Positions 1 through 37,904 of a stretch of DNA of 37,904 nucleotides are shown one piece after another. The notes under the pieces were generated by a model. That model saw only the letters and a program-made list of their open reading frames with translations, was not told the origin of the DNA and did no database searches. Origin of the DNA: a virus. Its lineage: Duplodnaviria; Caudoviricetes. Positions within the stretch are counted from its first letter, which is position 1. The number at the start of each line of letters is the position of its first letter. Location: positions 1 to 37,904 of the IMG/VR virus record IMGVR_UViG_3300032301_000607. One strand, given 5' to 3'. The position numbers and the translations under genes were made by a program.

Positions 1-52
1 AAGCAACCCCAGAAGAATACAGACAGCTTTTTGGGCAATCGCTCAAAACGAT
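1..52. repeat. Terminal direct repeat, left copy (circular overlap)
   Basis: Bases 1-52 are identical to 37853-37904. Confidence 0.97.
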
Positions 53-104
53 TTCTCGACTCGTGGAGGAGAATGAACGACTCCGAAAGAGGCTCGATCA
101 ATGA
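1..104 (+). CDS. 3' part of the o-spanin-like lipoprotein that begins at 37708
   Basis: The frame from ATG 37708 continues through the overlap (...LKTISRLVEENERLRKRLDQ) to TGA 102-104, which overlaps the endolysin ATG (ATGA). Confidence 0.75.
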   Translation, partial: ATPEEYRQLFGQSLKTISRLVEENERLRKRLDQ

Positions 105-607
105 CAATTCGGGAGGCGGTGGAAAGGTCAAGGGGACACATCGAAAAGTGCGAGCCTAGTTTTGGCAAGAGGGTGGGGGCTTGGTATAGCGAGTTAATGT
201 CTAAAAAGATTCCAGTTCTAATCTACTGCTCGGTTAGAACCCCCGAAGAGCAGGAGGAGCTATACGCCCAAGGACGGACAAAGGTTGGGAGGAAAGTCAC
301 AAACGCTCGTGGGATACCCCCGCAATCGCTCCACATTGACCTAGGTAAAGGCTCTCACGCCATTGACTATGTTCCCCTTGCTCGCACTCCCAGCGGTGAT
401 CTAGTGGCCTCGTGGGATGATGACCAAGGCTATTCAATCACACGCAAGATTGCCGAGAAGCACGGCCTCCGAGGATTAGATTGGGAACAGCCCCATCTTG
501 AAGATGCAAATATCTCTGGATGGCGGGAGCTTATCTCTCCGCAAAAGCAAGAGGTGAACAATCAAAAGATTTCCCTAGTCAATAAGCGTCCGTGGTCTAG
601 TCGTTAA
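101..607 (+). CDS. Endolysin, peptidase M15-like (L-Ala-D-Glu peptidase type)
   Basis: Motifs RTPEEQEELYAQGRT, VTNA, SLH...AIDYVP and EQPHLE; directly follows holin and spanin genes across the junction. Confidence 0.85.
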   Translation: MTIREAVERSRGHIEKCEPSFGKRVGAWYSELMSKKIPVLIYCSVRTPEEQEELYAQGRTKVGRKVTNARGIPPQSLHIDLGKGSHAIDYVPLARTPSGDLVASWDDDQGYSITRKIAEKHGLRGLDWEQPHLEDANISGWRELISPQKQEVNNQKISLVNKRPWSSR

Positions 608-610
608 TGG

Positions 611-970
611 ATGACATCAGAGCAGGGAGTGGAGAAAACAACCGAGGAAGTTTTTACAAAAAAGCACGATCTCCATCTCACTACTTTGCAAATGGCGGCT
701 GTCGAGTCGATGGAGAAGAAATATAAAAAGGGAGTCGTAGAAAATTGTGGAACTAAATTGTGGGAGATGCCGACCGCCCGCTTAGTTGAAGAAGCCATAG
801 CGGAAGCGACAGATCAAATGGTATATCTCCTTACCCTCCGGCAACAAATGCACATTGTGATGGAGCTTGCAAGGGACGGATGCACAGACGAGACATTGAC
901 AAATCCTAGAGCTAGAGAGTGTTGCAATCTTATTTACACAACTCTTACAGGCCAATCTAAACCCTTATGA
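611..970 (+). CDS. Possible all-alpha (MazG-like) nucleotide pyrophosphatase
   Basis: KKYKKG followed by an acidic helix EEAIAEATDQMVYL resembles phage MazG-like proteins; weak motif evidence only. Confidence 0.4.
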   Translation: MTSEQGVEKTTEEVFTKKHDLHLTTLQMAAVESMEKKYKKGVVENCGTKLWEMPTARLVEEAIAEATDQMVYLLTLRQQMHIVMELARDGCTDETLTNPRARECCNLIYTTLTGQSKPL

Positions 971-1707
971 AGCCCTTAAAGTTCGTCGCTTGTGGAGACA
1001 TCCACGGCGATGAACAAGACGCTCCTTCGGTGAAAGCCCTGCTCGCTTTCACGAAAGAATACAAACCCGATCTCGTAGTTTGCATCGGTGACCTCTGGGA
1101 TTTTAGGGCAATCAGAAAAGGGGCGGGCGATGAGGAGCAAGCATCGAGCTTGCAAAAGGATTGGGACGCAGGGGAGGAGTTCATTCGAGAGTTCTTTAAG
1201 TTTGGCGATGAGAGAATCTTTTTAAGGGGCAACCACGATGAACGGATTTTTGATATGGCTAATAACAGTCGAAGCGGTCTGGCTCGTGACTATGCAAATG
1301 ATGGTATAGCAAACATCGAAGCGATAATGAAGGAGACGAAAGCAAGAATGTTCCCATACGATTCAGTCGGGGGAATCTACAAATGCGGCTCGCTCTCCTT
1401 TGTCCACGGCTACGGCCACGCAATGCACTCCGGCAAGCAACACGCCGATGCTTATGGCGATGTTATTTTCGGCCATACTCACGCCATTGATTATTTTAGA
1501 AGCGTCTCCATCGACCCTCGAACTGGCTACAATATCGGATGCCTCTGCAACAAGACACCGGAATATAATCGAGGCCAACTCCGTCGCCTCCGCTGGCAAC
1601 ACGGCTGGGCGTTCGGAGCAATTTATCCGGATAAAACGCACGAAGTTTTTCAAGCACGGCAAAGAGGCAACAAGTTTTATTTACCCACCGACATAAAGGC
1701 ATTTTAA
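967..1707 (+). CDS. Calcineurin-like metallophosphoesterase
   Basis: GDIHG, GDLWD, GNHD, HG and GHTH motifs in canonical order. Confidence 0.9.
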   Translation: MKPLKFVACGDIHGDEQDAPSVKALLAFTKEYKPDLVVCIGDLWDFRAIRKGAGDEEQASSLQKDWDAGEEFIREFFKFGDERIFLRGNHDERIFDMANNSRSGLARDYANDGIANIEAIMKETKARMFPYDSVGGIYKCGSLSFVHGYGHAMHSGKQHADAYGDVIFGHTHAIDYFRSVSIDPRTGYNIGCLCNKTPEYNRGQLRRLRWQHGWAFGAIYPDKTHEVFQARQRGNKFYLPTDIKAF

Positions 1708-1709
1708 TT

Positions 1710-1982
1710 ATGAATGCAAAAAATCCTTGGCAGAAACTTTTACAAGAACACATCAAAGACAAGTTTGCCCCACCTCAACCAGCGGGATATTACACGAGGG
1801 AACAGGTGAGCAAGTTGTGGCAGAAATCAATGAACACAACCTCACGGATGCTCAATCAAATGCTCGAACAAAAGAAAGTGGAGATGAAAAGACATCCCTT
1901 TATTGTTGCCAGAAAAGATCATCGTGTGATTCGCAACCTTAAAATCTTTAAGATTCTCCCCACAAAGCCCCATCGTAAGTAG
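1710..1982 (+). CDS. Small basic protein, possible winged HTH
   Basis: Pattern YTREQVSKLWQKSMNTTSRMLNQM; packed 2 nt after the preceding stop. Confidence 0.55.
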   Translation: MNAKNPWQKLLQEHIKDKFAPPQPAGYYTREQVSKLWQKSMNTTSRMLNQMLEQKKVEMKRHPFIVARKDHRVIRNLKIFKILPTKPHRK

Positions 1983-2032
1983 CGTAGTTATAGGGACTTA
2001 CGAACAATCGTCAAAATAAGATAAATAAACCC

Positions 2033-2060
2033 TTTACAACTTGGGGGAGTGTGATAGGGT
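2033..2060 (+). promoter_or_regulatory. Sigma70-type early promoter, probably giving a leaderless mRNA
   Basis: TTTACA (2033-2038), 16-nt spacer ending TGA, TAGGGT (2055-2060; extended -10 TGnTAnnnT), 6 nt, then ATG 2067; AT-rich UP-like tract upstream. Confidence 0.65.
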
Positions 2061-2066
2061 GTGGGT

Positions 2067-2294
2067 ATGCAAACAACCACAGCAGAAAAGACAGAAACCC
2101 TGAGTGACTCGCAAAAGTTCGATGACCTCGTAGAGCTTTTTCTCTACCCCATCGACAACACGCCATCAGTCATCGCCGATCTTTGCCGAAAAGGGAAGAA
2201 AGTATTTTACGCTTTCTTTGATGGAATTTACTACGAAGCCCCCACCGCCTTACAGGTTGCCCAGAAACTCGCAACCAAACACATCGGCCAGTAA
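2067..2294 (+). CDS. Hypothetical early protein
   Basis: ORF; ATG 2067 sits at the predicted +1. Confidence 0.65.
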   Translation: MQTTTAEKTETLSDSQKFDDLVELFLYPIDNTPSVIADLCRKGKKVFYAFFDGIYYEAPTALQVAQKLATKHIGQ

Positions 2295-2319
2295 CCCCCA
2301 ACCAAGAAAGACCAACCAA

Positions 2320-2493
2320 ATGACTACAAAAGAACTTAAAAAACTTATTCAGCAATACAATCAAGAGGCGGTTGCAGAAATCCCTCAACTAGAAAAAAAC
2401 GCTCAAGATGCTGGCTCTTGTTGGCAAAGTGAAAAACTTGGCTTCGCCAAGGGATACGCCCACGCCTTAAGATCAATACTTTCCAAAATATAA
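2320..2493 (+). CDS. Hypothetical early protein (57 aa)
   Basis: ATG 2320 is preceded by an AAGAAAGA leader; in frame with ORF 2218-2493. Confidence 0.6.
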   Translation: MTTKELKKLIQQYNQEAVAEIPQLEKNAQDAGSCWQSEKLGFAKGYAHALRSILSKI

Positions 2494-2513
2494 AATAAGA
2501 AAGAAATCATAAT

Positions 2514-2600
2514 ATGAAAAAAATCCTTATCGCATACATCATCGGACTCCTCGTGGGGGCTGGCTCGGTGCTGGTAATAGTTGAACATCTACTTAAATAA
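2514..2600 (+). CDS. 28-aa membrane peptide (not in ORF track)
   Basis: MKKILIAYIIGLLVGAGSVLVIVEHLLK; AAGAAAGA leader; fills the intergenic gap. Confidence 0.6.
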   Translation: MKKILIAYIIGLLVGAGSVLVIVEHLLK

Positions 2601-2603
2601 ACC

Positions 2604-2632
2604 TTTACAACTCCAAATCGAAATCCTAGAAC
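2604..2632 (+). promoter_or_regulatory. Second copy of the early promoter-like element
   Basis: TAAATAAACCTTTACAACT nearly duplicates 2022-2041; TTTACA-N17-TAGAAC-N7-ATG 2640; weak -10. Confidence 0.45.
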
Positions 2633-2639
2633 AAATCAA

Positions 2640-3209
2640 ATGACATCCTTCCCCCTCCCCGCCAGACCGCAAGCCTCCGCAGTTCCAGCGTGGCACATCG
2701 AGTTCAAAAAAGATACAGCCATTGAGGGCAAGGCTAATGGCTGGCGAGGCTTATTCCATCAAAAGACTGGCATCGGATATAACCGCCACGGAAAGATTGC
2801 ATCCAACCATAACCTAATGGTTGAGCGTCTTTCCAATGCTGGCATCAAAGCCCCTTATATTGATTGCGAGATTATGGGGATGCGAACTAAGACTGGCAAG
2901 GGAACAATCATAGTGATGGATGCCTTTGACCCAGCCAACCCCAAACCCTACGCAGAACGGATGAAGGAGATCGAACACTTGGAAGCCGTGACCTTTGATC
3001 TGCAACCCAACAAGCTCCTCCGCTTTGTTCAGCTTGCCCATCATAAGATCAATTCGATATGGGAGGAAATGAACTTCCAGAATAACAAGGCTGGCGAGGT
3101 AATCTGGGAGGGCTTCGTGATGAAGGCTCTGGATGATGGCAAGTATCCTTACATCACCAACCCCTCTTACTGTTCCCCCGCTTGGCAGAAGCAACGGATA
3201 CGCTGGTGA
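2640..3209 (+). CDS. Minimal ATP-dependent ligase-like nucleotidyltransferase
   Basis: Motif I EGKANGWR, III IDCE, IIIa MDAF, IV EGFVMK, V WQKQR; the protein ends right after motif V. Confidence 0.7.
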   Translation: MTSFPLPARPQASAVPAWHIEFKKDTAIEGKANGWRGLFHQKTGIGYNRHGKIASNHNLMVERLSNAGIKAPYIDCEIMGMRTKTGKGTIIVMDAFDPANPKPYAERMKEIEHLEAVTFDLQPNKLLRFVQLAHHKINSIWEEMNFQNNKAGEVIWEGFVMKALDDGKYPYITNPSYCSPAWQKQRIRW

Positions 3210-3430
3210 TTATTTTCCTCGTAGTTTTCTTTGGGCTTCTGATTCTGCAAGGGGTGAGAATATTCGCAAAACACATCGACCAGCAGAATTACGAGCGAAG
3301 GAAGTTTTATTTATTCGTGGCCGCCGAGTTGGACAAGATGGACAAGATCGTAGCCGAGGGCAACCAGCCCAAAGAACCAAAGCAACCAGAGCTATTACTC
3401 CCCTCAAAGAATTGGGTGGGGAGAAACTAG
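3206..3430 (+). CDS. Small membrane-anchored protein
   Basis: GTGA overlap with the ligase stop; N-terminal hydrophobic helix IIFLVVFFGLLIL. Confidence 0.6.
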   Translation: MIIFLVVFFGLLILQGVRIFAKHIDQQNYERRKFYLFVAAELDKMDKIVAEGNQPKEPKQPELLLPSKNWVGRN

Positions 3431-3431
3431 A

Positions 3432-3752
3432 ATGAAGCTCACACCATCTGCCAAGTTCGAGATTCTTTGGAAGAGTCTTGGTGGGTGGGGGCTACTTAAA
3501 GAATACAAGTTTGCTGATAGTAGAAGATTTAGATTCGACTATTACCATATTGAGGGCGTAGCCATCGAACTAGAGGGAGGGGTGTGGAGTAGGGGCAGGC
3601 ACACGAGGCCAACCGGGTTCTTGAATGACATGGAAAAATACAACCTCGCCGCATCGATGGGCATCCTAGTTTTCCGAGTGCCTTCTCACGATATCAGCAC
3701 GAAGTGGCTTTCCCCCATAATCAAAACCATAAACGAAAGGACAAAAAAATGA
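3432..3752 (+). CDS. PD-(D/E)xK endonuclease (Vsr/DUF559-like phage nuclease)
   Basis: EYKF...RRFRFDY...AIELEGGVW..GRH...DMEKYN pattern. Confidence 0.8.
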   Translation: MKLTPSAKFEILWKSLGGWGLLKEYKFADSRRFRFDYYHIEGVAIELEGGVWSRGRHTRPTGFLNDMEKYNLAASMGILVFRVPSHDISTKWLSPIIKTINERTKK

Positions 3753-3964
3753 GTGAAGAAATGCCTACATTATGGCATCAGGAACCAGCCAAGAAACAAT
3801 TACCAAATGAAACTACAGATGAATGGGTAGTAAGAGTGTTTGGAGCGTTCCCCGATACAGAGTTCGACAGCCGGAATGACTTTAGATTTTTGAACTTACC
3901 CAAGACACAAAAAGAAAACGCCGAAGGCTTTGGCGTATTCGATGACGGACAGAACAAAAAATAA
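3749..3964 (+). CDS. Hypothetical protein
   Basis: ATGA overlap with the nuclease stop. Confidence 0.55.
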   Translation: MSEEMPTLWHQEPAKKQLPNETTDEWVVRVFGAFPDTEFDSRNDFRFLNLPKTQKENAEGFGVFDDGQNKK

Positions 3965-3983
3965 ACAAAGAAAGAACCAACAA

Positions 3984-4790
3984 ATGAATAATGAACTAGC
4001 AGTACACAACGGCAACGGAGTCTCCAACCATATCCGACAAGCAACTGATGTGGCGGGGGCTTGTCGTGCCATCGTAAAGGAAACTTGCCAACGCATCGGC
4101 CAGAAAGATTATGTTCGGGTTGAGGGCTGGCAAGCCATCGCAGTCGCTCATGGATGCGTAGCCTCTGCCCGAGATGTGGAGCGTCTTGAAGATGGGTATA
4201 GGTGCATCGGTGAGGTAAAGCGAATGGACAACGGACAAGTCATATCTCAAGCCGAGGGGTTCTTGGGTGATGACGAGCCAATGTGGGCTAATCGCCCTAC
4301 CTATGCCAAGAGGGCTATGGTTCAAACGAGAAGTATCAGCAGGGCTTGTCGTTCAGCATTCGCACACATCGTCGTGCTAATAGATTCTAAATTGAGTACG
4401 ACACCGGCAGAGGAGATTCCTGCTGGTGGTTTCGAGGATATCAATACAGACAAATACGAACCAGCACCGAAGGCTGAACCCGCCAAGATAAGCAAGGCAG
4501 ACTTGGCAGATATCACGGCCAAGCTCAACTCCCCCAACAAAACCAACGGCACAGAGCCGAGGGATATGGAGTTAAAGTTTGGCAAGCATAAGGGTTCAAC
4601 GATTCGGCAGATTGCTATGCTAGGAGATAAGGGATTGGACTACCTAGAGTGGTTGTCTAGGCAAGACCTCAAGCCCGGAGCAGACGGCAAACCATACAAG
4701 AACGACATTATCCGCAACGAGATAATCGCAGAGATTTTGCTCGAGGCCGAGTCGTTAAGAAAAGGAACACCCGATGAAATCCCATTCTGA
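3984..4790 (+). CDS. Putative ssDNA-annealing/recombination protein with a C-terminal FGKHKG domain and acidic tail
   Basis: YVRVEGW, AMVQTRSISRACR and TTPAEE core; FGKHKG (DUF3820-like) module; SSB-like DEIPF terminus. Confidence 0.6.
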   Translation: MNNELAVHNGNGVSNHIRQATDVAGACRAIVKETCQRIGQKDYVRVEGWQAIAVAHGCVASARDVERLEDGYRCIGEVKRMDNGQVISQAEGFLGDDEPMWANRPTYAKRAMVQTRSISRACRSAFAHIVVLIDSKLSTTPAEEIPAGGFEDINTDKYEPAPKAEPAKISKADLADITAKLNSPNKTNGTEPRDMELKFGKHKGSTIRQIAMLGDKGLDYLEWLSRQDLKPGADGKPYKNDIIRNEIIAEILLEAESLRKGTPDEIPF

Positions 4791-4962
4791 ACTTATCCAA
4801 GACATCCTTAACGATGTTAGGAGTAAGGCCGCCGACCTCGAAAGAGAACGATGTGCCGATCTGGTTCAACAACTAGCAGACGGAACAGAAGATGCAGTCA
4901 TCACCGGAATCTTAAACGAGGTCGTGCTTGCGATTAGGAGGCTCGGAGATGTCAGTCGTTGA
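4774..4962 (+). CDS. Hypothetical protein
   Basis: Overlaps both neighbours; AAAGGA upstream; ERERCA motif. Confidence 0.6.
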   Translation: MKSHSELIQDILNDVRSKAADLERERCADLVQQLADGTEDAVITGILNEVVLAIRRLGDVSR

Positions 4963-5170
4963 TGTTGAAGTTCCAGAAACCAAGTGGTCGATGCTTGTTT
5001 GGAAAACCTTAAAGGAGAAACCACATAACGATGAAAGAGTTCTTATGGATATCGGGGGTGAGGTTGTTGTCGGTCGTTTCGTTGATGATTCGTTTGTCTC
5101 TCGAAGCTGGGGACATTCTGAAAATGATGTTCGGCTTTGGGCAAGCTGGCCGAAAGCACCCAAATGGTAA
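4949..5170 (+). CDS. Small DUF551-like phage protein
   Basis: AGGAGG upstream of ATG 4949; W.....EKP....RVL...V.LWASWP..P pattern. Confidence 0.55.
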   Translation: MSVVDVEVPETKWSMLVWKTLKEKPHNDERVLMDIGGEVVVGRFVDDSFVSRSWGHSENDVRLWASWPKAPKW

Positions 5171-5313
5171 CTTTCCTTTCATCCATCGGGAAAGTTTTGT
5201 GGGAATTGTTCGTGGTAGGTATAGGATGCTTGAGTATTTTTCTCACCATTCTATTTCTGGCCGACCTATTCTTGGATTTAGTAAAAGATATATGGAGGAG
5301 AATTAAAAAATGA
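5164..5313 (+). CDS. 49-aa membrane protein (not in ORF track)
   Basis: MVTFLSSIGKVLWELFVVGIGCLSIFLTILFLADLFLDLVKDIWRRIKK; its stop overlaps the next ATG (ATGA). Confidence 0.6.
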   Translation: MVTFLSSIGKVLWELFVVGIGCLSIFLTILFLADLFLDLVKDIWRRIKK

Positions 5314-5516
5314 GCGTCAAAAGATTGAGTCTTGTCGATGAGTTTCACGGATTGGTTAGTAGAAGATTGAAAGACTTGTTTAAGAGATTGAACCACGCCG
5401 AAGTGGAAAACTTTAAGGACATCATCAGCCACCTCGACTACTCGCATCGAATCACTAAAGAGCTATTGGAGAGGGCGAAGAAATACCAGAAGCGGGATGC
5501 GGAGAAGAAAAAGTGA
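5310..5516 (+). CDS. Hypothetical protein
   Basis: Coupled by overlaps at both ends. Confidence 0.6.
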   Translation: MSVKRLSLVDEFHGLVSRRLKDLFKRLNHAEVENFKDIISHLDYSHRITKELLERAKKYQKRDAEKKK

Positions 5517-6250
5517 AACGAGATTCTTTCTGGTTTCCCTTTGAACCTAATCGCTGGCTTGCGAATGAGAAGCTGGCCTTGGTGAGCCTTGAGGCCAAGG
5601 GGCTATGGATTCATCTAATCTGCCTTATGTATAAGGCCAACGCCGGAGGGAAGCTAACGATCAACGGCAACCCCCCAAGCCCAGATCAGATCAGTCGGAT
5701 GGTTGGGCAAGATGCCAAGCCACTACTAAAAGAGCTTGAGGTTGCAGGGGTTTATGAAATTAAAGATGGGGCAATTTATCACGGTGGAGTGGCCTCCGGA
5801 CTGGCAAAGATGGAGGAAAGATCGGCTGGATATGCTCGAAGGATAACCCATAGATGCGCCATAGATGCACCATCTATGAACCATCTATCATCAATAGATG
5901 AACCATCTATCGTATATAATAAGAGTAATAGTAAGAGTAAGAGTTATAGTAATAAGGACAACAAGAAAGAGAGAGAGGTCTTACGCCCCACGCACGCTGA
6001 ATGGATTGCCTTTGCAAATGAGATCGGATGGAGACTGACGGATGCAGAGTCGGCTTTTGATTACTACCAGAGCAACGGATGGAAGGTTGGGGGCAGGGCA
6101 TCGGTTAAGGATTGGAGAGCGTGTGCCAGAAATTGTCAGAGAAGAAACCAAAACCAAAAGAAAGGAGGCGATCTGATGTCCATAAGCTCTTTAGAGTTTG
6201 ATGGTATGAAGAAAGTCAAATATGAAAACAACTGCAACAATAGTAAATGA
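5513..6250 (+). CDS. Replication initiator (lambda O-like organisation)
   Basis: N-terminal WFPF...WL...SLEAKGLWIHL, central low-complexity region carrying iterons, C-terminal FDYYQSNGWKVG...KDWRA domain; upstream of a DnaC-like gene. Confidence 0.75.
   Translation: MKRDSFWFPFEPNRWLANEKLALVSLEAKGLWIHLICLMYKANAGGKLTINGNPPSPDQISRMVGQDAKPLLKELEVAGVYEIKDGAIYHGGVASGLAKMEERSAGYARRITHRCAIDAPSMNHLSSIDEPSIVYNKSNSKSKSYSNKDNKKEREVLRPTHAEWIAFANEIGWRLTDAESAFDYYQSNGWKVGGRASVKDWRACARNCQRRNQNQKKGGDLMSISSLEFDGMKKVKYENNCNNSK
5849..5960. promoter_or_regulatory. Putative replication origin (iterons plus AT-rich tract)
   Basis: Six CATAGATG/CATCTATG-type octamers at exact 11-bp spacing (5849, 5860, 5871, 5882, 5893, 5904), followed by AAGAGT/AATAGT hexamer repeats. 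Confidence 0.7.
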
Positions 6251-6845
6251 TGCTATGAAATTAGTTGGTTCGGGAAACGACGGAGAGAAAAGAGAGGACT
6301 GGGAAATAATAAAAGCAAGAGAAAACAAAGCCAAGTCTGATGCTTTTAAAAAAGATAGGTGGGACAAAATATGTCCTCCACTTTATCGGCAAACAGATAG
6401 GCAGAGGATACAAAACAAAGACTTGCTAAAGGATATTATGAATTGGAATCCAGTAAGAGGCGTGAACCTTTGGATTCTTGGCCCAACAGGCAAGCAAAAG
6501 ACTAGGATGGCATTTTTGCTTCTGGAGAAACTTCTCTTTATCAACGGGTACAGCGTGGAAGCAATCAACGCAGTTGATTTGGGAATGAAGCTATCGAGGC
6601 CAGTTTGGGACGGAAAAGAGGAGGAACTTGAAAGGCTTTCTCGATACCAAGTGTTGTTGATAGATGACCTCGGTAAAGAGCCAGACACACAAACCATATC
6701 CCAATATCTTTATTTGCTAGTAGAAAAAAGATATTCTCATAACAAGCAAACCATAATCACCTCGAACGAGTCTCAGGACAGACAAAGCCAACGCCCGACT
6801 TACAGGCGTTTAATGGAAAACGCACTATTCGTGGAGGTTTCATAA
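6222..6845 (+). CDS. DnaC/IstB-like AAA+ helicase loader
   Basis: Walker A variant GPTGKQKT, Walker B LLIDDLGKE, TIITSN sensor, RRL arginine finger. Confidence 0.8.
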   Translation: MKTTATIVNDAMKLVGSGNDGEKREDWEIIKARENKAKSDAFKKDRWDKICPPLYRQTDRQRIQNKDLLKDIMNWNPVRGVNLWILGPTGKQKTRMAFLLLEKLLFINGYSVEAINAVDLGMKLSRPVWDGKEEELERLSRYQVLLIDDLGKEPDTQTISQYLYLLVEKRYSHNKQTIITSNESQDRQSQRPTYRRLMENALFVEVS

Positions 6846-7241
6846 GTGAACGACCTCGTTTTAGCGGCAACCATCCATCGGGTAAAGCTATGCGAGGACA
6901 GAATCAAAGAATTTGAGCAAATGGTATCCACACTCACCGCCCAGATGGCTCAAAATCGAACGGAGTTGGCCTCCAAAGGGCTTGCAAACCTAGTAATGGG
7001 TACAACCACCCCCCTAGACATCCCAAGGGAGCTACGGCCAACTTTCGGGCGTTATCGGGCAAGGGGAAATCGTTCCCACAATACAGTTCAGAAGCGTTGG
7101 GGTATTTGGAAGGCTCAATATGAGTCTGGGCTAACAGTAAAGGAAATTGCGAACGCTTGGGGATGCCATCACTCCTCAATCGTGAACGCAAAAAGCAAAA
7201 ACTTCACGGCTCGGAAGTCAAGCGGAAGGGGAATCAAATGA
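6846..7241 (+). CDS. Coiled-coil protein with a C-terminal HTH
   Basis: GLTVKEIANAWGCHHSSIVNA. Confidence 0.65.
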   Translation: MNDLVLAATIHRVKLCEDRIKEFEQMVSTLTAQMAQNRTELASKGLANLVMGTTTPLDIPRELRPTFGRYRARGNRSHNTVQKRWGIWKAQYESGLTVKEIANAWGCHHSSIVNAKSKNFTARKSSGRGIK

Positions 7242-7510
7242 TCGCAATTTTAGAGGCCGAGCAGTTTGAGCTTCCATTTATGCGAACCACACATCCAGTT
7301 AAGACGGAAGGCCACGACCAGAACGCTCGAATCCTAGCACACTTGCAAGCCGGAAGAACCCTCACGGCTCTGGAAGCGTTGGAATGGTTCAAGTGCTTCC
7401 GGCTTGCGAGTCGGATTTGCGACTTGAAAAAGGCGGGGCATCAGATCGAGAAGCGAACGGTTCAAACCAACAGCGGCAAGCGAGTGGCCGAGTATTATTT
7501 GCAGAAATGA
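7238..7510 (+). CDS. Winged HTH protein (HTH_39-like)
   Basis: ILAHLQAGRTLTALEAL...FRLASRICDLKKAGHQI...VAEYYL. Confidence 0.75.
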   Translation: MIAILEAEQFELPFMRTTHPVKTEGHDQNARILAHLQAGRTLTALEALEWFKCFRLASRICDLKKAGHQIEKRTVQTNSGKRVAEYYLQK

Positions 7511-7565
7511 ACAACTTAAAATCATCCCTTGCCTCAAATGACACTCAAAGTAGCTTGCAAATTCA

Positions 7566-7859
7566 ATGAATGAACCCTTCACATCCTCAGAGGCAAAGGC
7601 CAAGGGCATTTTATCCGACCGCTACCCCGGCAAGGAGATGTCGAAACTCTATGCAGAGAACCGCAACCAAGCGACCATCGATATGCTCCGAGATGCCGTG
7701 TTCACTTTGATTACTAATGAGATTCCCACTTGCACCATTGCCCAAGTTCTTCGCAAAACCCATGGGGCGATTCAGTACCACCTACGCTGTCTTGAGGGTG
7801 ATGGAAAACTAAAGAGACGGAACAAGCGATGTCATTGGCGGGAGGCAGTTGAAGCGTGA
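7566..7859 (+). CDS. HTH DNA-binding protein
   Basis: TCTIAQVLRKTHGAIQYHLRCL. Confidence 0.6.
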   Translation: MNEPFTSSEAKAKGILSDRYPGKEMSKLYAENRNQATIDMLRDAVFTLITNEIPTCTIAQVLRKTHGAIQYHLRCLEGDGKLKRRNKRCHWREAVEA

Positions 7860-8586
7860 ATGAAAACCCAACCCACCTCGACTTGTTCAGCGGTATCGGA
7901 GGATTCGCTCTTGCCGCTAGATGGGCTGGATTTGAAACCGTTGGGTTCTGCGACAACGAACCCTACGCCCAAGCCGTCCTCAAAAAGCATTGGCCTAATG
8001 TCCCAATCCACGGAGACATCAAGGCACTCGATGGAACGGCATATCGAGGAGTCACTCTTCTCACAGGAGGATTTCCCTGCCAGCCGTTCAGTTGTGCCGG
8101 GAAGCAACGAGGCAAGGACGATGACCGCTATCTCTGGCGCAAATGCTCCGAGTCATACAAGAGGCAAGGCCAACTTGGGTCGTTGGTGAGAATGTTGCTG
8201 GAATCATCAACTTGGGACTCGAAAAAGCGTGCTCTGATTTGGAAGGGATTGGCTATGCAGTCCAACCGCTTGTTATTCCGGCTTGTGCCATTGGCGCACA
8301 GCACAGGCGAGACCGAGTTTGGATTATTGCCAACACCGACGGCATCAGACAAAGTTTATGGCAGGAAACCATCGACAAAAAGAAAAAACAACGCGCCCAA
8401 AACATCATTGAGAGATGTTCTTTCAGAGAAATTCTCGATAGATGGGAAGGGTGGAAGTCCACACCCTACATTTGTAGAAGCGATGATGGGATACCCCATA
8501 GGTCACACCGACTTAAAGGACTGGGCAACGCCATCGTCCCGCAAGTCGCATACCAAATCATCAAAGGGATAAGAGAGCTTCTATGA
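7856..8586 (+). CDS. C5-cytosine DNA methyltransferase, two-polypeptide overlapping-frame type, with a 1-nt frameshift near 8138
   Basis: Motif I LDLFSGIGG and IV GGFPCQPFS before 8138; VI ENV, VIII HRRDRVW and X LGNAIVP in ORF 8143-8586; motif IX-like PTFVEAMMGYP in the overlapping frame. Confidence 0.85.
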
Positions 8587-9137
8587 AAATCAATAAGATG
8601 GAGGCCAAGGCAATCGAGGCACAGATAGACAAGCTCAAGACCCCGATTGACAACGCAGAAGGCAAAAGAACCAAGGGAGACGAGTCCCCATCGAGACGCT
8701 ACCGCCACTTGTGCGAGCAACTCCACTTCTTAACGATGAAAAAAGCCATCCTCATACTAGCCATCGCCCTTCTCGGCTCGGTGCAGGGGGCAAACATAAT
8801 GATTGAGTTACCCAAACCGCCACCCAAGAAAACCATCAAGGCCAGAATCACGGCCTATTGGTTGGGGGAGGACGAGTTCGGCTATAAAAGCTCTACTGGG
8901 AAACGGTTAGTCTCTGGCAAATCTTGTGCGGTTGACCCCAGACTTATCCCCTACGGAACAAAGCTAGTCATCGAAGGCAAGACCTATCACGCCCACGACA
9001 CCGGAACGGCGGTCATATCCCGAAAGGCATCGGGCAAATCTAGGCTACCAGTCGTTGACCTTTTCTACGCTAACGAACGGCAAGCAAGGCGGGAGTTGGC
9101 AAGGGTGGGACGGACGGCACTTGTGGAAATCCAGTAA
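8583..9137 (+). CDS. 3D-domain (MltA-like) cell-wall protein with an internal signal peptide
   Basis: ITAY...AVDP..IPYGT...AHDTG.A...VDLF (three Asp residues); MKKAILILAIALLGSVQG starts at ATG 8736. Confidence 0.8.
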   Translation: MKINKMEAKAIEAQIDKLKTPIDNAEGKRTKGDESPSRRYRHLCEQLHFLTMKKAILILAIALLGSVQGANIMIELPKPPPKKTIKARITAYWLGEDEFGYKSSTGKRLVSGKSCAVDPRLIPYGTKLVIEGKTYHAHDTGTAVISRKASGKSRLPVVDLFYANERQARRELARVGRTALVEIQ

Positions 9138-9668
9138 ATGAACCACATCGGCCAAGACCCAGCGGATAGCATCTTGGCTAGTTACACTCCCGATATGGCA
9201 GAGCATATCGACACGCTCCAAGATCGGGTCAAGGAACGGCTCGCAAAAATGCAGGCGATGAATCCCAGCATCGACCTCGACCAGTTAGCCAAGCTCACGG
9301 CAGAAGTAGTGGAGCAGACGATAAAGCACGAGGGTGATTCGCAAATGTTGAGGCATCGGAGGGACGACACTTTGGACGAATCCTTGCTGGCGCTCGCCAC
9401 GAATCGTTCTCCCGACTCGTTGACCTCAATAGCAAAACGGTACATCAACCCCTCAACTGGTAAGCCATATACCAGAGCCGCCATATCGGCACGGCTGACG
9501 GAGTTAAGCCAACGAACCGGCCTAGTTCTACGCATCCAACGGAGTGAACGAGTACGCCAAATCTACAAGGAGCGAGCCTTGCGAGTCCACAAAAAGAGGC
9601 GGGAACAATGCCCCAAATGGAACAAAGAGGCTTGGACAAAAGGCATAAAAAAGAGGGGCAAGAAATGA
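9138..9668 (+). CDS. Putative transcription regulator with a sigma region-4-like HTH
   Basis: SLTSIAKRY...TRAAISARLTEL; near the end of the early region; weak similarity. Confidence 0.4.
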   Translation: MNHIGQDPADSILASYTPDMAEHIDTLQDRVKERLAKMQAMNPSIDLDQLAKLTAEVVEQTIKHEGDSQMLRHRRDDTLDESLLALATNRSPDSLTSIAKRYINPSTGKPYTRAAISARLTELSQRTGLVLRIQRSERVRQIYKERALRVHKKRREQCPKWNKEAWTKGIKKRGKK

Positions 9669-9955
9669 GGGCTGGCTCGAAAGTGATATGCGTAGATGAT
9701 CGCTTCCCTACAGAGATAATCCTTTTCTACAACCACCTCCCAATCAAAGACAAGGTGTATGTGGTAAGGGGACTAGGGGTAGGGGTAGGACTGAACGGCC
9801 AAGAGGGTGAGGTTGTGGTCTACCTTGAGGGGCTAAAAAACCCTTGCTCGACCACCCCACCGCATCCGGAGAGAGGGTTTCACGCCGACAGATTTCGAGA
9901 GATTGAACCACCCGCCGAAGTCGAAAATGAGGAACTCGTTGAAGCTACGGCATAA
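9665..9955 (+). CDS. Hypothetical protein
   Basis: ATGA overlap; GSKVICVDD...GFHADRFRE pattern. Confidence 0.6.
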   Translation: MRAGSKVICVDDRFPTEIILFYNHLPIKDKVYVVRGLGVGVGLNGQEGEVVVYLEGLKNPCSTTPPHPERGFHADRFREIEPPAEVENEELVEATA

Positions 9956-9974
9956 CCAAAAAGGAAATCCCAGA

Positions 9975-10460
9975 ATGAGTGAAAAACAGATCGGAATGGA
10001 ACTACAAAAAACGGTGAGGCTTTTAGACAAAGCCAAAGAAACAGCCATTACACAGATGGGGCAGGCCATCAGCCTAGCGGCCGATGCAGGGGACATCATA
10101 ATGTCGGCAGAGCTTGAGGGGCTAAACCTCCCAGAAATTTTAGGGGTGGGGGGGGTATCCGAGGAACAGGCTCGTCGCTTCAAAAGGGTGGCTAAGGCCA
10201 GACCCAGCCTCCACTCCCCAAGCCCCCAATCCCTCAAGCAGTTAGCCCTCTGGGTAGGTCTAATGCCCGACCCCATCGAGACCTCCACCCCCCGCCCCCA
10301 GAGGTCTTGGCATCACTACCTAGTGGCCTGTCGCCAATGGCTCACCCGCAAGAGCATACAAGACTGGTCGTCAGTACAGAAGGCCGACTTCGTATCCGAA
10401 GCTGAACCAATCGTAAGGGCGTTCCTCGAAGCAGGCGGGAAACTACCCCCAAATGGGTAA
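9975..10460 (+). CDS. Hypothetical protein
   Basis: ATG 9975 after AAGGA; last ORF before the large spacer. Confidence 0.6.
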   Translation: MSEKQIGMELQKTVRLLDKAKETAITQMGQAISLAADAGDIIMSAELEGLNLPEILGVGGVSEEQARRFKRVAKARPSLHSPSPQSLKQLALWVGLMPDPIETSTPRPQRSWHHYLVACRQWLTRKSIQDWSSVQKADFVSEAEPIVRAFLEAGGKLPPNG

Positions 10461-10585
10461 AAAAAGACAAAAAAAACACAAAAAAAAGACAAAAAAAACA
10501 CAAAAAAAAGCACACGAAAAAGACGCAAACACTCTTAAAATCAACGCAATGCAAACAAAAAAAAGGAAAAAAAATTGAAAAAAAA
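10459..10585. repeat. Phased A8-tract arrays
   Basis: (A8 plus GAC or CAC) 11-bp units at 10459-10509 (first tract A7); three more A8 tracts at 10557, 10567 and 10578. Confidence 0.9.
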
Positions 10586-10769
10586 TTGGGAAGAAAATTG
10601 TGAGGTCGCCGTCAAAAATTTAAAACCACCCCCCCCCTTTTTAGGAGACTTCTACCCAGCAAAAACACTAAAAGACAGGTTCCCACCGCGGCTATTTTGT
10701 GAGAGTTGACCCAAGAACCTTTATGTCAAACACTTGCACCACAAATCTTTTGTAACTTTTTTAACAACT

Positions 10770-11279
10770 ATGAAATACCCCTGCTTGCTTACCAAAAAAA
10801 TCAGCGAAATTTCTTCGGCAAAATATAACCCAAGAAAAATTACAGATGAGGCGATGGGTCGATTGACCAAGAGCCTAGCGGAGTTCGGAAACATCCAGCC
10901 GATCACTTGGAACGCTCGGACTGGGAATGTGGTTGGAGGCCACCAGAGGCTCAAGGTCTATAAGGCGATGGGCAAAACCGAGGTGGATGTGTGGGCGGTC
11001 GATCTGGACGAGCAAAAGGAGAAGGCGGCCAACATAGCCCTCAACAAGTTAAGCGGAGAGTTCGATATGCCGATGCTCAAAGACATCCTAGAAGAAATCG
11101 ATACTGGCGATCTGGATATGGAAATTACCGGGTTCGGGATGGATGAAATTGCTGTTATGATGGAGGCAACTAATCCAGACCCAAATTTCTTACCAGACGC
11201 AGAGGTGAATCAAGGTAAACTAGATGAAAAGTCGCCAGTTACTTGTCCTAATTGCAATAATGAATTTATCCCAAGCTAA
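10770..11279 (+). CDS. ParB/Srx-like domain protein with a C-terminal CxxC knuckle
   Basis: YNPRKI...SLAEFG..QPITWN...VVGGHQRLK...ALNKLSGEFD; TCPNCNNEF. Confidence 0.85.
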   Translation: MKYPCLLTKKISEISSAKYNPRKITDEAMGRLTKSLAEFGNIQPITWNARTGNVVGGHQRLKVYKAMGKTEVDVWAVDLDEQKEKAANIALNKLSGEFDMPMLKDILEEIDTGDLDMEITGFGMDEIAVMMEATNPDPNFLPDAEVNQGKLDEKSPVTCPNCNNEFIPS

Positions 11280-11952
11280 TAATCTGAAAATTGATTGGGC
11301 TACTCACGAAGCGGCAAAATATGCCTGCGAGAACTGGCACTATTCAAAAAGCATTCCTAGTGGCAAGATGAATAGATTTGGAGTATGGGAAGACGGAAAC
11401 TTTAAGGGCGTTGTTTTATATGGAAGACCAGCATTCCCATCGATAGGAAAACCATATAATCTTACTCAATTTGAAATTGTAGAGCTAGTCAGAGTCGCGC
11501 TAAAGGAACACAAAAATCCAGTATCAAAGATTATAAGCGTAAGTCTTAAAATTCTAAAAAGGCATAATCCAAAGTTAAGGTTAGTCGTATCCTTTGCAGA
11601 TAAAGGACAGAATCATTATGGTGGAATATATCAGGCATCAAACTGGTTATATGTGGGGGAGGGGGGTGCGGCGGTGCAATATAAACTAGACGGAGAGACT
11701 GTACATCAAAGAACGCTAGTTCATAAATTTGGAATTAAATTTGCGAGTCATAGCAGAGTCACAAAATATAACCCTCAAAGAAAATATAAGTATTTAATGC
11801 CCCTTGACGATTCAATAAAGAAACAACTAAAATCCCTACACAAACCATACCCGAAATGCGTATCAAGTGCTGATAGCGGCACGCTTGGCTTCCAGCCAAG
11901 AGGGGGAGGTGCAAATCCTACCGATACGCTCCATTTTCAAAATGCGAAATGA
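11260..11952 (+). CDS. mom: Mom-like GNAT-fold DNA modification protein
   Basis: HYS, GVVLYG, ELVRVAL, VVSFAD..QNH.GGIYQASNW.Y.G and KYKY motifs; between the ParB-like gene and terminase. Confidence 0.8.
   Translation: MNLSQANNLKIDWATHEAAKYACENWHYSKSIPSGKMNRFGVWEDGNFKGVVLYGRPAFPSIGKPYNLTQFEIVELVRVALKEHKNPVSKIISVSLKILKRHNPKLRLVVSFADKGQNHYGGIYQASNWLYVGEGGAAVQYKLDGETVHQRTLVHKFGIKFASHSRVTKYNPQRKYKYLMPLDDSIKKQLKSLHKPYPKCVSSADSGTLGFQPRGGGANPTDTLHFQNAK
11858..11933 (+). tRNA. Atypical tRNA-Gly(TCC)-like element inside the mom ORF
   Basis: 76 nt: acceptor GCGTATC/GATACGC, discriminator T, encoded CCA; D stem GTGC/GCAC; anticodon stem CTTGG/CCAAG with loop CT-TCC-AG; T arm GGAGG-TGCAAAT-CCT(A)CC. 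Confidence 0.85.
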
Positions 11953-12548
11953 TTACCCAAAAAGAACTCCGAGAAAAGTGGGGCATCGATGCGGGGCAGT
12001 TGTCTCGAATGGTAAAGCGGGGTATGCCCCTCACTTCCGAATCAGACGCTCAACGATGGAGGCTCGCAAACCAGAAGCGAGTGAGCAAATCACAGATAGC
12101 CCGGACACCATCCCCGACCTCATCAGAGCCATTAAAAGACTCGGATGCCGAGTCATACAAATCGAAAACCTCGCTTGGCAGATTGAATCGAGCGAAGCAA
12201 GCCGAGGTAGTTGCTTACTCATTGGTAGCCACGGCGGCAAACAATCAAAACCCAGTCGCTATGAGGGCGGCGGTGCAAGGATGGGGCGAAGCAAAAAAGC
12301 GAGTCGCAGAAGCAGAAATGGAACACGCTCGGTGGGAAGAAGTGAGCCGAGTCACAGTTCGGATGGGGGAAGTGCAAGAATGGATAACGAAGTGGCACGG
12401 AGCAATCAGATCGCTTCTGGATGCCCTTCCTTCGAGCCTAGCGGCCAGAGCAAACCCATCAGACCCAGAATGTGCAAAGCAAGCCATCCAAGACGGAATC
12501 AATCAAATCTTCGTTACCATCCAGAAAGCAGAGGGGGCGTTTAAGTGA
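11949..12548 (+). CDS. terS: Terminase small subunit (Nu1-like)
   Basis: N-terminal wHTH TQKELREKWGIDAGQLSRMVKRGMP, then a coiled coil and an LDALPSSLA motif; upstream of terL. Confidence 0.75.
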   Translation: MITQKELREKWGIDAGQLSRMVKRGMPLTSESDAQRWRLANQKRVSKSQIARTPSPTSSEPLKDSDAESYKSKTSLGRLNRAKQAEVVAYSLVATAANNQNPVAMRAAVQGWGEAKKRVAEAEMEHARWEEVSRVTVRMGEVQEWITKWHGAIRSLLDALPSSLAARANPSDPECAKQAIQDGINQIFVTIQKAEGAFK

Positions 12549-12619
12549 ACGAGTGCTTCCTCATTATTATCGCCACCCTCGGCCTGCTAGGATTGATTCT
12601 GCCATACTTTGACGAATGA
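12545..12619 (+). CDS. 24-aa hydrophobic peptide (not in ORF track)
   Basis: MNECFLIIIATLGLLGLILPYFDE; GTGA and ATGA overlaps at the two ends. Confidence 0.5.
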   Translation: MNECFLIIIATLGLLGLILPYFDE

Positions 12620-12777
12620 AAACACCAGTCGACCATATCTTCAAATTGGTAGAGCCATTGATAATAATTCTTTTTATATGGACTATTTTATCAACTGCCA
12701 TAGGAAGTCATAGGCTAGATTGGTTTGATGCCTCTTTTCTTATTATCTATGCCCTTGGTATTCGGAAAACAGAATGA
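12616..12777 (+). CDS. 53-aa protein with two hydrophobic segments (not in ORF track)
   Basis: MKTPVDHIFKLVEPLIIILFIWTILSTAIGSHRLDWFDASFLIIYALGIRKTE; ATGA overlaps at both ends. Confidence 0.55.
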   Translation: MKTPVDHIFKLVEPLIIILFIWTILSTAIGSHRLDWFDASFLIIYALGIRKTE

Positions 12778-13079
12778 AACGCTCGCCCCTCAAACGCAAA
12801 ACCCCACTCAAGCGAGGCGGGAAACTGCGCCGAGTGTCTGCCAAGAGGCGAAAGCAAAACGAGGTCTATTCTGATGTGCGAGAGAAGTTTCTAGGCAACA
12901 CACCAGTCTGCCAAGTTTGCCAGAGCAAAATGGCGAGCCAAGTTCACCATAGGCGAGGGAGGTTCGGGGATAGATTAAATGAGGTAGAGTTTTTCTTGGC
13001 GGTTTGCTTCGAGTGCCATATTAAGATTCACATGAACCCAGCGTGGGCGTATGCAAAAGATTATCTGGTTAAGAGATGA
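12774..13079 (+). CDS. HNH-like endonuclease, terminase-associated
   Basis: CQVC...VHHRRGR...LN...VCFECHIKIH. Confidence 0.75.
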   Translation: MKRSPLKRKTPLKRGGKLRRVSAKRRKQNEVYSDVREKFLGNTPVCQVCQSKMASQVHHRRGRFGDRLNEVEFFLAVCFECHIKIHMNPAWAYAKDYLVKR

Positions 13080-14851
13080 ACATTGGGGCGTTCAGCCGAA
13101 GTTTCTTTGAGCCAAGAGAACAACTATCAATTCCCGAGTGGGCAGAGAAAAACCTCACACTCTCTGCGAGGGTAACGAACATACCCGGAGCGTATTCAAC
13201 AACTCTCACGCCCTATGTCCGTGAACCCCTAGAGGCTTTTGGCGATGATTCAATTCGGAGAGTGGTGTTGGTCTGGGGAGCGCAGACCTCAAAGACCACA
13301 ACGATTCTCGCTGGCCTAGCTTACAGAATCGCAGAACGCCCTTGTCCGGTCTTGTGGGTGATGCCCTCGGAACATTTAGCTCGATCATTTACAGAAACCC
13401 GCTGGCTTCCGATGGTGGACGATTGCCCAGCCCTAGCAAAAGAAAAGCCAGACAACACCGACAAGATCAAAATCCTAGAGCAACATTTTAAGCGATGCTC
13501 GGTATGGTGGGCGGGAACAAGTGCCTCGGCTCTTTCTAGTCGCTCGATTGCGTTACTCTGTATGGATGAGGTAGACAAGTTTCCAGAGCAAGCGGGTTCG
13601 GGGAGGGAAGCCAATCCGGTGCAGTTAGCGGAGGCACGAGTTAGCACCTACCCCAATCATTTAATCATAGCAACCAGCACCCCGACAACTGCCGACTCAA
13701 TAATCTGGGCTGAATGGCAGAAAGGGGATATGCGCTTTTATTTTGTGCCTTGTCCTCATTGTGGATTAAAACAAAAACTAATCTGGGGACAAGTGAAGTG
13801 GGATGAGGCGGCCAAGATAGAAGATGGCGTTTATGATTATGCCCTAGTGAAATCCTCGACCTACTACGAGTGCGAAGGATGCAAGGGCAAGATTCAAGAC
13901 GGCCAGAAAACCAAGATGCTCCGAGAGGGGGAGTGGAGGGCAACTAATCCCAAGGGCGAACCAGCCAGACGCTCGTATCACCTCAACGGCCTATACGCTC
14001 CGTGGGTAACATTCGGGAGCTTGGCGGTCAAGTTCCTGCAAGATAAGCACAGCGGGATTATCGGCCTGCAAGATTTCGTGAACCGAGTCCTAGCAGAGCC
14101 TTGGATGGAACACGAATCAGAAAAGATGCAGATCGTTCCCGGTGCTTATAAGATGGGCGAAGTAAGGATGGGCGATAAGCTGATTATGAGTTGCGACATC
14201 CAAGAGGCGGGGGGCTTCCACGCTTGGTGCGTTGTTAGGGCTTGGGATTTGGAGGGAAAACCAAGGCTCGTGTGGGCGGGTAGACTAGAAACTTGGGGCG
14301 ACATAAAGGCAAAACAAGACGAGTTTGGTGTTGAGGATAAGTGCGTTCTAATTGACTCGGGCGATCAAACCCGAGATGTATATTTGAATTGTTGCAAGAA
14401 CGGCTGGGTGGCGTTGGTCGGTTCGGACAAGACCAGCTTCTCCGAGATCGTGAACGAGCAGAAGGTTCAAAGGCCATACGCTCGAATTGCAAATGGCGAC
14501 CCCTTCTCTGGTAAGGCAGTTCAATCAAAGGCAGGGTGGAAATGGAAGCTCTGCCCGATTTGGCGATGGTCGAACCCATCCATCAAAGACATCCTCTCCC
14601 AGCTTCTCAAAGAGGAGGGATTTATCGCCCTAGATACGCCCGATGTCTGGAAGGTGCATATCGAAGCAGAGGTGAAGGTGAGAGTTAAGAATCCTATGAC
14701 TGGCAGGGAAAGACTTGTGTGGAAGCAAATTGGGAAGCATAATCATTTAATGGATTGCGAATGTATGAACATCGTGGGGGCGGCACTCCACGGACGGCTC
14801 AAAGTTTCACCCGCAAGTTTGACAGAGGAGGTTGAGAATGGCGAAGGGTGA
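13076..14851 (+). CDS. terL: Terminase large subunit, lambda gpA family
   Basis: TPY.RE, Walker A GAQTSKT, Walker B MDEVDK, STPT, CPHC/CEGC, DSG and HLMDC nuclease motifs. Confidence 0.95.
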   Translation: MNIGAFSRSFFEPREQLSIPEWAEKNLTLSARVTNIPGAYSTTLTPYVREPLEAFGDDSIRRVVLVWGAQTSKTTTILAGLAYRIAERPCPVLWVMPSEHLARSFTETRWLPMVDDCPALAKEKPDNTDKIKILEQHFKRCSVWWAGTSASALSSRSIALLCMDEVDKFPEQAGSGREANPVQLAEARVSTYPNHLIIATSTPTTADSIIWAEWQKGDMRFYFVPCPHCGLKQKLIWGQVKWDEAAKIEDGVYDYALVKSSTYYECEGCKGKIQDGQKTKMLREGEWRATNPKGEPARRSYHLNGLYAPWVTFGSLAVKFLQDKHSGIIGLQDFVNRVLAEPWMEHESEKMQIVPGAYKMGEVRMGDKLIMSCDIQEAGGFHAWCVVRAWDLEGKPRLVWAGRLETWGDIKAKQDEFGVEDKCVLIDSGDQTRDVYLNCCKNGWVALVGSDKTSFSEIVNEQKVQRPYARIANGDPFSGKAVQSKAGWKWKLCPIWRWSNPSIKDILSQLLKEEGFIALDTPDVWKVHIEAEVKVRVKNPMTGRERLVWKQIGKHNHLMDCECMNIVGAALHGRLKVSPASLTEEVENGEG

Positions 14852-15071
14852 TTTCATTGGGCTACCCCTTGCTACCCTCACTTCGTTGCGTGATAAATAT
14901 ATCACTTGCCTAGAAGCGATTGCGGTGGCTGGGTCAAGCTATTCGATAGCGGGACGCTCTTTTTCTAGGGCGAATCTTGGGGAAGTTCGTGATACCATCG
15001 CAGAGCTAACCCTTGCCATCCAGTCTGTCAACGGCACTCGTATCCGCACGACCTACGCTAACTTCTCGTGA
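14838..15071 (+). CDS. gpW-like head completion protein
   Basis: GSSYSIAGRSFSRANL motif; between terL and portal; GAGGAGG before ATG 14838. Confidence 0.75.
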   Translation: MAKGDFIGLPLATLTSLRDKYITCLEAIAVAGSSYSIAGRSFSRANLGEVRDTIAELTLAIQSVNGTRIRTTYANFS

Positions 15072-17689
15072 AAAAAGCCCAACTAAACTTAATCGATAAA
15101 GCCGTTGCCTTTCTAAACCCGCAGGGTGCAGTTAATCGGATGATTGCACGGCAGAAGCTCGTAAACTTCTCTTACGATGCGGTCAAATATACAAGGGAAC
15201 GCAAAGGGCCGAGTTCGCTTTCTGGTGCGGAAGATTATCGTTCCAACTATGACCGAGTAGAATTGATGAAAAGAGCAAGGGACTTGGCAGAGAATGTCGG
15301 CCTTGTTCGCTCTATCCTTATGAAGTTTGCCAGTCATACCGCCGCAAATATCTCCTACCAAGCCAGAACAGAGAATCCCGAAGTGAATAGCGATGTGGAA
15401 GCATACTGGGCAGAGTGGTGGGACAAGTGCGACATCTCAACAAGGCACACCGGTTCGACCCTTATGCAAGTGGCGATAATGTCGATGCTCCGGGATGGCG
15501 ACTTTCTTTTTGCCCTAGTCCGAGACAAGGAAGGCGATCTAAAACTCCAAGGCATCGAAGCAGACCGAGTGGGCGACCCCTTCAAAGTTTATACAAGCCT
15601 CGACCTAATCGGAGGAATCCACATTGACCGCACGACTGGCGCGCCCTCGGCTTATGATATTTATTCAAGGAGCATTGGGGACTTCTACACCTTCCAAGCA
15701 ACGATTCCAGCAAGCCAAGCCTTTCACCTATTCGACCCACTCCGCATCGATCAATATAGGGGAGTAAGTGCTTTCCATACAGCCATAAATGACTGCACAG
15801 ACATTTACGATATCGTGAACTTTGAGAAGATGGCGGCACGAGTTGCCTCTTCTCAATCCGCAGTTGTTCGCAGGAATAACAATAATGCCTCCGACCTCTC
15901 CACGCTCACAAACGATGAGAATGTTAATGGCGATACGATTAAGCTAGAAGCGATTGAGTCGGGCAAAATCTCCTACCTAGAACCGGGTGAAGATATCGTG
16001 TTCCCCGATGGGCCGAGCCGTCCCTCTGGTGCGTTTGCAGAGTTCCACAAGATTCTCCTACGGAATATCTGCCTTGGATTGGGCATCCCCTACAGCTTTG
16101 CTGTTGACCCTTCCGCTATGTCTGGCCCGACTGCAAGACTTGAGATGCAACAAGCAGGGCGCACTTTCCGCAGATACCAGAAGCTCATCGATGACAAGGT
16201 TCTGCGACCAATCAAAAACATCGTGCTTGCTGATGCAGTCTCTCGTGGTTTGATCGAAAACAATGTCGGAAGCAGAACCACCAAGGGCATATTCAATTTC
16301 GGGGCGAATGTCTCCATAGACCTATCTCGAGATAGCCAGTCAGCGATCTCGGAATTTAAGACTGGATTGAGGACAGCGGCAGATATTTATAGTGAGCGTG
16401 GCCTAGATTTTGAAAGCTCCTTTAGGCAGAGAGCGCAAGAAGCGGCTTTGATTAAGAAACTAGCCCAAGAATACGACATCCCAGCGGTAGCGATATCAGA
16501 CATCGTTGAGAGTTTGGTTTATGCACAGCAAGCCGCACAAAGGTCTGGACAAGCTGGCGGTGGCGAAGGCTCTGGTGAACCCATTGTGTCTGATGTCTCT
16601 CTCAATGGGGCGCAAGTTGCATCCCTCATCAATATCATCAATGCGGTTGCCGCTGGTGCTTTGAGCAAGGAAGGTGCGGTTTCAGTTATCACTTCGGCCT
16701 TCCCAACAATTTCAAGAGAGCAAGCCATCAATATCGTTGGCGGGATACAAGAGGGAAATATCATCCCAACCACAAAAGAAGAACGCATCGCAAGCCAGAA
16801 AGACGAAGGCGGGGATGCTTCGGGAGGCTCGACCCCCCAAGAACCCAAACCCCAGCCAACCGCCCCCGCTGGCACTTCTCAAAAAAAAAGTAGTTTAGAG
16901 GTTTTAGAAAGCCTAGACCCCGCATCCATAAAGATGCTGATTGAGGGAATGATGGGCGGGATTGAGTTGGCAAAATACGATGGGATTGATTTTACCCCAC
17001 CACAAGGGGCTAAGGATGCCGCTAAAAGAGCCTTGGATGTTAGGGAGACGAAACCACCCAGCCAACGAGGAATGACCCCAGTAGGCATCGCAAGAGCTAG
17101 AGATTTAATCAATGGGGTGAAGATGTCTCCCGACACGGTTCGCAGAATGAAAGCCTTTTTTGATAGGCACGAAGTGGACAAAAAGGGGGCGACCTTCGGG
17201 GAACAAGGAAAGGGCTGGCAAGCGTGGAATGGATGGGGCGGGGATGCTGGCTTTTCTTGGGCAAAGAAAGTAGTCGGACAGATGGAGGCTAGGGACAACA
17301 AAGAACTAGCCCGGCCAATAAGCCAAACCCCCGCCCCTCCCAAGGAACGAATCAAAGGCTCAAAGGAGAACCCCAAAGGCACGGCATCGACCAGAAGCAA
17401 AGCTGGCGACATTGAGATTTCAGCGGAGAACGAGGAGGCATTGAAGAACAAGATTGCCGAGTTCAAAGACAAGCACCCATCAAGGAAAGCCCCCACCCTT
17501 GGGGCGTTGAAGAAAGTGTTTCGCAGGGGGGCAGGGGCGTTCTCGACTAGCTTTAGGCCAACGATTACCGGCGGCAAACCCAACTCTCGCAACGCTTGGG
17601 CGATGGCAAGGGTGAACAAGTTTCTCAAGATGGCGGGTGGGGGTGAGGTCAAAGACTCTTACCGCAAGGCAGACGGCGATCTTCTTTGA
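15068..17689 (+). CDS. Lambda-type portal protein with long C-terminal domain fusions
   Basis: RARDLAEN, LRDGD, IEADR, R.DQYRGVS and LGIPY portal motifs in the first ~490 aa; extra domains to 873 aa. Confidence 0.9.
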   Translation: MKKAQLNLIDKAVAFLNPQGAVNRMIARQKLVNFSYDAVKYTRERKGPSSLSGAEDYRSNYDRVELMKRARDLAENVGLVRSILMKFASHTAANISYQARTENPEVNSDVEAYWAEWWDKCDISTRHTGSTLMQVAIMSMLRDGDFLFALVRDKEGDLKLQGIEADRVGDPFKVYTSLDLIGGIHIDRTTGAPSAYDIYSRSIGDFYTFQATIPASQAFHLFDPLRIDQYRGVSAFHTAINDCTDIYDIVNFEKMAARVASSQSAVVRRNNNNASDLSTLTNDENVNGDTIKLEAIESGKISYLEPGEDIVFPDGPSRPSGAFAEFHKILLRNICLGLGIPYSFAVDPSAMSGPTARLEMQQAGRTFRRYQKLIDDKVLRPIKNIVLADAVSRGLIENNVGSRTTKGIFNFGANVSIDLSRDSQSAISEFKTGLRTAADIYSERGLDFESSFRQRAQEAALIKKLAQEYDIPAVAISDIVESLVYAQQAAQRSGQAGGGEGSGEPIVSDVSLNGAQVASLINIINAVAAGALSKEGAVSVITSAFPTISREQAINIVGGIQEGNIIPTTKEERIASQKDEGGDASGGSTPQEPKPQPTAPAGTSQKKSSLEVLESLDPASIKMLIEGMMGGIELAKYDGIDFTPPQGAKDAAKRALDVRETKPPSQRGMTPVGIARARDLINGVKMSPDTVRRMKAFFDRHEVDKKGATFGEQGKGWQAWNGWGGDAGFSWAKKVVGQMEARDNKELARPISQTPAPPKERIKGSKENPKGTASTRSKAGDIEISAENEEALKNKIAEFKDKHPSRKAPTLGALKKVFRRGAGAFSTSFRPTITGGKPNSRNAWAMARVNKFLKMAGGGEVKDSYRKADGDLL

Positions 17690-17705
17690 CATAAGTTAGG
17701 CATTT

Positions 17706-18782
17706 ATGCCTTTACCCCTACCTTCCGCAGACGAATCCGAACAAGACTTTGTATCCCGCTTTATGGGTGATGCAGAGGCAGTATCCAAGTTTCCAGATGA
17801 GACTCAGAGGGCGGCGGTTGCCTATTCTACTTATAGGGACGAGGAGATGGAGGAAATGGAGCTAGGGGGAGTTTCAATTTTGGAGGTGGGAGAGGCGAAA
17901 GGACACGACCTTTTCGTGGATAAGACCAGCCTAGCGACTGCCCTCAAACTTATGAGCAACGCCAAGAATGGTGTGAAGGTTAAGATGAACCACGGAAGCG
18001 GATTGGACGCAGTTGTCGGCTTTGCCCGCAACCCCCGCATCGATGGAGATAAGCTGGTTGCCGACCTTCGCTTACTACGCAACTCCCCCCACTACGGCCT
18101 AATCAAAGAGATGGCCTCCGAAGCCCCCGACCAGTTTGGCGTTTCCCTAGCCTTTGTGAACGAGTCCGAGACGATTGACGGCAAGGATTATATTCGCCCC
18201 CAGAGCATCGCCTCTGCTGATTTAGTTTCCAGCCCAGCCGCCACGAATGGATTATTCGAGGAGATGGTGAAGTTTATGGAAAAACTCGGTTATGTACAGG
18301 GAGGCAAGACCATCCCAGCCGTAGCCAAAGAAGCCGTGGAGGAAGCTCCACTTGACAAAAAGGACAAATCAAATATGGAAAACAACGATTATAAGAAAGA
18401 TATGGACGAAATTAAGGTTCGTCTCTCTGCCTTGGAAGAGGCAATTAAACCCAAGGATGAGGAAAAGAAAGAGGAGATGAAGTCTGAGGAAGCTCCCAAG
18501 ATCGTCATCGAAAAAGAAGATGAGGATGAAAAAGAGGAGACTAAGGAAGAGATGAGCGAGGTTGTGAAGAAAGTTCTGACCGAGTTCGGCATTAAGCCCA
18601 TCCCCGCCTCCCCTTCAATCGAAGTTCCTTCCGAGAAAAAGGAAGAACCCAAAACTTTTGAAGCTCTCGTGGCCGCCCATAGCGACTACGGAACATCTAA
18701 GCTCAAGGCAATGAAAGCCGTGATGCTCTCAAACCCCAACGAATACAACGAGGCCAAATCTCGTGGTATAGTTAAACTCTAA
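17706..18782 (+). CDS. Prohead protease/scaffold fusion
   Basis: GEAKGH, MNH, FGVS and DLVSSPAATNGLF protease-like motifs, then an acidic helical region. Confidence 0.75.
   Translation: MPLPLPSADESEQDFVSRFMGDAEAVSKFPDETQRAAVAYSTYRDEEMEEMELGGVSILEVGEAKGHDLFVDKTSLATALKLMSNAKNGVKVKMNHGSGLDAVVGFARNPRIDGDKLVADLRLLRNSPHYGLIKEMASEAPDQFGVSLAFVNESETIDGKDYIRPQSIASADLVSSPAATNGLFEEMVKFMEKLGYVQGGKTIPAVAKEAVEEAPLDKKDKSNMENNDYKKDMDEIKVRLSALEEAIKPKDEEKKEEMKSEEAPKIVIEKEDEDEKEETKEEMSEVVKKVLTEFGIKPIPASPSIEVPSEKKEEPKTFEALVAAHSDYGTSKLKAMKAVMLSNPNEYNEAKSRGIVKL
18375..18782 (+). CDS. Probable nested in-frame scaffold protein
   Basis: Internal ATG preceded by TTGACA and AAGGA at the protease/scaffold boundary; analogous to lambda C/Nu3. 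Confidence 0.55.
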   Translation: MENNDYKKDMDEIKVRLSALEEAIKPKDEEKKEEMKSEEAPKIVIEKEDEDEKEETKEEMSEVVKKVLTEFGIKPIPASPSIEVPSEKKEEPKTFEALVAAHSDYGTSKLKAMKAVMLSNPNEYNEAKSRGIVKL

Positions 18783-18796
18783 AGGATAATACTAAA

Positions 18797-19156
18797 ATGG
18801 CTACACAAATTGACGGCGGTGCAGTTCGCACCTTTAACTTTGCCTCGGCGATCTCGGCTTACCGATTCGCAGAGATTCACACGGACGGCACGGCTCGTGC
18901 GGCTGTTTCCGGTTCTGCTCGTTGCATTGGTTCTACCATTAGCGATGTAGCGGCTGGCGACAACGGAGCGGTCAAGCTGTTTTACCCAACCTATTTTGCA
19001 ACTTGCGAGACAGCGATTGCCATCGGGGGCTTGGTAGCCACGACTGGTTCTGGCCTCGTGACAACTGCGGCCGCCAATGTTGGCGTTGTCGGGGTTGCCC
19101 TTGAGGGCGGCGCGGCTGATGCAGTCATCGAAGTCGCAGTTCCCTTAACCCAGTAA
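18797..19156 (+). CDS. Capsid decoration/cement protein
   Basis: Small Ala/Gly/Thr-rich protein ending VGVALEGGAADAVIEV, directly before the major capsid gene. Confidence 0.7.
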   Translation: MATQIDGGAVRTFNFASAISAYRFAEIHTDGTARAAVSGSARCIGSTISDVAAGDNGAVKLFYPTYFATCETAIAIGGLVATTGSGLVTTAAANVGVVGVALEGGAADAVIEVAVPLTQ

Positions 19157-19185
19157 TTTAACCAACCAAGAAAGAATATAAAACA

Positions 19186-20151
19186 ATGAGTTATATCGCA
19201 GGCGGTTCAACAATTCGTGCCGACATCAACCAAGCGTTGATCGAAGCCCCCACGGCTGATGTGGGTTTAATCGGGGCAGAGCTTCTCCCTTTGCAGAATG
19301 TAGACGCAAAGAGCGGAACTTACCTCAAGGTTCAACTCGGCGGTGCAGAGTTGCTCTCCAACAATGCAACGGCTCGTGATGCTGGTTCGGCGTATGCACG
19401 AGGCATCCGTTCCTTCAGTTCTGCAAATTACAGCACGGAAGAATTCGGCCTAGAGGAATTGCTTGATGATTCGAGCGTCAAGGACTTAAATCGCTTCTTC
19501 TCCTACGAGAGCGAAACTGCCAAGTTCTTGCTCCGTCAGTTGAAGCTCTCCCACGAAGCTCGGGTCAACACCTTGCTTTTCGCTGGTAGTACCCCCTTCA
19601 CCACGGCTGACCAAAGTGCGGCAGTTGCCTACACCCAAGCGAACATCACCACAATCGATGTAGCTCGTGATGTGGCGGCGGCCAAATTGGCACTCGGTAA
19701 GCTGGGTTACGAAGCTAACTGCGTAGCGATGAACGCTGATGTGTTTGAGCTGATCAGACGCTCGACCCTCTTGCAGAATCAGTTCTTCGGAGTGATCTCG
19801 AATACTGGTGCGCGCTTGTTGAACGAAGCTGAAATTGCAGCGGCCTTGGGAGTTCAGAAACTCCTTGTTGGTCGTGCGGCAATCAACACGGCTGGCAAAA
19901 ACAAGAGCTACACCGGCTCATTCGCAATCAGCTCGGCCAAGGTTATCGTAGGCCAAGTGGCGGGTGGCGAGTTCACCGCTGGTGGAATCGGACGCACCTT
20001 GGTCTGGTCGGGTGACTCGGCTGGTGGTTTCGTCTCCGAAAGCTATCGTGACGAAGCTCGCCGTAGCCAAGTGTTGCGTGTGCGTATGAACACCGATGAG
20101 GTCGTCATTGACGCCAATGCGGCCGTTCGTATCACCACTAGCTTCGCCTAA
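19186..20151 (+). CDS. Major capsid protein (lambda gpE-like)
   Basis: Position, 321-aa size, strong C/T-ending codon bias and a downstream terminator. Confidence 0.85.
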   Translation: MSYIAGGSTIRADINQALIEAPTADVGLIGAELLPLQNVDAKSGTYLKVQLGGAELLSNNATARDAGSAYARGIRSFSSANYSTEEFGLEELLDDSSVKDLNRFFSYESETAKFLLRQLKLSHEARVNTLLFAGSTPFTTADQSAAVAYTQANITTIDVARDVAAAKLALGKLGYEANCVAMNADVFELIRRSTLLQNQFFGVISNTGARLLNEAEIAAALGVQKLLVGRAAINTAGKNKSYTGSFAISSAKVIVGQVAGGEFTAGGIGRTLVWSGDSAGGFVSESYRDEARRSQVLRVRMNTDEVVIDANAAVRITTSFA

Positions 20152-20177
20152 AGAATTGTTGGTTGTTTCATAGGAAT

Positions 20178-20213
20178 GGGGGGAGGGCGAAAGCTCTCCC
20201 CCCTTTTCTTTTT
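20178..20213 (+). terminator. Intrinsic terminator
   Basis: GGGGGGAGGGC-GAAA-GCTCTCCCCCC followed by TTTTCTTTTT. Confidence 0.9.
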
Positions 20214-20233
20214 GACATAGAAAGGAAAATACA

Positions 20234-20524
20234 ATGGCAGACCTTTCCAGTTCCGAACCTTATTACGATCAGATTTCCCACGCCGCTAGACCCGGCACGC
20301 AGTATGTCACCACAACTGCAAGCTCTGTTACTGGAGTGTTCGCTGGCCTAGTGGCCATCACAGAAACCAAGTTCTTCTCTATCACATCTACTGTTACTGG
20401 GATGAGTTCAATCGCAAGCGTGACGGCGGCTAACTCTGTCACAATACCCGCTGGTGCTTATATCGCTGGGGATGTTTCTAATTTCCGTATCCATTCTGGC
20501 GTAGTCCTCGCAATCGGGGACTAA
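20234..20524 (+). CDS. Small Ser/Thr-rich putative virion protein
   Basis: Follows the capsid gene; TIPAG...SGVVLA beta-rich pattern. Confidence 0.65.
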   Translation: MADLSSSEPYYDQISHAARPGTQYVTTTASSVTGVFAGLVAITETKFFSITSTVTGMSSIASVTAANSVTIPAGAYIAGDVSNFRIHSGVVLAIGD

Positions 20525-20525
20525 T

Positions 20526-20888
20526 ATGGCTCGGTACGGCTACGGAATGTCCGTAAGCGGTAGCAGGACAGCTATTGTTGCTTCTGGTGGAGCCGCACCC
20601 AGCGGGATTGTTGCCGCAACCGCAGGAGACCTTATTATTGATTTCGGTTATGCTAGCGGAGAAATTTATACTAAAAACAATAATACATTATGGGTATATA
20701 ATTTTGGAGAAGAAAGTGAATTTCAAAGATTAAGTTACAATGTTTTTTCCGCACTTGCTTGGGCTTTGGACACGAATAACGGAGAGATTGTAGCAACAAA
20801 TCCAAGCACAAATCCCTTAATTATTCCCACAACTGGGTGGACTTATACTGTTGGGGCTGGCCCAGCAGTCACCATCACCGCCGCTTGA
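20526..20888 (+). CDS. Putative virion-surface protein
   Basis: N-terminal YGYGMS motif, Gly linker and an AT-richer variable domain. Confidence 0.6.
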   Translation: MARYGYGMSVSGSRTAIVASGGAAPSGIVAATAGDLIIDFGYASGEIYTKNNNTLWVYNFGEESEFQRLSYNVFSALAWALDTNNGEIVATNPSTNPLIIPTTGWTYTVGAGPAVTITAA

Positions 20889-20944
20889 TGAATAACTAAA
20901 CTCATTTAATTGACATCCTTATTGCAGTTAGAAATCCTATCCAA

Positions 20945-22597
20945 GTGAAATATCCTATTTCAGTCTACCTAATAGCAGGAAATGAAGAAGAATACATTGG
21001 CCGATGCTTGGAAAGTTTCAAGCCCATTTCAGCGGAGCTTGTTGTCTGCATCGCTAGGGGGAATCTTGTCCCAGACAAAACAGAAGAAATTGCCAAAGGT
21101 CTGGGTGCGAAAATCGTTCACTACCAGAATCAAAGAACTGATTGGCCTCATATAGACGATTTTGCAACTGCTAGGAACACGGCTCTTGGTGCGTGTTCAA
21201 ACGAATGGTGTTTATGGGTAGATGCTGACGATGTGATGTCCGAGGATGGGGCGAAGGTTGTCGAAGAAGCTATTGACCTTGCCGTTGAGAAAGACGCTCA
21301 CCTCGTGGCGTTAAAGTACAATGTGGACAACGCCGGACTCATTCCCCTCCGAGAAGAAATCTCAAAGAGGGGAACTTGCCATTGGAAGAACCGAGTCCAC
21401 GAGATGCTTATCTCTAAAGAGCCAAATAAGACGATTGGCCTAGATAAGATTTTCAGAATCCATAAGCCTCACGGATATAAGGCCAAAAGTGCTGAAAGGA
21501 ATTTCAACATCCTAGCCGACACGCTTTCCACCGCCCCCAACGCCCTTTACTACCAAGCTCAAGAATACTTCTTATCGAATCAGATGGACAAGTGTATTGA
21601 TTCTAGTCTGCGAGCCTTAACCTTTTCAGAGCTAGAGGATACGCTTCGATATGATGTGCTTTGCAACTTAGGAAGAATTGTTTCAGAAAATGATAGGCTT
21701 ACTTACCTTGGGCAAGCCGTAGCGTTGCAACCAGACCGTAGAGAGGCTTATTTTTATATAGCGAATCATTGGTCTGGAAAGGGCAACTGGATTAAGGCTT
21801 ATGGAGCAGTTCGTTCTTGTATGACCTTGCATCGCCCCAAAGCCCACTACTGGAATCTTGTGGAGGCAATCTACAACTGGCAAGCGATGGACTTTTACGA
21901 GACGGCTTCGGTGTGTGTGGGAGAAGCTGGTGAGGCTGAAAAGATTAAGAAGATGCGACCAGCCCCCAAGATCAGCATTATTCACGCCACAAAGGGGAGG
22001 CCGCAGATCGCTTGGCAAAGACGCTGGCAATGGCTTTCCCTAGCCCAAAATCCACTAGAGGTTGAATGGTTGTTTATGGTTGATCACGATGAAGCCGTTG
22101 ATTACACCCCCCACCAAGCCATTAGGTGCAACCCCGGAGGCATCGTCAACGCTTGGAACGCAGGGGCAAAAATGGCCAAGGGAGAGATTATTATTCAAAT
22201 GAGCGATGATTGGACACCCCCTCGCCATTGGGATGCCCTAATTTCGACCGCTATGGGGGATACAGCGGGGGAGAAAGTGCTGGCAGTATCAGATGGGCTA
22301 CGAACCGACAAACTCCTCTGTATGGCTATTATGACGCAATCTAGGCTCAAGAAGCAGGGGGAGATGTTCTGTCCAGAATACCAAGTTAGCGATGGCATAT
22401 ATTCAGACAACGAGGTGACTGACCGAGCTTATGAGGATGGGGTGATAGTTGAGGCTAGACACATCCAATTCAAACACGAGAATCCGATGTTCACCGGAGG
22501 CAACCCCGATGACCTACTTAAAAACCACAATAAACCCGAACACTACCAAAAGGGGAAGGCAATCTATGAAAAACGCAAAGCAAATAATTGGATGTAG
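20945..22597 (+). CDS. Glycosyltransferase with GT2, TPR and second GT-A domains
   Basis: NEEEYIGRCL, DDFATARN, WVDADD and RVHE; TPR helices (QPDRREAY); second domain ISIIHAT.GRP, AWN.GA, MSDDW, YSDNE, FKHE. Confidence 0.85.
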   Translation: MKYPISVYLIAGNEEEYIGRCLESFKPISAELVVCIARGNLVPDKTEEIAKGLGAKIVHYQNQRTDWPHIDDFATARNTALGACSNEWCLWVDADDVMSEDGAKVVEEAIDLAVEKDAHLVALKYNVDNAGLIPLREEISKRGTCHWKNRVHEMLISKEPNKTIGLDKIFRIHKPHGYKAKSAERNFNILADTLSTAPNALYYQAQEYFLSNQMDKCIDSSLRALTFSELEDTLRYDVLCNLGRIVSENDRLTYLGQAVALQPDRREAYFYIANHWSGKGNWIKAYGAVRSCMTLHRPKAHYWNLVEAIYNWQAMDFYETASVCVGEAGEAEKIKKMRPAPKISIIHATKGRPQIAWQRRWQWLSLAQNPLEVEWLFMVDHDEAVDYTPHQAIRCNPGGIVNAWNAGAKMAKGEIIIQMSDDWTPPRHWDALISTAMGDTAGEKVLAVSDGLRTDKLLCMAIMTQSRLKKQGEMFCPEYQVSDGIYSDNEVTDRAYEDGVIVEARHIQFKHENPMFTGGNPDDLLKNHNKPEHYQKGKAIYEKRKANNWM

Positions 22598-22814
22598 GAA
22601 AGCAAAAAAGGGGGAGGATACGAGGGGGCTTGGTATAATTAAATTCGGGAAGTCTCGCCCCTGCAAAACCAAGTATGTAAAGGTTGATATCACCTATGAT
22701 AATAAGGCCAAGAAGGAACTTTTTGAGGCGGGGATGTTGGCATTGAAACACGACCCAGAAGCCGTGATTGAATATGTCATTAAAAAGGCACTTTGCGAGT
22801 TGGCGAAAAAATGA
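22566..22814 (+). CDS. Small basic hypothetical protein
   Basis: ATG 22566; stop overlaps the next ATG. Confidence 0.5.
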   Translation: MKNAKQIIGCRKAKKGEDTRGLGIIKFGKSRPCKTKYVKVDITYDNKAKKELFEAGMLALKHDPEAVIEYVIKKALCELAKK

Positions 22815-23434
22815 ATGGATATACAAAGCTGGCTTGCGGCCATCTTTATCAAGACCTAGTGACTGGGGATATCCCGACTTACTCAAAAGAGTATTCAGAA
22901 GAACGCTATGATAAGTATGATACAACGAGGCCGATGTCGGAGTTGCGATTTGCCCTATGTAAAGAGCTTTTCAAATTTAATTCAGTTTTAGATTTTGGCT
23001 ATGGGAATGGCGACTTCCTTTCTGTTTGTGCCGGTAATGGCGTTAGGTCTTTTGGGTATGATGTCTCTGATTACCCGCTAAAAAAGCCAGTAATCAAAAC
23101 AAGCTCCCTCTTTATAGACTGCGACCTTGTAACCTTTTTTGATTCAATCGAGCATCTTGAGACAAGAAACATATCCAGTTTCTTAGCAAAACTTCACACC
23201 AATCAAATCCTAATCTCTGTCCCTTGGTTTCACGATCTAGGGGATGATTGGTTCTACCATTGGAAACATAGGAGGGAGAACGAACACTTCCATCACTTCA
23301 CCGCCGCCGGGTTGTGCGAAGTTATGGAATCGGCTGGGTTCACCCCAATTTATCACTCAAACCCAGAGGATAAGATAAGAAAATCCGATTTGTCCTTACC
23401 CAATATATTGACGATGGCTGGCGTTAGGAATTAA
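22811..23434 (+). CDS. Class I SAM-dependent methyltransferase
   Basis: VLDFGYGNGDF, GYDVS, FFDSIEH, ISVP and EHFHHF; resembles glycan-cluster methyltransferases. Confidence 0.85.
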   Translation: MNGYTKLACGHLYQDLVTGDIPTYSKEYSEERYDKYDTTRPMSELRFALCKELFKFNSVLDFGYGNGDFLSVCAGNGVRSFGYDVSDYPLKKPVIKTSSLFIDCDLVTFFDSIEHLETRNISSFLAKLHTNQILISVPWFHDLGDDWFYHWKHRRENEHFHHFTAAGLCEVMESAGFTPIYHSNPEDKIRKSDLSLPNILTMAGVRN

Positions 23435-23436
23435 GC

Positions 23437-24105
23437 GTGGAAAAAACAATCAAATACTCGCAGAGGTTGGGGGATGTGCTTCGTTGCCTCCCAGCTTGCA
23501 AATACCTAGCCGACCAAGGCCACGAAGTTTTCTTTGATTGCTTCCCCCAATATCATTCAGTCTTTGATCTTGTCTCCTATGTAAAATCAGGAAATAAGGG
23601 AAATGTTTTAGATTTAGAAATATGGCCGAACAAGTATGAGGCTTATCGCAAAAGCAAAAGAAGCTGGACTGACTTTGTGTATAGTCACCCAGAGATTAAG
23701 GACGCAGACAAGACCAACATCATCCTCGACAAGCTAGACGACAAACCAGCCGTGGGGCTTCCAGAGACTTACAACCTAGTAGCCGCCTTTGGCAATAGCC
23801 AAGGATTTTACCGCAATCCGCTAGAGCTTATCACCAAGGCACGAAACGATTTAGGCAAAGACAACTTCTATGTGATGACCCCCCCAGAGATTCAGATTCA
23901 AGGGCTTTCTACCTACACCGCCCCAAGCGTTTCAGAGATGGCAAAGGCAATTCGAGGAGCAAAGGATTTCTGGGCTATCAATAGTACCCCCATCGTTCTG
24001 GCATCAGTAGTGAGAAAGGGCAAACCGACTGCCTTCTTTCCTCAAAAAAACGAGTGGGAAACTGACAACATATTTGATTTTGAGGGGATGTTTAGGATGG
24101 ATTGA
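23437..24105 (+). CDS. GT-B (GT9/heptosyltransferase-like) glycosyltransferase
   Basis: N-terminal RLGDVL..LP; C-terminal AKAIRGA..F..INS.P..LA pattern. Confidence 0.6.
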   Translation: MEKTIKYSQRLGDVLRCLPACKYLADQGHEVFFDCFPQYHSVFDLVSYVKSGNKGNVLDLEIWPNKYEAYRKSKRSWTDFVYSHPEIKDADKTNIILDKLDDKPAVGLPETYNLVAAFGNSQGFYRNPLELITKARNDLGKDNFYVMTPPEIQIQGLSTYTAPSVSEMAKAIRGAKDFWAINSTPIVLASVVRKGKPTAFFPQKNEWETDNIFDFEGMFRMD

Positions 24106-24121
24106 CATAGGAGGTAATTTT

Positions 24122-24439
24122 ATGGCTGGCACAATCAGCACCTCCTACTTTGCAACGGACTTGTCCTATATGATTCAAGACCTATATCAATCCGTTACTG
24201 GACTTGCATCCTCCGCAGTTTCCGCATCAGTCACAGACCTTGCAACCTCTAGTCAACTAGATATTGGTGGAGAGGTATTCAATATTACCCAGAGCCTAGT
24301 TGTCTTGGCTTCGTCAATCTCTGCCCCCACGATTGGTTCACTCTGCACCGTGAGCGGCACGGAGCGTATGATCGGAGGATTTTCGCAAAGCACCGATGGC
24401 CTTTCCTATACTATCGAGCTTGCGGAAATTACTACCTAA
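24122..24439 (+). CDS. Head-closure (FII-like) protein, putative
   Basis: Size, position and a PTIGS..TVSG motif; AGGAGG before ATG 24122. Confidence 0.55.
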   Translation: MAGTISTSYFATDLSYMIQDLYQSVTGLASSAVSASVTDLATSSQLDIGGEVFNITQSLVVLASSISAPTIGSLCTVSGTERMIGGFSQSTDGLSYTIELAEITT

Positions 24440-24855
24440 TGGCTTCGATTGAAAGGGAGGTGGAGAACGCTCTCCTTAATGTTGTCTCCGGTATTACTGG
24501 GGTGAACTTCTTTACCAGCGAGAGGGGAACGGCTCGCACGATGCCAAGCGTGACGGTTCAAGCTGAAATCAGCGGGGAGGAGCTTGTGCCTTTCTCTGGT
24601 GTATTCAAAACCCCAGCCTCGATAACCTATGTCGCAAGGGCAGACACCACGGCAAGAGTCGACTTCGATGCCAAGTTTTATGACATCCTAGAACAACTTT
24701 ATCGTGACCCAGACCTAGCAAGCTACCTCACCGATCACTCAAACATAACCTTCTATGTGGCAAAGGTGACTGGGGATAGTCCAGCCGTGATAAGTCAAAA
24801 CCGAACTTGGTCAAGGGCGATGACCCTAGACATCACAGCAACCGCAAAGAAATGA
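24439..24855 (+). CDS. Tail terminator-like protein 1
   Basis: Size, position and alpha/beta pattern; paralog of the next gene. Confidence 0.55.
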   Translation: MASIEREVENALLNVVSGITGVNFFTSERGTARTMPSVTVQAEISGEELVPFSGVFKTPASITYVARADTTARVDFDAKFYDILEQLYRDPDLASYLTDHSNITFYVAKVTGDSPAVISQNRTWSRAMTLDITATAKK

Positions 24856-25343
24856 ATAACAGCGTTCAAATCAATGTGGAGGATGCGATTGCTGGCCTTC
24901 TTGCGTCAATCTCTGGCCTCAATATTTATAAGACAAATAGGATTGGGACAAAGCTATTCCCATCAGCCACAATCTCTGCATCGGTTGGGGGGCAGTTGCT
25001 TGGCAACTACACCGGAGTGTATGAAGTAGCCGTTACAATCGACTACTCCGACACGGCGGCCAAGATTAGCCAAGAGGCTTTTGACGCTGAATACTGCTCA
25101 ATCTTCGAGGCGTTCTATTCTGAAACTCAGCCTCTATTCACCAAGATTCAAAATAACATTATAGATACAAAAGTTTATACGGCACGAATTACTGGACAAA
25201 CCCCAACCATTAAGACGGCTAAAAGGGCTTGGCAAAGGGGCTTGAAGATGAGCCTAATTTGCACCCCATCAGAACTAGACGATGGCTTGAGATATCTGGA
25301 TTTCCACGAAAAGAGAAACTCAATGTATGTGGGTGTGATTTAA
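24852..25343 (+). CDS. Tail terminator-like protein 2 (tandem paralog)
   Basis: Aligns by eye with the previous gene (VENAL/VEDAI, PSVTV/PSATI, SGVF/TGVY, FDAKF/FDAEY, RTWSR/RAWQR). Confidence 0.55.
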   Translation: MNNSVQINVEDAIAGLLASISGLNIYKTNRIGTKLFPSATISASVGGQLLGNYTGVYEVAVTIDYSDTAAKISQEAFDAEYCSIFEAFYSETQPLFTKIQNNIIDTKVYTARITGQTPTIKTAKRAWQRGLKMSLICTPSELDDGLRYLDFHEKRNSMYVGVI

Positions 25344-25359
25344 CAAGGAGCTTGAGAAT

Positions 25360-26136
25360 ATGGCACTTTCCATTTTAGACGGCAATCAATCGGCAACTAC
25401 GCTCTCAACCATTCTTTCTAGTGGGCAACACATCACCGCCCACACGGTTGTATCTCTTGGAACTCAAGCCATTACAGATATAGTCAATGCAACTTCGGCT
25501 GGCTTAACCAACACTCAACTCCGAGCAAGCGCAGTTACCGTGGGTGGGACAGTCACGGTGGGAAATAGCCTAACGATCGGCTCCCTCCCCGCCATCTCTG
25601 GCACGGTCACGGTTGGGGTACTGCCAGACCTAACAACTAGTACAGATTTTGAACAAGCTGGAACACAAATAGCCGCAGGATTTACCAATTACGGAAGTGT
25701 TCCTGTTTTCCTTTTGAACGCTCTCACCGCTGGCACGGCTCAAATCGGCTCAGTCACCGCATCCATTAGCGGGACAGTTCCCATCAGCATCTCCTCCGTC
25801 ACGGTTGGCAATTCGGTGACCATCGGCTCGCTCCCTGCGATTAGTGGGACGGTAACCGCCAACCCATCAATCTCATCTGCCGCTATCACCTCTGGCAGTT
25901 TTACTTCGCTAACTTCTGCCACACTCGTACCCGCTAACACCGCTCGCAAGATGGCTACCGTATACAATCTAGGAGCAGGGCAATTATTTATAAACGCAGG
26001 GGTTACGGCCACTACGCTCGGCGGGGGATTTATGGTTGCACTATCCAGCGGTGATTTTTACGAGTGCGACTACACCACCACCACGCTTTCTGCCATTTTC
26101 GCTACCGCTGGCACGGCCAGTTGGATGAGTCATTAA
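25360..26136 (+). CDS. Ser/Thr-rich fibre-like virion protein
   Basis: Repeated TVTVG and SGTV units; C-terminal small beta domain (NTARK.ATVYN). Confidence 0.65.
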   Translation: MALSILDGNQSATTLSTILSSGQHITAHTVVSLGTQAITDIVNATSAGLTNTQLRASAVTVGGTVTVGNSLTIGSLPAISGTVTVGVLPDLTTSTDFEQAGTQIAAGFTNYGSVPVFLLNALTAGTAQIGSVTASISGTVPISISSVTVGNSVTIGSLPAISGTVTANPSISSAAITSGSFTSLTSATLVPANTARKMATVYNLGAGQLFINAGVTATTLGGGFMVALSSGDFYECDYTTTTLSAIFATAGTASWMSH

Positions 26137-26147
26137 GGAGCAAGGCA

Positions 26148-26963
26148 ATGCCCTTGTATTCTGCGATCGCTCCGTTGCCAGTAAATCGGATTAAGAACAG
26201 ATTATTCGACCCAGACGCAAGAAACTACATTTTGCAAGTTGAGGCGGCAGATGGACAACCACTAGAACGGCAAGTGCGGGGGGCTATTAATAGTTTTGTA
26301 ATCGGTTGCAAGCAAGATGGAATTTGGTCGGCAATCAGAGCGTCTTGCATTATGGCTGGGGCAAGGACATTGAGTGGTGCTTTAATTCCTCTAATTGGAA
26401 ATGCACCATCTACTAGCACTTTTGTTAGTGGAGATTACAATAGAAAGACTGGATTGCTTGGCGATGGTTCAACCAAATCCCTTAGCACTGGATATGTTTC
26501 AAACACATTCTTTCAGCAAAATAATCATCACTTATCTGTATATGTAACATCTGCCCCAGCGTCATCGGCAACAACTAAAGTGTTTTTAGGGAATCAATCC
26601 GCACTAGGCTCTAGGTTATTTATAGCAAAAAATGCAGCAGATCAGTTTTCGGCTAGACTTGCGGCCACATCCACGGCAGTAAATGTTACTGGGCAAGGAA
26701 CAACAACTGGCTTCAAGGGTGGAGCAAGAAGTAGCTCAACAGAAGTTATAGCAAGATCAGCTCAAACCAATACAAGCACATCAATCACTTCAACGGCAAT
26801 AGCCTCAAGCCTAAATATCTTTGTTTTTGCTGGTGGATTCAGCAATCAAAACCTCTGCGATGCACGAATGTCATTTTATTCAATGGGCGACAATCTTGAC
26901 CTCGCTCTTTTAGACACCAGAGTGACAACCCTAATGTCCACTCTTGCGAGTGTTATAGTCTAA
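26148..26963 (+). CDS. Putative lectin-like virion protein
   Basis: Helical N terminus DPDARNYI..VEAADG, GDYNRKTGL.GDG motif and a beta-rich Ser/Thr core. Confidence 0.55.
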   Translation: MPLYSAIAPLPVNRIKNRLFDPDARNYILQVEAADGQPLERQVRGAINSFVIGCKQDGIWSAIRASCIMAGARTLSGALIPLIGNAPSTSTFVSGDYNRKTGLLGDGSTKSLSTGYVSNTFFQQNNHHLSVYVTSAPASSATTKVFLGNQSALGSRLFIAKNAADQFSARLAATSTAVNVTGQGTTTGFKGGARSSSTEVIARSAQTNTSTSITSTAIASSLNIFVFAGGFSNQNLCDARMSFYSMGDNLDLALLDTRVTTLMSTLASVIV

Positions 26964-27088
26964 TGCCCCTCCTCCTTCTCGCCCTCTTGCTCTGCTCCTG
27001 CTCGCCACGGCCATCCAATAACACAGGATTGCCGAACTACGATATGATGCAAGCCGCCAAGGACGCGGGGCAAACGCCCAGCAAATAG
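26963..27088 (+). CDS. 41-aa lipoprotein (not in ORF track)
   Basis: MPLLLLALLLCSCSPRPSNNTGLPNYDMMQAAKDAGQTPSK; LCSC lipobox; TAATG coupling. Confidence 0.6.
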   Translation: MPLLLLALLLCSCSPRPSNNTGLPNYDMMQAAKDAGQTPSK

Positions 27089-27095
27089 AGCCGGT

Positions 27096-27236
27096 ATGAT
27101 GCACCAATATACTTATGAGGATTTTATGTCCTCGCTCAAATGGCTTGAGGCCGAGGGCTACATAGAGAAGTTCTACGATAACAACGGCGATCTATGCGTT
27201 CGTGTGTGCGAAGGGGCGGAGGATTGTGAAGTGTGA
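27096..27236 (+). CDS. 46-aa acidic protein (not in ORF track)
   Basis: MMHQYTYEDFMSSLKWLEAEGYIEKFYDNNGDLCVRVCEGAEDCEV; GTGA overlap with the next gene. Confidence 0.55.
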   Translation: MMHQYTYEDFMSSLKWLEAEGYIEKFYDNNGDLCVRVCEGAEDCEV

Positions 27237-27487
27237 GTGCAGACCAAGTAGCGGATTTGAGGGAGAGGCTTGCAAGAATCGAGGAGCGGCAGGTAGGGTT
27301 GATTTCAATTTTAGAGCGTCACACCAGCGAAATAGCCCAATGGACAGCCAAGATCAATGGCAAGGTGGACACCCTAGAGAGGGAGTCGCACACCATTAAA
27401 ACAAAGCTATGGTTGGTTGCGCTAGTTTCTGGGGCGGTGTTCTCTACAATTTGGGAGCTTATTAAAGTAAGGGTGTTCCCACGATAA
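27233..27487 (+). CDS. Coiled-coil plus C-terminal TM protein (XhlA/holin-like)
   Basis: LRERLARIEE coiled coil; TM segment LWLVALVSGAVFSTIW. Confidence 0.6.
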   Translation: MSADQVADLRERLARIEERQVGLISILERHTSEIAQWTAKINGKVDTLERESHTIKTKLWLVALVSGAVFSTIWELIKVRVFPR

Positions 27488-27544
27488 TTTGACACAAGAT
27501 AAGTAGATTATGAATAAAACATTATCTTTTGAGGTTTCAATCTA

Positions 27545-27892
27545 ATGCCAGCCACGACCGTTGGACAATCGGGCTTGGTGTTCGGCTTAACGGCAGAGAC
27601 GATCGGACTCGTTCAGAGCTTCTCTGAAACAAGGAACATCGAGAAGAACGAAGTTCGTGACGCAAGCGGAAATATCACCGGCATCGGCTATTACAATCCC
27701 ACGACCGCCTACTCACTTTCAGTAGCGATTACTGGTTCAAATACCTCTCTCACAGTTGGCGGAGCTTTCTCAACCCTTGCTAATGCGACTACGGTTGGAA
27801 CTGTCAGAATCGATTCCTTGACCATCAATAAGTCAAATAGTGCGTTCGTAACTCTGGATGTCTCGGCGACTGGCTATCCGAATGTAAGTTAA
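27545..27892 (+). CDS. Major tail tube protein, putative (very short)
   Basis: Thr/Ser-rich beta pattern, high-expression codon style, upstream of the chaperone and tape measure genes. Confidence 0.6.
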   Translation: MPATTVGQSGLVFGLTAETIGLVQSFSETRNIEKNEVRDASGNITGIGYYNPTTAYSLSVAITGSNTSLTVGGAFSTLANATTVGTVRIDSLTINKSNSAFVTLDVSATGYPNVS

Positions 27893-27927
27893 TAGAGGTT
27901 CTAATCCTCTATTGAAATCCTAAACTT

Positions 27928-28305
27928 ATGCAAGGCACTTCCTACTGGGGAACGACAAATATCAAGATTGCTTCGTGCGTAGCCGCTTTTGGTGGGACGC
28001 TACGCCAATCAGACCCAGTCACTCATATCGTAAAAGACGATGGCAGTAGACAAGTTACTTTCTGGTTCAATAGTGGGGAGGGGGCAGAGGCCAAAGCAGA
28101 GATGGAAAGAAACTGGGGGGATATGAAGTCAGACAGCGAAAGCCCAATTCGATATGTCCGAGCGGCACTAGAGAACCGAGAAACGCTTCTAGGATTGGTT
28201 AAAAGAGCCGAGCCAATCCAGATCATAAAGAGAGGGGGGCAGACGCTCCTCGTCCCTATAAACGCCAAACCAGAGTTAAAGAAGGCTATCTTGAGGGCAA
28301 TATAA
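27928..28305 (+). CDS. Hypothetical tail-region protein
   Basis: ORF between the tail tube and chaperone genes. Confidence 0.6.
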   Translation: MQGTSYWGTTNIKIASCVAAFGGTLRQSDPVTHIVKDDGSRQVTFWFNSGEGAEAKAEMERNWGDMKSDSESPIRYVRAALENRETLLGLVKRAEPIQIIKRGGQTLLVPINAKPELKKAILRAI

Positions 28306-28306
28306 A

Positions 28307-28690
28307 ATGAGTGACATCCTAAATGAAGAACTAAACGCAACCTTTGTCCGTCCCGGCAGGGACTTCAAGGGGCAACCCATAGCTGAATACACAGAAGGCT
28401 CTCGCCTCCTAATGATTCAAGCAAAGGAAAAGGAAGATTCCCCAGTTTATTTTGTATGGGCGTTTCTATATCTGCACATCCTCCTAGCCAAAAACCGCAA
28501 GGAGGCCATCAAGTTAGCTTGGAACAAGGAGGCTTTTAAGGAAAGTCTGTTCGATTGGGTTTCGGATAAGACTCAAGAGGATAGGGATATGGCGACAAAC
28601 ATCGTTTCCTCCATTATTGAGGAGGCAAGCAAGGCAAGAGTTTCCATCATATCTAGCGGAGGCGAAGGCTTCTCGATGGGAAACGAGTAA
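28307..28690 (+). CDS. Tail assembly chaperone (gpG-like)
   Basis: Ends MGNE with an in-phase slippery heptamer G GGA AAC at 28678-28684. Confidence 0.8.
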   Translation: MSDILNEELNATFVRPGRDFKGQPIAEYTEGSRLLMIQAKEKEDSPVYFVWAFLYLHILLAKNRKEAIKLAWNKEAFKESLFDWVSDKTQEDRDMATNIVSSIIEEASKARVSIISSGGEGFSMGNE

Positions 28691-28899
28691 CGCCAGCTTG
28701 GACTGCCTACACCTTTTTCACGCTGGCACAACGCACCGGATGGAGTCTCGAATATATGCTTTGGGATTTACCAATCTGCGCCCTCAACCAAGGAGTCCAC
28801 ACCTATTTGTATGAGGAGGGCGTGCGGTTAATGCGGGAAACATCGGTTTCTTCTTCTGAGAAAAAGGAGATGGCACAACTGATGGGCATAGAAGTTTAA
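28678..28899 (+). CDS. -1 frameshift extension of the chaperone (gpGT-like; not in ORF track)
   Basis: The -1 frame is open to TAA 28897-28899: RVTPAWTAYTFFTLAQRTGWSLEYMLWDLPICALNQ... Confidence 0.8.
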   Translation, partial: GKRVTPAWTAYTFFTLAQRTGWSLEYMLWDLPICALNQGVHTYLYEEGVRLMRETSVSSSEKKEMAQLMGIEV

Positions 28900-28917
28900 C
28901 ATCCAAGGGGGTATATA

Positions 28918-29805
28918 ATGAAGATTCTGACTGCTTCCGTAGGCAAAGATGGAGGCATCGTGTCTAACTACGCACAAGTTCAGAAAGCCCTAGAGGATTA
29001 TGTGAAAGTTCGCAATCAAAGTGTGTATGATTCAGTTAAAGAAAAGATGGCAAATATAGCCTTTAAGGCCGCACAAAACACATACTTTTCCCCACGAGCA
29101 AACATTAAAGCAAATCTTCTAGCCTTGCCTATCACAAAAGACAATGGGAAAAAGCGCACTGGAAACACGCAATATGTCGGCCTCTATAAGCTAATAAATT
29201 GGCAAAGAAAAAATATGGGGCTTGACCCTCTCGGTGGAACTAAAAAGATGGTTGTAGGAATGAAGATTACAAAAAAGAAGTATTTCAACAAGGGGCTTAC
29301 AGATTTTGGGAAAGAAACCGCATATAAGTTTAAACCAATTATAGGCTCAAAAACACCTAGAAATACAGGGCCGTCTCAGGGAGTTTCAAGATTTATGGAC
29401 GGAAAATCCAAGCCCTTCGTTCAAGCAAGGATGAGGGGTTCAAAGTTCTTGAGAATTGGTTGGGCTTGTGCCGCCGCCGCTTTGGGAAAGTCGTTTGGCA
29501 AGGGCGATTTTGGTTCAGCTACACTTGAAAGACTTTCCGGAAAGGCTTACGGAGGCGGGGCGAATATTACAAGATTAGCTCCGGGAAGCAACCGGTTCGA
29601 GATTTACAATGGGGCTGGGGTGTTTGACTTGAGATATAAAGGGACACCAATGAGAAGCACGAATGACATCGCAAGGGCAAGAGCCGTGCAGGAAGCTGGC
29701 TTATTGGCTGGCCTACAAGCAGAGATAAAATCAATGTATGAGCTTGTAATAAAAAGAAACTCGGAAGCGTGGTTTGGTAAGAAACTGAATGTAAAGGCAG
29801 TCTAA
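28918..29805 (+). CDS. Basic virion morphogenesis protein (tail completion-like, tentative)
   Basis: Lys/Arg/Gly-rich 295 aa with helical ends; in the tail module. Confidence 0.45.
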   Translation: MKILTASVGKDGGIVSNYAQVQKALEDYVKVRNQSVYDSVKEKMANIAFKAAQNTYFSPRANIKANLLALPITKDNGKKRTGNTQYVGLYKLINWQRKNMGLDPLGGTKKMVVGMKITKKKYFNKGLTDFGKETAYKFKPIIGSKTPRNTGPSQGVSRFMDGKSKPFVQARMRGSKFLRIGWACAAAALGKSFGKGDFGSATLERLSGKAYGGGANITRLAPGSNRFEIYNGAGVFDLRYKGTPMRSTNDIARARAVQEAGLLAGLQAEIKSMYELVIKRNSEAWFGKKLNVKAV

Positions 29806-29806
29806 A

Positions 29807-31510
29807 ATGGAACCGCTAATCTTTAAGATCGAGACGCAAGCCGATGATTCGGGGGTGCGTAAATTTGATAAAAGCGTGGGGGGGTTAGATTCTTCTGCCA
29901 AAAAAGCCTCTGCCGCATTAGGCTCTTTCTCGAGGGACTTGCTTAACGCTAGGTCTGGGGCTGATGTGGCGGCCGCAGGGGCAGATGCGCTATCTAGAGT
30001 TCTTCAAAAGTCTTTGGCTGGGGCAGTTGTAATCGGGGGTATCAAAATAGTCGCCGATCAGATAGAGCAAATGGCTCAAGTAATCCGATCTGCTGGCGAG
30101 GCCACTGGGGCGGCAGTTACGCAACTTGAGCGTATGGGAGAAGTTAAGGGTCTAGAAGATGCTACAAGGGCAGTTGGTGTTTTGGATGGTTCGCTCGAAA
30201 CAGTAAAGAAACAACTAGGCAGTATTCAAAGTGGAAATTGGTTCACACAATTATCCGATGCGGCCACCGGAGCAAGCAAAGAACTAAAAGAACAAATAAT
30301 AAGCTTAGAAAGATTGAGAGACGGTCAGATTGCTTTGGGTTTTGCCGCCGAAAGAAGTAGCGCAGAGAGAATACAGGGATTAACAGATGAACAGAAACAG
30401 TATGACGCAATCGATCAAAGGCTAAATAAAAGACTTGAGCTTGCAGACAAGATATCAAATCAATCACTTAAAGCGGCCGCAATACAGGACGCAAACGCCC
30501 TCGCTGAGATAGAAAAGCGTAATCTCACTATAAAGCTAACCGAAGAACAGGGGAAGAAAGAGGCCGATCTCGCAACACAAAGAGAAAAAGATGCCGCCGC
30601 ACAACTTGTGGCGATGGAAAAGATCAGAGAAGCCCAACAAAAAAGATTCAACGAGCTATACGATGCAGAGGTAAAATCTCAAGAGCAGATGCAGAAGAGG
30701 ATAGATGCAGAGCTAAAAGCGGAAGAGGCCAAAGCGGCTCGACAGCAAGAACTACAACAAAACCTAGCTCAAGCACAAGAATCTCAAAAGCAAAACACAG
30801 CAGCACAAGCAAGTTCTATTGCTAGTTCTATGAGTGGGGGCTCTCAATCAGTAGTGGGTGGTCAAAGGAAAACAAGCTATGAAGTGGGATTAGAAAAAGC
30901 TCAAGAGAGGGCGTTCGTAAAGGGCAAAAGAGATTCCGCCGATGCAGAAATGCAAAGAACAATAGATCAAATAAAGCAAGAAAGAGCGGCCGCAGGAGAC
31001 ACAAGATTTACTGGCAAAACCGATGCTATGAATAGGATGGCAGAAGAAGCCGTTAAGGCCGCAGAGGCACAAGGTAAAGCCTCTTCGGGCACAAATGAAA
31101 TGGCAAAATCTGTTGAAACAGCACAATCGGAATTGTCTAACTTTTCTGATACAACCAGTACGGCTTCTTACGAAACAGATACTTTCTCAACTGATCTATC
31201 TGATTTGGGAACTGATTTTGATAGCGCAATGGAAAGCGCAGATAATTTTTCTAAGGGGCTAACTGAAAACTCTGGGAATATGATTGACGACTTCCTAAAT
31301 ACAGGGAAAGAGTCTGATGAGCTTGGTAAAGATTTTAATGAAACTAGCGATGAAGTAAATAGGTTTGGAGAAGCCGTAAAGAAAAACACACCACCGCCCC
31401 AAGCGAAAGAGACTGGGAAAGGAAGCAAGTCTGATGACCCTCTAACCAAAATACACAAACTTCTCGAAGATAACCTCAAGGAAATGCGAACATACGCTTT
31501 TGTAAAATAA
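29807..31510 (+). CDS. Tape measure protein
   Basis: Ala/Gln/Glu-rich helical 567 aa downstream of the frameshifted chaperone. Confidence 0.85.
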   Translation: MEPLIFKIETQADDSGVRKFDKSVGGLDSSAKKASAALGSFSRDLLNARSGADVAAAGADALSRVLQKSLAGAVVIGGIKIVADQIEQMAQVIRSAGEATGAAVTQLERMGEVKGLEDATRAVGVLDGSLETVKKQLGSIQSGNWFTQLSDAATGASKELKEQIISLERLRDGQIALGFAAERSSAERIQGLTDEQKQYDAIDQRLNKRLELADKISNQSLKAAAIQDANALAEIEKRNLTIKLTEEQGKKEADLATQREKDAAAQLVAMEKIREAQQKRFNELYDAEVKSQEQMQKRIDAELKAEEAKAARQQELQQNLAQAQESQKQNTAAQASSIASSMSGGSQSVVGGQRKTSYEVGLEKAQERAFVKGKRDSADAEMQRTIDQIKQERAAAGDTRFTGKTDAMNRMAEEAVKAAEAQGKASSGTNEMAKSVETAQSELSNFSDTTSTASYETDTFSTDLSDLGTDFDSAMESADNFSKGLTENSGNMIDDFLNTGKESDELGKDFNETSDEVNRFGEAVKKNTPPPQAKETGKGSKSDDPLTKIHKLLEDNLKEMRTYAFVK

Positions 31511-31514
31511 TTAT

Positions 31515-32291
31515 ATGGCTACAAATATAGTTGGCACATTTCCAATCCTTAACTCAAAGAAATCGCAGACCGATGAATATGGCTTTGATTATATCACATA
31601 CGAATACACGCTAAAGACGGAAACAGTAGATATATACATTCCAAAAAAGGACGATGTATTTGATGGCAATCTGAAGTTTTCGTATAGGGGGATAATTGCA
31701 AACCCCACGGTTAATGAATCATCGTATTTTGTAGAAAATGTTGAGGTTAGTCCGATGGATGGTGGCCTATCCACACTAACCGTGCAAGTAGTTGGGACAA
31801 GAAACTCTATCGAATCCGCTACTCCTAAAGTGTTTATTAGACAAGGCGGCCCGCTTATATTTGGACTTGATGGGTCTTTTGCTATTGATCTTAATGGGGA
31901 GAAAGCATACGCCGGAATTGGGCAAGAAATTGAAGTAAAATTCTTGGCATTAGGAGGCAGTAGTGGAGAAAACTCTATATATAAACAATACTTTGCCAGA
32001 GTAATGCCAAGAACATTCCGTGGGGTATCCTTGCCCGTCCCAAAGAAAGAGCCGGGGGGTTATGGCAATACCGTCTTTATTAATCCATCTCCCAATTCAT
32101 CGATTCTATCCGGTTATCAGATATACTACTTTGGATTTACTTGTAAGCGTGTAATTACGGAACGGCGTGGAGGGCTTTTGCTTGCGTCACTTTTCTTTTC
32201 TGAGGCTGGCGCGTCATTATTATACGGCCCATCAGACCAAAATTCACAAGCAAGCACCCTTTTGTATAACTACCCCGCCTACGGAGGGTAA
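31515..32291 (+). CDS. Distal tail/baseplate protein, putative
   Basis: Immediately after the tape measure gene; beta-rich. Confidence 0.55.
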   Translation: MATNIVGTFPILNSKKSQTDEYGFDYITYEYTLKTETVDIYIPKKDDVFDGNLKFSYRGIIANPTVNESSYFVENVEVSPMDGGLSTLTVQVVGTRNSIESATPKVFIRQGGPLIFGLDGSFAIDLNGEKAYAGIGQEIEVKFLALGGSSGENSIYKQYFARVMPRTFRGVSLPVPKKEPGGYGNTVFINPSPNSSILSGYQIYYFGFTCKRVITERRGGLLLASLFFSEAGASLLYGPSDQNSQASTLLYNYPAYGG

Positions 32292-32294
32292 TCT

Positions 32295-32549
32295 ATGCCA
32301 AGAGAAGCTAAACTCGATATGTTGCCCGATAAAGATATGGCGATATCTGGCGACAAATTCAGGAAGATGGTAAGAAGAATTGAGTGTACTGTTCCGCTTG
32401 CTGGGTATTCAATAAAAACAGAAGAAGTTGACGATGGGATTAAACTCCATTTAGATGCGGAACGAGTCACATTAAATGTTTGCTCTAATGGCACTCCATC
32501 TACATTGGTTGTTTATGCCTATGTTCCTCCAAAAGAAGAAGAGGCTTAG
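32295..32549 (+). CDS. Small tail-tip protein
   Basis: Position; carries a VCSNG.P.T motif shared with the next gene. Confidence 0.55.
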   Translation: MPREAKLDMLPDKDMAISGDKFRKMVRRIECTVPLAGYSIKTEEVDDGIKLHLDAERVTLNVCSNGTPSTLVVYAYVPPKEEEA

Positions 32550-32571
32550 TAAATGACAAGGAGTAATCAAT

Positions 32572-34962
32572 ATGGCATCCAACATTGATATTCTTTTAGA
32601 CAAGTCTGGTGGTCTATTGCCCGGCGGAGCCGCCCCCTATGGAGTGTTGCCCTCCTTTACTCGAAACGATGTTTATCCCTTTAGGATTAGGGTGTTGGAG
32701 CGAAACGCAAGTGGGGCATATACTGATGCGGTTTTGTCCTCTCCATCATTTAGTCTTGGCATTGGAAACATTGACTCAATCCCAACAGACGGACAATTCA
32801 AGCTAACCACCACAACTGGTACATCCAACGCAATCTCTTTTAATGCAACAACTGCTCAAGTATTAAATGCCGTATCTGCGATTGCTGGTAATGTTACTGT
32901 AACCACCTATGGCTCTAGCGAGGGTTCTTGGATTATTACGGCGGCAACGGCAAACACCGCCTTGTCTTTTGGGGGGCTTTCATTCACGCTGTTCCCAACC
33001 TCGGCAATTCAGATCAATACACGCCGTGCCCCAACTGCCTCTGTTTTTGCCCAGCAAATCATCTCGCTTGGTCGTAGCCCAGCGGTGTTTGCAGATTCAT
33101 TTTCTTCCGTCTCAGGTGACGGTATTGCACTAACAAAACTACAAGATGGCTCATCGACAACCAACGAAACCTACGCCCTTTCGATTGGCAACGATGTTTA
33201 TGGTGGCTCGTATTCGTTGGCCTATGGTGGTTTTTCGGTGGGCATTGATTACAGTCAGACAGCTTCAAATGTAGCCACAATTCTTTCTGCAATTACTGGC
33301 ATCGGCCCTAGCAATATCTCCGTTCAGAGCGACTCAAAGCGTGGTCTGATTATCTCCTTTGTAAATGCTCTTGGATTGCAGAATGTATCGACTGAACTCA
33401 CGCTGGATGCCTCTGGAATCCAAGTCTATAACTGGTACACGGCCACAGTAACAATATCCACAAGCGAGATTAAGGAGTTGTTCAACGAGGCTGGGACAGA
33501 CACCATCACCCCTACACTAGAAATTGAAATGACGGAAAGTGGGCAAGCAAAAACTCTCCTGCAATATACCACCTCAATCAGCAAAGATTTAATTTTGACT
33601 GGTGCATTAGTCCCCGCAGACTTAGCTCTCTATTATACACAAGCACAATCTAATACTCTTTTTCCCTCGAAAACATCTATTAGCGCAAGCTATTATACAA
33701 AGACTGAGGGAGATGCCAGATATACAACTAACACGGCAATATCTGGAAGCTATTATACAAAGACTGAAGGAGATGCCAGATATACAACTAACACGGCAAT
33801 ATCTGGAAGCTATTATACAAAGACTGAAGGAGATGCCAGATATACAACTAACACGGCAATATCTGGAAGCTATTATACAAAGACTGAATCTACAAATCTA
33901 TTTATTCAAAACACCACAGGCAATGTTAATGCAACCTGTCGATCACTCATAAACTCGGCGGCAGTTACTATTTTTAATTACGAGACAGGTTTGATTGGAT
34001 ATAGTGGAGCACTTCAAGTTCCAACTTCTTTAGCCTCTGCAATTACAATCCAAACAAATCTTTCTGTTTCTGGTTCTGGATCATTTAACGCTATTTGCTC
34101 ATCATCAATTACAGCATATAGCATAAATGTTGTTAGCTCAGTAACTATATCTGGAAATTTAACTGTAATTGGTGCTATTAGCGCAAGTTCTCTCAGCTTC
34201 AATACTGCTAGCTTTGTTCTCGACTCTCCTCTGAATGTAAATGCTTCAGGCAGAAGCCTTAATAATGGTGCAACAACAAAACTTTCTTATAGTTCTAACA
34301 TACTAATATATCCAGATTTATATTGTGTGTCTAATGTGTCGGTATGCGGCGGACTCCTTGTTCACGATAATTCTAGTTTTTTGTCTAGCGTAATAATAAA
34401 TCCAGAGCTTACAGTAAGGGACAACATTAACATTGTCTGCGGAGGACTTAGTTGTGTTAGCGGGAGCATATCTGCGCTTGGGATAAATGTTGGAACAGGT
34501 GGAATTAACAATAGTGGAAATGAGCTTATTTCTGGAAATCTTGTTGTTTGTGGAAATGTGTCTTTTAATAGTGTGTGCCTGATAAATACTCTAAGTGTTT
34601 CAAGTGTCTCAAGCTACCAAATGTCAGCAATCACTATTACGACAACAGCGCTTTCAGCGGGAACTATTTCAACTTCTTGCCTTAATGTAACTTCTGGATT
34701 TCGCTTTGGGTCAGTATCTGGGGGAGCTTGTACATATGGAGTATATACAATTTCATCGAATATTCCAAATCTAACTAGCATAACTTGGCAAGCTCTAAAA
34801 GTTTGCTCAAACGGAAACCCCGCGACAATGTATGTATTGTCTGGGGGGGCGACAGCCCCAACCTTTTCTATTGGCTACGACAACGACCTGCGGGAAGTGG
34901 TTAGAAATGTTCTAACCGCTTTTGGGAAACCGCATTTTGGCTTTTTGAATGTGACAACCTAG
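32572..34962 (+). CDS. Tail fibre/receptor-binding protein 1
   Basis: About 355-aa N terminus shared with the next gene, YYTK.E.D repeats, Ser/Asn/Gly-rich beta C terminus. Confidence 0.75.
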   Translation: MASNIDILLDKSGGLLPGGAAPYGVLPSFTRNDVYPFRIRVLERNASGAYTDAVLSSPSFSLGIGNIDSIPTDGQFKLTTTTGTSNAISFNATTAQVLNAVSAIAGNVTVTTYGSSEGSWIITAATANTALSFGGLSFTLFPTSAIQINTRRAPTASVFAQQIISLGRSPAVFADSFSSVSGDGIALTKLQDGSSTTNETYALSIGNDVYGGSYSLAYGGFSVGIDYSQTASNVATILSAITGIGPSNISVQSDSKRGLIISFVNALGLQNVSTELTLDASGIQVYNWYTATVTISTSEIKELFNEAGTDTITPTLEIEMTESGQAKTLLQYTTSISKDLILTGALVPADLALYYTQAQSNTLFPSKTSISASYYTKTEGDARYTTNTAISGSYYTKTEGDARYTTNTAISGSYYTKTEGDARYTTNTAISGSYYTKTESTNLFIQNTTGNVNATCRSLINSAAVTIFNYETGLIGYSGALQVPTSLASAITIQTNLSVSGSGSFNAICSSSITAYSINVVSSVTISGNLTVIGAISASSLSFNTASFVLDSPLNVNASGRSLNNGATTKLSYSSNILIYPDLYCVSNVSVCGGLLVHDNSSFLSSVIINPELTVRDNINIVCGGLSCVSGSISALGINVGTGGINNSGNELISGNLVVCGNVSFNSVCLINTLSVSSVSSYQMSAITITTTALSAGTISTSCLNVTSGFRFGSVSGGACTYGVYTISSNIPNLTSITWQALKVCSNGNPATMYVLSGGATAPTFSIGYDNDLREVVRNVLTAFGKPHFGFLNVTT
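33687..33888 (+). repeat. 60-bp in-frame tandem repeat, about 3.4 copies
   Basis: Unit encodes SYYTKTEGDARYTTNTAISG; one mismatch among the copies. Confidence 0.97.
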
Positions 34963-34969
34963 CATCTCT

Positions 34970-36591
34970 ATGGCCTCAACAATCGACATATTTCTGGACA
35001 AAGCGGGTGGCCTTATTGCTGGCGGGGTAGCCCCATTTAGTTCTTTACCAACATTCTTTAGAAACGACTCTTACTTATTTAGGTTGAGAGTCCTTGAAAG
35101 AAACAGCAACGACTCATACACTGACGCCGTCTTGTCCTCCCCCTCCTTTGCTCTTGGAATTGGAGACATTGATTCGCTTCCAACCGAGGGGCAATTTAAG
35201 CTAACCACTACGACCGGAACCTCTACCGCAATTTCATTCAACGCTACTACGGCTCAAATTTTAACAGCCGTAAGTAATATTGCTGGGAATGTTTCAGTTG
35301 CAACATACGGCGATAGCGGTTCAGCGTGGATTATCACCGCGGCTACTGCAAACACAGCACTTAGCTTTGGAGCTTTGCCATTCACCCTGTTCCCATCATC
35401 AACAGTTCAGATTCAAACGAGGCGAGCACCTACCGCTTCTATTTTTGCCCAGCAGATTATTTCCCTAAGCCAAAGCCCAGCAGTTTTCTCAGACTCCTTT
35501 ACTTTGGTATCTGGCTCGGGAGTTGCACTAACAAAAATACAAGACGGCTCCACGACATTGAATGAGACCTACGCTCTCACTATTGGCAACGATGTTTATG
35601 GTGGCTCATATACTTTGGCGTATGGCGGCTATTCCGTTGGGATTCCTTACGATCAAAACTCAACCAATGTAACCACATTGCTTTCGGCGATAACTGGAAT
35701 TGGTGCAGGAAACATCTCCGTAGTTAGCGATTCAAAGAGGGGATTGATCATATCTTTCGTTAACGCTCTCGGATTGCAAAATGTAACCACACCACTTCAA
35801 TTAGATTCTACTGGGGTACAAGCATACAGCTATTACACCTCTACTGTTACTATGTCCACAAGCGAGCTAGAGGAATTATTTAACGAAGCTGGCACAGACA
35901 CTATCACTCCTACCCTAGAGATTGAAATGACTGAGAATGGTCAGACAAAAACTCTCCTGCAATATACCACTTCAATCAGCAAAGATTTAATTTTGACTGG
36001 TGCTCTAGTCCCCGCTGATTTGGCTCTGTACTATACCAAGGCACAAGTGGACGCTGGATTCATCGCCGATTCTGCTACAAATGTAAATGCGACCAATCGA
36101 GCATTAAAATCTTCTAGCGGAGTTACTGCCGTAAATTATGGTGGTCGCACCCTAGTAAATAGTGCTGGTTCAAATGTAGTTAGCTTTTCTACTGGCCTTG
36201 CCTTTTCTGGCGTAATGGGTTTTTATGGCAACACCCCAACCGCGCAACCCGCAAACATCAATGTTGTTTCTGGCCTAATCAATACTGGCCTAATTGCAAG
36301 TGGGGTGAGCTACGGAGTTCTCCGCAATCTTCCTATACCGTCACCACCCTTACCTCCGTCACCTTTGGAACATTGACGAGCAACGATCAGCATTATCGGG
36401 ATGTAGTTGTGACTGGTGCGGCAGTAAATGATATTGTTTTGGTTGGATTGCCATCAGCAATTTCAGCGGGTGTAATTATTCAGGGCGTAGTTTATAAGAC
36501 CAATACTGTCTGTTTATCTTGTGTAAATGCAGATAATGTTTCTAGGGATGTAAACACCGCAACCTACCGCATCACCGTCATTGGGTATTAA
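34970..36591 (+). CDS. Tail fibre/receptor-binding protein 2, frameshifted near 36320
   Basis: Paralog of fibre 1; frame 0 turns Pro-rich after GVL, while the -1 frame gives PQSSYTVTTLTSVTFG and runs into ORF 36373-36591. Confidence 0.7.
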
Positions 36592-36619
36592 CTTGGGGCT
36601 AGTCCCTTAAAGAAATCCT

Positions 36620-37183
36620 ATGGGCAAAGTTTTATTTCCGGCATATTTTCCACTTATAGAAAATGAGCCTTGTGATTCAATAGAAGGTTGGGGGGGGCTG
36701 TCTCTTGAAATGGCGATGGCCGCCTATTGGAAAGTAAAAAGTTGGCAAGTATCATTTGGCTTTACATATCCAGATGAAGACCTTGCTAACAAAACAGTAA
36801 GTCAAACATTCAGCGTAACATCGCCCGATTACGGAGTTGCAATAACCGCAGAGGAGCAGCTTGTCTGTGACAACGGATTAAAAACTTGGGATTTTGATAT
36901 TCCAGAACCTCCTCCGGGTATTGTAAGTGCTCTTACTAATGCATATTTCAGTATGACAAGTTATTCTTGGGAATTTTATTCTGACTACACTGAGTTTGGT
37001 GAGTTAATTTTCCCCTATACCACAAGCGAAACGCCGCCAAGTTATATTCTCCCAATTACCATAACCATCGGAAATTTAACTACAACCCTTCAAGCCGCCG
37101 GCTTTGGTGGTGGTGGTGGAAGCAATCCGGGAAGCGGAAGTGGCTCAATTACAGCGATTGAATTTTGGCCTTATTCAGATTGA
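36620..37183 (+). CDS. Acidic hypothetical tail-associated protein
   Basis: ORF with an LSLEMAMAAYWKVKSW motif and a YSD end. Confidence 0.6.
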   Translation: MGKVLFPAYFPLIENEPCDSIEGWGGLSLEMAMAAYWKVKSWQVSFGFTYPDEDLANKTVSQTFSVTSPDYGVAITAEEQLVCDNGLKTWDFDIPEPPPGIVSALTNAYFSMTSYSWEFYSDYTEFGELIFPYTTSETPPSYILPITITIGNLTTTLQAAGFGGGGGSNPGSGSGSITAIEFWPYSD

Positions 37184-37189
37184 TCTATT

Positions 37190-37411
37190 ATGAGTTGTTG
37201 CCGTGGCATCGTAAAATCCGTAGCTCACATTTTGGCCAAAGAAACCCTAAGAAAAGACAGGTTACATATATGCAGAAAATGTGAATTTTTTGTTGGTAAC
37301 TTCTGTAAGAAGTGTAAATGTTTTATGCCGGTAAAGACAAGATTAGCAATTAGCAAATGCCCGATTGGGAAATGGGATAGCGAACCCTTGACACCCCCCC
37401 AAGCAGTATGA
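37190..37411 (+). CDS. Small Cys-rich protein (DUF6171-like)
   Basis: R..IC..C...C..C.CF...K......CPIGKW. Confidence 0.7.
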   Translation: MSCCRGIVKSVAHILAKETLRKDRLHICRKCEFFVGNFCKKCKCFMPVKTRLAISKCPIGKWDSEPLTPPQAV

Positions 37412-37578
37412 ACCAACTTCTTTCATTCATTCAGACGCAGGACTTGTTTGCTTGGCTTGGAGCATTGACCGCCCTCCTGACTGCGGCGATTGCTATTTGT
37501 GCATTGATACCCGGTGACGAGCCGGAGGCCACGCTAACTAAGATCGTTTCGTTCCTATCGAAGTTTTCTAGGAAATAA
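37408..37578 (+). CDS. Holin-like membrane protein, 56 aa (not in ORF track)
   Basis: MNQLLSFIQTQDLFAWLGALTALLTAAIAICALIPGDEPEATLTKIVSFLSKFSRK. Confidence 0.6.
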   Translation: MNQLLSFIQTQDLFAWLGALTALLTAAIAICALIPGDEPEATLTKIVSFLSKFSRK

Positions 37579-37580
37579 CA

Positions 37581-37742
37581 ATGTGGGAGGCCATTCTCGC
37601 CTCGCTCGCTGGACTAATTGGAATCATTGCTTGGTGGACAAAAAACCGAGCCAAGACAAGAAAAGAACGAGACGATGAAGAGATTGCCTACAACCGCCGT
37701 CTGCGAGATGCGGAAGTGGATTCTTGGATTCATCGCAACTAG
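37581..37742 (+). CDS. i-spanin-like protein, 53 aa (not in ORF track)
   Basis: N-terminal TM MWEAILASLAGLIGIIAWW plus a charged helix; overlaps the lipoprotein gene. Confidence 0.55.
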   Translation: MWEAILASLAGLIGIIAWWTKNRAKTRKERDDEEIAYNRRLRDAEVDSWIHRN

Positions 37743-37904
37743 CTTTCTCCTTTGTGGGTGCGTAACCACTCGCCCTTACGACATTGGCCAAGTCCCAAAC
37801 CAAGATTCAATTACCGACTACATTATGCGGTGGGACAAGCTCGACCGAACCAAAGCAACCCCAGAAGAATACAGACAGCTTTTTGGGCAATCGCTCAAAA
37901 CGAT
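37708..37904 (+). CDS. o-spanin-like lipoprotein, 5' part (continues to 104)
   Basis: MRKWILGFIATSFLLCGC lipobox; starts inside the i-spanin-like gene in another frame. Confidence 0.7.
   Translation, partial: MRKWILGFIATSFLLCGCVTTRPYDIGQVPNQDSITDYIMRWDKLDRTKATPEEYRQLFGQSLKT
37853..37904. repeat. Terminal direct repeat, right copy
   Basis: Identical to 1-52. Confidence 0.97.

Follow-up and report, generated by a model that had tools for sequence, protein, structure and literature searches.

Two kinds of element described before bear on the locus reported here, since a tRNA-Gly-like locus embedded in mom has been in print since 2011 and dedicated non-proteinogenic tRNA-Gly is a known kind of molecule. 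The ssrA islands of Dehalococcoides carry a 76-bp tRNA-Gly-like 'pseudo-tRNA' within the first 150 bp of a mom homolog, with the anticodon DCC in a 5-nt loop (McMurdie et al., 2011, PMC3146451), and the passages of that report covered here propose no function for it. Mu Mom, according to the sections of its description consulted, transfers glycine from Gly-tRNA-Gly to N6-dA, works with each of the three E. coli isoacceptors but not with Gly-tRNA-Ala, and presumably recognises the tRNA by its acceptor end (Silva et al., 2026, PMC13219725), in agreement, for Mu, with the donor that the initial annotation of our locus had named. The main text of that paper makes no mention of tRNA-like, overlap, embedded, pseudo or Dehalococcoides, its preprint and two supplement files hold no such remark, and our literature search, in which coverage of subscription journals was thin, turned up no publication that connects an RNA of this kind with the substrate of Mom. 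In Staphylococcus, the tRNA-Gly(UCC) species NP1-3 are donors for FmhB, FemA and FemB; in the parts of the source drawn on here, these S. aureus RNAs combine a TGC or TGT T loop with an anticodon stem of six pairs and a weakly paired T stem, evade EF-Tu and are the preferred donors of FmhB, from which EF-Tu sequesters Gly-tRNA; affinity for EF-Tu depends almost entirely on T-stem pairs one to three (PMC7826273).

The window that we analysed is a complete 37,904-nt record of a virus of the Caudoviricetes with direct terminal repeats (IMGVR_UViG_3300032301_000607), in which a single-copy tRNA-Gly-like RNA lies entirely inside the open reading frame of a Mom-family gene (Table 1). The longest mom ORF has 242 codons, with a likely start at ATG 11263 that gives a protein of 229 residues. 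Residues 21-211 match positions 2-202 of the 202-position PF25680 profile (170.4 bits against a cut-off of 27.1), and the AF2 model (pLDDT 84) has chains A and B of 8bv8 as its top Foldseek matches (E 2e-11, TM 0.61-0.65). The window protein thus shares family, fold and C-terminal PYPK with Mu Mom (PF25680, PDB 8bv8; Silva et al., 2026, PMC13219725), although the two are only 29% identical and Mu Mom ends with PYPK, lacks a tRNA-like element and works with the isoacceptors of its host, needing no private tRNA. PYPK (window codon 11854-11856) is the end point of the Pfam domain as well as of the Mu protein and of its chain in the crystal, and the RNA starts one base past that codon; it is carried by a 31-residue tail (codons 199-229) that is predicted to be disordered (pLDDT below 50 for residues 200-229) and, judged from sequence and model, appears dispensable. 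Six of the seven putative Mu active-site residues are conserved (H58, Y59, R111, S124, D149 and Y159). The position of R151, which is essential in Mu Mom in the sections seen (PMC13219725), is occupied by Gly in the window protein, with Arg found in one of 120 relatives, and neither W48 nor W181 is retained, so the activity or the donor of the window Mom may differ. Downstream, the probable terS gene begins 15 nt past the CCA of the RNA and overlaps the mom stop (ATGA).

Table 1. Features of the mom locus in the window, with the basis of each assignment
Feature	Position	Strand	Basis or detail
ParB-N domain protein	10734..11279	+	PHROG/Pfam profile match; overlaps mom start
Mom-family GNAT DNA-modification gene	11224..11952	+	PHROG 1384 (5.5e-56); Pfam PF25680; PDB 8bv8 by sequence and fold
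Sigma-70-like promoter match inside mom (candidate)	11804..11833	+	TTGACG, 18 nt, TAAAAT
tRNA-Gly(UCC)-like RNA	11858..11933	+	76 nt, encoded CCA; fold, Rfam, ARAGORN, covariation
Probable terminase small subunit (terS)	11949..12548	+	PHROG 57, weak (4e-5); followed by HNH and terL

Other parts of the window hold further features. An ORF at 7856-8572 resembles a C5-cytosine methyltransferase and would be a second DNA-modification gene; its Pfam match stops after the first 91 of the profile's 324 positions, an ORF at 8143-8586 overlaps it, and it may be split or frameshifted. Genes for a GT2 glycosyltransferase and a methyltransferase (20945-23434) lie in the virion-structure region, 3' of the major capsid gene, and an A-rich low-complexity tract with long runs of A and G (10453-10709) lies upstream of the ParB-N gene.

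The initial annotation had described a 76-nt cloverleaf with a perfect 7-bp acceptor stem, a TCC anticodon and an encoded CCA, wholly within the mom ORF, and sequence parse and fold agree on this description. The acceptor stem (11858-11864/11923-11929) pairs at 7 of 7 positions, including G1-C72, C2-G71 and G3-C70; the D stem (11867-11870/11879-11882) has four pairs and an 8-nt loop; the anticodon stem (11884-11888/11896-11900) has five pairs closing the loop CTTCCAG; the variable region is 4 nt long; and the T stem (11905-11909/11917-11922) begins with G49-C65 and G50-C64, followed by an unpaired A at 11920 and by A51-U63. The 3' end, at 11930-11933, is TCCA. The departures from elongator tRNAs that had been listed can each be found in the sequence: A8 (positions 8-9 are AA), a D loop without GG, a T loop starting TGC, the bulged T-stem A, and C32 and G38, which are able to form a sixth anticodon-stem pair. 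The minimum free energy fold is this cloverleaf (-33.3 kcal/mol, z -3.1; 1 of 200 shuffles equally stable) and persists when flanking sequence is included; the minus-strand fold of the element has no significance (z -1.39). The combination of 7-bp acceptor, bulged T stem and TCCA occurs once in the window against 0.04 times per mononucleotide shuffle (100 shuffles). The element thus shares the cloverleaf, the 7-bp acceptor and the NCCA end with canonical tRNA (RF00005), but it lacks the invariant U8, G18G19 and TTC and has a bulged T stem; with these features and an RF00005 score of 23.3 bits, below the 29-bit cut-off, it is not a canonical elongator tRNA. Recognition by ARAGORN, which had been put forward as a check, held at a threshold of 90, where the element is called tRNA-Gly(tcc), and failed at default settings, which return no tRNA in the whole window and, on 60 of the 80 homolog loci described below, only an unrelated tRNA-Met. 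A blastn search of the 76-mer against annotated phages gave no match, and ARAGORN together with a covariance-model search found no further tRNA in the complete genome.

Covariation across homologs, far beyond chance, confirms that the tRNA-Gly-like RNA is real. From 237 viral homolog loci we took the best 80 (45-95% identity); with the window added, the element is present in 81 of 81, as 58 distinct sequences; extraction was anchored at YPK with the best-pairing ends picked, which favours pairing, yet a covariance model built from 27 elements (the window and 26 others) independently recovered 80 of 80 loci. All 58 variants have 6-7 acceptor pairs, U73 and five T-stem pairs around the bulged A, and they fall into two classes: 31 are cloverleafs of 76-77 nt, and 27, measuring 69-70 nt, lack the D arm (L014:1629-1697, L017:3606-3675 and 25 others). 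In the latter a covarying 2-pair helix links the former D region to the variable region; D-armless forms of 67-68 nt also occur. For the cloverleafs, L040 and three 77-nt forms were omitted so that the alignment had no gaps; in the remaining 27, the paired share of cells is 97.8%, against 31-42% in slid-alignment controls, and compensatory changes occur at 17 of 22 pairs. The 27 D-armless forms are 99.6% paired, with compensatory changes in 14 of 19 pairs. Kinship of the sequences inflates the shuffle control, yet most anticodon-stem pairs show at least three pair types. Between the window and its 95% identical relative L001, A51-U63 is exchanged for C51-G63 by changes that are synonymous on both sides. 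Overlap with the ORF is retained in 57 of 58 variants. The tails of 120 further proteins read the RNA in three frames (63, as 55+8; 43; and 11; 3 unassigned), so the protein does not explain the conservation of the element. The check on homologs that the initial annotation had proposed thus found fold, anticodon CC, U73 and mostly CCA retained, together with covariation. A quick fallback protein tree with long branches weakly suggests that the element switched between cloverleaf and D-armless classes at least five times. Among GTDB genomes there are three mom loci, two of them with the RNA. Two differing tRNA-Gly-like elements stand in tandem, in different frames, at the end of one mom gene (L246:901-1005), and 77-nt variants (L028:1130-1206, L052 and L071) have an 8-nt anticodon loop and no encoded CCA while keeping U73.

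What these RNAs keep is glycine identity. The bacterial GlyRS determinants, given as G1-C72, C2-G71, U73, C35 and C36 in the portion of the source covered (PMC9976931), are present in the window, as had been claimed; G1-C72, C2-G71 and U73 occur in all 58 variants, as does an anticodon-loop CC, which 54 variants carry at exactly 35-36 in a 7-nt loop and the other 4 in a loop of shifted register. CCA is encoded in 53 of 58, and the five variants without it retain U73. Position 34 is free (ACC 26, TCC 25, CCC 5, GCC 2; n=58), and tRNA-Gly(ACC) is described as universally missing from cellular genomes in the passages seen (PMC8007984). What they lose are features of translation, for a TTC T loop is found in 3 of 58 and U8 in 1 of 58, the bulged T-stem A in 58 of 58 and a 32:38 pair in 56 of 58. 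A subgroup typified by Arthrobacter phage Martha pairs its T stem regularly, with no bulged base, and frequently does not encode CCA; a bulge is therefore one of several possible routes.

The likeness to S. aureus non-proteinogenic tRNA-Gly that the initial annotation had drawn stands for the TGC T loop and the sixth anticodon-stem pair, and extends, as far as the source was covered, to glycine identity, to altered EF-Tu-binding T-stem pairs with A51-U63 and to a partner that is a GNAT-fold aminoacyl transferase (PMC7826273). In contrast, NP1-3 are chromosomal and free-standing, confined to staphylococci, serve cell-wall synthesis, have weak pairs instead of a bulge and keep U8 (PMC7826273, same sections), whereas the window RNA is phage-borne, overlaps the gene of its enzyme, would serve DNA modification, and has D-armless and ACC-bearing relatives. 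The window does not carry the T-stem set A49-U65, U50-A64, A51-U63 given for the NP species in the parts consulted (PMC7826273); the resemblance is one of working, and the lineage differs.

A reverse search with a 29-nt T-arm/acceptor pattern that holds no anticodon or protein information ties the RNA to Mom from the other side. The pattern occurs in an estimated ~1,700 viral stretches; among 80 pattern loci with wide flanks, a few of which repeat the first set, 71 carry a Mom-like gene no more than 900 nt away on the same strand, and 6 of the 9 loci without Mom are cut by contig ends. Anticodon-loop CC is found in 109 of 113 distinct elements from this search, and RNA-bearing loci span at least three Mom subfamilies. 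Within the 71 loci the RNA is placed 3' in the ORF (53), across the stop (7), at the 5' end (10) or downstream (1), a varied position that fits a diffusible product. Two loci, L243 (901-929) and L226 (558-586), have the RNA with no Mom match within 900 nt; in L243 it lies between a long upstream ORF that looks glycosyltransferase-like by eye and terS. Cultured phages show the same range of placements. In Salinibacter phage B2_17 the RNA stands free directly past the mom stop and is labelled tRNA-Gly in GenBank; in Arthrobacter phage Martha (NC_041932; L083:1898-1971) an unannotated tRNA-Gly(UCC)-like gene spans the mom stop; and in Microbacterium phage Appa (L082:1966-2040, minus strand) a near-canonical tRNA-Gly(CCC) with A8, whose 31.1 bits exceed the Rfam cut-off, is convergent to mom and lies 32 nt past its stop. 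A second set of 80 loci, seeded with the Martha Mom, yielded the RNA in 72 by default search and in 5 more with filters off, L148 having been left out of the re-run.

The Dehalococcoides pseudo-tRNA, in the passages covered, is likewise a 76-nt tRNA-Gly-like fold with an anticodon of the DCC type inside a mom homolog beside a ParB-domain gene (PMC3146451), but it belongs to a genomic island and lies towards the start of mom, whereas the window RNA lies at the 3' end of mom, in a phage and before terS; 10 of the 71 pattern loci have the 5'-end placement with the same motif. Those passages report no D-armless form, covariation count or presence/absence test. As far as our searches show, the 3'-embedded form, the D-armless and ACC variants and the three-frame overlap are new, as are the loss of the RNA along with Mom where a methyltransferase takes over and the candidate promoter inside mom, both described below.

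Sister phages allow presence and absence to be compared. We retrieved 160 loci by terS (L333-L492), of which 20 were excluded for want of a terS start or for a short flank; Mom and RNA occur together in 12 loci, neither occurs in 128, and none is discordant. Across all 160 the covariance model matches exactly the 12 mom-bearing loci, and so the RNA, which the initial annotation had proposed to test for conserved structure in homologs, also co-segregates with mom. The 12 are near-identical, so the pattern may reflect a single acquisition or cassette swap. In the Mom-less sisters the place is taken by a fusion of ParB-N with an N6/N4 methyltransferase (2 checked) or by ParB-N alone, and since 128 loci have neither Mom nor RNA, the packaging genes do not need the RNA. 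Sisters with terS up to 99% alike swap three cassettes, namely ParB-N with Mom and RNA, ParB-N-methyltransferase, and ParB-N alone, and L457 has yet another ORF (282 aa) in the slot between ParB-N and terS; the arrangement suggests that ParB-N acts as a common helper of DNA-modification enzymes that stand in for one another.

The RNA is a feature of certain Mom clades and not of the whole family. Mu has no such RNA, and none scored above noise in 44 Mu-like mom loci, all near-copies, 17 of which end within ~25 nt of the stop; a match of 14 bits (E 0.4) directly past one Mu-like mom stop (L120:2022-2070) is probably noise. It is found in 0 of 14 distant cultured-phage mom loci, and among close homologs two or three are without it (phiEf11, L187, L192).

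The promoter-like site inside mom (Table 1) is a candidate for the RNA's own promoter on sequence grounds. Its -10 element ends 24 nt upstream of the RNA; the match is weak on its own, because the region holds 9 sigma-70-like sites where 3.7 are expected. Across the 58 variants, however, the best promoter score in the 75 nt upstream of the RNA averages 7.4 against 4.9 in synonymous re-codings (0 of 300 as high), on weights that are approximate and in sequences that are related, and the -10 ends 22-26 nt upstream of the RNA in 42 of 58. The excess over the synonymous null is +2.43 here, compared with -0.42 to +0.55 in 16 other mom windows. A second Mom family shows little promoter signal (14 of 25 above null), and 5'-type loci show no clear replication. 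A promoter of its own, if real, would give the RNA a short-leader precursor. Among the contigs of four RNA-seq runs none spans 11858-11933, which speaks neither for nor against transcription of the RNA.

Since the element keeps acceptor and synthetase signals, sheds translation signals and travels with mom, it is most simply Mom's donor, and we think it probable that it is a private glycine donor for the predicted Mom, charged by the host and shunned by translation; we infer charging, exclusion from EF-Tu and use from sequence and by analogy. The RNA would be transcribed, possibly from the site inside mom with a leader of ~18 nt, in which case the mom mRNA need not be sacrificed. Host tRNA-processing enzymes would trim its 5' and 3' ends, with the CCA encoded or added, and host GlyRS would glycylate it through G1-C72, C2-G71, U73, C35 and C36, elements that are all seen. 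D-armless forms may be hard substrates for bacterial GlyRS. The bulge or weak pairs at 49-65, 50-64 and 51-63 and the TGC T loop, together with loss of U8, of U33 and of the D-loop GG or the whole D arm, would then allow escape from EF-Tu and the ribosome, an effect for which S. aureus NP tRNAs are the model while the features themselves are seen. Mom would finally pass the glycine to N6-dA, where it would rearrange to N6-carbamoylmethyl-dA and protect the DNA against restriction; transfer and rearrangement are established for Mu Mom in the sections consulted (PMC13219725). The payoff would be free Gly-tRNA unsequestered by EF-Tu and a host pool left undrained for late phage protein synthesis.

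Among other readings of the element, the one to which we give most weight, though we consider it unlikely, is cis-acting control, with the tRNA mimic as a processing site or as a Mom or GlyRS binding site that feeds back on mom. It builds on the point that, without an internal promoter, processing from mom mRNA leaves a stop-less message; in one variant RNase P would cut at 11858, leaving mom mRNA without its stop and freeing the terS message. In all 58 variants the RNA starts at a fixed offset from where the YPK codon ends, 1 nt for cloverleafs and -1 nt for D-armless forms, which would suit such a switch, as would its usual place just upstream of terS and the ORF overlap in 57 of 58; yet terS is expressed without the RNA in 128 sister loci, the RNA elsewhere lies also at the mom 5' end, free downstream or on the opposite strand, and a processing signal needs neither C35/C36 nor U73. 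Cis control can in any case coexist with a donor role. We think it still less likely that the RNA is a decoy or buffer that is not Mom's substrate and that absorbs anti-tRNA defences or eases Mom's drain on Gly-tRNA (through a glyQS T-box, for example). TacT-type toxins are described, in what we have seen of the source, as reading U73 and G71 of tRNA-Gly, the S. aureus glyS T-box responds to non-proteinogenic tRNA-Gly (PMC7826273, sections covered), and the 32:38 pair is closed in 56 of 58 variants, but a generic decoy need not vanish exactly where a methyltransferase replaces Mom, and a charged mimic would be a substrate anyway, because the acceptor end of any tRNA-Gly will serve Mu Mom.

That the element is an ordinary translational tRNA-Gly, boosting glycine decoding late in infection, seems to us very unlikely: the window's UCC with C32 could decode several Gly codons, and the Appa element passes the Rfam cut-off and is annotated as tRNA-Gly(CCC), whereas this complete genome has no second tRNA, anticodon is independent of codon use (the GGT share is 0.20 in both ACC and TCC groups), and among the 58 variants 27 lack a D arm, 55 lack TTC and 26 have ACC. 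Phage att sites often copy tRNA ends, and the Dehalococcoides copies sit in integration modules in the passages seen (PMC3146451), so that the element might instead be a relic, whether an attachment site, a captured host tRNA fragment or a by-product of a conserved protein. Such an origin is the least probable of all and is largely refuted by covariation in both halves; moreover, no integrase match was found among the proteins scanned, a set that did not include every small ORF, the peptide is read in three frames and predicted to be disordered, and the 51-63 swap between L001 and the window is compensatory and synonymous on both sides.

Returning to the donor reading in its widest form, we put at slightly better than even the chance that these loci are widespread viral enzyme-plus-cosubstrate genes, in which Mom modifiers in thousands of phages would carry within their coding sequence a translation-orthogonal tRNA-Gly with its own promoter, including D-armless 68-70-nt and ACC forms, charged by host GlyRS for DNA hypermodification only, and which the R151-less Mom clade may prefer or require. 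As ARAGORN and Rfam miss it, the element is probably unannotated in the estimated ~1,700 viral contig stretches. Arthrobacter phage Martha and Salinibacter phage B2_17 are cultured phages of harmless hosts suited to direct testing, and the D-armless, ACC-bearing RNAs of glycine identity lend themselves to tests of how small a GlyRS substrate can be and of amino-acid carriers orthogonal to the ribosome. If true, the donor role would assign a function to an element noted in 2011, would explain how a phage enzyme dependent on aminoacyl-tRNA obtains it although EF-Tu sequesters almost the entire supply, and would add the modification of viral DNA to staphylococcal cell-wall synthesis as a process served by dedicated non-translational tRNAs.

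Follow-up and report, generated by a model that had tools for sequence, protein, structure and literature searches.

The mom homologue of the phage analyzed here contains, in frame and at its 3′ end, a 76-nt element (11858..11933, + strand) that folds into the cloverleaf of a non-canonical tRNA-Gly(UCC)-like RNA, and this RNA is probably Mom's own dedicated, non-ribosomal glycyl donor for the modification of adenines in phage DNA. We favor this reading, which was drawn from comparative sequence analysis, because (i) Mu Mom uses Gly-tRNA-Gly and its catalytic residues are kept in the homologue, (ii) the positions kept in the RNA equal the identity set of glycyl-tRNA synthetase (GlyRS) and the marks of translation are lost, and (iii) the RNA and mom are linked in both directions, the RNA being lost when a methyltransferase replaces mom.

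The window (the whole stretch of 37,904 nt that was analyzed) represents a phage record of 37.9 kb that is complete and carries direct terminal repeats. The RNA lies in a ParB-mom-terS block opened by a ParB-like gene (10770..11279, + strand; phrog_620, E 1.2e-44; Pfam ParB_N, E 3.5e-05), for which the ATG at 10770 was chosen as the start (the ORF of maximal length begins at 10734). The mom homologue (11224..11952, + strand; PF25680, E 5e-50; phrog_1384, E 5.5e-56) likely starts at the in-frame ATG at 11260. Its TGA (11950-11952) overlaps the ATG at 11949 (as ATGA) of a terS-like ORF for the terminase small subunit (11949..12548, + strand; phrog_57, E 4e-05), and terL (13076-14851) is located downstream of terS. 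A long A-rich, low-complexity tract with poly-A runs (10453-10600) lies immediately 5′ of parB, at the site where the early genes meet this block. A 225-codon ORF in an alternative frame (11867-12544), which starts within the RNA element and overlaps terS, is probably no gene. Elsewhere in the window, a cytosine DNA methyltransferase gene (7856-8586) is split over two overlapping frames (7856-8572, matching positions 52-147 of phrog_363, and 8143-8586, matching positions 148-314), which may reflect programmed slippage, a frameshift or a mistake in assembly, and a two-domain glycosyltransferase and a separate methyltransferase (20945-23434) are encoded behind the major head protein, within the set of structural genes.

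The mom family of the window is that of GNAT-type adenine glycyltransferases. The PF25680 profile matched the window protein with 170.4 bits (curated cut-off, 27.1), and residues R90 and S101, which stand in invariant columns of the Mom alignment, align with R111 and S124 of phage Mu Mom (27% identity), both reported to be essential in the Mu enzyme (PMC13219725). According to the same source, Mu Mom transfers glycine from Gly-tRNA-Gly to the N6 of adenine, accepts all three E. coli tRNA-Gly isoacceptors and refuses glycine carried on tRNA-Ala, and the formation of 6-NcmdA in DNA from Gly-tRNA-Gly is described there for Mu Mom and two mined homologues. On this comparison, the window protein is a Mom-family enzyme with its catalytic residues kept, and it is predicted to transfer glycyl groups. 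The Pfam match stops at residue 211 (KPYPK; domain end at 11856), the same place at which the stop codon of Mu Mom falls (PYPK). In contrast to Mu mom, which stops there, lacks such an RNA, is under Com control and relies on host tRNA-Gly, the window frame continues after KPYPK for 31 codons, CVSSADSGTLGFQPRGGGANPTDTLHFQNAK, up to the TGA at 11950-11952.

The RNA element occupies 25 codons at this 3′ end of mom and runs from G 11858 to the CCA at 11931-11933, with 15 nt between the CCA and the ATG of terS. An earlier note on this DNA had every coordinate right, and its description of a domain ending at KPYPK, of read-through of a tRNA-like RNA, of the TGA/ATG overlap and of the 15-nt gap was confirmed. 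The acceptor stem contains the pairs G1-C72, C2-G71, G3-C70 and U4-A69, followed by the discriminator U73 and the encoded CCA end (11930..11933, + strand). The glycine anticodon TCC is located at 11891..11893 (+ strand), in a loop in which pairing of C32 with G38 is possible and leaves 5 nt. The 3′ strand of the T-stem carries an extra A (11920..11920, + strand) between the canonical pairs 50-64 and 51-63. The invariants of canonical tRNAs are U8, U33, T54-T55-C56 and an unbulged 5-bp T-stem; the window RNA keeps U33, but has A8 in place of U8, a TGC T-loop (UGCAAAU) and a bulged T-stem, which places it outside the canonical class. ARAGORN found no tRNA genes in the window or in 51 relative loci from L001-L080, the RNA scored 23.3 bits with Rfam RF00005 (below the gathering cut-off of 29 bits), and a scan of the whole window at gathering thresholds returned no Rfam family.

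Folding of the single window sequence gave z = −3.1. When 28 distinct 76-nt elements (that of the window among them), taken from the best 80 viral Mom-domain relatives, are aligned, which requires no gaps, the cloverleaf positions pair in 97.3% of 588 cells, both sides change in 14 of 21 pairs, and compensatory change is present in all four helices; pair 4-69 is C-G in 19/28 elements and U-A in 9/28. None of 500 shuffles matched this pairing and covariation, and slid registers pair in 34-44%. RNAalifold independently yielded the same cloverleaf with the bulged A, plus a 32-38 pair, which is formed in 26 of the 28 elements. The fold is real and goes beyond chance.

What the family keeps was determined from 116 distinct elements from loci selected by protein, and from 184 distinct Mom-linked elements that were partly selected by a DNA pattern leaving the anticodon arm untouched. 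Among the protein-selected elements, G1-C2 and U73 are invariant (116/116 each) and CCA is encoded in 91/116. The extra T-stem A is found in 114/116 and a full 5-bp stem around the bulge in 102/116, the unbulged register fits none of the 116, and the pairs flanking the A vary on both sides while the A itself stays. In the larger set, the anticodon loop contains CC in all 184 elements, and NCC in 139 of the 142 seven-nt loops, where position 34 drifts between T and A (TCC 66, ACC 66, CCC 6, GCC 1). Glycine tRNAs with A34 are rare in bacteria. U33 is kept in 50 of these 142 loops and U8 in 42/184; the T-loop reads TTC in 36/184, TGC in 64/184 and TGT in 8/184, and 78/184 elements (about 40%) are only 67-72 nt long, with a reduced D-arm. 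One element (L156:1501-1577) has TTC instead of NCC at the center of the anticodon loop together with a damaged acceptor stem, which may reflect either decay or a change of amino acid.

The determinants reported for bacterial GlyRS are G1C72, C2G71, C35, C36 and U73 (PMC10464925), all five of which are present in the window RNA. The same source describes for LpGlyRS a preference for purine 4-pyrimidine 69 and a requirement for an L-shape; the window has U4-A69, contrary to this preference (reported for LpGlyRS only), and this pair, together with the reduced D-arm of the short class, suggests that charging may be weak. Since the bulged A sits among pairs 49-65, 50-64 and 51-63, which are reported to set EF-Tu affinity (PMC3239215), we predict that it acts as an EF-Tu antideterminant. 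Read against these determinants, the conserved positions are the marks of glycine loading and the lost positions are the marks of translation.

The association of the RNA with mom was examined from both sides. A model built from the 28 elements found a match in 79/80 Mom loci (the training sequences match by construction), independently, in 78/80 loci from a second Mom subfamily (selected by protein), and in 8/14 loci of a third, 5′-class subfamily, the remaining 6/14 being without the element. Conversely, a DNA pattern composed of the T-arm and the acceptor end, and using no protein information, has an estimated ~1,400 matching stretches in IMG/VR; among the 120 matches listed, Mom adjoins 66/67 long-flank elements and 45/55 short-flank ones. 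A model search of 61 genomes yielded four new matches, all of them within Mom ORFs. Among 185,579 species genomes, the T-arm pattern occurs in only about 370 stretches. The association with Mom is less strict in bacterial genome contigs, where 39 long-flank matches comprise 21 beside a same-strand Mom, 2 beside an antisense Mom, 2 that resemble remains of prophages, 7 that resemble chance matches and 7 stand-alone copies. The matches L300, L302, L304, L326, L332, L336 and L340 were rejected as chance pattern matches, with no score or less than 25 bits with the model.

The stand-alone cases are seven good bulged copies in bacterial contigs with no mom within 1.5 kb (L305:1452-1529, L314:1454-1529, L323:1501-1577, L329:1501-1576, L344:1456-1529, L358:1501-1576 and L367:1501-1575). 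The L329 copy adjoins an RtcB-like fragment. Such copies may derive from former prophages or may serve other glycyltransferases as carriers; Mom is encoded elsewhere in 2/5 genomes with a mom-less copy (these genomes being incomplete). Tandem pairs of elements behind one mom (L119, L170/L461, L206, L464), and loci with two successive mom homologues (L114, L130), were also observed.

Among cultured phages, 13 of 17 named mom regions gave no match with the model, including those of Mu and of phiEf11, the latter despite 48-50% identity, and the element is absent from the mom region of halovirus HGTV-1, which served as an archaeal check of the discriminator. Salinibacter phage B2_17 carries a full family member directly after the mom stop, annotated in GenBank as tRNA-Gly; it was the only real match when two elements were compared with cultured phages by blastn, and its mom (L412:1201-1832) is frameshifted in the record, where the annotation gives a hypothetical protein of reduced length. 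An unbulged form containing the mom stop is present in Arthrobacter phages Sonny and Wyborn, and Microbacterium phage Appa has instead an ordinary tRNA-Gly(CCC) convergent on mom. The RNA is therefore optional for Mom, being absent from Mu, from most cultured-phage mom regions and from part of the 5′-class subfamily.

The 3′ tail of mom is conserved as an RNA and not as a peptide, judging from the pattern of variation. Codon-position entropies within the element are 0.77/0.84/0.92, versus 0.81/0.57/1.48 in the preceding 25 codons (n = 42), and all three frames are used across the CCA end (107/18/8). The mom frame is nevertheless kept open: it contains stops in 16/150 elements of the 3′ class, versus 69 and 110 in the two other frames, and a stop falls within the frame in 1/56 elements versus 13.4 expected (from resampled columns, uncorrected for kinship). 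Homologs do not usually stop before the RNA, since in 146/150 elements of the 3′ class the stop lies 3′ of G1 (the RNA is read through in 133, contains the stop in 13 and comes after it in 4). In these respects the analysis bore out the earlier note, which had proposed a check of whether the tails are kept as RNA structure and had pointed out that cutting at 11858 would leave a stop-less mom message.

From this arrangement the earlier note had derived a processing switch, in which the cloverleaf is a cis processing signal whose cleavage generates a non-stop message that caps Mom and couples modification to terS and packaging. The same model has already been published for selC nested in selB (PMC8124441), and it agrees with the open frame and the stops 3′ of G1, with the fact that 33/34 elements at the mom 5′ end also lie inside the mom frame, and with the identity of the next gene, which belongs to the terS family in 36/47 cases tested. 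We consider it unlikely as the main purpose of the RNA. The layouts provide one reason: of the 184 elements, 150 belong to the 3′ class and 34 to the 5′ class, and in the second subfamily (59 distinct elements) 34 read through, 8 have the stop inside, 6 have it before the RNA and 11 are antisense. The antisense and post-stop arrangements are unable to yield a non-stop mom message and, together with the 5′ layout, prevent a terS switch from being the conserved function. The existence of four layouts (3′ nested, 5′ nested, post-stop and antisense) rather points to a product acting in trans. Moreover, a mere cleavage signal requires neither C35-C36 nor the glycine identity set. The antisense arrangement (17/78 loci of the second subfamily) is represented by L488-L512 (17 loci), and it was also seen at L333 and L359; its elements often have a 4-bp bulged T-stem and no encoded CCA, and the mom stop (TAG) is often formed by the RNA 3′ end on the other strand.

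The proposed tie to packaging found no support in a comparison of terS loci. Among 80 terS relatives (74-99% identity), the RNA is present in exactly 6, those with mom; the other 74 comprise 34 with a methyltransferase-type upstream region (ParB-methyltransferase), 39 with ParB alone and 1 without upstream DNA (for this assignment of upstream types, 7 proteins were confirmed with Pfam). The RNA thus tracks mom and not terS, which indicates that modification genes replace one another in the position ahead of terS and that terS does not depend on the cloverleaf. In two relatives (L223:548-1291 and L228:1782-2498), terS is 95-96% identical and Mom 50-51% identical to those of the window, and the RNA is identical at 74/76 positions; as read from these sequences, the exchange of mom alleles extends as far as the RNA boundary, and crossovers near the element do occur. 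Six metatranscriptome runs contain only 5-11% of the window words, with contigs that cover parB and terS of relatives and leave mom and the RNA uncovered, and three contigs diverge at 11948 into methyltransferase-type upstream sequence.

The position of the mom stop can be explained otherwise. It lies within −20 to +15 nt of the next start in 83/97 loci, with 39 direct overlaps, these being automatic and noisy start calls from which the miscalled L001 and L003 were omitted (47/103 called ORFs were tested for the identity of the next gene). Most simply, the open frame keeps the mom stop beside the next start, which would permit translational coupling, and allows the genes to overlap. Coupling across a strong fold would account for the placement of the stop without a switch, although the non-stop model fits it as well.

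A sigma-70-like site inside mom (11804..11833, + strand; TTGACG, 18 nt, TAAAAT; 10/12 consensus matches), a possible internal promoter, ends 24 nt 5′ of the RNA; it may provide a separate supply of the RNA, which would also speak against the switch. Sites with at least 9/12 matches occur within 90 nt upstream in 31/135 loci of the 3′ class versus 23/405 control windows, and the Leu codon making TTGA is CTT in 28/49 cases versus 124/536 for Leu-Asp pairs elsewhere (p 1.4e-6, without correction for kinship), but the −10 box is not well preserved and tracks conserved residues. On the whole, the interpretation in the earlier note was sound as to RNA-level conservation and the open frame and lacked support for the link to packaging; it found the nested tRNA and missed the main point, namely that the co-substrate of Mom is Gly-tRNA-Gly.

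The RNA might instead be a general phage tRNA-Gly that boosts translation or replaces a nuclease-cut host tRNA-Gly, with Mom merely drawing on it. A complete cloverleaf with CCA and the stand-alone genome copies would suit such a role, as would the ordinary tRNA-Gly beside mom in Appa and the tRNA-Gly annotation in B2_17. We nevertheless find it quite improbable, given that U33, U8, TTC and the D-arm are unconserved, position 34 is free, the 32-38 pair narrows the loop, the T-stem is bulged, and the RNA is gained and lost with mom. Very improbable, in our estimation, is the reading that the element was copied from a tRNA-Gly gene of a host and is a vestigial attP site or a landmark for recombination, with no RNA function. 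Crossovers evidently take place nearby (the two relatives with Mom at 50-51% and an element at 74/76), and mom modules are reported to travel on integrative islands (PMC3146451); against this stand the compensatory changes in four helices, the presence of the whole 5′ half, the absence of integrase families from the PHROGs matches of the 44 window proteins, and the rarity of the T-arm pattern in species genomes (the 370 stretches given above), which indicates that the element is no copy of a host tRNA. It is hardly credible that the tail functions as a C-terminal peptide of Mom, with an incidental RNA fold, because the open frame and the recurrent GG..PT..L motif are outweighed by the missing codon-position signature, the 3′ end read in three frames, the occurrence of the same sequence at the N-terminus of other Moms and the end of Mu Mom at PYPK.

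If the RNA is a dedicated glycyl donor, it would be transcribed late, either as part of the operon or starting at the promoter-like site (11804-11833), and the 76-mer would be released from the transcript by RNase P and 3′ processing. The host glycyl-tRNA synthetase would charge the released RNA, which, being poorly bound by EF-Tu and the ribosome, would escape translation, and Mom would move the glycyl group from it to adenines of phage DNA. A choice between enzyme and tRNA for each transcript might then arise as a side effect of nesting, which is possible, though we would sooner expect that it does not. In Staphylococcus, EF-Tu is reported to sequester ordinary Gly-tRNA-Gly from FmhB, and dedicated tRNAs escape this (PMC7826273); such inhibition of an analogous enzyme would be a reason to evolve a carrier of this kind. 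More tentatively, we suggest that the Mom clades concerned may operate a one-gene, two-part system, in which the bulge hides the carrier from EF-Tu, Mom prefers its own carrier, and nesting fixes the ratio of the two.

The RNA family has very likely been seen before. A 76-bp tRNA-Gly-like 'pseudo-tRNA' within mom, for which no function is given in the relevant passages, was described in the ssrA islands of Dehalococcoides (McMurdie 2011, PMC3146451), at a time when the tRNA co-substrate of Mom was not yet known. The two loci share a length of 76 nt, a location inside mom after parB, a DCC anticodon and a 5-nt loop, and primer REC_003eF of that study, read in reverse, matches the 3′ end of our RNA family including the extra A. 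Judged by length, nesting, anticodon and primer, the Dehalococcoides locus very likely belongs to the same RNA family. The Dehalococcoides copies are described from integrative islands, where they fall within the initial 150 bp of mom (5′ class), whereas the window copy belongs to a phage and occupies the 3′ end of mom, ahead of terS.

The closest functional parallel is provided by the staphylococcal tRNA-Gly species NP1-NP3 (PMC7826273), which are described as having glycine identity, a TGC T-loop and a narrowed anticodon loop, and as being paired with a GNAT-fold glycyltransferase (there FmhB/FemA/FemB); the proposed logic is the same. The differences are that NP1-NP3 are stand-alone chromosomal genes serving peptidoglycan synthesis, reported as staphylococcus-specific and biochemically proven, and that their avoidance of EF-Tu is sequence-based, in contrast to the apparent bulge predicted to act in the phage RNA. 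The phage RNA has the TGC/TGT T-loop and the extra anticodon-stem pair of that group and stands outside the staphylococcal Fem lineage. By analogy, it would work like NP1-NP3 and is no member of the group, being phage-borne and mom-linked. With regard to gene arrangement, the parallel is selC in selB of Alphaproteobacteria (PMC8124441), where a tRNA lies within the 3′ end of the gene encoding the protein it serves, the stop overlaps the next start, and partial-overlap, pre-stop and antisense variants occur. The window shares the nesting of a whole tRNA-like RNA in an ORF whose stop overlaps the next start; selB-selC differs in that it comprises a translation tRNA and an elongation factor in cells, with no 5′-nested class described. 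In the literature searched, no functional link between Mom and an encoded tRNA was found, and keyword look-ups in a 2023 preprint, a jumbo-phage review and Mukai 2017 returned no Mom-tRNA link.

How Mom manages while drawing Gly-tRNA-Gly away from host translation is a question that Silva et al. (2026) did not settle. The RNA described here offers a direct candidate answer, namely that many Mom phages bring a carrier built for charging and not for translation. Its use as a donor would extend non-proteogenic tRNA-Gly from the staphylococcal cell wall to viral DNA modification, would give a function to the pseudo-tRNA of 2011, and would explain the odd N- and C-terminal extensions of many Mom proteins. 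The bulged T-stem would be flagged as a natural EF-Tu antideterminant, and the locus would represent, after selB-selC, a second example of a gene that harbors a tRNA used by its own protein product. If the two-part system is true, these elements would constitute a large, unannotated class of viral non-ribosomal tRNAs (the ~1,400 IMG/VR stretches matching one strict pattern) and would provide a natural EF-Tu-orthogonal scaffold.
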